DNA from: Podarcis pityusensis
Lineage: Eukaryota
Direction: 5' to 3' (one strand)
Length of the DNA: 64,000 bases
NCBI GenBank assembly: GCA_964106645.2
Contig: OZ067039.1
In this document: positions 1-64,000 of the stretch, one piece after another
Layout of the letters: every line of letters starts with the position of its first letter
Position numbering within the stretch: position 1 is the stretch's first letter
Notes under the pieces: generated by a model
The model's input: the letters and a program-made list of their open reading frames with translations, nothing else
Databases searched by the model: none
Told to the model about the DNA's origin: nothing
Position numbers and translations under genes: made by a program

Positions 1-74
1 CAACAGTTGGCTTCCTCCAGAAAGAGCTTCTTGGTGTGTACATCTCTACAGCTGATATTTGTTTCATATCCTGT

Positions 75-75
<1 letters not shown>

Positions 76-113
<38 letters not shown>

Positions 114-124
114 CACACACACAC
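76..124. repeat. (CT)n followed by (AC)n microsatellite
   Basis: Dinucleotide runs read directly. Confidence 0.95.
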
Positions 125-871
125 TGTGGAGAAGAAGGGTGTTATGAATTGAAAACTGCACTCAAACTTATGCACGCTGCATACCCTGCTATACTAAAAA
201 TAAACCTCTTAACTCTTGCCAAAATCTTTGGCTTTACAAAGTGCTCAGAAATTGCCTTGTGTGGGTGCAGCTCTTTCTTCTGGTTTTGCAGTGGATGCAA
301 ACACGTGCGCTTGGAGAAACAGGTCTATTTACATTTACAAGCAAAGTCAATTAGTCCTGTAAAGAGCATTCCAATCTACAATTGCAAACGTGTAAAAAAA
401 TAGGGGAAAACACTGGGTGATCAACCAACCGATGAAGCAGAAATAGAACTCTATACATCAAGTGTAATCTGCAGCAGCTCCAAACAAAAGATTGCTGGTG
501 AGAGACAATTTGCATGCTGCTCAGAGAAAATATACAGCTAAGCACACAGAGGTGAGATCCACTGGGGGAAATGTTCTTTAGCTTGAAACTGCTCCGTTTA
601 ATTATATTGTAATTGAAAGCAGTAAAACAAGAGCAAGTACCATAATACATATTATTAGTTGGGTAGGCAACGAGTAGCGTAGTCCTATGGCTAACGAGAG
701 TGGAGTAGTTACCTCTCCTTTCCTCCTGGCTCTGGCAGCCTGATGCCACATTTAAGCTTTCTGCAGCATGTAGGAATATGCTGCGCAGTCCCTCTGCTTC
801 TCCTATAACACCACAGTGATTGACAGCCAAATATAACTCTGCCCAAATGCAACAGTTGCCATTAGGCTATA

Positions 872-1992
872 CAGTGAGTGGTACCTTGGTTTACGAACAG
901 TCCTGTTTACGAACTATACTCTACAAAACCGGAAGTAGTATTCTGGTTTGCAAACTTTACCTCAGTCTAAGAATGGCTTATTTAACTTATATGCAGAATT
1001 CATCATGCGAAAGGCTGGGCTGGATGAATCCCAAGCCGGAATTAAGATTGCCGGAAGAAATATCAACAACCTCAGATATGCAGATGACACAACCTTGATG
1101 GCAGAAAGTGAGGAGGAATTAAAGAACCTTTTAATGAGGGTGAGAAAGGAGAGTGCAAAATATGGTCTGAAGCTCAACATCAAAAAAACGAAGATCATGG
1201 CCACTGGTCCCAACACCTCCTGGCAAATAGAAGGGGAAGAAATGGAGGCAGTGAGAGATTTTACTTTATTGGGCTCTATGATCACTGCAGATGGTGACAG
1301 CAGTCACGAAATTAAAAGACGCCTGCTCCTTGGGAGAAAGGCGATGGAAAACCTAGACAGCATCTTAAAAAGCAGAGACATCACCTTGCCAACAAAGGTC
1401 CGTATAGTTAAAGCTATGGTTTTCCCAGTAGTGATGTATGGAAGTGAGAGCTGGACCATAAAGAAGGCTGATCGCCGAAGAATTGATGCTTTTGAATTCT
1501 GGTGCTGGAGGAGACTCTTGAGAGTCCCATGGACTGCAAGAAGATCAAACGCATCCATTCTTAAGGAAATCAGCCCTGAGTGCTCACTGGAAGGACAGAT
1601 CGTGAAGCTGAGGCTCCAATACTTTGGCCACCTCATGAGAAGAGAAGACTCCCTGGAAAAGACCCTGATGTTGGGAAAGATGGTGGGCAAAAGAAGAAGG
1701 GGACGACAGAAGATGAGATGGTTGGACAGTGTTCTCGAAGCTACAAACATGAGTCTGACCAAACTGCGGGAGACAGTGGAAGACAGTGGAAGAGCCTGGC
1801 GTGCTCTGGTCCATGGGGTCACGAAGAGTCGGACACGACTAAACGACTAAACAACAAGAATGGAAGCCGAACGGTGGAAGGGCACCGGCGGCAGGAGGCC
1901 TCATTAGGGAAAGTGCGCCTCAGTTTAAGGACGGGTTTGGTTTAAGAATGGACTTCAGGAATGGATTAAGTTCATAAACCGAGGTACCGCTG
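872..1992. mobile_element. Tc1/mariner (Tigger-like) non-autonomous MITE split by a BovB insertion (arms 872-976 and 1856-1992)
   Basis: TIR-like ends CAGTG(AGTG)GTACCTTGGTTTA ... TAAACCGAGGTACCGCTG with TA on both sides; related to the intact copy at 39716-39951. Confidence 0.8.
977..1855 (+). mobile_element. BovB (RTE-clade) LINE, 5'-truncated; RT C-terminal frame still open
   Basis: ORF 948-1850 has NNLRYADDTTL, GLKLNIKKTKIM, MYGSESWTIKKA, RRRGRQ..RWLD; short CAA-type tail; 8-bp TSD AAGAATGG at 969-976 and 1856-1863. Confidence 0.95.
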
Positions 1993-2004
1993 TACCTAGA
2001 ATGG

Positions 2005-2387
2005 TTAAAGGTAGCGCTGTGGTCTAAACCACTGAGCCTTTTGGGCTTGCCATTCAGAAGGCTGGCGGTTCAAATCCGCGTGACGAGGTGAGCTCCCGTT
2101 GCTCTGTCCCAGCTCCTGCCAACCTAGCAGTTCAAAAACGTGCCAGTGCAAGTAGATAAATAGGTACTGCTGTGGCGGGAAGGTAAACGACGTTTGCGTA
2201 CACTCTGGTTTCTGTCACGGTGTTCTGTTGTGCCATAAGCGGTTTAGTCATGCTGGCCACATGATCCCGAAATCTGTCTGTGGACAAATGCTGGCTCCGT
2301 CAGCCGGTGTTTATCCACAGACCCCATAGTTGCCTTTGACTGGATGGACTTAGCCGTCCAAGGGTCCTTTACCTTTACCTTTTACCT
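2005..2387 (+). mobile_element. Sauria SINE
   Basis: tRNA-like head with B-box-like GGTTCAAATCC, core TGCAAGTAGATAAATAGGTAC, (ACCTTT)n tail; flanking duplication TACCTAGAATGG at 1993-2004 and 2388-2399. Confidence 0.9.
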
Positions 2388-5287
2388 TACCTAGAATGGC
2401 TTACCTTTCCCTCTCAGAGACAAGACCTATGCTGTGCAATGACCACTGATCTGCATGTAATGTCAGCTAGAGAACAGACAGGAATTTCCCAGGAACAGGA
2501 TAAGAACTCAGCTGTAACAACACAGACCACACTTTAGTCTATCTATGTGATAAGGTTGTAGAAACTGAAACTGCAGTCCTCAAACCCCATCTAGAGTAGT
2601 TCCACTAAATTTAGTGTGTGGCAAATAGAGTTATCACTCAATTTCACTTGAAGAATATTGTGAGTTAAATTTGGGGGTTCCCATTCAGGGAAAACAGAAG
2701 AATTTCAAGGGAAGCTTTCATTTTTATGATGGCCCTATTATTATTATTATTATTATTCTGTAGATCTCAGAGTTGTTCACTTGGCATGTCCCTATAAGGG
2801 TTACATCCCCCCTAACGTATATATAAAATTACTTATATATAATTAATCATCCAAATTAAATTCCCAGGAAATTTCAAAAGGTCCTGACACCATTAGATGT
2901 CACAAATAAATCCCATGCGAGTCAATAAGCCTCCAGGTCCTTCCAGATGGGAACTATTTTTGGAGTCAATGCTGTTCATGCACACAAGTTTTTCACAGGA
3001 CGTTATCATAATCAAAATGCCAGCCCATCGTTTTTAAACATATAATGTTGTATGCAAAGATGCCGTCCTGTTAATGCAGGATCTTCCACCTGTGTAGCAG
3101 GACATTTTCTCCCTCTCCTTTCCCTAAGTATACCCCATCCAAAATCTGCCCTGGCAGTTTCCCCCAAACCTGCAGAGCATATCTGAGGGGAGCACACAGG
3201 AGGCATTCTGGAAGACAAGAGGGACAGGAAGACCTGTGGCACAGATGGAAGTCCATTTCCTAATGGTATGGATTTGTTGGCTACAATCCTTAATCTGGAT
3301 TCAACCTTACTGCAGATAATCGGAAAAACATAGCCCAATTGATTTTTACAGTCACCTGTGGTGTCAAAGTTTGTTAGCTTAGTTTCGGGGGTGGGCAGTT
3401 ATTTGTGTGGTGACATTTTGATGGGGGGGGGGGCCTCTGTTGTCATGCTTCTACTTCCATATGTTTCTCAAGTGTGCACAATCTGGCCATTTTGTCTCCA
3501 GCGGGTCCCAACACCAAACAAAAGACCTTCTAATTCCTTATATAAAAATAAATAAATCCTTCTAACTGCCACATGCTGAATGCGCAGACAGTTGGGAGCG
3601 GTTGTTCTCTCAAATGTCCCCACAGTAACCGCAGCGGATTACCTCAGAGACTGCAACTGCAATATGTGCACTGGGCTATGAAAGAAATGTGGTGTGGAGG
3701 CCTTGTACAAGACTCCTTTACCTCTCTTTCACAAGTCTTATGCGAGTCAAGTAAATATTTCACTATTAAAAAGAAGATTAAAAGAGCAACAACAAATTCA
3801 CGTGGCTATCCCCCCTGCCCCCCCCGCGAAATAGTAGCAAGCCTCCATTTTGTCCATTGTGAAACATGCTAGCATTGCTTTTGTGTGCTTGTGCCTGGGA
3901 TTATGTTTTATAAAAGATGCGCATACTCAGATAAATGCATACTCAGTATGCATGCACAAAATAGGAAAAGGTAGTGGAATATGGGGGAGAAGTGACTGAG
4001 GGGAGAGATTTTTTTAAAAAGTCCACAGTGCAGATACATTCCACCGTCCTCCATCCACTGATGTGGACAGCGAGCAGTGGAAGAACAGAGGAAGCCACAT
4101 AGGCCACAGAAACACAGAAAAAACAGGGCCTTGTGACCTGTTTACAGCAAGACCCCCATCTGCAAGCAGACTTGCACAGCTTAGGTTGTTAGACTGTAGC
4201 TGTACACCTTTACTCAGAACGTCCTCTCCAGAGACAGCTCAGCCCAGTGGTTCCATTGACCAAAGCATTGCTAAGATCCCATAATGGCTTCCAGTGGTTT
4301 GAGACCCTCAGGCGCTGCCTGGCTTTCTTTTTAAAAAAAGAAAAGAAAAGAAAGCATGTCCTTTCCACCCTGCAGCCCTGCCTGTAATGTCTATGCACTG
4401 AGCGTAGCCTATGCATGTGCAGTGATAGGGTGACACGTCAGGAACCCTGTGTTGAGTCTCTGGTTGCCTGGAGAGCCCAAGCATGTATACAGTGCTATAC
4501 ATTCAGGCTCCCTTTAAAAGAGCACCGGGATGGTGGGTGTGGGGCCTGCAGGGGACATGGCAGCCACAGTTCTACTGCCTTTCAACATATTTAATGTACA
4601 AATAGAAGGAACCTTCTGATAAGGGCTTAAGATGAAGGGTGCAAATAGCCTACAATGCAGGGTGGAATGATACAGCCACCGCTGCATTAAGATCCCATTT
4701 TGCTCCTTGTCCTGAGATTCAGAACCCAGAAGAAGGAACTTCACTAAAAGGTGCTCATACACCAGGTCAAGCTGATGAACTGGATTTTTAGAGTCGCTGG
4801 CTAAAAAAGACTGGAAGGAAAGCCCTATAGTTTTGCAGATTTATAGCTGCTCACATCTCAGTCTGGGCCCTTTTGCTTAGCTGGATAGTAAAAGTAATGA
4901 TGACCATTAGTGCATAATCCATGCCAAGTACGTAGGTGTCAACTGATATTCAGCAGGAAACGAGATAGCGGCCCCTTTTGCCGGGGGGGGGGGGGAGGCA
5001 ATAAAATGAAGTGATTAACATTATTGATTTTTAATTTGGGTTGCTTATTTTCATATCCTAAGCGATTTCCAATAATGTCATGCATCATAGAGAAAAGGAA
5101 CTACAAGAAACATATTGTTTTGTGCTTGGAATACTGAGAGGAAGGCAATCTCATTATGTCTTTTAAGTATTTGTTTTAATGCTGGGTAATCACAACCAGC
5201 CAGTGTAATTGTCTCAAAGTTGCAGTAAAGAGTTGGAAAACACTAAAGCAGCCGATGACTAGCATTGAAAAGCATATGAAAATATGA

Positions 5288-5289
<2 letters not shown>

Positions 5290-5323
<34 letters not shown>
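5290..5323. repeat. (CA)n microsatellite
   Basis: Direct. Confidence 0.95.
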
Positions 5324-5327
<4 letters not shown>

Positions 5328-5399
5328 CCACACTCCCCCCCCCAAACCCTTTTTGTTTAGTTTTTGTTCTGTTGAGGGTGGAATAAACGTTTAGTTGGG

Positions 5400-6335
5400 A
5401 TTGGTGATTATTTTAATTTTAATACAACTGCAAATTGTGTTTCTTATTATTAGTTTCTACTGTTTTATTGGTCCATTGTATAGTCTGTATAACATATTCA
5501 GTTCTGGAGGGGAGAGGATCAGGGCTGCTTGGGAGTGGGCCCCAGCCAGCAGAATGGCTGGGGCAGGTTCCACAGTGTGGGGGGATGCACTGGGACACCC
5601 AATCTCGGTAGGAGGAGGAGTTATGTTAGGACCAGGCCATGCGATTACCGAAGAGGAAGGTTTAGTCGTTGTTTGAAGACTATCCCTGTCTCTGGGTCTA
5701 GTCTTGACTGGAACGATACTGAAATCAACAAGGGAGACCCACATGACCTTAAGGTGCTGCTGTTCTCCATTTGGTACACAGGCTGAGACCCTACTTGTCC
5801 ACAGACTGTCTCGCCAGAGTGGTGCATGCTCTAGTTATCTCCTGCTTGGACTACTGCAATGCGGTATATGTGGGGCTACCTTTGAAGGTGACCTAGAAAC
5901 TACAACTAATCCAGAATGCGGCAGCTAGACTGGTGACTGGGAGTGGCCATCAAGACCATATAACACTGGTCCTGAAAGACCTACATTGGCTCCCAGTACG
6001 TTTCTGAGCACAATTCAAAGTGTTGGTGCTGACCTGTAAAGCCCTAAATGGTCTCGGCCCAGTATACCTGAAGGAGCGACTCCATCCCCATCATTCAGCC
6101 TGGACAGTGAGGTCCAGCGTCGAGGGCCTTCTAGCAGTTCCCTCCCTGCGAGAAGTGAGGTTACAGGGAACCAGGCAGAGGGCCTTCTTGGTAGTGGTGC
6201 CTGCCCTGTGGAATGCCCTCCCATCTGATGTCAAGGAAATAAACAACTATCTGACTTTTAGAAGACATCTAAAAGTATCAGGAAAATTTTAATGTCTATT
6301 GTTTTACAGTTTTGTATGTGCTATAAGCTGCCCAG
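5400..6335 (+). mobile_element. L2-clade LINE remnant; probable 5' leader region joined to the ORF2 C-terminus/3' end
   Basis: From ~5770 it encodes L2 C-terminal motifs (VISCLDYCNA, QNAAARLV, LHWLPV, KALNGLGPVYLKERL, LWNALP). 5529-5765 ends in DLKVLLF, resembling the start of an L2 endonuclease; the 5' boundary is approximate. Confidence 0.7.
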
Positions 6336-6409
6336 CTGCTGCTGCTGCTGTTGCTGCTTCTTCTTCTTCTTCTTCTTCTTCTTCTTCTTCTTCTTCTTCT
6401 TCTTCTTCT
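6334..6409. repeat. (GCT)n-(TTC)n compound microsatellite
   Basis: Direct. Confidence 0.95.
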
Positions 6410-8270
6410 CCACTCTGTGTTCATCTCAGGCAGTCGTTTTGGAAATCTGGACAACACCCTTAAAAAAAAAAGAACTATTTGAGGCTAACAGGTTTCATAA
6501 TGGCAATGAACCAGTGGAATTTTTATCTCAGTAGATGGTAAATGCTGCTTTAATAGGACTATAGAGAGACAAACTATTTTGTTGATCAGGAATAAGCAGT
6601 AGGAACTGCAGCCAATATGACTGGGGAACTGGCGCCTAATGTTTCCCCGATGTGATTGACTCCTCGAGACTAAATACTGACAACAGCAGACACAATATTC
6701 CTTACCCTGCCTTGGCTCCCAATGCACAGAACAGCAAGGCAGCCAAGGGGTGGATTTGCAAAGGATAAGTAGGAGGTGTGAACTAAGATGCTTAGCTTCC
6801 CACCCCACCCCAGGGAATAAGAAAAGAAGCAGAACAGCTAGGGAGAAAGTGATGAAATAATTTTCTAATGTTTCCAGCTCCAGCTCTTCACCTCTGCTGA
6901 GACATCAGCAGGCCATAATCTCATAGTGTTTCCTTCCTTATATAAGTAGGCTACCTCTCAAGATTCTAGGACCATATGAATGACAATAGTGCCTTGTCTT
7001 GAGATCATTGTGGCTCAGTCAATGGTACTGATGTTTGCTTTCATCTAATGAAAAGGGGAGCTTTACCCCTATACAACTCAATTAATCCCATTTACAAATA
7101 CAGCAAAAGGAACTCCAGGGGACTTTCCACGTCTTTGGCATATGGGATCTGAGAGAAAAAGGGAGAGAGAGAAAGAAAGAGGCAGGTAGAAGAGAAATTC
7201 TGATGCAGCTAAGTAATCCCAAATGTGCAATGTAATGTCTTTCCGAATGAGCAAGAAAAAAGCCCAGCAGAAATTAAAGTAATTCATTGCATTAGTGCAG
7301 TCCAGTGATGCCAGCTGCACTTTAAACGCCAGTAGTGATTTGTAAGAAAGACCCGTTTGAATTCATAGGGGATTATTTGTGCCCTTTTAAGTTGTGTGAG
7401 TCTACATATTTGAAGCAGTTGACTACTTCTCTGAAAGGAATTCTTTGCTGCCACATGGCAGCAACAGGCACAATCTGCTTTCCATTCCATGGAGGCATAA
7501 AGGCAGTTCAAACTACATTTGTTTCTGGGTTGTTTTTGGTCTTTGAAACTGGACTTTGAAACTGGTTTACCTAGTTCAGCCATTTGGGAACATTCAACTC
7601 CCTCTGTCTCTTCACAATGAAAACAAAACAAAACACAAAAAGCCACATCTTTATGCAGCCCACAAAGCCTTGGTCCCATTTGTCTTGGAAGTACACAGGA
7701 AAACAGGGTGGTTTTCAGATATCCATTCCCTTTGTACCTTGTGACGCATGTATTTTGAAATAGGCTCCTGAACTATTAAATATCCAAACCCTGCTTAGAA
7801 CACCGTGGGCCAGATTCACCCAAAGCTAGCAGAAGGCAGTGCAAAGGGCTCCTACTAGTGCAGTGGGGCTTCCTCCTCATCTTTCTCCCCCATGTGCCCA
7901 CATGGCTCTCCTCCAATCTGCTTTGGAGGATCAGGCAAACAGCATGCAGCGGGGCGGGGAGGAGAGTGGGGGGTTGCCCACTCAGGCAAGCAGAAACATT
8001 TGCACTCACAAAATGATCAGAACAGGGCAGCATTGAGTTCCTCCCACTGAAATTCAGGCTCTTTGGACACAGCTATGCTTATGTGTCACCTGCCACAGAA
8101 TACAAGAGGGAAACAATAAAAAGAAACATGAGTGGCGCTGTGGTCTAAACCACTGAGCTTCTTGGACTTGCCGTTCAGAAGGTTGGCGGTTTGAATCCCC
8201 AAGATGGGGTGAGCTGCCTTTGCTCTGTCCCAGCTCCTGCCAACCTAGCAGTTCAAAAGCATGCCAGTGC

Positions 8271-8949
8271 GGCAGATGAAACTGATGGACTATATGGAAC
8301 TGGCGGAAATGACTGGTAGAATCCGTGACCAGGGAGAAGAGGCGATGGAGGAAGAGTGGAAGAAATTCAAAGACTATCTACAGAAATATTGCAAAATTAA
8401 AGAATGTTAGAGTGATGTTGGATTGAAAATAAGTGGTTTCCAGCTGTACAGGATAAAATTATAGACAGACTAAGATTAAAGATTAGGATTAAAGAAGTTT
8501 AAGGAAATGGAAATTTGGTACTTAAGAGGTAAAATTTTAATGCTATATTACATCAAGATTAAAGATTAGGAGTAAAGAAGTTAAAGGAAAGGGAAATTTG
8601 GTACTTAAGAGGTAAAATTTTAATGCTATATTACACTAAGATTAAAGACTGGGATTAAAAAAGTGGAAAAGAAATTGCTGGATAAACAATTTGGACTGGA
8701 ATACAAAAGAGGGAGGTATGAGGAAGTCCAGAAAATAAGTAAATTCAAAAAAGGAAATGAAAAGGTGATATTGTTTTTAATTGTTCTGTTTCTTTTTTGT
8801 TGTTGTTTTTTGTTTTTTGGGTTTTTTCTCTTTTTCTGGGATTTGTATTGTGTATTTGTGTATTTCTTTTTTATGTCTTTTCTGTTTAATTTTTTATTGA
8901 AACCTTAATAAAAATTATTTAAAAAAAAAACAAAAACAAAAACAAAAAC
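8271..8949 (+). mobile_element. L1-clade LINE 3' fragment (ORF2 C-terminus, 3'UTR, A-rich tail)
   Basis: QMKLMDYMELAEMTGRIRDQGEEAMEEEWKKFKDYLQKYCKIKEC* ends at 8410; AATAAA plus A/(CAAAAA)n tail; 16-bp TSD AAAAGCATGCCAGTGC at 8255-8270 and 8950-8965. Confidence 0.85.
8472..8660 (+). repeat. 83-bp tandem repeat (about 2.3 units) in the L1 3'UTR
   Basis: AAGATTAAAGA recurs at 8472, 8555 and 8638 with near-identical intervening sequence. Confidence 0.9.
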
Positions 8950-10190
8950 AAAAGCATGCCAGTGCAAGTAGATAAATAGCTACCGCTGCGGCGGGAAGGT
9001 GAACAGCATTTCCGTGCACTCTAGCTTCCATCACGGTGTCCCGTTGTGCCAGAAGCGGCTTAGTCATGCTGGCCACATGACCCGGAAAGCTGTCTGTGGG
9101 CAAACGCCAGCTTCCTCGGCCTGAAAACGAGATGAGCGCCGCAACCCATAATCGCCTTTGACTGGAGTTAACTGTCCAGGGGTCCTTTACCTTTACCTTT
9201 ATGTGCCACCTGCCACAGAATACAAGAGGGAAACAATAAAAAGAAACTCTATATCCTGCTGGGCTTGACTGGGATTACAGTGGGGAAGAAATGGTACACA
9301 ATTAGGTTTTTGAACACGCATCAGTTATTCTTCATAAAAAAAAAAAAGGCAGGAGCTGCGGATATTCTCTTAATGTGCCTGTACTTAGAAATTGGGTTTT
9401 TATGCTCTATAGCATAACAGCTATTATATCATAAACCACTCCGGTATTAGCTAGTGAGAACCCCTTGCATATTAGCTGCCAGCAAGGGTAAAAGCATCGT
9501 ACTGTAGTCTGTGTTATTAGTCCCAGATATTGATGAATAGCATACACTTAAAGTAAAGCCCACTTTAGCAAACCTATTGCTTCTTTTATTGCTAGCGCCG
9601 AGCACAACTTGAAATTAGGTGACGGAAGCTGAAAGGCCTGGGCTGTGTGTATTTCTGCACAGAAATGTATACTTATTGTTCACTCTGCACTACGCTGAAA
9701 ATATGATTTCATAGTCATTTTATGTTTTGACTGTATACCAGGGGAAGTAATTGCATTTTTCTTTCTTTATTGGGAGGAGACCAATCAATACGAAAGTAAA
9801 ACATCCAGACAACAAATCCCCATAGCTGTGTGGTGACTGTTTGCTTCTGTGCTGCAACACTTGCTGAAACAAGCAGAAAACAGATGCAGTTCCAGCTAAA
9901 CCAAAGGCTGCCTTATAGCTGCAGTGTCAGAAGGTGAGTATAATTCAGACCCAAGTGACTGTTTTGCCCGTTGCAGGTAGAGGGCATGGCCAGGCTCTCT
10001 TCGTGTTTGGGTGGCCCTGAGCAAGAGAGTCATCTGGGGACCCTTAAAGGTATGAAAACAAGCCAGGCATAAAATTCCACTAAATTCTATATGCGAGGCT
10101 ACAAGGAAAGCATGAATAAACCATCATGATACATTCATTGTGGTCAATTTTTGTTACATGTGGCATGGAGAATATTACTTAATAATATAT

Positions 10191-10801
10191 TGTTATAGAT
10201 TTGGTGGGAGGATCCCCCTAAATCCTAGAAATTAATAAATGGTAGGATTTTGATTATTTGGGTTGGGGAGAAATATAAGCTGCAGAGGAATTCCTGTGCT
10301 AGCCTATGCAAAACGACTTGGCCATGCTGGGGCCATTAAGGAACAATACAGGTCCATTGAGAGCCATTGGCAATGCGAAAGAACTGCCCTCCCCTTTGCC
10401 CTGAGTTGTGAACAGAGGCAGGGGGGTTGGAAGGTAGCCAGTGTAACTAGGTGTGAAGCGACAGGAAAAGAGAGTCCTGAGCAAGGGTTGCTGGGAAGAA
10501 AAAGAAGGAAGAAAAGACTGGGATCCATCTTGGGCAGGCCGGCTGAAGGCTGGCTAGGAGAGATGCTTTGGACACCAGGGGTGCACTGCTGGGGGTGGGG
10601 TACAAGCCCCTCTTGAAAAGACCATGCTCTAAGGTCTGGGCTCCCTCCATGAAAACTAAAGGTGTAAATAGGTGAATAAACCATATTTCTTAAAGCTATG
10701 ACAGTCTCCACCGTGTCTCAGTTCTCCAAAGGAATGCAGATCCTGGGTGAATGTCTAGAACCCCGTGAGCTCTTGCCACTGCTCAGTATACTGTCATAAT
10801 A
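10191..10801 (+). mobile_element. Putative solo LTR (~610 bp)
   Basis: Termini TGTTAT...ATAATA (degenerate TG..CA inverted ends), TATAT on both flanks (10186-10190, 10802-10806), AATAAA at ~10675. Confidence 0.6.
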
Positions 10802-11357
10802 TATATCAACACTACATTGTAAATAAATGAATGCAAATCATTTGGGAGCTGCCTTGCTCTGTTTCTCCCCTTTCCAAATCCTTGTCCTCTTCTTCTGAGG
10901 GGATTGTTCCACGTTCCCTTTTTCCATTATCACCACTTAGCCAATCTGTTTCTCAGCCCACAACAGCTGCCTCTTATGCAGCCATGGTACGCACAGGAAC
11001 ACATTCCCTGACCCCACCACCGCCAGCCTAGCCAGGCTTACATCTGTGGGGAATTTGTATATACCAGTGACAGCCACCTCAGATGCCTTCTCAAAACTCT
11101 TAAAATGCTGTTCATCTAGTCCTGAAGACAGCTTTTCTTTTATTTTCTTTTGGAAATCTCTTTATTCTTCTGCCACGGTGAAATGTACGATCAGCTCTCC
11201 ATAACTTAAAAACAACAGCAACCCAATAACAGAAGCCTGTTTGTTGTCTTCATATCTCAGCACTAGCAAATGTAACCAAGGCAGCAAGTTGTGAAAAGAA
11301 CATGAAATGGGGTGGCGGGGGGAGGGGGGAGGGGGGCCACAACAATTCTGTGAATTA

Positions 11358-11612
11358 CTGTATTTTTCGCTCTATAAGACGCACCAGACCACAAGACGCA
11401 CCTAGTTTTTGGAGAAAAACAAGAAAAAAAAATTCTGAATCTCAGAAGCCAGAACAGCAAGAGGGATCGCTGCTCAGTGAAAGCAGCAATCCCTCTTGCT
11501 GTTCTGGCTTCTGTGATAGCTGTGCAGCCTGCATTCGCCCCATAAGATGCACACACATTTCCCCTTACTTTTTAGGAGGGAAAAAGTGAGTCTTATAGAG
11601 CAAAAAATACGG
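11358..11612. mobile_element. Tc2/pogo-like MITE (CCGTATTT-type TIR)
   Basis: TIRs CTGTATTTTTCGCTCTATAAGAC / GTCTTATAGAGCAAAAAATACGG, TA flanks. Confidence 0.85.
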
Positions 11613-12122
11613 TAATCCCCAGAGATAAGGCAGTTCTTAAAGTTATGTTTTGGCTCCATTTCCTGACTGTGGGTATCTTGAATGGCTCCCTGGTGATTAA
11701 CATGATAACATTTACACCTGAGGCTATGGCCTTCATAAACCAAACCTGAAAAATAGTCTTTTTCATTGGCATCTGCACTGGATTGCAGGCAGTCAAAGAA
11801 TTAACCTTTAAAATCCAACATGGCTTGGGAGGGGACAGTTTATCTGAATGATTGATGTGGAAATTCCAATTCTAGTGTTTTACAACTCGTATTTTGGAAA
11901 TACAATGTTTGTTGTATTTATTGTTTAAGTTTATTTTTTTAAAGCCTGTTTCATCAGAAATTAAAAGCCTGGGAATTTTTTAAAAAAAACCTAGGTGTCA
12001 AAAGATTATCAAAGTGGCCTCCAAGCTGATTGCTGGTCAGAATACATTATATAACAAAGTGTGGGCTGTGTGAACCCTTTGTGATATTCTCTGGTACAGA
12101 TCACACACGCACAACTGACATT

Positions 12123-12478
12123 AAAGGTAAAGGTACGTACGGGCCAGTCGTATCCGACTCTGGGGTTGCGTGCTCATCTCGCTTAAGAGGCCGGGGGCCA
12201 GCGCTGTCTGGAGACACTTCCGGGTCACGTGGCCAGCGTGACGAAGCTGCTCTGGTGAGCCAGCACCAGCGCAGCGCACGGAAACGCCGTTTACCTTCCC
12301 GCTATAAAGCGGTACCTATTTATCTACTTGCACTTAAGGGTGCTTTTGAACTGCTAGGTGGGCAGGAGCTGGGACCGAACGGCGGGAGCTCACCCCGCCG
12401 CGGGGATTCGAACCACCAACCATGTGATCAGCAAGTCCTAGGCGCTGAGGTTTTACCCACAGCGCCACCCGCGTCCTT
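12123..12478 (-). mobile_element. Sauria SINE (CpG-rich, relatively young)
   Basis: Reverse-strand head with GGTTCGAATCC B-box, ACCTTT tail; 12-bp TSD ACAACTGACATT at 12111-12122 and 12479-12490. Confidence 0.9.
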
Positions 12479-13593
12479 ACAACTGACATTGGGATATCCT
12501 AAAGGAAAAAAGTGCATTTACATGGCAGTTTGCTTCATTTTCACAACATTTCCGAGGTGCTGGTTTCGACATTCAACTTGAGTTTTTACATGATGCAAAA
12601 GCCACTTCTGCAGTGCTTAGCATATGTATATAGGTTTTGTATATACACGCTGGAAGATTTCAGGACTGGTCAAGTCACTAAGGCTCATGCATCTTTCAAA
12701 ACAGCTGAGCTGTAAACAGGCAGTTGACATTTGCCACCTCGAGTTCATTTTGAACACTGCAGATATCTATGATAGCATTTTCAAAAACATTTTCAAACCC
12801 CTTGACTGAGCACACAGTGGTTGATCACCTTTCTTCTTCACTTTATCTGTATGGTGGCTCCCCTGCCTTTTTGTTTTGTAAAATACCAGGCTAATTTGAG
12901 ATGTCTCTCCCTCTGGGAATGTACCAATGAAACAAAGGAATACCTTATTGCACTTTACCTTTACAAGAGAAGTTTGCACCTCAGCTCCAGTGTAACTAAC
13001 ATTAAATGAATATCATCTTCAATTTCCTCATACTTCAAATACTGAACTACAGATGTTGAATTATACCAAACACAGCCCAGGGAATTAAGTCACAGCTATA
13101 CGGGAAATAGTGATACTGCTATCATGGATCCTATGTAGTTCTGTGAATAATTGCAATGATTCAGTCAGCTGCTGTACATCAAAGTATTTTAGATAAGTGG
13201 AAGTTTTAATATGTGGCTGATAAGTATGAATTTTTGGTCCGTTCTTTACTCCTTTTTTCATAAGTGATCTCTGATGTATCCTTTTCTTATAACCAAAAGG
13301 CTTATCAAACGAAGAAACATCCAAACCATCAGGGGCACAGTTAGTTAACTTGCAGCCCAGGGCAAAACAGAATCTTGGGAGTCTCCCGTTGCAAACACAC
13401 ACGCACCAAATTCTGTCAGTACATAACACAACATATTTATGTATATGGGAGAACAACATCATAAAGTTATTATGTAGTTTAGTATAGCCACAGTGGCAAA
13501 AGGAGAATCGATATTTCTGCAAAATGAGAAATAGACCCAATTAATTGTCTTATTTTTTGATTATCTGTAGTGATGATTATATCTTCATTAAAC

Positions 13594-13817
13594 ACCTTTA
13601 GGCGTCAGGCAGAAACGTTCCTTTTTAACCAGGCCATTGGTTGACTTGATCAGCATCCTATACCCTTTTAAAATGTGGCTCTTTTGGGGGGAGGGGTATT
13701 ATTGAGTTATTGTTTTTATTTTTATTTTATATGTTTTGATCTTTTTGTGAATCGCCCTGAGACCTCTGGGTATAGGGCAGTATATAAATTCAATAAATAA
13801 AATAAAATAAAATAAAT
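13594..13817 (+). mobile_element. L2-type LINE 3' end with (TAAAA)n tail
   Basis: ACCTTTAGGCGTCAGGCAGAAACG..., 3' stem CGCCCTGAG...TAGGGCAG, A-rich repeat tail. Confidence 0.65.
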
Positions 13818-15279
13818 GATTATTGTTTCTATGGGGCAATCATTCTGTCAGCACAAGCATTTCTGCTTGTTAGATGGAATTATCTTCCCTTTAACTGGCA
13901 CATATCAGTCTGGAGTTTCCCTCCATCAATCAGAGCAGATTTAGGCAGAACACAGGGGTGTGCATGGGGTGGAGAGTGGGGAAAGTCCCACTGTGCTAGT
14001 GGGACTCATCTTAGTTGCATCTGGCCCATGGAATCTAGAATCTCAGTTGTTCAATGTTGGTGGTCTCACAGACCCCCTAGTACTGTTTCTCACACACTCT
14101 TCAATAGAAAACCCAGAGTTATAACCATGGGAGGATGGGAGGTTGTGGGATAGTCTGTGCCACTCCATTTAACTGAATGCCACCTTACAGGTACATCTGT
14201 ATCTCCAGCCTCAGTGGTTTCAGCTCCCCAATGATACAGGTGCCTGGTTGAGTCATTACACTTCAGGGAGTGGCAGTGCTGGTGGAAGGGAGGAGAATTA
14301 CAGCCTGGTAGACAGATACCACCAAATGCGCATAAGATTTCAGCAGAACAATTGTAGTAAGTGCCTCATTTCCACGAAGTATTACATGAGTCAGTTCAAA
14401 AGCAGCAGAGAGTGAGATAGGATCTGTCTCATAAAGATGTAGAAAGGGGAAAGTTAGACAGAGGCTGGCTAAAAATAGAGGCAGAAAACAAATCATGAGA
14501 CATGTTTAAAACAAAAAAAAAGCAGCTCTTGAGAAAACTACCACAAGAAAAACCTCATGGTATCAGAACAGCGTTGAACCAAAAGACAGGATGATGTAGG
14601 AAAACTTTCCAAAAGACAAGCATATTTTGGTTAAAATTCTAAAATTTATGTTTTGATAGCATACTGAAACCAACACATTTCAAACAACATCCTTAAGTAA
14701 TAGACTAGCTCACACAATCCTTGTTGAATGTAGCATAGCAGTCACTCTTAAAAACATACACAACTCTTCTGCTTGGATAGACTTGAGCTTACTTCGCAAC
14801 TGTAAGGCTTCTGGGGTGTCAAGTGACTAGGAAGCATTTCAGTCCTTCAGACCCAACACATTTCCTGGACCTCCTTCAGCACATACTCAAACTGCTCCTG
14901 ACATGCCTCTATGGCCCTACCAGCTTTTCATGGCAGTAGAAAGTGGTGATCTTACACTGGATCTTCTTCAGTGATTTCTGATCTATTTCTCCAGTGTTGA
15001 AGAGTCAAATCTGAGATACTTTCCAGCGCCTTCAGTAGGGACCATAGGATTCGCCTTTAGTTGGGATTTGTTACCACTGAACTCAGCAGGAATTTCTTTC
15101 TGCTTTACTTATATGCAACCCCAAATATTGAATTAATTTGTTATGGGTTGCTTCTAAAAATCCCATGTTGGTTATAATTATGAATGACCTTGAATTAAAG
15201 TGAACAATTGTGAGGCAGCCAAATTGTCTGCTATGAATATCTGAATGTAATTTAAGGCTTTTATTTATTTATTGTTACG

Positions 15280-15400
15280 GCAGGGATGAGGAACATGTGG
15301 TCATCTCAACTGTGTGGAATACAACTCCCATCATCCCTAGCTGTTGGCCATGCTGACCAGGGAAGTTGGATCCCCAAAACACATGGAAAGTATTCCCCAC
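15280..15400. mobile_element. Degraded hAT-type MITE
   Basis: TACAACTCCCATCATCCCTAGC core shared with the element at 19034-20511. Confidence 0.5.
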
Positions 15401-17370
15401 ACCTCCTTTTTTGTACTTTATTGCTTTTTGCCCATGTGCAAGATAGTCCCAGTGCAGACCAACCTGAGGGCAGCCCCACTCAAGGAAGGCTCATTGCCAC
15501 AGATCCCAGTGCAACACTCCTCTCTATTCCTATCCATGATGCATATTCACATTGGGTCGCATGCACCCATGAGCCATTATAGGAGGCTGGCGCACTTCCT
15601 GTTTTCCCAATATAGCATTTTAAACTTGAACATGCCCAGCTGGGTTGGTGAGTGAAGGCTAGCTGGCGAAGCAAAAATATACACTAGCCTCTTGTTCTGA
15701 GGTGCTGTTCCAGTGTTCTCATATGCACACAGTGCAGAGAAGGAGGGGCAGGAAAGCACGTTCTCTTCATTTGCTACAAACCAGAAAACAAGAGATCAGT
15801 TGCTGTGTTTTCGGATCCTGCTGCATGCGATGAATGAAGGAATACTATCCAGCCTGGCAGTGTGCCTGCATATTAATTTCTGCATGCACAATATGCTTCC
15901 TATTCGGGAAAGCAGCGCAGCCGTAATACAATGTGCCTTCACCAGTCTGTGCTTCCATATTGGCTATCCACATCTTGAAGCAGATACAGTGAGATACTAG
16001 TAACTCATGCAACCCTTTTGTGCAGAGATATCTTTGGAAGAAGCCACATCTTTTCTCTATGCAGCTCTCCCTTATCTCAGGGATGTATGAAAACACTACC
16101 ATAAGGGGTGTGTGTGTATGTGTGTGTATGTGTGTGTGGTGGGGGTAGGAGCATCATCAACTAAAGTCTAGGTTTTCAGTTGCTGAAATATTCACATTAG
16201 TGAATATGCTCCCCCCCCCCCTTTATTTGAACACATGGTTTCTTACAGGAACAAAATGGCATCTTCTTTTCTTGTAGATTTATTTTCAAGCAATTGGCCA
16301 AGATGTTCCTATGGTAACAGATACAATTTAATTTCCCTGATGTATTGCAGAAGAAAAATGGATTGGATTTCATCTGACATGGATCTAGGTAGGCCATATC
16401 GCTGGTTATTAAGCACAGTCGCTCAAATTATCCTGCGGCAGCAGCTTTGGGTTAGTTAAAGAAACCTTTCTGATGAGATTCTCAGGGTATTTTTCTTTGA
16501 GCTACCATGTTGTGGGGAAACCCGTCAGCCATGCAGAAGATATTTTAGGATGTTTAATGGGCTTACAGTGCAAACCTTCTGGGAAGTAAGTCCTATTTAG
16601 TTAAATACAGCCTTATAGCACAGGATTGTAGCTTGTATAACATCCGTAGCTCCCAGGTCAAAAAGGGGTGTCCCATCATTAGGTTCAGTGGAAGAATTCC
16701 TGCATGTATATAAATATGTATCTTCCATTGACATTTATAGGCCAATGTCTGTAGAGGAGAGCTCAGTGTGGTCATTTCACACTTGAACTATTTGTGTGAT
16801 AGTTTGGTGAGAATGCTTAAACGTGAATGTGTCTAGGACAAGCAGTTGCACTATCAGTCTCAAAACATTTGAACATCAAGGTTTAATTCGAGCATGCAAG
16901 GTTTCAGTGCATCTCAGGGTCCAGTAATACAGTATGTGGCAATGGTGGCTTGTGTGGAAGCTGAGGCAGTCTTCCAGCAGTGCTGCATTTGTTGAGATGA
17001 GGTGAGGTGGTAGGAGCAGCAGCCCCGCAGTGCACACGCAATGCAGGGACATTGCCACAAGTCTGGAACTTCCTCAAGCTCACCACCATCTTGCCCCATG
17101 TCCTGATGAGCACATGGCTGCCTCCAGAATGACATCTCTGGCTCCCCCAATGAGCCGCTGTTGGTGTGAGAGGCTATCAGTATCCTTGCATGGTGTGTGT
17201 GTAGCTCTGTGGGTGGAAATTTGTTCACAGCTGAAGCACTGGGAGAAGGCTGATCCTGTGGGCCATCTTTGCAACTGAATTCTCTTTCCACCTGTCCTCA
17301 CATTTGAGAACATAAGGACATAAATCAAGTTCCCAGCAACTGGACAGTGGAGAAAGAAAATAGACATAAT

Positions 17371-17493
17371 GACTAGTAGCCACTAATAGCCTTGTCCTCC
17401 ATGAATTTGTCTAATCTTCTTTTAGAGCCATCCAAGTTGGTGACCATCAATGTCTCATGTGGGAGCAAGTTCTCTAGTTTAACCATGCACTGC
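17371..17493 (-). mobile_element. CR1 LINE ORF2 C-terminal fragment
   Basis: Minus-strand peptide MVTNLDGSKRRLDKFMEDKAISGY*, a typical CR1 end. Confidence 0.75.
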
Positions 17494-17894
17494 TTTCTGG
17501 AAAAGCCACTCCAACAAAGTTTATGGGATGAAAAATTTCCCTCACATGTCACCTTCACAAAGTTACTTGTCAAACATTTACCGTAACTCATTTAAAATGA
17601 GGCAGATATTATTCTTTCTGTCCTAGATTTGGCATGGACAATCACCATCATTTCCTATACAGTACAGCCAAGTTTCAAAGCAGTCTGCTGAAACGTCTTC
17701 GAACTGTACTACTTTCTCATCATTATTATGGCAGAATGTAATTTCATCAACACACCCTTAACCAGAACTGTGGTCCTATAATGCCTCTGGTGTAAGATAC
17801 AGTAGGTAACAAGTAGGACTGAACTAAAAATGGTTGTTTCATTTTCACACAAAACTTCCACTTATTTCTGTTTGTTTGAGTGCTCCTTTGAGAT

Positions 17895-17940
17895 TCTCTC
17901 TTTCTTTCTCTTTCTTTCTCTCTCTCTCTATCTCTCTCTC
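17895..17940. repeat. (TC)n/(TTTC)n microsatellite
   Basis: Direct. Confidence 0.9.
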
Positions 17941-19084
17941 CCTTGTCTAAGACCTAGCCAACCAAATTTCTCAGAGTGAGCTGTGCTAAAGAACCATAGG
18001 AGAAGCACATCTTATTTGGAGAATAAGCCCAGTTTCATAATCAATAGCCTTGGATGAAACATACTGACTCACATAAAATTGAAGTAAACAGATATCTCTG
18101 TTCAAAATATTGGTGGTTGTTGTTTTTTTAATGTTGCTAAGTTGACATACTGTAAACAACCAATTAAGGTTTTTAAATGTTAAAATACTTTGTCATTAGA
18201 TGTTATATTTAGCTGAATGGTTCCCTTGAAAGGAACAGAGTTCAAGACTAAAGAGAAAGTGGATTATTTATCACAGATAAATGGGGAAGGCAGTCTCCTG
18301 AAGAACAGATGCCTCTAATTAAAATGCTGTGTTGTTTCTAACATTTAACCTTGCACAAGAAAACTGTCTAACTCTTTTGTTGTTGCTACACTCACAGACA
18401 GTCAGAGTGAATAATCAGTAGGGTGATCATTTGTGATATTGTCAAAATAACTCAAAATATGGCACACATTTCCCATGAGCATGTAGCATCATTCCCAGGG
18501 TGGCTTCTCCAGTTACAGGTATGTCACTGCTTCAACCCTTCCAAAGGTTATTAGAAATGCTTTACCGCTTTGCCCAACGCACAAACACCTTTTGCGGGGG
18601 ACAAATGGCCTGGTGAATGGAGCCTGCTGTTCTCCCTCTGCTGTTGAATCATTGAGGGAGGTTGGGAGGCAGGCAATTCCTTCAGAGAAGGTGCCTGTGA
18701 GACGTCTGGCTATGATTTTATAGGCCAGGGCCCTGTGGGATTTGGTCAAGGAGGCTCTTGCCTGCCAGTCAGCCGCAGACTTCATGCCCCTGGCTCCCCA
18801 ATGTCATGATCACTGCTGGACTCTGGGATCATGACGCCAAAACTTATGCACACTCTCTAGGACATGTGTTAGGAAGTTTCTGCAAATACACATGCAGGAT
18901 TTTTTACACATGTTGCAACGAATGTGTGTAGGTCAGGAGAAGAGCCTACCCTGAGTGGCATAGACGAAAGGAGTGTGATAAGCAATCACACTTATCTATC
19001 AATATTCCAATCTCCCAGTTACTCGTACTAGACCAGGCACAGGCAAACTCGGCCCTCCAGATGTTTGGGACTACAACTCCCATC

Positions 19085-20422
19085 CGTTGCGTTCTGAGGC
19101 CAAAGGAAGGACTGGACCCTGATTAAAAATCAAGACACGAGGCTTTGACCAGCAAGGCTCTCGGAGAAAAGTGCGTAAACCACACCCCTCACCAGGCCAT
19201 TTTATTAACAAAAGAATCCTTCACACAGTGCTCATGAGAACCAATCATATTTCCTCTGAGCATTTCATCAACCCCCACGTGGGGAAAAAGTTACACTGCA
19301 ACACTAATTAGCATGCATATATTTGGGGGTAAATAAGTTGAGAACTACAAAGGGGTGGTGAATAAGTTGAGAACTACAAAGGGGAGCATCTGGCAACCCC
19401 AGAGGTGAGAAATAAACATGATAAGAAGGATGGCCAGAAAGATCAGATCACTATCACCTTCATGTGAGATCTGTTTCCTGGCTCCAAGATTAACATCTTA
19501 AGATAAATATATAAGAAAACTACATCAAAGAAACTTGCCCACTATCTTTATGGCCCAGGATGCCTGCCTGGTGAAGCAACTGCTGTGTACGTGACATGTG
19601 AGGAAGAGAGGAATGGGCAGTAGAGGCAAAAGGGCATGAAAAGGGCATGAATGTAGAATCTTATGGGATTTACCCTATTTTTCGCACCATAGGACGCACA
19701 GGACAATAGGACGCACCTTGTTTTAGAGGGGGGAGAACAAGAAAAAAAAATTCTCCCCCTCTCTGCCCAGCGCCCCTTCAGCGAAGCGGCAGGAGGCGCT
19801 GCGCAGAGAGGGGGAGAATTTTCCCCCTCTTGTTTTCCCCCTCTAAAACAAGGTGCCGTTTAAGGTGTGTTCAGTCGCCTTCAGGCGGCTACCTTGGAAG
19901 CCTGGAGAGTGAGAGGGGTCGGTGCGCACTGACCCCTCTTGCTCTCCAGGCTTCAGGTTCCTTTCGACCTGCTCTTTGGGGCTGGCGGGGGGAAGCCCAC
20001 CACCAGCCCCAAAGAGCAGGTCGGGGAGCAGCGGAAAGGCACGCAGCGGAGAGGCTGCTGCCATAGTCACGCGTCACCTCTCCAGCTGGGAGAGGGTCGC
20101 GGGGCTATGGCTTCTTTAGCCCCGCACGCGCTCTCCCAGCTGGAGAGGTGGCGCGTGGCTAAAGAGGCTCCTGCCATAGCCGCGCGTCACCTCTCCAGCC
20201 AGCAGAGGGTCGTGGGGCTATGCCGTCTTCGCTCCATAGGACTCACACACATTTCCCCTTCATTTTTGAAGGGGAAAAAGTGCGTCCTATAGAGCGAAAT
20301 ATACGGCAATCAGAAATTATCGTCAATATATCAAACCCAGTCAACACAATGCTTTCATCATGGACACGATGGCTTGATGTATATTTTATAATTCCTCATG
20401 GTAATCCCATCTGATCCCTACA
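19085..20422 (-). mobile_element. Putative solo LTR (~700 bp after removing the nested MITE)
   Basis: Minus-strand ends TGTAGGGA...GCAACG; 5-bp TSD CCATC/CCACC whose removal restores the host MITE core CTCCCATCATCCCT; minus-strand AATAAA at ~19200; 25-bp internal duplication at 19331-19384. Confidence 0.6.
19673..20306. mobile_element. Tc2/pogo-like MITE with GC-rich internal inverted repeats
   Basis: TIRs CCCTATTTTTCGCACCATAGGACGCAC / GTGCGTCCTATAGAGCGAAATATACGG; internal sequence homologous (inverted) to 36072-36747. Confidence 0.85.
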
Positions 20423-20711
20423 CCACCATCCCTAGCTAACAGGAGCAGTGGTCAGGGATTATGGGAATTGTAGTCCCAAAACACCTGGAGGGCCGAGTTT
20501 GCCTATGCTTGTACTAGCAGTGTAACCAAGAAACAAAATCCATGATGCAGCTTAGATCAAACAAAGCTTGGCTCAAACTTGCTTTACTGTCATTTAGGGT
20601 GATGATGGCTTTATCCTCCACTCAATATTATCCCCCAAAGGGTTCTTTTACCTTCTCCCATACAAGTGAATTATTGCCTCTTGGGAAAAGGGAACTTGTG
20701 GCTCTCTAGTT

Positions 20712-20850
20712 ACAGACCTTCCAAGTGTCCCTATTTTCCAGGGACAGTCCCAGATTTACAGAAGCCATCCTGGTTTCTGATCTCATCCTGGAATGTCCTA
20801 CTTTTCCTTAGGACGTCCCTATTTTCATCAGAGAAATGTCAGAGGGCATG
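20712..20850 (+). repeat. Interspersed repeat fragment (family also at 39272-39605)
   Basis: CAGACC(C/T)TCCAAGT(G/A)TCCCTATTTTCCAGGGAC...TTTTCCTTAGGA shared between the two loci. Confidence 0.7.
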
Positions 20851-22026
20851 GAGTTACGTGACCTCCCAGTTTTTTCCACAGAATCCTTGCAGCTGAATAG
20901 TCAGGCTTTTCTTCCACATCTTCCACACCACCTGTCATAATTGTCGCTATTGTTTCAGAAAACAAAGAAGCCTAGAAGCCTAGGAAGTTAAGGCTGTAGC
21001 ATGTATCAGTGGCTTGTTAGTGCTAAGGCCTCCAGCTGGGTAGGTGAATTGACATGAAGGAAAGCTGCCAAACAGTTAACATGGTTTCAAGTCTGCCTGG
21101 GTCCACAGTGGTACAGGTGAGCACAGGATGTGTGTGTTATAAAAGACTCACCAAATGTGAAACAAACCTTTCTGAACAGCTGCCCAGCTTGTCATTAGTC
21201 AATCTAATGTGAAGATGATGCAAGAAAACAATTAGTTTGAAGAACAGCCCCTGTCTGCTCATGTGGATACTGGTTATTTCACTCTCAGGTATGAATACAG
21301 AGAATTGACCAAAAAAAAGAAGAAGGTAATTTTCTTTTTCCTGAAGGCTCAATACTTCCCAGCAGGAGAAATATGTCCATTTTGACTGTGGCTTTTTAAA
21401 AATAACATATGATTATATTTCATTATCACAACAGCTTGATTTATCTCCTTTGTCAATATTTGTCTTCATCTTGCTGCTGCTTATCTCCAGGGTGCAGAAT
21501 CTTACATCCTGATCGTAGGCAAAATTATGTGCTTATCATGAGGCCACAATTGGTTTACAATTGAAGCTTGAGGCTCCCTCCCAAAGTGTTAATAAGAGCC
21601 CAGATCTAAAAATTTTGGGAGTTTGTACTAAGTTCACGCTGTCAGTGCATTTTAGAGCATTTTATAGCCCAGGGGATGGAGTACCAAGATGTGTAGATTA
21701 ATACAAAGTTGATAATAAACTTGAGGCTCACTACTTTTTCATTCTACCAGATTCACCATTCTGAAATGTATCAATTCTTCCTCTTCTTCTTTTTAAACCG
21801 CTGGCTGTCACACTCTTGTTTGCTTGATGAAAGCAAATGAAAGGACTTCATCCGAAAAGGCAGCCTATAAATATTTAAAATACATGAAAAATAAATAGTA
21901 CAAAACAGGCATGGCCAACTGGCAGTCAGTAACGCAAGGAGGAAATAAATCCCAACAAACTAAAGGTGTAATTTTTAAAAAGGGGATCAAATGTATACAA
22001 CTATACAGTACAGTAATACATTTACT

Positions 22027-22173
22027 CAGTGCTTAAAAAAAAAATGTTTAGGGGTACTCTCATTTTCCTACTCATCTTGAAATAATGCCCCTCAATGAGG
22101 CCAAACTTAGATTCACAAAATGTTTAGGGGTTTGCATACCCCTGCGCCTCCCCCCCCCGAAAAAAAAACAATG
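22027..22173. mobile_element. hAT-type MITE
   Basis: Ends CAGTG...CAATG; perfect 8-bp TSD CATTTACT at 22019-22026 and 22174-22181. Confidence 0.75.
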
Positions 22174-22322
22174 CATTTACTGTACAAAACTGGCAGCCTC
22201 CGTGGCAATTCTGGCTCTTAACAACCTTTCCCCCTCTTCCTTTCAAGAGGGTACCATGGAGGTAGCTCCAGTCATGTAGTGTAGAATCCAAAGCCATTCT
22301 TATGACTAGGAAATAGAAGATG

Positions 22323-22332
22323 CAAGATGGCG
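22323..22332 (+). promoter_or_regulatory. YY1-type motif at the LINE 5' end (putative internal promoter)
   Basis: CAAGATGGCG starts at nucleotide 8 of the element, like the YY1 site at the 5' end of mammalian L1. Confidence 0.55.
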
Positions 22333-22586
22333 ACGTGAGCGGCAGCCTTGTCTTATGCTCGGTAAAGCTATGTTTTTACTATCTGCTTTGATGGGTTCTA
22401 AGGGCTCTAAGATGCCTTAAGGCGTTTATTTTAGAAGTTTTATGGTTTAGATTATTTCTACTTCTCCCATAAATCTGCAAGAAAACGCGGCAGATAAAGA
22501 CTGTTAAAGGGAGTAGGGCTCATTAACAGCACAACCTGCCCTGACCCTGCTATTTTGAGAAATTTTCTCCCTATTTTCTTGCCGAC

Positions 22587-24038
22587 ATGAGAGGGAAGAA
22601 ACGCCGCAGGCAGCATTCCAATGAAGCTACGAGCACTGCCAAAAAACAGACAAATATCAGGGATTTCTTGCCTGACAATGACCTAAATGAGATCTGTAGA
22701 AACTTCCCCATAGCAAACAGCTATGAGGTCCTTGCTCCCAGTACTACTCATGAGGAGCCTGCCGGCATTGTGGATGGCCCACAACTAGCCTCGAGCCTGT
22801 GTATGAAGGAACAGATGGAACAGACTCTTGAGTCCCTGCAAAAAACTTCACCTGAATTATCCCAGTCACCAGCCCAGTTAAACAAGGACCGAGAGGCACT
22901 GGAACTGCTAATCTGCCAGACTGAGTTGATAACACATACCATCATCAACTTATATAAAAGGCTGGATGGGATCGAAAAGAAGCTTGAAAAAGTCTTTGGC
23001 TTGTTCAGTTGCCCCCCCTCACTTCCTCAGCTTAACAATATTGCAAACTCCTCTCACCCCTGCCCAAGTGTGCAGGCCAACCTTGCACAAAAACAAGTGA
23101 GATGCCTGCCCAACCAAGTACAAAACTCAAGTCTGCAACTCCAGAACAGCAAACTTGCAGTACTGGTGGGAAACCACCCCTTGAATTATAACAAATGGGC
23201 GGATAAACATTTGGTCACAAATTCCCTGACCCAACTGCTGGGGCAGACATTACGCCCCGTAGATATCGTGGACATCTCATGGCTGCCTTCTGGACCTTAT
23301 ATGAGACGTATGGTTATTAACTTTAGATCTGCCCATTTCGTTGCAAAGATTCTAAAATTAAGAAACCGTACAAGAAAATGGTACATCTATTTTACAAGGG
23401 TATTCACCAATCTGACCCGTACACCGCTATGCACCAGGATAGGTGCTGTCTGTGTTGATGCTGGGCCTGTGCGCCATAAAGAACAAATAGACGGGGGAAT
23501 GGAGCCGGGATCTATTACCCCACAGGGAGTGGCAAGCCTGCCCGCAAATGACTTAATTGATTTCCTACACCCCCCGCTTGGTACCCTGGTCTCTACGTGC
23601 AACGAGCCTGGCATTGGACTACCCAAGCAAGACCAGTCTGAAATGCTCTCGTCCTCATATGCCTCGATGCCGGAATTGGAGGCTTCCATTATTCTAAGCC
23701 CAATACGCAATCAAGATCCACAGCTTTTGTCAAATTTTGACCCGCTAGCAGTACCGACGCAAGATGCAGCTGTCGACCTGCTACCTGTACAGCCTATACG
23801 GGTCGGCAAAACCCTTGCTCTGCGAAAACCAGCTGAACATCATGATACATCAGCTGAACAACATGATATTTGTAACGGTGTCATCGAAGATCCTCTGGGC
23901 CAAATCAACCTATTGGCCCCTCAGTTAAAGCTATCACACCTATCTAGGGACCAGCGACCTCAAACCTGGAACCACCAAGCAGGGCAGATAGAGGAGGAGC
24001 CCAGCTCAGGAGCCTCAAACCACCGGAAAAGAGATTGA
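22587..24038 (+). CDS. LINE ORF1 protein, 483 aa (basic NLS-like N-terminus, PIP-like motif, coiled coil, putative RRM-like domain, Pro/Gln-rich linker)
   Basis: Long ATG-initiated ORF inside the TSD-bounded element; heptad-like segment at ~aa 70-135; RRMVINF...KILKLR...YIYF segment resembles LINE ORF1 RRM regions. Confidence 0.85.
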   Translation: MRGKKRRRQHSNEATSTAKKQTNIRDFLPDNDLNEICRNFPIANSYEVLAPSTTHEEPAGIVDGPQLASSLCMKEQMEQTLESLQKTSPELSQSPAQLNKDREALELLICQTELITHTIINLYKRLDGIEKKLEKVFGLFSCPPSLPQLNNIANSSHPCPSVQANLAQKQVRCLPNQVQNSSLQLQNSKLAVLVGNHPLNYNKWADKHLVTNSLTQLLGQTLRPVDIVDISWLPSGPYMRRMVINFRSAHFVAKILKLRNRTRKWYIYFTRVFTNLTRTPLCTRIGAVCVDAGPVRHKEQIDGGMEPGSITPQGVASLPANDLIDFLHPPLGTLVSTCNEPGIGLPKQDQSEMLSSSYASMPELEASIILSPIRNQDPQLLSNFDPLAVPTQDAAVDLLPVQPIRVGKTLALRKPAEHHDTSAEQHDICNGVIEDPLGQINLLAPQLKLSHLSRDQRPQTWNHQAGQIEEEPSSGASNHRKRD

Positions 24039-27000
24039 CTGCCACTATTTCCACCATCACCCTATTTCCACATTCTATCCTGGAATGTGGCGGGATGGCT
24101 ATCTAAGCAGGGTGACGTCGACCTTCTGGATTTCCTTACAAAATTTCAGATTTTATGTCTACAGGAGACATGGTGTCTAGATCTCCATGTCCCCTCTTTA
24201 CAGGGATACGAAGCCTTTGCTACCCCTGCGATAAAACCAAATTCCCGAGGCCGACCTAGTGGTGGTTTAGTCACTTTTGTTTCTACCAAGCTAAAGTGCA
24301 AGGCCCGGCAACAGCAGTGGGTGAAGAGTAACAATGTACAAATCTTACTTATTTCTAGCAGTGAAGGAGGAGATTTCCTTTGCTTTAATATATATATCCC
24401 TCCCATAGGCACCCCTCCCCAGTCGTCACAAATCTGGGAAGATTTAGAGCTATGTTTGGAGAAGGCTGAACTAGAACTCCCTGGCATGGATATCCTGCTG
24501 GCAGGTGATTTCAACGCCAGGATAGGAAATGACATTAATACATACTGCTCTAAATCTCAGTTCCTGCCAGAGGCAGATTGGTTTATTCCCTGGTCCTCTG
24601 ACGATAAGGTCTTGAATAAGGCAGGCATTACATTAATGGAGACTGCCTTCAAACATAATTTGTATAATTTGCATGGTACCCATATGGACAGGTCAGGGGG
24701 TTTCTTTTCTTTTCTTGGACCTAGAGGTGCGAGCGTTATTGATTATATCCTGGTCTCCCCAAAACTCTTGGAGAGGTCACAGGGCTTCAGGACTTTCAAT
24801 AGAATTGAGAGTGATCATCTTCCTATATCAATTTCACTAATTCCCCGTGGTTTGGAGGATCCGCAATACCGCAATCACTGTGCAGACCCACCTCCAACTC
24901 TGGCCCTTCGTAGGCGTAAATGGAACAGCGACCTGGAATCTAAAATCAAACTACACCTGCATTCATCAGACTTACTGGCCTTGAGAGACCAGTGTATCTC
25001 ATCTATTTCTGACCCCTTTTCAACATTTCAGCAGGTCTCAGAGTCGCTCTTCCCACTACTCACGAATTCCAACCCTCCCAAAAAACAAAACAACTTGAGG
25101 GCCTGGTTCGACAAAGACTGTAGGAATCTAAGATCTTTGCTTAGGAAATTACAAAATAAGGTAAAACAGGAAGGGACCCTGTCCTCATTGGAAAACCTGC
25201 ACAGGTGGCGTTCTCATTATAAAAATACTCTAAAATTTAAGAAATCCCTCTACAGAAAGGAACAATGGGAGGCACTTGACAAAGCGATCAAATTGCGGGA
25301 CGACAAAAAGTTCTCGGAAATAATTGCTCAGGGAGTTTCACCCAAAGGGAAAATTGTAACCAACAGTATTTCATCTAACTTATGGTACCAACATTTTTCC
25401 CGGCTATATACAGCTCCAAACATTGCTAAACCGAGCCAGTTCCCTCCTCTTAAAAACGATCTATTAACGGGCTGGGATCCTGTTACCGAATCAGAATGTT
25501 TACAGCTAATTAAAACACTCAAGAATGGCAAAGCTCCCGGTGAGGATATGATTCCTCCTGAGGTGTTTAAACTAAATGCCCAGTGGTGGGCTGCTTTTTT
25601 GGCCCAACTTTTTACGGTAATAAATGATATATGCAAAATCCCAGAAAACTGGAAACTGAGCCTGGTAGCCCCCATCTATAAGAAGGGAGACCCCCAAGAC
25701 CCCTCAAACTATCGCCCCATAAGTCTCCTGGACATTGTGTATAAACTTTATACTCGCTACCTGCTAAATAAACTGGTTGACTGGGCTGACCACTCTAACC
25801 TGCTTAATCCGGAACAGGCAGGGTTTAGAAAGGGCCATAGTACAACAGGCCATTGTTTGGTACTACAGACAATGATAGATAAGTATACAAAGGTACATAA
25901 GAGCAAACTTTTTGTGGCTTTTGTAGATCTCACATCCGCTTTTGATTCAATCTGTAGGGACAAATTATGGCAAAAACTATATGAAACAGATATTGATAGA
26001 CGACTTCTCAAAATACTTAGAGAGTTACATTCAGACACCACAGTTAAAATCAGAACTGGGATGTCAGGCAACTATACTGACCCACTGCCACTGGGGAAAG
26101 GGGTTAAACAGGGCTGTTTGTTAGCGCCGTTCCTCTTTAATTTCTATATAAATGACATTGTTCAACATATGGCAAAGTATAAGTCATCAGCTCCTGCCCT
26201 GGAAGGCAAACACCTGAATATATTATTATATGCTGATGACATGGCTGTCATGGCACTTACTCGAAGGGGCCTACATAGCATGCTGGAGGGGCTCGCAGCT
26301 TATTGTTCCCAAAACTCTCTAAAGATAAATTATGACAAAACAAAAATTGTGGTATTTACTAGAGCTCGCCACACATTTAGATGGTCTTTAGATGAACACA
26401 AAATTGAACAGTGTCTTTTTTTTAAATATCTTGGTATCACTTTCCAAGCTACATCTAGCTGGCTTGCCCACTTCAAGACTGTAGCCCTTCTAACACGTAG
26501 GACAATCGGTGCTCTGCTCAGCTTTTTTTATTCGAGGGGAGGGCAACTGGTGATCCCGGCACTAAAAGCTTTTGTTGGAAAAGTGATTCCCCAGATGCTA
26601 TATGGAGTAGAACTCTGGGGATGGAATCAGAAGCTGTTAGAACGGCTTGAAATCTTCCAAAATTTTTACCTCAGAAGAATTCTAGGCCTCCCTCAGAGTA
26701 CTCCGGCAGCTCTCCTAAGAGTGGAAGTAGGATTACCTTCTGTGTCTGCCAGGGCCCACTTAAGATTCCTGCGTTTTTTCACCAACCTCACAGATGCCCC
26801 GAACACCTTATTGGCTAAACAAGCCTTTGTATCATTACAAAATAATACTACTTGGCATAAAAACCTACTAGATATCCTATCCAGATACAATCTACCTGAG
26901 TTTAATACCCTCAAATTGTGGAGCCCTGATAAAGTTCGGGAATGGATCTTTGAAAAAGACGCCTTTTTGGACTCCACAAAGATAAAAAACTCTGGGTTTT

Positions 27001-27419
27001 CCTACTGGTTTCCCCGAGTAAAAGCAGTCAAAATCTGTGCCAACTACTTGGTGGAGATCACTGATCCCACCCTTCGGAGAGCTTTTACTATGGCACGGTT
27101 TCAAACACTGCCAACTGCATATCTGACCGGTAGATTCACAAAAACCCCAGTAGAACATCGTTTATGCCCTTGCCTTATGAAAATTAAAGAGGATCTTACA
27201 CATTACCTCCTCTATTGCCCCATCTACTCGGGCTTTAGAGACGCATTGCTGCAAATTATACCCAACTCTATAACCAATCCTGAAGATAGAGTAAAATTTT
27301 TGTTAGTCGATGCAAACCCACGTATTACCCATGTGGTAGCGGTTTTTGTGATGAAGGCCATGAAAGCCAGGGAAAGATTTATGTATGACAATGTAAAGAC
27401 CCCTTCATCGTCTGTTTAA
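24039..27419 (+). CDS. LINE ORF2: apurinic endonuclease, reverse transcriptase and C-terminal CCHC knuckle (no AUG start; frame open from 24039)
   Basis: EN motifs ILSWNVAG, CLQETW, GDFNAR, SVIDY, SDHLP; RT motifs NYRPISLL, QAGFR, FVDLTSAFDSI, GVKQGCLLAP, LLYADD, FKYLG; C-terminal CPC-x9-H-x4-C; no stops or frameshifts. Confidence 0.95.
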   Translation: MPLFPPSPYFHILSWNVAGWLSKQGDVDLLDFLTKFQILCLQETWCLDLHVPSLQGYEAFATPAIKPNSRGRPSGGLVTFVSTKLKCKARQQQWVKSNNVQILLISSSEGGDFLCFNIYIPPIGTPPQSSQIWEDLELCLEKAELELPGMDILLAGDFNARIGNDINTYCSKSQFLPEADWFIPWSSDDKVLNKAGITLMETAFKHNLYNLHGTHMDRSGGFFSFLGPRGASVIDYILVSPKLLERSQGFRTFNRIESDHLPISISLIPRGLEDPQYRNHCADPPPTLALRRRKWNSDLESKIKLHLHSSDLLALRDQCISSISDPFSTFQQVSESLFPLLTNSNPPKKQNNLRAWFDKDCRNLRSLLRKLQNKVKQEGTLSSLENLHRWRSHYKNTLKFKKSLYRKEQWEALDKAIKLRDDKKFSEIIAQGVSPKGKIVTNSISSNLWYQHFSRLYTAPNIAKPSQFPPLKNDLLTGWDPVTESECLQLIKTLKNGKAPGEDMIPPEVFKLNAQWWAAFLAQLFTVINDICKIPENWKLSLVAPIYKKGDPQDPSNYRPISLLDIVYKLYTRYLLNKLVDWADHSNLLNPEQAGFRKGHSTTGHCLVLQTMIDKYTKVHKSKLFVAFVDLTSAFDSICRDKLWQKLYETDIDRRLLKILRELHSDTTVKIRTGMSGNYTDPLPLGKGVKQGCLLAPFLFNFYINDIVQHMAKYKSSAPALEGKHLNILLYADDMAVMALTRRGLHSMLEGLAAYCSQNSLKINYDKTKIVVFTRARHTFRWSLDEHKIEQCLFFKYLGITFQATSSWLAHFKTVALLTRRTIGALLSFFYSRGGQLVIPALKAFVGKVIPQMLYGVELWGWNQKLLERLEIFQNFYLRRILGLPQSTPAALLRVEVGLPSVSARAHLRFLRFFTNLTDAPNTLLAKQAFVSLQNNTTWHKNLLDILSRYNLPEFNTLKLWSPDKVREWIFEKDAFLDSTKIKNSGFSYWFPRVKAVKICANYLVEITDPTLRRAFTMARFQTLPTAYLTGRFTKTPVEHRLCPCLMKIKEDLTHYLLYCPIYSGFRDALLQIIPNSITNPEDRVKFLLVDANPRITHVVAVFVMKAMKARERFMYDNVKTPSSSV

Positions 27420-28039
27420 CTCGTTGCTTGTTTTCCCTCTCTTTCTATTTTGTGGGATGAAGGTTTTGTTGGCGTAGTATGTAATGAATTTTAATATTTT
27501 TTAACTATTGTTGTGTTGATGTTTGTGTACAGGCATGGTCCTCACAATAAACGGATTTGATTTGATTTGATTTTGACTAGGAAATAAAGGTAAGTATAAA
27601 ACCCATTTTGTGTTTTATTTTCCCCTTTAAGCAATGCTAGTAATGCGTGAACGAAGAAGAATGGATGTTGAGACTGAGTCATTCCAGGCAGCTCCAACTT
27701 CTGATTGTGAAAAATAATAACACAACCTCTTGGCCAGCTCCATTTTAATGGTAAGCAAATCGTACACCCATGTTGCAGGGAAGCATGGCGATGGGTTTTA
27801 TTCTAAAGTTAAAATACTTAAATGTAGAGGGAAATGGCCCTGCAAAAGTGTGGGTTAATATCTTACGTAGATTTCCATGCACACTGTATCAACTAGGCAT
27901 AACTGGGAGTTCCCCTGTTTCTTTCTAGTATTGTTTTATGAGGTCATTTTGCTCCGTGTTCTGTGCTACTGCCTTCCAGTTTAACTTGGAGAATTTCTAA
28001 AATTTATTTCAGAATCGACGTGCATGCATCATTTGCTGC

Positions 28040-28240
28040 AGTTTTCAGATCATTCCTTTTTCTTATGCCTTACCAGTGCCCACCAGTGCCCACAGATTAA
28101 ATCACAACACAAAATGGCAAATTAATATAACAGCTCAATTCTGTTACACACAGTGGTTTTAATTGTGGCGAAGATGCACTGGTATGCACTGGTAACCTGT
28201 AAGAAACAAAACTTTCAGCAAAATGAAAGCTGTGGCAAAG
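28040..28240. repeat. Degenerate palindromic element (possible old MITE)
   Basis: TTACCAGTGCCCACCAGTGC mirrored by GCACTGGTATGCACTGGTAA; ATTAAATCAC mirrored by GTGGTTTTAAT. Confidence 0.45.
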
Positions 28241-29499
28241 TCGCATGAAAAACTCCAGAATTTATTTATTTTTAAAGTAGGAATGGTGGATTGTTAGCAT
28301 ATTGATGTTGCACAAAGCAGGACTGTGCACTTCAGGAACCTCATAGTTCAGATTGTTCCACCTCAGTTGCATGTGGACACGGTCATCATGGTGATGTTTT
28401 CTCCCACATAATTGCATTTGTGTGTTGGGGAGGGGGAACTACTGTGGAGGAAGCAGAAAGGTGGTTCAAATTTTAGATGTAGGTTATCATGAGATAACAT
28501 GGAAAATGCGATCCCATTAATGCACCATCTACGGTGCCAGAATTGAATGTTCAGGCTCATGTGGATCTTTTGCAATCTCAATCATTAATTTTCATGCAGA
28601 ATAGGATTTACCATGCCAGATAGACAATTACGGAGAGATGCTTTGTTGTAGGAGGCATATCGGCAGATTGAGGTGGAATAAATTTATGCAGCAAAAGCAT
28701 TACTCCCACCTTAAAGATGGAAATGAAGGGGTCGTATTGGAGAACATTATTACTTGTACAAGTAAAGAAAACTGCTTTGTTACTCATGGATACATCAGTT
28801 ACTTTAACCATATACATGAAGAAAACTATGTGTGGTATTTCAGGTGTATATAATTTCCATACTAATTCTTCTTGAACTCCAGAGAACCATACAATGGAAG
28901 GTATTTTTATTATGCTTTTGACAGTGCGAATGCACTTATATTGCACAGAGTGCAGCAATAACTATGCCTACGAAATTGCATATAATGTTTGCAATGCCTG
29001 ATGTAACGGAGAGATAATTATAGTACTCCCAGAATGTGACAGGTGTCAGGAACGAAAAGTGTTCTCTCTCACTCACTTAAATCTATGGGAGACAACATAT
29101 GCATTGAAATGCAGGCACATTATGCCGGAATCATAGTCTCCAACACTTAGAAATTAGTTTCAGTGAAATTTCCCTATTTTACCAAACACCGGAGTGTGAT
29201 CAGCCACCATAACCTTGGGGCATGTCAATTTGTGCCTATCAGATTCATAGCAAGAACACAGAATGTTTCCTACTAACAAAACTCCCATCTCTTTAGAAGC
29301 ATAAGCTCACAGTTCTGTTTTCAATGGTTAGTTGCATGCCTGTTCAGCCTCTCTGGCACATACGCCAGATGGAGCCAGTGGAGCACCTTCAAAAGGCCAT
29401 GGCTATGGATCTCCTGCAGCTCATGTCCTCCTTTTCCATAGTTTACCATGCCCTATAAAGCATTTCACATCTGCCCTCTGCATCACTCTGATGGTCTGC

Positions 29500-29610
29500 T
29501 GTTAGGTCTGGGAAAGGCTCCTCCTGCCTGAAAACTTGGACAGCTACTGTCAGTAGACAACACTTGAGTTAGATGGGCCAACAACCTGATTTGATATATG
29601 GCAGCTCCCA
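29500..29610 (+). mobile_element. Squam3-like SINE 3' fragment
   Basis: Similar to the 3' half of the SINE at 53322-53523. Confidence 0.55.
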
Positions 29611-29842
29611 GGGACTAGGCAGGAGTCATTTCTGCTGACCTCCCACCCTGTGCAACCTGATCCAGCCTATCATATTCCCATGCAACATACCACTTGTGTC
29701 ATATGAGTTCTATATTCTTACGTTGCCAATGTTGGTAGAGGATGAGAGCATTGGAGGAACGTCGGCCACAAATGTGGAAAAGTTGGTTGTGGGAAACCTA
29801 TTCATTTAGCTTCCCTGGGGACTCTCTCAGAGTGCTCTAAGC

Positions 29843-30266
29843 CAGAGGTGGCCAACTCCCAAGAGACTGTGATCTACTTACCAAATTAAAAACTGGCAGT
29901 GATCTACCCCTGTTTTGGGGGGGTTCAGGTCACAGGTTTTTTTTTAGGGAGGAGAAAAGCCCTGGTTTTTTTGGGTACAAGAAAAAGTTGTTTAGCTTTT
30001 TTTAGGGAGGAAGAAAGCCCTGTTTTTAAGGGTTCTGGAGGAGAAAAAGAAACAGCCACTCAATAACAAATTCCTGGGGAAACAAACAGCCTCACTGAGT
30101 AAACTCCGTCTTCCGTTCTGACGATACTGCAACAATGGAGGGCGGGGCAAGGGGGCAGGGCCTGATTCAATTTTACCAACGCTAAGGAAAGGGACCCAGC
30201 GATCGACTGCGATCTACCAAAACCTCCCGGGGATCTACCAGTAGTTCGACCTGTTGGACATCCCTG
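29843..30266. mobile_element. hAT (Charlie-like) non-autonomous DNA transposon
   Basis: TIRs CAGAGGTGGCCAAC / GTTGGACATCCCTG; perfect 8-bp TSD CTCTAAGC at 29835-29842 and 30267-30274; repeated GATCTAC subterminal motifs. Confidence 0.85.
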
Positions 30267-30594
30267 CTCTAAGCCTATCTTGCTCAGGAACAAACTAGGA
30301 AGGGAAAACTGTGTACTACTGAGAATTACTGCGAGACATCAGGCTTTCAGGAATCTCTAGTGCAGTGGTTATTGTTCAGTGTGCCACCCCACCCCATGGG
30401 GGGAGATTGCATAGGGGGCACAAAGAGGCAAGTGGGTGGCAGGGGGTACTGAGAAACAAGGGAGCAGCAGGGGGTGCTAGAGGTGTAAATGACTATGTGA
30501 CTTTGAAAAGCTAGTATCACTGGATCAGGTTCATAAATTTTGTTGAATTAAGCCAAATAACTGTATAAATGTGCAATCAGGTGCTTCTAAAAAT

Positions 30595-30727
30595 GACATC
30601 ACGCGCATGCGCGGAAGCAGCAAAACGCGACCCGTGCACATGCAGACGCGCCATTGCATCTTACGTTCCATTCAGGATGTGAACGGGGCTCCGGAACGGA
30701 TCCCGTTCGCATCCCGATGTACCACTG
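30595..30727. mobile_element. Tigger-like MITE, one arm only
   Basis: CpG-rich, ends GATGTACCACTG followed by TA; related to 38019-38268. Confidence 0.6.
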
Positions 30728-31616
30728 TATTCTGAATAATTTTAAATAGGGTAGAGTAGGGGCATTGGGGCTGAGTCTATGGAACCAAGGGGACAGTGTT
30801 TTAGTCCCAGTTTCCGCACCTCACCATGGCTTCTTCTACCTGAAAGGTTAGAGACGTTGCCTTGGCCTAGAAAAGTATTCTACTTTAGGCTTCAGGCCAC
30901 ATTCTAACTGGCTCAGAACGTCTGTTATTGTGGCTAGGAAGTAATCTTGGAGGGAGGCAACTCCTCCTGCCCTCTGCACAAGCCAGCCCTTTAATGAACT
31001 GCTTTCCCCCTGGCTTGCTATTTCCCTTCTGTTATGTTGTTCAAACATGACTGATATCATAAAAGAAATAAACCAAGTAGTATCGCAAAATGGACATAGA
31101 GCTCAAACTAACTTTTTTTCCTGTGGATCCAGGTAAGCAGTGTGGATGGCAAACACTTCAATCCCATCTCCTTCTCGGTGCTTTTGTAACCCTCTCAGGC
31201 ACTTTGTAAGCAGTGCCTTTCTGAAACAATGCCTTGGACAAACTGCTTAGAGAAGTGCAAACATTACTTCGCCCTCTTCCCAAAACAGCACTCCCCAAAC
31301 AGCACTGGAAGAAAAAGAAGCATAATGCTCTGAAAACAGAATGAGAGTACTGTATAATTTAAGCAAACCATTATTTTTGTTCAGTACTGGTGTCATTACA
31401 TCGCTTGGAGTCACTTGGCTTTCTCTTGTAGGGGAGGAGGTCTTTATATAAATTACTGGCCTTGGATCTTGCAACTTTAGTGATTTTTTTTGTCCCTTCC
31501 CTTCCCTTCCCTAGCTAGTCCCCTAGGCAGTTTTTAAGTCAGTGCCAGGAAGTAAATGTTTTAATAAAACCGAAGCTCATTAGGCCTGTTATAGGAAGCT
31601 GTCTTACATCATAAAA

Positions 31617-31761
31617 TTATAGAATCACAGAATTGTAGAGTTGGAAGGGCCTCAAGGGTCATCTAGTCCAACGCCCTGCAATACAGGAATCTCAGCTAAA
31701 GCAGCCATGACAGATCACCATCCAACCCCTGCTTAAAAAGCTCCAAGGAAGGAGAGCCCAC
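31617..31761 (-). mobile_element. CR1 LINE 3' end
   Basis: TAGAATCACAGAATTGTAGAGTTGGAAGGG...CATCTAGTCCAAC is the reverse complement of a CR1 tail. Confidence 0.8.
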
Positions 31762-33183
31762 ATAAACTAAGAGTAGTACATTGCAAAAGTATTAAGCAGT
31801 TTATCGGCGCTTTCAAATCAGTCAGGGAAATACTGTTTTAAACACCTTCAAATAAATAACTAAAAACAATGTGTAGAAGAACTGGGAAGGAAGCCTTGCA
31901 AACTCCAGGTCTTTTCACACCCACTTTGAGATCCTGCCCTCGGAGGGTGTATGTGACCACCTCTGCTTTCTGCTTTCTTTTGTTTCCTGCATTGGGCACC
32001 ACCTTTTTCGGAAGTGGGGCAGTGATATTCCATCTCTTTCTAAATAATTTAATCAATATGGAAATACAGTCAATTAAAAGATCACATTTCCCTTGCAGAA
32101 ACACACTTTTTAGCTACCCCTCCTGTAAACATTTTGTCTACACTGCTGGAAATCTATTATGACTTTTCTTTGTATTTTTTTGTAGCTCCAGAACGACTTT
32201 TCAGAAACTCTCTTCAGACATCCTCACTCCTGTGTGCAGCTGCTATCAGTGCTTGCCAGATAGCAGTTATTCATCAGTTTCACTTACCCCATCTTTCTGT
32301 AGCAATAGCTTTTGTTATCGGCAGATTTCTTTATTTTTATCTCTTCCCCCACATCCGTCCATCTTGTATGCACAGCAGTCTCTTTGATCTCTCCGATTTC
32401 CTTTGCTGGTGCAGGTATGTGGAAACGCCATCTGTGAAAATGTGTCACCTTCAGATCTGTCGACTACAATACTCTGTGTGTCTCGATGCCTCTAACATGT
32501 AGGGCATCAACAACGCTTGCCAGCATACGGCTGCCATTTTAATATGCTGCTCGTTTTGCCTTTTGGTATAACAGCAGCAGCAGCACAAATGCAATTGTCT
32601 CCTTTTCCTTTTAATTGCTTTCCGTGAATATTAATTAGGTCCTGAAGATGTAGATTGGTTGCTCTTGTTAGGGGAATCATCCATAACCAGAAAGCGTATA
32701 ATTTGACACTTCAGTATCTTTAAAAATGAAATGCTGCCTTTTATCAAAATTGTTTGTTTCCTAGACATCTACAGTTTGACCACCACATGGAACACCAACA
32801 TTTGCAGTAGCCATGAGAATAATGGCCTCTGCTGCTTTTACATCACAACCCTTTCCCCTAGCCCTGACATGCCCCTCCATTATTTCCTCTCAAAAGTAAA
32901 ATTCCACGTCTCTGTTCTTTCATACCCCTTGACCTGGTCTAGTGGACTTGGGTCTCCATAGGGAATAGACTGTGAATGATGGATTGTACTACTTTAGAGA
33001 GTGTGGGGGGGGTGGCACTTTTTGAATGATCCCCCCTGCAAGAACCCCCCTCCCCAAAAATCCACATCTGCTTTGCTACTTTTTAGGTATTGTTTTTCAC
33101 AGGGAACCGAACTTTTAAAAATTTAATCACCTACGAATGGGCAACCTGAAGTGGTACAGTCCATTTTAAGCACTGCATGTGTG

Positions 33184-33414
33184 GTTACAGGGAACCAGCC
33201 AGAGGGCCTTCTTTGTAGTGGCACCCACCCTGTGGAAAGCCCTCCCATCAGATGTCAAGGAAATAAACAACTATCTGACTTTTAGAAGACATCTGAAGGC
33301 AGCCCTGTTTAGGGAAGTTTTTAATGTTTGATGTTGTATCATGTTTTTATTATTCTGTTGGGAGCTGCCCATAGTGGCTGGGGAAACCCAGCCAGATGGG
33401 AGGGGTGTAAATAA

Positions 33415-33450
<36 letters not shown>
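33184..33450 (+). mobile_element. L2 3' fragment with (TTA)n tail
   Basis: Near-identical to 6160-6270 (GGTTACAGGGAACCAG...CCATCAGATGTCAAGGAAATAAACAACTATCTGAC). Confidence 0.85.
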
Positions 33451-33453
<3 letters not shown>

Positions 33454-34309
33454 CAATCTCTTTCCTTCTTTTCTGCTGGTCACTCCAGCCCCTGCTTGTA
33501 TTTATGCCCCAAACCAGTTTCCTCCTGTAGCTCCCCTTCTCCCATGACCTCTGGTCAGTCATGTTGCTCCTGCTTATCAGGAGGTACAGGGAAAGCAGAG
33601 AAGTGGCAAGGAGGCTGGCATGGTGAAAACACACTGGCAGGGGCACCCTATTAGCTCTGCTGAGGCATTTGCATTGCACCAACTTTGCTGCCACCTCACC
33701 CCTCTCCCCAGTGGTATGACCAAACAGAGGTCATGTGAGCAGTGGCGCCCTATCATGTGATCCACTACTGTTCTTACATTCTTTTTGTTCATAGCGGGGG
33801 GCAAACTGGATTTGAACTAGCCTGCCAAACCATTACCAGTGGCCTACCCACCCCCAATAAAATTGGGTGCTGCTTCTTTCCGTCTTGGTTCTGAATGACA
33901 GTAGAATTTTAAACTTCTCCTCTCAGCCTCAGCTTCACATTGGTTGATTTGAAGTTTTTTTGAATTATGTTGGGAAGTTAGCAATCGATTAGAGAAGATA
34001 ATCTCCTTGTTTTCCTACAACCATCTAAAAATTTGTTCCAGACTCCTTAACCATGGTCAAATCACTCCAACCGTCATTGTGACCCATCAAAACACTCTTT
34101 TTCAACATAACAATCATTTTACATAACACATTTTGAGGACATTGTGACCAGAATTGTGTCAGCAAATGTTAGCAAGCACCCATCACACTCACTCCAGTGG
34201 GTGCCCAGGTTTAATGGCAACTCAAGGAGCTTCCTAGAACCACTTTTCTTTGTTCATGGAAAGAGCTTTGCAAAATGTGGTGTCGAGAGTTTCCTTCAAA
34301 ACTCGAAAA

Positions 34310-34590
34310 TGATTTTCTATATCCATTTCAATTGGGGTTTATGCCCAATTTTGGCACAGAAATACCTTTGCATGATGACCTCTGTCGGGAGAGACCTGGG
34401 GGGATGTTTCTTTGTCCATTCTTCCCTGATCTCTCAGCAGCTTTTGATAGCATTGACCATGGTATCCTTCTGGAGCAGCTGTCTGAGTTAAGGAGTGGTA
34501 GCACCACTTTGTGGCGGCTCCATCCCTACTTGGATGGTCATTTCCCGAGGATATGTGCTTTTCAGCCCCATGAAGCATTCAGTGTGGGGT
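34310..34590 (+). mobile_element. Degraded L2 RT fragment
   Basis: Peptide YPFQLGFMPNFGTE...DLSAAFDSIDHGILL. Confidence 0.75.
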
Positions 34591-34683
34591 TCCTACTTTT
34601 CCCCTCCAATACTTTGTATTATATGAAGATAGCTGCACTTCACCAATGGGCTCCTACCCTCCCTACACCTTTGCAATTCAGTC

Positions 34684-34691
34684 ACACACAC

Positions 34692-34730
<39 letters not shown>
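34684..34730. repeat. (CA)n/(TA)n microsatellite
   Basis: Direct. Confidence 0.9.
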
Positions 34731-34734
<4 letters not shown>

Positions 34735-36071
34735 TTCTACTACCGCTGCCATGACAGTGGCTTCAGTACCACTCACCACCCTCCAGTAGTGGTGAGCATA
34801 CAGCAGTACTGCTTTAGACTAGAACCCAAGCTGAGCTTCCATCCGTGGTAGCAGCCCATCATTTAAATGTGATGCATGTAATGCTGCGGTCAACAGATCT
34901 TTGATTTAATAGTTTTTAAAAATCTAAAATAGCCATCTGTGCCCAGTGGGGAAGACAGTGATTTGTGCACTGTCGGGTCAGGATGCTGTGGGGACCTTAT
35001 CCAGTGCCTGACCTGGCCCAAGACTGGCATCAAACCTAGATACAATTGATGGGTGATTAGTGCCATTCAAAGGAAGATAGTATATGCCACCCAAATCCAT
35101 AAAGTATGGCATAAAACTGTCTATGCCACAGTTCTAAAGTTGTTATATAGGCGTACATACGTGAAGGAAGCAGGCACTCCTGCAACTTGAAATCTAGGTC
35201 AAGCAGTGGTTGAGAAGCTAATACATTTACTGGGTTCTGGATGAAAAATAACTCATAACTTCTTCAACAATATGCCACTGGCCTGGGGATTAGCCAACAC
35301 TGGTTGGCACATTGAACATGAATAAACCAACAATCCTTCGTGGATTTAGTCCCATAAGCCTGGAAGTGTTAACAGCATTTTTGGTTTTAAAGAAGATTTG
35401 ACACTTGTAAATTATGTGCCAGCAAAAGGAAGCACAGTGATTCTCTTTTCTTCAGTGCACAAGGGCGCATCTTTCTCGGACCAGAATTCCAAGCCTGAGC
35501 TCATTTCTTAGTAAGAAAGAGCTAAATGGGACCAAAAGGTGGCCAGTGGTATTTCCTGCCCTGCCACCCCTCAAATATGGTGGGCATTGCCTGCTGAAAT
35601 ATTTGTATTGCTGGGAAGTTGTATAACCCGTGACAGTGTGAATTTCCCTAAGGACACTGCTTTCTAATAACCCTAGGTCTAAAGCTGATCCAACCTGGTC
35701 TGAGTCTAGAAACATAGCTTATCTGAAATGTCATGAAAAGGGAAGGTTTAATGTCTGAAGTTGATATAATGCCAGACAATTGCAGAAACATATGTGCTTC
35801 TTGTAACCATTTTGTCTGTTTGGAAATGTTAATTGGTTTTAGACTGCTCAAGTGGCATGTGCTATTGTTGCAAGATCTGTGAGATTTGTGATCCACAACT
35901 CATGCTTATTGTACCATTATACATGTGCATCGGTTATAACTCGGTTAATGATACCCCCCCCCCAGTGTTGTGCAGTTTTTTTGGACTTTACATTGTGGGA
36001 TATTGTTGGCTCTATTATTTGCAACAATATTGTTCCACTGGGGGGAAAAGTCTCTATAAAGACATGATTTA

Positions 36072-36747
36072 CCGTATTTCTCGCTCTATAGGACGCACCT
36101 TTTTCCCCTCCAAAAATTAAGGGGAAATGTGTGTGCGTCCTATAGAGCGAATGCAGGCTGCACGGCTAAGCCCAAAGCCAGAACAGGGAGACGGAGTGCT
36201 GCGCAGTGCTCCGTCTCGCTGTTTTAGTTTGCGGACGGCTGCGCAAAGCCTCCACCCCGCTACCCTGCGGAGGCTACGAAGGTGGGGGGAAGGCTGCAAC
36301 GCTTCCCCCACCGCCAGCCCCACAAGCTTGGGGGGCAGCAGGAAGGCGGTGCGCCGCCTCTGTGCTGCTCCCCGACCTGGTTTTGAGGCTGGGGGGGGGG
36401 GGAAAGCAGCGCTTCCCCCCACCGCCAGCCCCACAAGCTTGGGGGGCAGCGGGAAGGCAGAGCACCACCTTCTCGCTGCTCCCCGACTGGGTCTTTGGGG
36501 CTGGTGGGGGGGGAATGCAGTGCTTCCCCGCGCCAGCCCCAAAGAGCAGGTCAAAAGGAACCCAAAGCCTCCGGAGCCCAGCGGGAACTCCCGCTGGGCT
36601 CCGGAGGCTTCGGGTGAACGTACCTTGAACGCACAGAACACACCTTGTTTTAGAGGGGGAGAACAAGAATCCCCCCCCCCCGTTCTCCCCCTCCTATGGT
36701 CCGGTGCGTCCTATGGTCCGGTGCGTCCTATGGAGTGAAAAATACGG
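36072..36747. mobile_element. Tc2/pogo-like MITE with GC-rich internal tandem repeats
   Basis: TIRs CCGTATTTCTCGCTCTATAGGACGCAC / GTGCGTCCTATGGAGTGAAAAATACGG, TA flanks; internal ~112-bp units GCTTCCCCC...GCCAGCCCCA. Confidence 0.9.
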
Positions 36748-37913
36748 TATTACTTGCAGATTATGTTCTCCATAATCACTCCCACTAGATAGTTTATTTT
36801 CATGACTTCATTGGGGTACATTTGGGCCCAATACTGGATTGATACAGCCAATTTTGTATCAATGGAGACTGAAAGTCAGGCCTTTGGAATAACCTGCAGT
36901 GTGTCATAAAGTCATGCCACCATTGTCCTCCAGTTTACTTCATGCAAAATGCTCGTTGAGAGCTCAAAGCAATACTGGCAAATTAAGAGCTCCCAACAAA
37001 TGAATCATTCCACTGGTCTCTCATTCTTATTCAAAAAGCACAGTTATACAGTTCCCTTTCATATATTTTCTCTGTTTATACATTGTCCAAATATGTTTAT
37101 CTGCAGTGTTGCTCCAAAGCAAATGTTGATTTGAACACTTTTCATGTTGAATGTACACAACATTCAGAGAACTCTTCCTTCCTAAAACTCTCAGGGGAAA
37201 AGTTTTTCTTCCTAGCCTTATGCTCACGGCAGTCTTTATGTATGATCAGTATGATGAATTAGAATCCAGCCGGTACACTTCTGTGAATCCTTTTCATTTG
37301 AATTCAGTGCTTTACACCTAATTTTCTTTTCCTGTTTGACCTGTTCAGGTGAACCATCTGTATCTTGCAAAGGCCATGCATAGCAAGAGAAATGAGACAA
37401 TCAATTCCAAAAGAGAGAACATGGTTTGTTACAATGGGAAGTAATACTAGGCAATATGAGAGTCTCATATTCAGAATATCTCAAATCTCTCTCTCTCTCC
37501 CTCCCCCCCCCCCCCCAGATCACAAGCCTGGATGTAGTCAGTGCAATGTAGTGGATAAAACGTTAAGTCACAACTTAGACCCAATCAACCTCCCTGTTCA
37601 CCTGTGGAATTTGCAAGCAGGTGGGAGGCCCTCTGGTAGTGTCCCCACCAGTGGAAGGCCCCAAGGGTGGGGCTGAGCTAGTTTGAGATTCACTGGACCT
37701 CAAGCTGGCCTTCATCCTGTTGAGTGATGGCATTAGGCCCAATAAAGGCCGATTGTCCTGCCTTCCACCTTCCTCTACAGCTGCTGTGAGAACCTGAGCT
37801 GCAGATGCAGCAGTAGGGATTATGATTGCAGCCGAATTGTGTGCATGCATTGAATGTGCTAGATTCCCCCCCCCCCCCAAGTAACTAGCATTTGCAGGAA
37901 GTGTGGCAGAGAA

Positions 37914-37959
37914 GGGATTCAACAAGGAGTTAAATGGGGATTCAACAAGGAGTTAAATG
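37914..37959. repeat. 23-bp perfect tandem duplication
   Basis: GGGATTCAACAAGGAGTTAAATG x2. Confidence 0.9.
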
Positions 37960-38018
37960 AATGGAAATTCATTAACTTTGGAAGGGAACACACAGGGAAG
38001 GTAAATGATATTCAAGTA

Positions 38019-38268
38019 CAGTGGACGCTCAGGTTGTGAACGTGATCCGTGTGGGATGCACGTTCGCATCCTGCAGTGTTAGCAACCCGCATCTGTGCAC
38101 GTGCAGGTTGCAATTCGGCGTTTTCGCATGCGCAAAGTGCAATTTAGCGCTTCTGCGCATGCGCGACTGCTGAAACCCGGAAGTAACCCGTTCCGGTACT
38201 TCCGGGTTTTGGCAGTCCGCAACCCAAAAAAACGCAGCCTGAAGCGGACGCAACATGAGGTATGACTG
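38019..38268. mobile_element. Tigger-like MITE
   Basis: Ends CAGTGGACGCTCAGGTTG / CAACATGAGGTATGACTG, TA flanks, internal palindrome AACCCGGAAGTA...TACTTCCGGGTT. Confidence 0.75.
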
Positions 38269-39271
38269 TATTGTTGATGACTGAGACATGTGTGTCTGTT
38301 GTGTGCTAGGGAAAAGATATGTTTAAAATATGGATGTTCCCACATCATTGGACAGCAAAACAGAACAAAGACTTTTGCAAAGTAAACTAATTCCAGCAGA
38401 ATGGAATGCCAGGTGAAAGTGTGAATTAGAATAGATTGAGGCACGTTCCTAGATGTTTAGTATAAGCACGCCGATTCAACAGGCATAGTGGAAACAATGT
38501 TCTCAGTTATGGCGAGAACAATTTTGTTAACAAAAGCAAATATTTTGTTTTTGATATATTTTTGATATATATATAATAAATTTTATACAACGCTTACTGG
38601 AACTCCTCTAAGAGGGTTTACAAGGGAGCCGAAAATATTAATTTAAAATACCAATAAAAAAGAAATATTAAAAGCAAGTTACATAAATAAAATGAAATCA
38701 GTAATCTTAAACATATCTATTTCTGTTCAACAGAATTTATAGTGCCCAATCCTAAACCTGTATATATGAAGTGATTTAATAAACTCATTTGAAACCAGAT
38801 TCTATACCACATATTAGCAACAACTTCATTTTCTCTGATGAAGAGCTCTGCATAATCTTAGCCAAGAAGATTTGCTCCAGTAAAAAACATGGCACCGTAT
38901 ATTTAGTCTCTGTATACTCTGGGGTCAAAAAAGCAACAAAAGTCTCTTTCTCATACTAGGGGGCAAGCAGCATAAGCTTTTCATTTTATTAAAAGGAAAT
39001 AAAGATCATCCAGTTACATTTCCGATAGTAGCAATCTCTGCCTCATATCTCGTAACTGTATCTCTGCAGATAGAGAAAGACCGTTCGGCACACATAAATT
39101 TGTTGGCATTCCTGTCCAACATGCTTTTTAAGAGCTGAACATAGGCTTACATTTGCTTTAAAGCTACCTGGTCAATCGTTCAGACACATACTGAGTAAAA
39201 CAACTTGACACTTCTTTCTTCCTCTCGCTTCTGTGTACCTTAATAAGCACATGTAATGTGGAAGAGGAAGA

Positions 39272-39605
39272 CAGACCCTCCAAGTATCCCTATTTTCCAG
39301 GGACTTCCCTGATTTAGAGAAGCCGTCCCAGTTTCTGATTTGATGTCCCACTTTTCCTTAGGATGTCCCTATTTTCATTGGAGAAATGTTGAGGGTTTGG
39401 AGTTATCTGACCCCCAAGCCATCTTAAGGCAATAATGTATAGGGAAGTTTTTCTGATGTTTAATGTTGTATTATGTTTTTATATGTGTTGGAAGCTGTCC
39501 GGAGTGGCTGGGGCAACCCGGTAAGATGTGTCAGGTATAAATAGTAAAATTCTCATTATGGAATGGGACATTCCAATTTTCATCAGAGAAATGTTGGAAG
39601 GTGTG
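39272..39605 (+). repeat. Composite interspersed repeat containing an L2-tail-like segment
   Basis: Shares its 5' part with 20712-20850; the centre resembles the L2 3' end at 33300-33410. Confidence 0.6.
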
Positions 39606-39715
39606 GGAAGAGAAGGGGGAAAAGGTCCCCCTCATATGTCTATATATGATCCTATGGCGCTCTTGATCGTTTTCTTGCAAACTGCTTAGAGGTTTTATTG
39701 CAATCAAGCTGTATA

Positions 39716-39951
39716 CAGTGGTACCTTGGGTTACATACGCCTCAGGTTACATACGCTTCAGGTTACAGATTCCGCTAACCCAGAAGTAGTGCTTCAGATT
39801 AAGAACTTTGCTTCAGGATAAGAACAGAAATCAGGCTCTGGTGGCGCGGTGGCAGCAGGAGGCCCCATTAGCTAAAGTGGTGCTTCAGAACAGTTTCAGG
39901 TTAAGAACGGAGCTCTGGAACGAATTAAGTACTTAACCCGAGGTACCACTG
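39716..39951. mobile_element. Tigger-like MITE, intact
   Basis: TIRs CAGTGGTACCTTGGGTTA / TAACCCGAGGTACCACTG, TA flanks. Confidence 0.9.
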
Positions 39952-42219
39952 TATAAATATTGTGAAATGAAAGAAGTTAATAAAAAAAATGGCCACTAGG
40001 TGCGATCATCACATACATTTTCATACATTCCAGTTTCAACTTTGCTAGCATTTGCCAGAGCCAACAACAGGGATCCTTTGTGCTTTCTGGGTTTTGAGAT
40101 GCAACTGTACTATGGAACTAAATCCTACTGATTCCACTGGACCTTAGGCCCATTTCAGACACTACCACTGTGGTGTAATAGGTGTCCAAAATCTGTTTTC
40201 TGTGTGGTTTGATCCTTTGTTGTCTGTCTCAGTGACTTCATTGATCATGTGCAGTTGCGCTGATGACATCATGACCAGACAGCCAGCTCCACTGGTACTG
40301 GGGGGAATTTCTGATCATCAAACCTCACATGACTTGTTACAGAGATTCCAGAGTTGAGGAAAGTAATTGTTTTAGTGAGTAGCACACTGCCTAAGGCCCA
40401 ATGAAATTACGGGGATTCAGTTCTGCATTCATAGCTAGGACTCAGAACTCTAGCTTTGCATTCAACTCAGTTCTGTTGGCACCTGTCTGTCTTGAGAGAC
40501 AATGGGGTGTGCCTCTGGGGATGAAGTCAAACTGCTGGAGAATCACAGGGCCTGCTGTGGCAGCAGAGACCAGTAACTGCTGCCTCCCAGTGTTTTTGCT
40601 GCATTAGGAGCACCAAAGTGATCTCTCCAGGGCACAGGGCTGGGCAGTGTGTTTGGAGGTCCTGCACTGCCCAGACAACAAGACCCCCTTTTTGGCCTCA
40701 CTGCTGTCATCCAGAGGAAACCAGAGCAATACATTTGGCACCAGCTGGGCTGTAGGAGTTGCCAGAAGTGGGCGTACAAGGCACCATCCAACTGTCTTAG
40801 GGATTCCACTGTGGATTTGTGTATGCTTTACTCCTTAGCCTTTTGTTCTTATGAAGATGTCCTACAAAGCAGAGTAGATCCATTGAAATTATTGGACCTA
40901 AGCTACCTACATGTGTTAATGCCAGTGGGTCTACTCTGAGTATGACTTGTGGTGGATACAATCCAAGGTTGTCAGATCTGGCAAATGTTGGCTTTAGCAA
41001 TGTTGAAGCTGGATTATCCAAGTGCGGGCATAAGAAGGATGTTGTCATTGGCACAATTCCAGATCAGACCTTCATGTGCAAGTGAGCCAACATGGAAGAC
41101 ATTTTTGGGCAGCAGCCATCCAACCTTGAAAGTGCATACATTGGTCACCTAATTCACATCATGTGTGCAATGCCAAAGTGTTTAGTAGTTGCACTTTCTA
41201 ACCAAATCTCTATTCTAGATTTGTTTTTATGTGTTTATTTTCCAGCTATAGAAAGTTTTTTAATGTAACAACCCGAGTCAATTATATCACAGATGCTCTA
41301 GCAGAAACTCTAATGCCAAACCATAAACTAAGATATTTTCCAGTAACAGCAGCATCTGTCTGCTTAGCAGCTCAGGTAGTTCGGCAGCCGGCTCTGCCTG
41401 TGCGATTAAGCTGGCTGGCACTCGGCTGCTGCTGCCTTTTCTCCTTCATGGCTCCACTGTCTTAATGAAGTGAGGAAATGCACTATGGCAGAAGACCTCC
41501 ATTATCTAAACCCCGTGTTTTACTGTAGGTCTCCTGTGTCGCCTGGGACACTGTAACTCACTTGTACGGATACTACCTGCTCATCTGATTATCCAAATAT
41601 TTTGAATGACCCTGGAACTGTTATGATAAAGGATGTCCGCTCATTTGTTTTTTGGCACAATCTCTTCATTCCTGTCACTCACTTGGTACATATATACTTA
41701 CTGGGTTTCTCTCAGCACCATACAATTCTGCTGATAGCTACTGGGTTGGTAATGAAGGCGCAGAAGTTGGTGCTGACAAGGTGCATTACTAACCAAACTA
41801 AAAACTTACACCACAAAGGTTGCACAGCTCTTCAAGACATCCAGGCAAAAGCAGTTATTACTTCCTTCATCTTGCTCTTCCTGCTTTCAGCAAGACATGT
41901 TCCAGGAGCAAATGATTACAGCCTATGTAAGTATGTTTACAAGCAGCTTGGGAGATTGCGGGTGATTCCAAGAAGTTCAAGTTCCTTTGTTTTTTTGGGT
42001 TTTTTTTGCTTTGTTTCATTATAGAGGTGGTGTTGATACCATTTGCAGTGTTTGCTCTCTGTGGAAAGGTCAAGCTATGTACATTTGTCTATAGAAAGGG
42101 CAAGCTATGTATATTTACAGGGTACACATGAAGGGTTTCTTTCGCCACAGGCAGGAAGAGAGAGGGACATGACTCTGCATTGCCTGAGCAAGTGAGCCAA
42201 TATTTATCACTTTATTTCA

Positions 42220-42720
42220 TTCCTTCACGAACCTGCTTCCCATGAAACCTCTCAAAATGATTTCACAGGAAAAACACCAGCAATGAAAACATATAAAATT
42301 GCATGTGTGTGTTTTTTAAAAAGCTAAAACAGTTTAATATAGAATTGTATATTAACAGTTTAATCATAGAATTGTAGAGACAATTAAAATATTTTATATC
42401 TACAAGAAATCCAATATAGATATAGACTAGAAGAAAAATTCCCACTGAAAAGGCTTGCTGAAAAAGGAAGGTCTTCAATAGGCACCAGAAAGACAGTACA
42501 GTATAGACAACATCTGATGTGGACCAGGAGGGAATTCCAAAGGGCCGGTGATGCCATGCTAAAGGCCCAGTTCCTATGCCATACAGAATGGCCCTCCTGA
42601 TGAGATGGGTGCCTACATGTAGGATGCCCTCTCCTACGGAGCTCTGAGATGGGTTTTGTATATAAAGGCTGACAGAATCTTTTAGGAATCCTGGTCCCAA
42701 GCTGTATAGGGCTGCTGGTA
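42220..42720 (-). mobile_element. Old L2 3' fragment
   Basis: Minus-strand peptides GPGFLKD..., LLKTFLFQQAF. Confidence 0.7.
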
Positions 42721-45017
42721 AGTCCAGTCCCTCACATACTCAAGCAGTTCTTCTTTTTGGAGCTATGTCCCTGCAGGCTATTGCAGTTCAACCCAGGTCT
42801 GTCACAAGTATCTAAGAGGATAGTATTGGACCAGTCATCTGCTATAACTCTAACCTACTTTTACGGTGTTCTTGAGAGAATAAAGGATGGGAAGGGAGAA
42901 CAAAACTGTCCTTAAGTTCTTGGAGGAGCCACTTATTAAAATGGTTCCAGTTTGATCCATCTTTAAAAAGCACATGACAGGCTGTGCCTAATAGTTCCCA
43001 AATGGAAAGGAATCCTTGCTATTTTTCAATCTCTATTGATTCATGAAGGAGGGAAGATGTCTTCTCTCACACTGCAGAATGCTGATTAAACCCAGTTCTT
43101 CTAACTTCTATCCTGTACTGTCATGACTGGACACTGTTTGTGACATCACTACGGAAAACAGGGTCAATTTCTGGAAGAGTTCGTATCCAGGTCAGGGCTC
43201 TGCCATTAGTGATGGGCAATGCAACATCCACTTTCTCCCTCTTTTTAAAGTCATTTTAACAACAAAGAGAAGGAAGACCTTGCACAGTGGCCATGCTCTC
43301 CCACCCCTAGAATGCTGAGGACACAGCATTGTTTGAGAATATCTGGGGAGGGCACTATTTCCTTCCACAATGCTCTGGGCCATCTGGAAACAGGGATGGT
43401 GGTTCTTTGTTGTCAAATTTTGGAAAGCGAAAAGTAGCTCGCTGCCCAGCCACTATCTTGATTGCACTGGGACTGGTAAGCCTGATCTCCCATTAATTAT
43501 TTTAAGAATTCCTCTTCCTTCCATTACTCCCAATTTCAGGTGCCCATTTTCAAATACAAATACTTCAAATTAAAATAGAACTTGCTGAGAACTTGGTGCA
43601 CCGAACTGCTTTTAAGTCAGACTTTCAGAACGCTCTGCTTGATAAGTGTTTAGGCTGAGCTAGAATTCCTTTTGTGAAATTAATTACTTCTTTTACATAA
43701 TTAAGTGGCATTTGGTGCTTCTATCTACAGTATTTTGGGTACCCATGCATGCAGTCATCAAATGTATTTATTAATTTCATTTTTAATTCCTTCTCTTTAA
43801 TCCTTCCATATCTTTATGTGTTTTGCCATTTTGATAGAACCACACAAATTATTTCACTAATTGCTGTTCATTCTGTGCATGAAGCAAAAATGGAGTGTGT
43901 GTGTGGGGGGGGAATCATGAAGGGAAATACCTACAGAAGTCAGGGCTTTACTCTCAAATTGGAGGATGTGAGTAGATGAAAATACAGCAAAAGGACACGC
44001 CTGCACATATTTATAGCATAATGAAAACTGCAACCAGTCTCTGTGTGGTAGCTTTTCCAGATTGCCACTGTAACTGGTGATAGCTGAACATCCCTCAGGT
44101 CAATTCAGAACTGTTTCTGAAAGCCGCTTTTCAAAAAAGTTGGAAAATAATACATTTTTTCCCATCCAGCTCCAAATTCCAAAGCTCCCAATTACGTCAG
44201 TGAGAACTTGATGAAAGCAGAAAACTTCCCCTCTCCCGAACCCGACTACTGAACTCCTTAACCTGCCCAGCTGTTCCTTCTCTTCTCTGAAGCTTTCTTA
44301 TTAGTGGCCAAGGCAAGGCAGGAGCAAAATCTCTCTGGTAACATCTGTTCAGTTACTTCCTTGCCCGGCATTTAGAACGTTGCAATGATAGCATCCCAGG
44401 GAGCAGGAAACTTGTGAAACATTTTTATTATTCCTAGCCACCTACTTAATGTGATTTTATCTGTGGAGTGGCATTCCAGACCACCTCCCATTGAGTGTGA
44501 AGATCTGCGATTCCTGCATTACAGGAATGACCCTTGGGGTTCCTTTGCATCTCTACAGTTCTCTGATTCTGGGAGAGGGAATGTATGAATGGTTATACTG
44601 TGCTATATTTGGTAAAGCACCAAATGTGGTATAATCGTTAAACATTTTCAACGAAGGCAAGAAACTGTTGTAAGTGAACTGGCTCCAAGCATCAGCAGCC
44701 ACGCTGAATGCAATGTCTAGTCAAACAAACAACTTTTTTTGTTTGTTTTAGTTTTGTGGAAAGACGCCAGTGTTTTGTTACTTCTGTACAGAGTAGGAGA
44801 CATGGACACGTGTATATTTTGATGAGAGACCACAGCACTTTACATGTCAATCAGTCAAGGCATCTGAAATTGAACAAGATCTGTGATGTGAGAGAACTCT
44901 GTCTGAGATTGGGGAGAAATGCTGCCAGATGACCGTACTGTGCTGGAGAGACAAAACAGTCTGTCCTTTTTTTGGGGGGGGGGGGCAGGAAATCCCAGCG
45001 ACAATCGCTGGCCTTTA

Positions 45018-45113
45018 ATATATCTATATATCTATATATCTATATATCTATATCTATATCTATATCTATATCTATATCTATATCTATATCTATATCTATA
45101 TCTATATCTATAT
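45018..45113. repeat. (TATATC)n microsatellite
   Basis: Direct; sits at the 3' side of the adjacent L1 fragment. Confidence 0.95.
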
Positions 45114-45119
45114 AATTTT

Positions 45120-45385
45120 TAGCATACAATTTTTTTTAAGACATACCACACAAATTATTATACATATGTCCAAACGCAATTTGATCATCACAAATACTTT
45201 TCAGATACTCAGTAAATTTAGTCCAGTCTTCGGTAAACCTCTGGTCCCGCCGGTCTCGGATCCTTCCTGTTAGTTTGTCCAATTCTGTGTCGTCCATCAA
45301 TTTCATCCTCCATTCTTCTAATGTTGGTAGTTCTTCTTGCTTCCATTTTTGGGCCAATAATATTCTTGCTGCTGTTACTGCAGTC
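45120..45385 (-). mobile_element. L1 ORF2 C-terminal fragment
   Basis: AQKWKQEELPTLEEWRMKLMD...TGRIRD...EDWTKFTEYL, homologous to the 8271 fragment. Confidence 0.8.
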
Positions 45386-46349
45386 TGTCCTGGGGTAAGG
45401 CAGCTTTTGATTCCCTATGGGAGAGGAAAAATGTGACTATATATTGAAGGACACCCCCCACCCCCCATATCTAGTGCAGGAGGTTGGCCCAAGCAGGAGG
45501 CAAGACTAGAAGCAGAAGGAGAAAGTAGCTCAAGGGGAGAAGGCCTGTTGTACAAAGTCCTATAATGAATTAATTGTTCAAATCCTCTGATCTGCTCACC
45601 ATTTAAACAGAGAACATTACATCATGTATACAGGAGAATACACGTATACATGTATATCCAGCAGAATAAAACAATGATGTTCAGCAATATTTTTATTGCA
45701 AGGAATAGGAATATAGTACAGAATTTTAAGAGGAAGAGGCCTCTTTGTATCTAAGTTACACTTTTTTGGAAGAAATATAGGCCATTTAGAACAGGACAGT
45801 GCTTCTGCCATTTCCAGCTGTCTTTGAAAACTACAAGGTTAGAGTTCATGAAGACTACAGTAGACATGGCTCCCTTTTTCACCCACATCTTCTCAGATCA
45901 GAGGAGGGTGTCAATCCACAGAGCACACAAACCAAGATTCTGGTATCTTTTCAACAAGACATGGGTCACACTTGTCACCTCATTGTTTGCACTTTTTTCA
46001 AATGATGTTTTACAGTCATTGCTGGGACTGTGGGATTCCCTTGTGCCAGAGCCAAGGGCAGTGCCCCAGGCCTGAAGGTGCCAGTGTATAATTTTTGTTG
46101 CTAAAAAAAGCTGTATCCATTTGAAGGTACTTTGGAACACTTGTTCTTTAAAACTTGTGGTTAAACCTTTTGCATTCTGTTTCACCAACATTTTCTCCAA
46201 TAACTTTCATAGCTTACAGTGAATTGAAAAGAACACACAACTAAGTAGAAGCCTAGGCATCATAATTCATTATTATATCATGACAGGCTCATGCATAGGA
46301 TAATCTGAAGCAATTATGTAGTTTGTCATGCAGGACTTCACAGCTTTAC

Positions 46350-46800
46350 TTGCCATGGGGCTCAGCAGAAGATACTCCATGGAAACAGCCCTGGAAGTAG
46401 GAGCAGAACTAAGATGTGCTCTACTATGGCCTCAGCTCCCAACCCACAGAGTGTGTTTATAGTATCAAAAGTCACTAAGATATCAAGGATTCCACTCTGT
46501 TTCCCCACCATCTCCTGAAGCAACTCATCAGGTAGAGGAACCAACATGATCTCAGAACCAAATCGAGGTCTGAATTCAGTTTGATATGAGTCAAGACAGT
46601 CTGCTTCATCCAAGTGTATCTGAAGTTGCACAGCCACAATCCTTTTCAAGGTCTTGGGTGGCAATTATTCAAAGTCTCCAGACTCAAAAAGAGCTCCTTA
46701 AGGAGAAGAAGCATCACCACCTATTTCAAGTTGGGGGGGACCATTCCCTCTCATGACGAGGCATTAACCACTCATTGGACCCACCCCAATAACCCTGTAC
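46350..46800 (-). mobile_element. Degraded L2 RT fragment
   Basis: Peptide KRIVAVQLQIHLDEADCLDSYQTEFRPRFGSE...FDTIN. Confidence 0.7.
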
Positions 46801-46912
46801 AGCTATTGCTAAGAAACCACATGGGGCAGGGGAGCTTGGTCTCACTTCTTCATTAGTCTTGTCCATAATATCAGGCTGCAGTAGCTGGAATTGATCCCAA
46901 ATAACAGGGCCA

Positions 46913-47564
46913 CTGGTCTCATCACCTCCTGGCAAATAGAAGGGGAAGAAATGGAGGCGGTGAGAGATATTACTTTCTTGGGTTCCATGATCACTGCAGA
47001 TGGTGACAGCAGCCACGAAATTAAAAGACGCCTCTTCTTGGGAGAAAAGCAATGACAAAACTAGATAGCATCTTAAAAAGCAGAGACATCACCTTGGCAA
47101 CAAAGGTCTGTATACTTAAAGCTATGGTTTTCCCAGTAGTGATGTATGGAAGTGAGAGCTGGACCATAAAGAAGGCTGATTGCAGAAGAATTGATGCTTT
47201 TGAATTATGATACTGGAGGAGACTCTTGAGAGTCCCATGGACTGCAAGAAGATCAAACATATCCATTCTTAAGGAAATCAGCCCTGAGTGCTCACTGGAA
47301 GGACAGATCGTGAAGCTGAGGCTCCAATAGTTTGGCCACCTCATGAGAAGAGAAAACTCCCTGGAAAAGCCCCTGATGTTGGGAAAGATGGAGGGCACAA
47401 GGAGAAGGGGACAACAGAGGACGAGATGGTTGGACAGTGTTCTCGAAGCTACCAACATGAATCTGACCAAGCTGCGGCAGGGAGTGGAAGACAGGAGTGC
47501 CTGGCATGCTCTGGTCCATGGGGTCACAAAGAGTCAGACACAACTAAATGACTAAGCAACAACA
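46913..47564 (+). mobile_element. BovB LINE, 5'-truncated, with stops and a frameshift
   Basis: High similarity to 1204-1855; TSD AACAGGGCCA at 46903-46912 and 47565-47574. Confidence 0.95.
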
Positions 47565-50500
47565 AACAGGGCCAGATGGGTCTCTGTAACCTTCTCCAAA
47601 ACGGTAGTTGCCAAAGGGCAGAATGGGGTGACTGGTTTCATCCTCAAAATGCCTAGCAAATATGTCACAGTGGTTCAGATGTTACAGACTGATCAAGAGT
47701 TTCCTTAACCTCTAAAAAGCTCTGCTGGGTAGCTTACTGTGGATGAGAGAAAAGTAATTTCCATTTGCCACCATGGTTACCAAATGATAGGCGCAACTAT
47801 GTGCTCTAATATGTTCAATTGGCTTCGTACAAGATTTGTTCCACTTGCACTCTGCCCATCATCCAGCCTGCTTCATTCAACCTGCTGCACCAGAATGAAC
47901 AGCCTTGGAGAGGGTGCTCAGTCATCTTGATGGCCCATTTCCATCTTGCCATTTCTTTCTGAGGCCAGAGCCTTGACCAGAGTGTCACATATGTCAACCA
48001 GAAAATCTCTTGGCACATTCAGGAATCTTTTAAGTTCTCCTAAGTTTCTAGGAGGAGGATGACAGAAATTGGTCCCCTGCCCAGATAGGAGAGGAGTGCT
48101 TACCATCAGTTCAAACATCACCAGGAAATGTTCCATCCAGGACAAATGTGGCAGTGACAACCAAAGGATAGAGGGTACCAGACACAGTGAGTGTGGTCTT
48201 GTCTCCAGCACCCTAGAGATTGCTCACACTCGATTAGGGCAGCTACCATTAGATTCATCCATATGCAATGCCAGAAAAGGAGGCACTCTGCTTCTGAGCA
48301 ATTCAATATCGGCCCAAATATTTTGTATCTGGAGCTCAAAGCAGTCACATGATTATCTGGCCTGGCACATGATAGGAAGCCACATCACTTAAATCTTATC
48401 ACAATGTGTGTCTTCTCATGCTTCTCATTTACACATAGGAAAGAATGAAAAAACAAAACTACAAACCCTCAGCATCTCAGCTTTTTGAATGGACACATTT
48501 TGGTAAATGCTTCACATTTATTTTGCCATAATGAACAACATTTTTTGTATGTCAGTAGATATAGTTTAACTTTTACAAAAAGCTGCTGCAGAGTTGCTGG
48601 TTTATTCCCCTTCCAAATATTTACATATAAAGTATACTTTATTTCTAGCTGCATTTTTTGCTTAGTGTAACATGAAATCCTTTCTAAATGCAAATGATTC
48701 TTTTCTTTTTGTATTGTGCATACCGATAACGTATCAGTTGAGGGTCAATGGGACCCTCCCCCCACAAAATAGGTTTTACTGGAAATTAAAAACAACAACC
48801 AGGAATTGGGAAGATGCTCTGTTATGACTGCTGAGCCTTCTTTCCATGGGCATGCTTGCTGAAAACGTTTTTTTTTTTGCTGGAGTTTCCTCCCTACACC
48901 CCCCCCCCGGTATCTTTATTGAAAGTTAAAAAGTGCCTAAGCTCGGCTTCTGATATTGGAGACATCAATAGTTTCCCCCTTTTTTATTGTTAAATTTGCA
49001 TCCTTCCCTTTCTCCCAGGGTGGAGGGATAGAGCTGTATCTTGTCAGCATACTGATGACACTGCGCTCCAAATTCCTGGATGGCAGCTACCAACAGCTTC
49101 ATAGAGATGTTGAAAAGCTTGGGCTCCACCACTCAGAAGCCATGGGGATGAGCAATTGTCTCTTAGTACTCCTTCCTGGTAGCAACCCTTCACGTCTCAT
49201 TCTCTCTAAAACAAACACACCTGGGATTTCAGTCCACTCTACAAATTCAGAATTAGGAAAGGTTCTGGATCATGTAGAATTGTGTGCTTGTGAAGGATTC
49301 AGACATTGGCACACACAGACACCCGGGTGGCACCATCTTGTTTCCTGTTGATAACCATGATCTGACCACCGAGATGAAGCTGGAGGGTATGGCTCTGTGT
49401 GAGAGGCCAATAAAATTATTAGCATGCTGAGAATTCCCAGAATTCTTTGGTAACGACACCCCCTTTTTTAACACAAGGGTTGCTTTCACCCTTTATCAAC
49501 TCTGTGTGCATCACACGCAACAATAGGCGTGGTCAGAAGTAGGTGTGACCGCCCCAAAATCTCACATATACTTGACACACACGGTGCATGCTCCCCTCTC
49601 CTCAGCTGATCTTTTCAGATCAGTTGAAACGTGGAGCTGCTGGCCACTTCTTCATCAAATAATTCATCTGATGACCAGAAAGGGGAAAACTTCCATCCAC
49701 ATCAGGGCACAGGAGTAGGGGGAGAGGTTTAAACTTCTTCACCTACCCTAGTGTTGAATCCATTCTGCCTGCCCCCCATTTTTCTACTGCTGGGATGGGT
49801 CGGGGGGTGGGGGGAAATAGCTGAGGAGTGGGACTAGTGGTTAGCTCTATACTGTTTTCAGATGACCAAAGTCTATAAGGATTTAAAATAAAATAAAATT
49901 GTGCCCCACTTTTCCCTTCCACAGAAGGGTCACTCAAAGCAACTACAAAAGCAACAAGAGTCCAATTGTTAAAACACAAATCAATAGCACTGAAAAAGTT
50001 GTGTTAGTTTGTGGTTTAATGGAAGGATTATTATTGTGCATTAGGGTGCTGGGCAAAGAATGATGTCATCTCTTTCGTCTTACTGTATCCACCACTGCAG
50101 TAGGAAATTGGATAATGGAAATCAGTTTACACTTTCAGAAATGATGGATCTGCTCAGGATCCATATTTACCGAAAACCTGTTTCTCCCTGTTGTTTCCCC
50201 TTCATGTAAATATTTAAATGGCTGAGGCAGGTTGCTGAACGTGTGTGATTCATGGAGAAAGTAATGAATCCTTCGGGGTATATGTGGGTAGTGTTTACTG
50301 AGGCATGTCTTTATGGGTCTGGAACACCTATGGAAATGCATACAGTTTGCCCCTAGATAAATGACTCAATAGCTTCTTTGACATTAAAGAATCTATTTCA
50401 GAGCAGAGCATCCTGGGAAAGCTTGTAGACTGCTATTTAATACAGAGGCACTAAAAATGGAGAAAATTGGCTATCAGTCATCCTGTTTAAAAATGTAGAG

Positions 50501-50714
50501 AATGGCTACAACCCAGATATAATACCTTGGCCACTCACATTTCTTTCTTCCCACTACTTCTGGTTCAAAATACATATTTAGCCTGAGCAGGAGAACTTGA
50601 TAACGCATATGAGCAGCGATTAAGAACATCAACCCACTGAAATTGGAGGCCAGCATAGTGGTGAAAGATTATTATTATATTATATTAATTATATTATATT
50701 ATATTATTAACACG

Positions 50715-52040
50715 AGGACATAAAAAACAGCCTCTTGGATCAAGCCAGTGGCTCATCTAGTCCAGCATTCTGTTCTCACAGTGGTCAACCACTGTTTAGC
50801 CTGTTTAGCCTGGAGAAGAGGAGGTTAAGGAATGATATGATAGCCATGTTCAAATATATAAAAGGATGTCACATAGAGGAGGGAGAAAGGTTGTTTTCTG
50901 CTGCTCCAGAGAAGCGGACACGGAGCAATGGATCCAAACTACAAGAAAGAAGATTCCACCTAAACATTAGGAAGAACTTCCTGACAGTAAGAGCTGTTCG
51001 ACAGCGGAATTTGCTGCCAAGGAGTGTGGTGGAGTCTCCTTCTTTGGAGGTCTTTAAGCAGAGGCTTGACAACCATATGTCAGGAGTGCTCTGATGGTGT
51101 TTCCTGCTTGGCAGGGGGTTGGACTTGATGGCCCTTGTGGTCTCTTCCAACTCTATGATTCTATGATTCTATGATTCTATGAACCAGATACCTGAAGGGA
51201 ACCCTCAAGCAGGATTCAAGCACAAAAGCACTCTCCCCTTCTGTGGTCTCCAGCAACTGGTATTTGCATTGCTACCTCCAGCTGTGAAGGCAGAGCACAG
51301 CCATCATGGCTAGTAGCTGTTGATAGCCTTCTCCATGAATTTGTTCAGTCATCTTTCAAAGCCATCTAGGTGGGTGGCCATTGCTGCCTCTTGTGTGAGC
51401 AAGTTGCATAGTATCCTGAAGTTGCATCAAGAAGTACTTTCTTTTATCTAGCCTGAATCTTCCAATCTTCAGCTTCACTGGCTATCCATGTTATAGTGCC
51501 ATGGATAATTTTATCCTTTTGGAGGTAAGGTGGCCAGAACTGTACACGGTTTTTCCACATTTAACCGCCCTGTATATTTGTATAATGGCATTATGATACC
51601 AAGTTTATTTCCCATTGCTTTCCTAATGATCCCTAGCATGGAATTTGCCTTTCTCACGGCTTCCGCACACTGAGTCAACATCTTCATCAAGCTATTTACG
51701 ACCACCCCAGAGTCTCTTTCCTGATCACTCACTGCCAGTTCACACCCCATGAGTATATATGCAAAAATTAAGATTTTATTTGCCCCTACATCCATCACTT
51801 TACACTTATTTACATTGAATTGCATTTGCCATTTTACCTCCCATTCACACTCTCTTTATGTTTTAACAACCCTGAAAACTTTAGTATCAGCAAATTTGGC
51901 CACCTCACTGCTCACCCCTAACTCTTGATCAAAAGTATAAGTCACAATACCAATCCTTGCTTGTACCAATCCTACATTGGGAGAGCTATCCATTTATTCC
52001 TACTCTTTGCTTTCTGCAATGTAACCAATTCCTGAACCAC
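50715..52040 (-). mobile_element. Older CR1 LINE fragment interrupted by a younger CR1
   Basis: Minus ORF MQFNVNKCKVM...ERDSGVVV...QCAEAVRKANSMLGII (CR1 RT thumb); its 3'UTR is split at 50791/51182. Confidence 0.8.
50792..51181 (+). mobile_element. Young CR1 LINE 3' fragment
   Basis: LFSLEKRRLRNDMIAMFKYIKG...NFLTVRAVR...VFKQRLD; (ATTCTATG)n tail; AACCA on both flanks. Confidence 0.92.
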
Positions 52041-53321
52041 AGCTGTGCTGTGATTTTTCTGAATACTCAAGAAGCAGAGTCCAGGTTTGCAGAATCTAGT
52101 TTGCTATTTACTAGAAGCTTAACAATGACCCACCAGAGCCTATGCAAAATAATAGCTCTGGGTGTTGCTGATGGATCCAGTTACAAACTATACCCATACA
52201 GAAGGATGACAGATCAGGGATCCAACAAGATCAGGGTAACAATGTTGTTGCTGTTGTTAAATAATTAAGAGTCAGAAACTCTTTCTGATATGCTGCAAAT
52301 CATCAATCAAGTCTACTGGTGGATGGCAATCTCTGTCTTTCCCCCACTCATTCCTGGCCTAAACCATAGATAATGTGGTTCCATCACTGGTAGTTGGAAA
52401 GAAGATAATAACGTTTATAGACATGTCCACTTTTTGAAATATTTCCTACCTGCAGTGGAATCTTTTTGTTACACCAAAATGCTATGGAATATATATTTGC
52501 ATAATGAAGGTGTCTTCATTTATTACTTTGTATAACTCGAAATCTGCTCACACGATCCATGGTTAAGACAGTGTTGTCATATATTGTTACATGTCCCCCA
52601 CTTACCTCAGTATTGACAAGTTTCAGGGGCAGCATTTACCCTGCTTTGATCTCTTTAGCTGGACAGATCACTGGAGATTTACAATGTTTTTATAATGTTT
52701 ATTTACAAAAAGACAATTTGCGCATCGGTGGAGGTAGACAGTGCAGCACTCCTGCTGAGTAGCAGAACCACTGCTTCATCAGATCTCCAGAAAGGCAGAG
52801 AGTCACCCATAGATGCTCTTAACCTTGCAAAGCTCAAAGCTTCTTGCCTCCTTCCATCTCAGTTTTTTGCTAACTGTAGTGTTGTTCTTGTTCTTTTTTG
52901 CAAAAACACTTTCATTCGAGGAGGCTCAGAAAAGGTATGTTGCCTTCCTTTCCTCCTGTTCAGAACATTCAAGCGGTGTTTCCAGAAGCCATTTTTTAAC
53001 AATTAGCTCCCAGAACAACACATTCCATTACCATTAAGGAACACCAGCCAATCATTCTGGCCCGAGCATTATTTTGCCTAAGCATCAAGCTGTGATCCAG
53101 GATTGCTTCAAGTCAAACCCATAGTAATTTTCCGATTCACAGTAATCAGATGACAATCCTATATGCTTCCTCCATCTACCTTAAGATGAAAAAGTCTGCA
53201 TACAATGCTATAAGTTGGACACAGCTTATCAAAGTTTCCTAGACCCCCAAATATATACTTTTAGAAAACCGATATTTAATTTTTATAACCCAGTGTTATG
53301 TTCTGTGTAACTCAGAAGTTT

Positions 53322-53523
53322 GGGGAAGCACCATGGCTCATCGGTAGAGCATCTTTGCATGCAGAATGTGGTTCCAGGTTCAATCCCTGGTATCTCCAGG
53401 TATGACTGGGAGACAATCCTGACTGAAATGCTGGAGAGCTGCTGCCAATCAGTGGAGATGATACTGAGATGGATGGACCAGTGGTCTGACTCAGTAAATA
53501 AAAGGCAGTGTCCAATGTTACTA
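53322..53523 (+). mobile_element. tRNA-derived SINE (Squam3-like)
   Basis: A-box-like TGGCTCATCGG, B-box GGTTCAATCC, body CTGGAGAGCTGCTGCCA...GGACCAGTGGTCTGACTCAG. Confidence 0.75.
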
Positions 53524-53914
53524 AACGTCCAAAATAGAATGCATTATGTGTTCATGTGCTCTATGTTTACAGTATCAACAGACTGGATCAAGTGTAATAC
53601 AGAAGCTTGATCTATAATTCCTAATCATAGTTAATTACCTTGTTGCTTGTAATACTGTGAAGAAATCAGGAAAGGAGTACACTTTCTCATGAATTTACCA
53701 AGTATAGGGGAAGCAAAACTATATTTTCAATAAAAATAAATAAAAGCCATTGGACATTTTTCAATTCTTTTTTGAAATGACATTTGAAAACGAATGGAAA
53801 ATTGCAGGTGTTAACCCTTGTACTCTTTGCTTTTACATTGCTCACATTCCTTATGAATGATTTACTTAAAAGTTGTTTTCCAAGATCGTCACTCCTATCC
53901 AGCTATCCCTTACA

Positions 53915-54048
53915 GCAGGGATAGGGAAGCTGATGCTGTCTGGATGTTGCTGGACTACAGCTCCCATTAACTTTGACTATTGTCCATGCTGGCTGAGCCT
54001 GATGGGAGTTGGAGTTCACCAGGGCACCAGGATTACCTATCCATTCCT
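53915..54048. mobile_element. Old hAT-type MITE
   Basis: CAGGGATAGGGAA...GGACTACAGCTCCCAT...GATGGGAGTTGGAGT...CCTATCCATTCCTG, the same family as 19034. Confidence 0.55.
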
Positions 54049-55314
54049 GAAAATGCCTTAGAAGTCCCATACCTACCACAGACTCACACATTTCACTGAA
54101 GTGGCCGCTCTCAGTCTGAATGCAGATTTACCATAAAGAAGTGAATGGTGATGCTACACAGGCATTCTTTTTCAACACTGCAGCGCATCCTGACTCCTGG
54201 ATAGATATGGGATGCAAAATGGTGGTTATGGTGATTTTCCATATATTCGTGTGAATGGTATGTATATTTCACTGAGGTATGGCTCCCATTCAGGTATGGC
54301 TTTTGAAAAAGTTCTTGAGTGCCCTCTCTTCCCCTTAAAATAACACCATCAAGATCCAGTCAAAATTGGAACATGAAGGTTTTCATCCATAGCATTCTGT
54401 TGTGGGCTAATGCCTCCCGGCTGTCACATTTTGTTTTGATGCTGATTACCTTCATCAGTATAATTTATCAAGTTGTCTGGATAAAAAGGGACGATAAATA
54501 CTTTGGAATCTAATCTTCAAATTAGACAGAAAATATTGCTGCATTGCCTGAAGGTAGCATGCAGGTGTGCCATCTCATCTGTCGGGAAAGAGAATCTAAC
54601 TGAATCACCTGTCTTGACCTGTATGAGTCACCCTATTCTTTTTCTTTCATCCTATAGAAAACTTGTTGTGTGATCCTTGGAGGCCTTTTTGAATCATGCC
54701 ATGTTGAATTTGGCCACATTTTCATTGCAGTCATACTGTGAAGGGATGAATTTAACGTATATCCAACATCTGGCAACCTTCTTACACACAGACTGACTGT
54801 GGAAAGCAAAATTACCCACATACAGTCACTAGTGTGGTTGTAGCCTGTTGCTTTCTCAATTGCTTTTGACCAGTACTCAAGATTGCTGGGAATCCCAAGT
54901 AAAGGAAAACCTCTTGGCAATCTCATTAGTTATGGGCAATAATTAATACTTCCTATCTTTATAAGCTACTGTACAGCGAGCCCTGTGTTCATTTGGAATA
55001 TTTAGAGTGACCATACCCTAAAGTGGTTGCCTGTTTTCCAACCTACCTTTACATTTGCTGTGTATATACAATTTATATTCCAGTCACAAATAGACCCAAT
55101 CTGTGCACTTCACCTTGGCCAAGAATAGTCTTCTGTTCAGCAAGCAGCCAATTCTGGAATCCATTCCTCTGTCACACAAACACAGGGAACGTGCTTTTTC
55201 TTGCGACTTCTTGCCTGTCTCGTCTCTATCTCAGCAAAGACTAGCCACCTTGATATAACCTTGAAAGAGAAGTGGGGTCCCAACTAGAAAATAGCATTTT
55301 TACAGTAAATAAAG

Positions 55315-56501
55315 AAAAGTTAACCAAAATGTTTTATTGATACATTCTTAGACAATATCACAGGTTTGAGAGTATGGAAAGAGGGGAGTTCTGCGGCAAA
55401 GATTGTTCTCACTAAATTGGCACATAAGCAGCAAGATTAACGAAATTACTTATTACAAACAGTATAAAACATACATGCTTTTTTCCCTTAAAAGTCTTTT
55501 TTTTGTTTAAATCACACTGGTCAGTCAATAGTGGGGCATTAACAAAGAAAAAAAAATCTTTTCAAGACATGTAAAAGCCGTTTTCTTTCTTTCAAATACC
55601 ATAAGAATTATTGAAATTATTGCAAAATAGTTATATACCGTAATGAAAAGAACAAAATAGAAACACAAATACAAATATCCAACATAAATTATTAACATGT
55701 ACTGTAAAATACATTACTGGCATGCATTCCAAATATCAAGACGACCTCTATCAAAATTCAGCAATCCGTTCTGCTTTCTCTGTTGCCATCAGAATTATGA
55801 AAGGCAGAGAATGGAGGTGGAGGTGGAAGAAAGGGGCGGGGACAGAGTGAGGGGCTTGCTTGGTCAGCACAGTTTTTGGTCTTAAGTATCTTTTTTCTCC
55901 CTTTTGTTTTAATTAAAAAAATAACATATATGAATTGCAGTGGTACAGTAATAATCATACAAGTCATGTACATAAATTCTTTTAAATCTCAGGGGTTTTG
56001 TCATTTTTGTTTTAGTGTGCTAAAGTTAGAAAGAGCAGGGCTTGCATGATAACTGTGCATTCAAAACCAATGGTGAACCTCTGAAACGACATGAATGGCA
56101 ATATGCAAAAATCCCTCACAAACTGTACAGAAAGTTCAAAAACTTGCAGTTTGGAAGTACATAGAAAGACAAAAATAGCCCCTTAAAAGTCACCATGGCC
56201 AATTGCAGTTCACCCGGGAGAAGATGGTCGGAGCTCATAGGTCATACCTCCCATACAATGAAGAAAAGGTCCAACATCACAGCCCAGTGGCAGTGCCAGT
56301 GACTTATTAAGCCAAGAATAAGTTAAGGATATTTTCATAGAGCAGCTGTTCAGAATACTTGGATCCTCCATAGTAACTGCCTGGCCTTTCAACGTCTCCA
56401 GCAGTGCATACGCTGCGGTTTCAGGAACAGGCCTACACGAGGTTAGGTGACTGAATGGATGAAAATCTCCATCCTCCCATGGCTCCGTCTGATGCAGCTG
56501 A
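55315..56501 (-). other. Putative 3'UTR of a minus-strand host gene
   Basis: TE-free, U-rich on the minus strand, follows the candidate stop at 56502; minus-strand AATAAA at 55333-55338. Confidence 0.45.
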
Positions 56502-56551
56502 CTAGATAACCAGATTGTTATAACTGACATACTTCTTTTTTGCAGCAGGGC
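56502..56551 (-). CDS. Candidate terminal coding exon of an unidentified gene (phase 1: xPAAKKKYVSYNNLVI*)
   Basis: Strong acceptor TCTTCTCTTGCCCTTTTCTTCCACAG|G, a protein-like basic peptide ending in TAG, and UTR-like sequence downstream. The frame choice is inferred and the gene was not recognised. Confidence 0.5.
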
Positions 56552-56817
56552 CTGTGGAAGAAAAGGGCAAGAGAAGACCAATCAGCAATACAAGGACCTG
56601 CTGAATCTTCTGCTATGGTCTGTTGGTAGATACCAACATTTGGGAGTTGGCGTTCTACGGTGAGAGAAGAGAGAAGCAGAGAGGCACAGGCATGCATGCA
56701 GGTACATAAAAATTACCAGCCCATAAACATTATTACTAGTCCATCTTCCTAGGCATACCGATGTAAGTCATTTCTTGCATGTAAACAGCTTGCAAGTCGT
56801 ACCATATTTTCCCTGTT

Positions 56818-56818
<1 letters not shown>

Positions 56819-56852
<34 letters not shown>
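56819..56852. repeat. (GT)n microsatellite
   Basis: Direct. Confidence 0.95.
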
Positions 56853-56854
<2 letters not shown>

Positions 56855-59789
56855 CTCCATATATCCATTGCAAACCAAATCTTGCACACCAGTTTACATG
56901 TGGCTGCACAATGTGCACACACATAAGGTGGATTTTGCCTAACAAGTCCCATCAGCAGAAGCCCTGCACAAGGACTTGCGCAATGGGGCTTTGCCTCCTC
57001 TTCTTCCCCCATGCCCTCCGCCCGGGGTATGTATGTCAGGAGATCCCAAAAAACCAGCATGTGGGGAAGGGAGAGGCCGGGTCATTCTCTCCGGCAAGTT
57101 GAAGTTCTTGCGCTGGCAGAATGCTTGATACCACGTGAGATTGAATCCAACCAAGTCATTTCACAAGTGGAATGACGTCTCCTTCCCACTGTGCCCTCCC
57201 ACCCTCCTCAGATCTGCTTCTAAAGGCTTGGGGAGGCCCCAGAGCCCCTACTGACACAGAAGTAACTGTGGGGCTATTTGGACGCTTGCCGGTAATTTGA
57301 TTTTACAGCTAAACCTGAAATACTTCTGTTTGCGTAGCCACCATTCACATCAGACAAAATCAATTTTCATCTCAAAGTAACAGCCTCAATTATTGTCATC
57401 AGTGGCAAATTGCTAAATGGCAATTGGTTGTATATAAATATATGAAGGGTGAATAGCACGCTTGTGTTTATTATTAACATTACATGTGTTAACCTGTAAG
57501 TATGCTTACAGCTGCACCGTTCAGAAAGAGCAGGGAGTAATTTGATCCACTAGGAACTTCTCCTTAACAACCCCACTGAAATAAATGGTGGCTATGCTTG
57601 TGCCCTGGCATAAGTTTAATTCATTCACAGTGTTTGTGGAGGACCAGCTGCCGGTGGATTGTGCCTGTTGTTATTGGGGAGCGGGGGCGGGGGGGGGGGG
57701 AATCAGCTGTAACTTTCTAAGCATCTGCTGCTGCAAAATGCCATCAATCTAATCAGAGAAGAGAACCTGGTAAACAAGTTCCAGGCAGTAATAATGGCAA
57801 TAGCATTAGATGCCCTCATATATACACACAAAAATGGCCAGAACAGATTGCAAACTGACTTTGGGTTTTGGATCTTTCCAACAGTTATTGATATGAAATG
57901 AAAGGCTTCGTATCAGAATTCTCAGTTCTGCAGCACACAGGGATTGTGTAGTGATGGTACTGAAGAACAATAACCCTAAAATGTTTAAGTGAAAAAGGGC
58001 CACAAAAAAGTTAGGTTATAAAAGTGTTTTCAGAATAAAATAAAGATGTAATTAATAGCAGCAGATGACTTTTTTTTAAAAAAATATTTTTATTAAAGAT
58101 TTTCTTGGTTTACAAAGTACACGCCTTCTGACATTTTATATAGCTTTCAGTTCACAGTTCTAAGAAAGCTTTGCAATCATTAATGAATTCACAATGGAGC
58201 AAACGTCCAACTCGTTCAGAACTTGAGCCTGACCAAGCCTGTTGCAGTCTATCAAATAGGCATTGTTGAATGCTAGGTGTGTGGCAGACTGCTAATTTTG
58301 CCGCCTGCAGAAATAAAATCCACAGTTGGGCAAGCAGTTGGCACAAAATAGTGGGCAAGATTTTGAGTTCTCCAGGATGTGTAAAGCAGGGGACACATTT
58401 TTAAAATGTGACAAATTGGCCTGATGTTGTAGCCATCAGATTTGCATCTAGACTCGGTCTCAAAAGCGGAGCCTTCCTTTGTCTCTGCAGGGTGCTCTTT
58501 AGGGAATTTACCATTTGAGGATCCCATTCACTCCAGCTGATTTGGTTTCAGCTGACTTCAGAAGCAGCTCACCTGATGGCACACAGCCACAATGTTTCTT
58601 TCCTGGCAGCAATGCTACCACTTACTGAGAGAAGGGTTGAGTCAACGCAGGGGGTGGCACAGTGGAGGCACACTGGTCAATCCGGTGCTCTCGCTGGTGT
58701 GTCCACACTGCACTGACTTCCCTGCTGCATCATCCCCTCCTGGTAAGAAGGAACAATACGTACACTGGGAATCTAGAGTTGCCACTGCCCCACTGGGCAA
58801 GCCACTTCTGATGGCCTTTTTTTAAATAAAACTCTTCCTAAAATCAATATTCAGCTTTGCCAATATAAAAACTCTGTGCCTAACAAGAAACACGTGTTTC
58901 AAGCAGATTTCGGTAACTTCATGTTTTTGAAAATCTGGGTTGGCCATTGCTTCTTTGTCCCAGAATTCTAGATGTAACCTGAAACTTGTGGCATCTAAGA
59001 GAGATTATCCTTATCCCTACCTGGGTTGTATTCATCGAAATCCTACTCATTGAAAGTCTTACAAGACACACTGAAATTAACAAGCCTCAGCTAGTCAAGC
59101 CAATTTACTTCAATGGATCTACTCTGAGTAGGAATAGCACTGAACACCACCTCATGTCTCGATGCAGACATTATGGCTGTTCTGGAGAATGTGAAAGCTT
59201 GCTCATTATTTTGTGACATTTTGGTTGGTCCTAATAAAGTGTAAAGGAATGAAGCTTTTCGGTCTTTTGTGTTGTATTCTTTGTTGAAAAAGGATAGCTT
59301 TTAGTTAGAGGCTTTTCTTCACAGGAGGGTTAAAAGCTCAGCCCAAGAAACTGAAACTTAAGGGGGAAGTGACACATTAACACAAAAGCGGGGAAGGAAT
59401 CAAAGAAATTACAGGAAAGAGAACTTAATTCTCACACAAAATTCCACTGCCCTTCTGATTGGCCAAGAGACTGGGAGGAGAAGTGGAAATACAAAGTACA
59501 TGAACTAAAACTAGCCAAAATAATTAATTAGTGTTGGGCTTGGAACACCATTGGACAAAGAGTGAAAAGCTAAAATGGGGTGGGTGAGGGTGGGCAGGGT
59601 GGAAGGCGCTGCAGTGCCTAGAATCTGAGGAATGGAAACTGTTTTAATGTTTAGGTTGGGAAACAGACCACACAAGCTTTAACTAGATGCATTTTTTTGG
59701 TGTTGTTTGAGTATTCCTGATCAAAAATAAAACAAAATTGTTTAAGTTGCTGCTTTACAAACATTGACTAAAAGCTAAACTTGTTTTTA

Positions 59790-60467
59790 AAAACGAAGAT
59801 CATGGCCACTGGTCCCATCACCTCCTGGCAAATAGAAGGGGAAGAAATGGAGGCAGTGAGAGATTTTACTTTCTTGGGCTCCATGATCACTGCAGATGGT
59901 GACAGCAGTCACGAAATTAAAAGACGCCTGCTTCTTGGGAGAAAAGCAATGGCAAACCTAGACAGCATCCTAAAAAACAGAGACATCACCTTGCCAACAA
60001 AGGTCCGTATAATTAAAGCTATGGTTTTCCCAGTAATGATGTATGGAAGTGAGAGCTGGACCATAAAGAAGGCTGATTGCCGAAGAATTTATGCTTTTGA
60101 ATTATGGTTCTTGGAGGAGACTGTTGAGCGTCCCATGGACTGCAAGAAAATCAAACCTATCCATTCTGAAGGAAATCAGCCCTGAGTGCTCACTGTAAGG
60201 ACAGATCGTGAAGCTGAGGCTCCAATACTTTGGCCACCTCATGAGAAGAGAAGACTCCCTGGAAAAGTCCCTGATGTTGGGAAAGATGGAGGGCACAAGG
60301 AGAAGGGGACGACAGAGGACGAGATGGCTGGATAGTGTTCTCGAAGCTATGAACATGAGTTTGACCAAACTGAGGGAAGCAGTGGAAGACAGGAGTGCCT
60401 GGCGTGCTCTGGTCCATGGGGTCATGAAGAGTCGGACACGACTAAACAATTAAATAACAACAACAAC
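59790..60467 (+). mobile_element. BovB LINE, 5'-truncated
   Basis: KTKIMATGPITSWQIEGEEMEAV...; (CAA)n tail; 13-bp TSD AAACTTGTTTTTA at 59777-59789 and 60468-60480. Confidence 0.95.
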
Positions 60468-60735
60468 AAACTTGTTTTTATTTAACGTAAGATTGGTCAT
60501 GCTGGATGAGCCCAGTGGCCCACTTTGTCCTAAGCATCCTGTTCTCACAATGGCAAACCAAATGTTCATGGGAAGCCAGCAAGAAGCACCTGAGTGTAAT
60601 AGCCCTCTCCCCCCACTGTGGTTTTCTACAGCTGGTATTCAGAAACATACAGCCTCTTGCTTTTGGGGGATATAAATCCACAGCTTCATTGTGTCTTTAT
60701 TTCCCCTCAATGCCCCCCCCCCCCGAGCTGTGCTG

Positions 60736-61190
60736 AATAATAATAATAATAACATTTTATTTATATCCCACCCTCCCCAGCTGAAGCCGGGCTCAGAGCG
60801 GCTAACAACAATAAAAGTAACACAGCATTCTAAAATCAATTCATTCTAAAATTATTTAGAATCAAATTAATGGCAACCATTGAGCTAGAGTTCTATGAGG
60901 ATTGCCAAAGGAGGGGGTCAGACTGTGCCCTGCCCAAAGGCCTGATGGAACAGCTCTGTCTTGCAAGCCCTGCGGAAAGATGTCAAGTCCCACAGGGCCC
61001 TAGTCTCTTGTGACAGAGCGTTCCACCAGATCGGGGCCACAGCCGAAAAAGCCCTGGCTCTGGTTGAGGCCAGCCTAACCTCTCTATGGCCTGGGACCTC
61101 CAAGATGTTTTTGTTTGAAGACTGTATGGTCCTCCGTGGGACATACCAGGAGAGGCGGTCCCGTAGGTACGAATGCCCTAGGCAATAGAG
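60736..61190 (-). mobile_element. L2 3' fragment with (TTA)n tail
   Basis: Minus peptide EVRLASTRARAFSAVAPIWWNAL...SFRRACKTELFHQAF; AAT repeats at 60736-60752. Confidence 0.85.
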
Positions 61191-61366
61191 TGCAGACTCC
61201 CCAAGCAGCTAGAGAGAGACCAGGGTGAGAAGCAGACTCTGTTTGGCAGCAGCCTATAATAATTCCGGGGGGAGGGGGAGGCGCAGGTAACTCTTATAGA
61301 AAAAAATGCAGTTTTCCAGCATGTTCCCCCATCTGTCTCAATAACTAACAACATAAAAAGGTTTTA

Positions 61367-61548
61367 CCGTATTTTTCCATGTATAAGATGCCCCCATGTA
61401 TAGGACGCCCCCTACTTTTGGAGACCCTGAAATTAGAAAATGGGCATATGCACTATCCGTGTATAAGATGCCCCCAGATTTTTGACCTTATTTTAAAGTA
61501 AAACAAAAAAAAAAACAAAAAACCAGTCTTATATACAGAAAAGTACAG
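61367..61548. mobile_element. Tc2/pogo-like MITE
   Basis: CCGTATTTTTCCATGTATAAGA / TCTTATATACAGAAAAGTACAG, TA flanks. Confidence 0.7.
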
Positions 61549-64000
61549 TAATCTTCAGACTTCCACCAACATGCCTTCAGCTTGGGAAAAAAAGCAGACA
61601 AAAAAGTTTTCCTTTCCGACTGCTTCCCACTCTCTCCCTATCAACTTAGTTTTCCCATGCTTTTGAAGACTTGTGGAAGGATGTCTGCTGGATTTTGCTT
61701 TTAGACAGACTGTTAAAAGATAACAAATAACAAATGCTGCGATATAACCCAATCATCTTTGAAAATGATATCAACGTTGTATTCCTTCTTAACCGGATTT
61801 ATTTTTGTTTTGTGATCACTGTTAGAGGGTGTATTTGATGCTATTTTCCAATGGCAGCGCAACATTATCAAATCAGAATCCAGTTGTAGCGTTTAATACT
61901 TCATGACTTCTTCTAATACAAAGGCAGGGTCTGAACCAAAGCAACACCAACATTGGGGGGGAAGCTGCTTTTATTTCTCTACGCGGAAAGCCTCCCATGC
62001 TTCAAAGAAAACCTAATTTGTACTGCAAGATGTAATACTTCACATGGCAGTTGACATGGCTTTAAAAAGATTCATTTACAGCTTGTCTTGAACTGTGGTA
62101 AATGGAGAAACAGGAGGCCCTGCTTTGGAACAAGAAGAAAATGGTCTGTGAGATTTGTAGTTAACTTTGGGGTAATTTGATTTCTGGTGCATTTGTTTAT
62201 TTGCCTGTTCTACAGCTCCTATACAGAGAGAGCCAGGTAATTTACAACATCAAGGCATCTTAATGTTGTAGTATTTATTCATTTTGCCGTGGCAGTCGTA
62301 GGACTCCTCTAATCAGATTGTTTTAAAGTGCATATTAAATCCAGATGCTTTCAAGCTCCTCTAAGGAACTTCGGGCATACCAAGTGCACACAGCAACAAG
62401 ATGATAAACATTTTGTTTTTCCAGTTAAATGACCACCAGAATAGAAGCTTGTTTAATAATGATGCTTTATAAAGAACTTATATGAGGCACTGAAGATTAA
62501 CAAATCCACGCTACAGCATAACCAAGTGCCCACGAGGACAGTGTTCTACAGAAGAATGCAAATGAAGCATCGGATGATGGATAATTTTTAGAGGGATTCT
62601 GCCATGCAGTCTAGCTAAAAAGTGCTATTAAAGAGTCAATATATCTTAATAATGACCACTTGCACAGAAAACCAAAATGCTTCCCTTAGCACAGGAGACC
62701 ACAGGATTGTTTTCAGTACTGTAGGACAGATAGGAGCTCATGCATTTGTCTGGTGGGAGTGGTTTGAAAAGCTGCTTCTTAGGATGTAAACTTCTGGCCA
62801 GGGATCATGGAGTTGAGCATAACAAGTGATTGGAACCAAGTGCCATTATTATTATTTTTAACATTAATTCCTAATTTACCCACCATAGCTAGGGAGACCT
62901 TGGGGTAGTTGGCCATCTGAAATATTCAAGGTTCCTTCTTTGAATATTCACATTTTCTTCTTTTTCCAGCTCATTTTAGTTCTGTAGACATAGGGAATGC
63001 GCCAGACACTGCTGTTCACCACAGCCTCCAATTTTACAGCCGATGAAAGCATAGGTTGCTAGGATGACTGACAAGCACTTATTTTCACTTGATTTATTTG
63101 ACTGTATTTGATACAAGGATTGCACTTGTTTTAGTGACTGCATTTGTTGCATAAACGGCTTAATTTCAAATACAGTTTGTCTAGCTGTATTTGCAATTCT
63201 GCTGCCAGTCCCACCTCTCCCTAAACTCATGGCTACAGCCAAACGATCACATTAAAAGTGCCTATGGAATGAATAAAAGAGCTTGCTTCTGAAATATTAT
63301 GAAATATGGCCTTGGGTTTTTGTTGTTTTTTTAAAAAAAGACACACCTGGAGGAGAATTCCTATGTATTATACAGTCACCCTATATTTATTTAACTTGCA
63401 TTGTGTTTATATCCATGTGGGACAGGAACATGGAAAAATATATGGATCCGAGGATAAGGTCAAGGTTTGGCTCTGTGTGGCAAGTCTGAAAACGTTGCCT
63501 GTGCTACTACGCGATGCATAGCAGCTACAAGCATGTATTATTAATAGCGATATAACTGCCATTCAGAAGCATTGCAGGACAGGGACAAATTGGTTTAAAA
63601 CAAGTGTATTAACATTCCCTGACAGACTTCAAAGGGGTGAAATCACATTATTTTTATTTTATTCCGATTTCACAAGGTACAACCCCCAAATGTGGCAGAG
63701 CTCTTTATATGCACCTTGAGAATTGGCATCTAAGGTGTATAGGCCTAAATTGTCACTGCAAATAGGATCAAATTAAGCAGCTCTAGACACAGCCTGAAAA
63801 GCTGAAATGAACTGAAATGGCATGAAGGAAGGAAGAGTTGCAGGTTGCTTAGCAACTATTACCATTTCTCCGCATTAGATGAAGGCAGTTCAAACTTTGG
63901 AATTGTTGATATTGGTTTCTGGGAATGTGCAAGGAGCTTTTCAATTTCACCATGTCACAAAATAAGCTAGCTGCCATTGTTAGAGGAAGATTTGACATCT

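Follow-up and report, generated by a model that had tools for sequence, protein, structure and literature searches.

Introduction

In the bicistronic RNA of APE-type LINEs, ORF2 follows ORF1, and how ORF2 is translated from this RNA is a long-open question. The worked cases, human L1 and SART1, both carry an RRM in the ORF1 protein (ORF1p) and give a separate ORF2 protein (ORF2p). Reinitiation has been proposed for mammalian L1 and coupling shown for SART1 (relevant passages of PMC5972666 and PMC5009743). In human L1, ORF1 lies close to ORF2, yet initiation on ORF2 is thought to be AUG-independent (PMC5009743, in the sections concerned). L1 has a spacer of 63 nt and an AUG, and SART1 an overlapping stop-start with downstream structure.

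A different solution is found in gammaretroviral (MoMLV) and epsilon-like gag-pol, where structural and enzyme genes lie in frame across one stop and the fusion sets their ratio (PMC5009743, PMC13517186, in the parts that treat retroviruses). UGA-CUN and CARYYA/CARNBA are published classes of readthrough context, as described in portions of PMC4132726 and PMC13517186. Among non-LTR elements, read-through into ORF2 has been suggested from consensus sequences for Paramecium Group 3, and a +1 frameshift or reinitiation for Groups 1 and 2 (PMC5405496, passages on these groups); these elements belong to a separate ciliate clade, and the same passages hold no context analysis or test. The literature searched contained no report of readthrough for RTEX or in animal LINEs; Repbase and Dfam annotations, outside the scope of that search, may mention an in-frame stop.

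Results

The window, meaning the whole 64,000-nucleotide stretch of DNA analysed, contains an intact, young LINE (family A) in which a single UGA separates ORF1 from ORF2 without a change of frame. Its features are as follows.

22303..22315 and 27574..27586, + strand: target-site duplication of 13 bp, 5' and 3' copies, identical 13-mers
22316..27573, + strand: full-length young LINE of APE type, ends matching 10 other copies
22323..22586, + strand: 5' UTR, beginning at CAAGATGGCG
22587..24038, + strand: ORF1, 483 aa, from the ATG at 22587, terminating in TGA
22647..22670, + strand: PIP-box-like motif QTNIRDFL in ORF1, pattern Q-x-x-I-x-x-F-F/L
23124..23438, + strand: predicted RRM-like domain of ORF1p (AlphaFold2 pLDDT 89, 11-row alignment)
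24033..24044, + strand: predicted readthrough site GAU UGA CUG CCA (-2 A, UGA, +4 C, +9 A), in 30/30 copies
24039..27419, + strand: ORF2 frame, 1126 aa, open throughout and AUG-free until codon 150
24075..24818, + strand: apurinic-type endonuclease domain (Pfam PF03372, aa 13-260, E 3.9e-15)
24486..24488, + strand: first in-frame ATG of ORF2, codon 150, within the endonuclease
25680..26444, + strand: reverse transcriptase domain (Pfam PF00078, aa 548-802, E 5e-36)
27165..27218, + strand: C-terminal CCHC finger (C1043, C1045, H1055 and C1060 invariant across 30 aligned relatives)
27546..27573, + strand: AATAAA, then the (ATTTG)n tail

The N-terminal AP-type endonuclease and the reverse transcriptase in ORF2 (PF03372, PF00078), together with the target-site duplication, simple-repeat 3' tail, 5'-truncated copies and lack of LTRs, identify an APE-type LINE. 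At least 36 near-full matches at 99-100% span the junction, and 7/30 loci are 5'-truncated, starting within ORF1 or the UTR. Of the 10 other full-length copies, most are flanked by separate target-site duplications (12-18 bp); all 10 examined start at CAAGATGGCG, which we take to be a YY1-like motif, preceded by variable extra bases. Membership of the L1 clade was ruled out, the tail being (ATTTG)n rather than poly(A) and ORF2p being only distantly similar to L1 (E 1e-26), no closer than to R2 (5e-24).

RTEX, in the RTE superfamily, combines an APE endonuclease, an RTE-like reverse transcriptase, a C-terminal CCHC finger, a long ORF1 and a short-repeat tail; it has no RNase H, and some members have an ORF1 esterase. 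The long ORF1 contrasts RTEX with RTE (PMC3905857). Family A is like RTEX in its endonuclease and reverse transcriptase, CCHC finger and short-repeat tail. Its ORF1 of 483 aa would suit the long form, but Pfam matched no family in ORF1, so no esterase was called there. The CCHC finger is accompanied by no RNase H among the Pfam domains of ORF2, a combination not unique to RTEX. We presume from these features that family A is RTEX-like; the relatives in the reverse transcriptase trees were all unlabelled.

Family A ORF1 is homologous to ORF1 of sister families in the same genome. The pattern Q-x-x-I-x-x-F-F/L is located at the ORF1 N-terminus in families A, C, D, E and I, and 23-32 aa upstream of the TGA in families K, L, M, P, Q, R and S; on the PIP-box consensus we assume that it binds PCNA. 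A fold match predicts an RNA-binding-type, RRM-like domain: the top VIA matches to the modelled domain were RRMs (Z 7.5), while Foldseek returned nothing at E<=0.001 and placed human L1 ORF1p at rank 33. An ESM Atlas search with ORF1 reached a top score of 0.88 in clusters without names, which is a lead only.

The initial annotation held that ORF1 and ORF2 are joined in frame by a single TGA-CTG, that AUG initiation could not give a complete endonuclease, and it proposed that readthrough, with a hairpin, yields a fusion. All of its coordinates were re-derived from the sequence and are correct. GAT TGA CTG occupies 24033-24041, and TGA CTG (24036-24041) is unaltered in all 30 loci, i.e., the window copy and 29 further copies at 99.0-99.7% identity. 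Alignment of genomic copies thus excludes a copy-specific nonsense mutation. The endonuclease motifs WNV (codon 15) and QET (codon 42) both precede the first in-frame ATG at 24486. Between families A and B, dN/dS is 0.13 over ORF2 codons 1-149 and 0.12 over the remainder; purifying selection on the codons before the first AUG matches that on the remainder of ORF2.

We compared the junctions of 17 in-frame sister families from the same genome (25-77% endonuclease identity) with the true ORF2 terminal stops of the families (n=16). Junctions were enriched for TGA as the stop (17/17 vs 5/16, Fisher 2e-5), +4 C (15/17 vs 3/16, 9e-5), +9 A (13/17 vs 1/16, 6e-5) and TGA-C (15/17 vs 0/16, 1e-7), values that treat the families as independent and overstate that independence because the families are related and recombining. 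Columns flanking the junction show no conservation apart from +1 to +4 and +9, which are retained. Nine families have UGA-CUN and six UGA-CAR; all six of the latter fit CAR-N-B-A (CARNBA), with exact CARYYA in two, K and S. Thus, an in-frame stop in a known leaky context has been kept in 15 of the 17 families, and UGA-C is found in most deep branches of the clade with 100/100 support. Families F and O are known from one damaged locus each, and H from two.

Fifteen of the 17 families lack an AUG upstream of motif I. Family I has UGA-AAU with an in-frame AUG, and family P has an AUG five codons upstream of motif I. Family B, which is young (19 copies at 99-100%) and has an ORF2 under selection, carries UGA-AAG (TGA AAG in 17/17 countable copies) followed by an AUG-free 60-codon spacer; UGA-C is therefore not required for ORF2 expression in the clade.

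The absence of an AUG could also be met by termination at the UGA followed by AUG-independent reinitiation at a nearby codon (CUG in family A), giving separate ORF2p as in the L1 and SART1 precedents. Family B, which works with neither AUG nor UGA-C, and the usable AUGs of families I and P fit such a restart, and slow termination at UGA-C could favour it too. CUG initiation, which the initial annotation named as the main alternative, has the CUG directly after the stop in family A to recommend it; it was rejected as a general mechanism because CUG follows the stop in only 2/17 families, and E, H and R lack even a near-cognate start upstream of motif I. Moreover, all 17 families are in frame with TGA, a uniformity of frame and stop that reinitiation does not demand. 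A TURBS core, UGGGA, lies within 100 nt upstream in only 2/17 families, and an in-frame AUG at or overlapping the stop (SART1/calicivirus type) in 0/17, with out-of-frame AUGA in four. We consider reinitiation unlikely.

An inherited relic was also considered, in which the in-frame UGA-C has no function and ORF2 is supplied in trans or as a truncated AUG product. All families do share a single common ancestor. However, the retention of +1 to +4 and +9 amid scrambled neighbours, the purifying selection on the pre-AUG half of the endonuclease and the survival of the frame through ORF1 swaps (the ORF1/ORF2 chimeras B, E2 and O remain in frame) make this the least credible of the readings. E2 has a sense codon where a second stop would otherwise stand, a weak observation from one insertion.

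Two hairpins downstream of the stop were evaluated.

24068..24090, + strand: stem CCACATTC/GAATGTGG, present, not conserved
24075..24098, + strand: alternative hairpin CUAUCCUG/CGGGAUGG, 37 nt past the stop, common to families A and C only

The complementarity of CCACATTC (24068-75) and GAATGTGG (24083-90) is real, but its proposed role as stimulator is not supported, and the stem is no more than expected by chance. The fold of 24036-24135 gives z = -1.1, with 26/200 shuffles folding as well; only a 60-nt cut gives z = -2.95, and against synonymous recoding the family A stem has p = 0.09. It is broken in two family A copies (24089 G>A) and in a contig of another organism (24086 T>C), with no compensating change listed in either case, and is absent from family C. 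A shared fold after the stop was sought across 14 families and none was found; single-family folds reach p<=0.05 in 4/17. A hairpin was therefore rejected as a general stimulatory signal. The CUAUCCUG/CGGGAUGG region has 24 identical bases between A and C, and 6/7 of its degenerate codons are identical vs a 40% background, a value reached by 2/534 windows; the A/B/C consensus structure shows covariation in only 1/21 pairs. These comparisons point to the primary sequence itself, UGA-C[U/A]NNN-A, as the signal rather than a conserved hairpin.

In a further sister lineage, ORF2 is shifted to the -1 frame, which opens 3-4 codons upstream of U_UUU_UUA in 12/15 loci, with no AUG upstream of motif I. 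A 3' structure was sought after this site and none was found (z -1.3 to +1.2). We predict from this arrangement a second route to the same ORF1-ORF2 fusion, a lineage that reinitiation leaves unexplained.

An upstream ORF of at least 200 aa was present in 33 distant relatives; in 23 of these the two ORFs are adjacent and in frame (19 TAG-G, 2 TGA-C), 17 of the 23 coming from two assemblies with one common isolate tag. A Met upstream of motif I is absent in 22 of the 23 and present in 7 of the 10 others; that out-of-frame relatives mostly do have an AUG is a further point against reinitiation. UAG-G is described as leaky only where a 3' stimulator is present (PMC13517186, in the portion on this context). 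A pseudoknot/stem search after UAG-G gave only a weak excess (scores averaging 8.3 vs 7.2), and folding six close relatives to a consensus was unconvincing. An altered genetic code in the hosts is unlikely because no TAG occurs within ORF2s of 1100+ codons, whereas 6/30 terminate in TAG. The 11 loci from viral contigs all lacked a usable junction.

Removal or recoding of the stop, through splicing around the UGA, A-to-I editing or selenocysteine (Sec) insertion via a SECIS, would suit a junction stop that is always UGA in this genome, and the TAG-G of the distant relatives resembles a 3' splice site. Nevertheless, families A, E and P have no AG between the stop and motif I, so that canonical splicing could not remove the stop without losing the motif, and TAG-G was rejected as a splice acceptor, there being no pyrimidine tract upstream (0.42 vs 0.45 background). 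No SECIS matched within 22200-27700 at E<=1, the only Rfam matches being three at chance level; UAG, used by the distant relatives, is not decodable by Sec; and the stop is unpaired in predicted folds. Recoding is accordingly most improbable. Two raw RNA runs yielded 0 and 1 mapped reads, too few to bear on splicing, editing or expression.

Discussion

Taken together, the context in 17 families, the terminal-stop control, the pre-AUG purifying selection and the -1 sister lineage strongly support the UGA readthrough part of the original proposal, and ORF2 is probably made by programmed readthrough as an ORF1-endonuclease-reverse transcriptase fusion of 1610 aa (483+1+1126). Frame, stop, context, lack of an AUG, pre-AUG selection and conservation are direct observations; from them we infer that readthrough occurs, how often, and that a fusion with the proposed role results. 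Termination at the UGA with release of ORF1p would be the usual outcome. Only a minority of ribosomes would decode the UGA with a near-cognate residue and continue into ORF2; the figures in PMC4132726 suggest by analogy about 1-2% if UGA-CUN is the sole signal. The signal would be the local A-N-UGA-C[U/A]N-NNA, without a conserved hairpin. The fusion would set the ORF1p:ORF2p ratio and hold the enzyme both to the ORF1p coat and to the PIP-like motif of ORF1.

On balance, we lean towards a broader proposal, namely a widespread animal LINE clade that expresses its endonuclease and reverse transcriptase only as an ORF1-ORF2 fusion, exchanging UGA-C (this vertebrate), UAG-G (invertebrate-associated relatives) and a -1 shift at U_UUU_UUA (one lineage), with a few families turned to AUG reinitiation. 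Such a clade would differ from the Paramecium elements in its animal hosts and in these three junction types, and from L1 and SART1 in the predicted fusion. In comparison with MoMLV-type gag-pol, family A is non-LTR, with an RRM-type ORF1, no fusion-cleaving protease, UGA-C and no pseudoknot found; the UGA-AG junctions of fish and frog retroviruses resemble the UGA-A of family B. The local context of family C (UGA CUAG) is that of alphavirus and mammalian UGA-CUA(G), and the six CAR families (CARNBA), with K and S (CARYYA), share that of TMV and yeast. Unlike the alphavirus and TMV cases, both motif classes alternate within one LINE clade, the predicted product is an essential 1100-aa enzyme rather than a short extension, and no extended alphavirus-type stem is conserved.

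If true, the particle would be assembled on another plan, around a Gag-Pol-like fusion whose tether could account for the ratio, for cis preference and for the recruitment of PCNA. The 17 junctions, together with the UGA-A exception and the -1 lineage, amount to a naturally occurring library of readthrough contexts in a vertebrate. A protein search returned 62 relatives with no clear ORF1-ORF2 fusion among them, a result uninformative on fusion because these sequences come from gene callers and lack their DNA context. Under the readthrough model, annotation by gene callers and in repeat libraries would truncate ORF2 proteins of this kind, starting them at an internal Met.

Junction of ORF1 and ORF2 in the window element

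ORF1 of the window LINE (family A) ends at TGA 24036-24038, the same frame is open beyond it, and the first ATG of ORF2 lies at 24486, all as described in the initial annotation.

Features of the window element
22316-27573, + strand: whole element, flanked by 13-bp target-site duplications; 3' end AATAAA then (ATTTG)n
22587 (ATG) to 24036-24038 (TGA), + strand: ORF1
CTG CCA CTA onward to 27419, + strand: ORF2 frame, 1126 codons, same frame as ORF1
24486, + strand: first ORF2 ATG, downstream of the WNV and QET motifs
ORF2 aa 13-260, + strand: AP-type endonuclease (Pfam)
ORF2 aa 548-802, + strand: RT (Pfam)

A Pfam search gave no domain match in ORF1, the core of which is predicted to adopt an RRM-like fold (pLDDT 89; best Z 7.5; match list dominated by RRMs), and a CCHC finger is invariant at the ORF2 C-terminus. 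In full-length copies (window 22316-22322; L300-L309) the target-site duplication is followed by additional, variable bases ahead of the CAAGATGGCG start. The element may be an RTEX member, a lead suggested by features of that clade. Background on RTEX is found in PMC11203168, PMC5753468 and PMC3905857.

A DNA search with a junction probe (40 of 90 candidates scored) returned at least 36 genomic matches at 99-100% spanning nearly all of the probe. The host genome, at 1.5 Gb, is of vertebrate size. TGA CTG is identical in 30/30 loci listed, the window itself counted as one; the stop is therefore a family trait and not damage, contrary to the copy-specific nonsense mutation that the initial annotation had considered. 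A contig from another organism differs from the window at 78 of 1679 bases with zero gaps, and 24036-24041 is unchanged among the rows listed (40 of 147). The in-frame ORF1-TGA-ORF2 junction is a real feature. The 38-Mb contig C19 holds an outsized share of LINE matches, a repeat-rich sex chromosome being one possible reason.

Conservation of the stop and its context

Related families were found by protein searches (150 candidates scored in each); 58 of 60 fetched stretches had the motif at the expected place (exceptions L078 and L162) and, with the window, formed 20 clusters at 85% identity. Setting aside one broken family B copy and two clusters of the G lineage, in which ORF2 is in the -1 frame, leaves 17 families with ORF1 and ORF2 in frame (endonuclease identity 25-77%), F and O being single damaged loci and H two loci; the count excludes L065 and L157-L159, four loci that look 5'-truncated at the junction.

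Codons following the junction TGA
Family A: CTG CCA
Family C: CTA GCA
Family D: CTA AGA
Family E: CTC TCA
Family F: CTC AGT
Family L: CTG TTA
Family M: CTC GAA
Family P: CTA CCT
Family R: CTA CCC
Family H: CAA AGA
Family J: CAA GGA
Family K: CAG TCA
Family O: CAA AGA
Family Q: CAG CGA
Family S: CAA TTA
Family B: AAG ACA
Family I: AAT AAG

The junction stop is TGA in 17/17 families, with C at +4 in 15, A at +9 in 13 and A at -2 in 12 (first stop base, +1), while in the flanks (-9 to -4 and +10 to +18) the commonest base of every column reaches at most 9/17. In contrast, the terminal stops of 16 intact ORF2s comprise 10 TAA, 5 TGA and 1 TAG, with +4 C in three, +9 A in one and TGA-C in none (Fisher, kinship uncorrected: 2e-5 for TGA, 9e-5 for +4 C, 6e-5 for +9 A, 1e-7 for TGA-C). 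In the RT tree the 17 families form one clade (100/100), UGA-C occurs in most deep branches, and B is nested beside A. In PMC4132726 and PMC13517186, UGA-CUA(G) and CARYYA/CARNBA are readthrough contexts, UGA-CUA on its own giving 1.5% readthrough and CARYYA acting independently of 3' structure; +9 A increases readthrough in HEK293T cells (PMC13517186). All six CAR junctions fit CARNBA, and K and S match CARYYA exactly.

ORF1 and ORF2 have been swapped between families near the junction, with the frame kept, in L063 (family B), L143 and L310-L314 (E2), and L141 (O); E2 is a single insertion inside a block that is duplicated, and TGT stands where its second stop would be.

Expression of ORF2

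We consider it likely, from sequence comparison, that most ribosomes would terminate at the UGA, giving ORF1p in excess, and that low-level readthrough would yield a 1610-aa fusion. The fusion proposed in the initial annotation has the support of a stop and context shared by sister families and of selection ahead of the first AUG, but not that of its hairpin. The dN/dS between A and B is 0.13 for ORF2 codons 1-149 and 0.12 for the remainder, a similarity indicating that the segment upstream of the first AUG is translated. No AUG precedes motif I, the first endonuclease motif, in 15/17 families. The exceptions are family I (L129, L128), with an in-frame AUG, UGA-AAU and a 64-codon spacer in an L1-like layout, and family P (L144), which has an in-frame AUG yet keeps UGA-CUA. 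Canonical splicing around the stop is excluded in A, E and P because no AG lies between stop and motif I.

Alternatively, ORF2 could be made by AUG-independent restart after the UGA; for L1 and SART1, reviews describe reinitiation or coupling (PMC5972666, PMC5009743, PMC5381506). CUG directly follows the stop in A and L alone. Between stop and motif I, any near-cognate start codon is missing from E, H and R, and the sole one in C is a GUG located three codons ahead of the Trp. What keeps restart alive is family B, young and intact, which joins an I-type ORF1 (49% identical) to an A-type ORF2 through UGA-AAG and 60 open codons with no AUG (TGA AAG in 17/17 countable copies, clean open spacer in 15). 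Either weak UGA-A readthrough suffices in this family or the clade has AUG-independent restart; UGAAGA and UGAAGU are found in fish and frog retroviruses, according to PMC13517186.

The stem of the initial annotation does fold in family A, but it is unexceptional (z -1.1; p 0.09 versus synonymous recoding), absent from family C, and disrupted both in 2/30 copies (24089 G>A) and in the other-organism contig (24086 T>C). Both changes are loop positions of an alternative hairpin (24075-24098), letter-for-letter the same in A and C, in which 24080 C>T leaves a wobble pair; 6/7 of its degenerate codons are identical between A and C, a level reached by 2/534 windows. Covariation supports just 1/21 pairs and no consensus fold was found across 14 families; the A/C hairpin is a possible lineage-specific helper stem.

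L1 ORF2p itself carries PCNA binding, whereas in the clade of family A PIP-like motifs are located in ORF1, 23 residues ahead of the stop in six families.

PIP-box-like motif
Window 22647-22670; L156, L149, L144, L147, L151, L153, L137: ORF1 N-terminus or 23-32 residues before the junction stop, by family

Since 13/16 intact ORF2s, A among them, have no PIP-like match, fusion to ORF1 may supply PCNA binding to the ORF2 enzyme.

Readthrough as such is already known from viruses and cellular genes, and consensus sequences have suggested it for Paramecium Group 3 non-LTR elements (PMC5405496); full-text searches, with most subscription papers and Repbase outside their scope, found no account of it in an animal LINE.

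A -1 frame junction in the sister lineage

U_UUU_UUA is the -1 slippery site of HIV-1. In lineage G and two relatives (~70% DNA identity), ORF1 reads GTT TTT TTA and ORF2 is in the -1 frame, which is open from 3-4 codons upstream of the T run with no AUG ahead of motif I.

Candidate -1 frameshift site, sister lineage
L165:1621-1750 and L164-L178

Among 15 G-lineage loci, 12 have U_UUU_UUA in the -1 arrangement, two have an extra T fusing the ORFs and one is altered; no 3' stimulator was found beyond the run in these loci. The lineage is a candidate for programmed -1 frameshifting in a LINE, which would be a second route to a fusion, with polymerase slippage as an alternative.

Distant relatives

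The wider scan took in 134 loci, eukaryote-type LINEs drawn from collections of metagenomes, prokaryote genomes and viral sequences. An endonuclease start is present in 53; three of these reach a contig end still open, and among the other 50 an upstream ORF of at least 200 aa occurs in 33. It is in frame and adjacent in 23/33 (19 TAG-G, 2 TGA-CGG, 1 TAG-A, 1 TAG-T); a Met before motif I is missing in 22/23 of these versus present in 7/10 others.

Distant TAG-G LINEs, in frame, no AUG
L179, L186, L190, L197, L199, L202, L205, L206, L209, L211
L212, L214, L215, L217, L225, L229, L232, L253, L097

TAG-G occurs at 0/30 terminal stops of these relatives. A quick tree places the TAG-G cases in several deep branches, but two assemblies that share an isolate tag supply 17/23 adjacent cases. 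A run of G at +11 to +15 (~8 nt past the stop) is reminiscent of gammaretroviral readthrough signals; no pyrimidine tract was found upstream of the TAG-G sites, and fold comparisons gave no convincing stem after them. Numerous assemblies of prokaryote genomes, for the most part symbiont MAGs, contain eukaryote-type LINE contigs (L179-L258), and the distant loci probably entered through host contamination. In two very distant metagenome LINEs (L084, L123) an in-frame TGA CGG, also a published readthrough context, separates ORF1 from ORF2.
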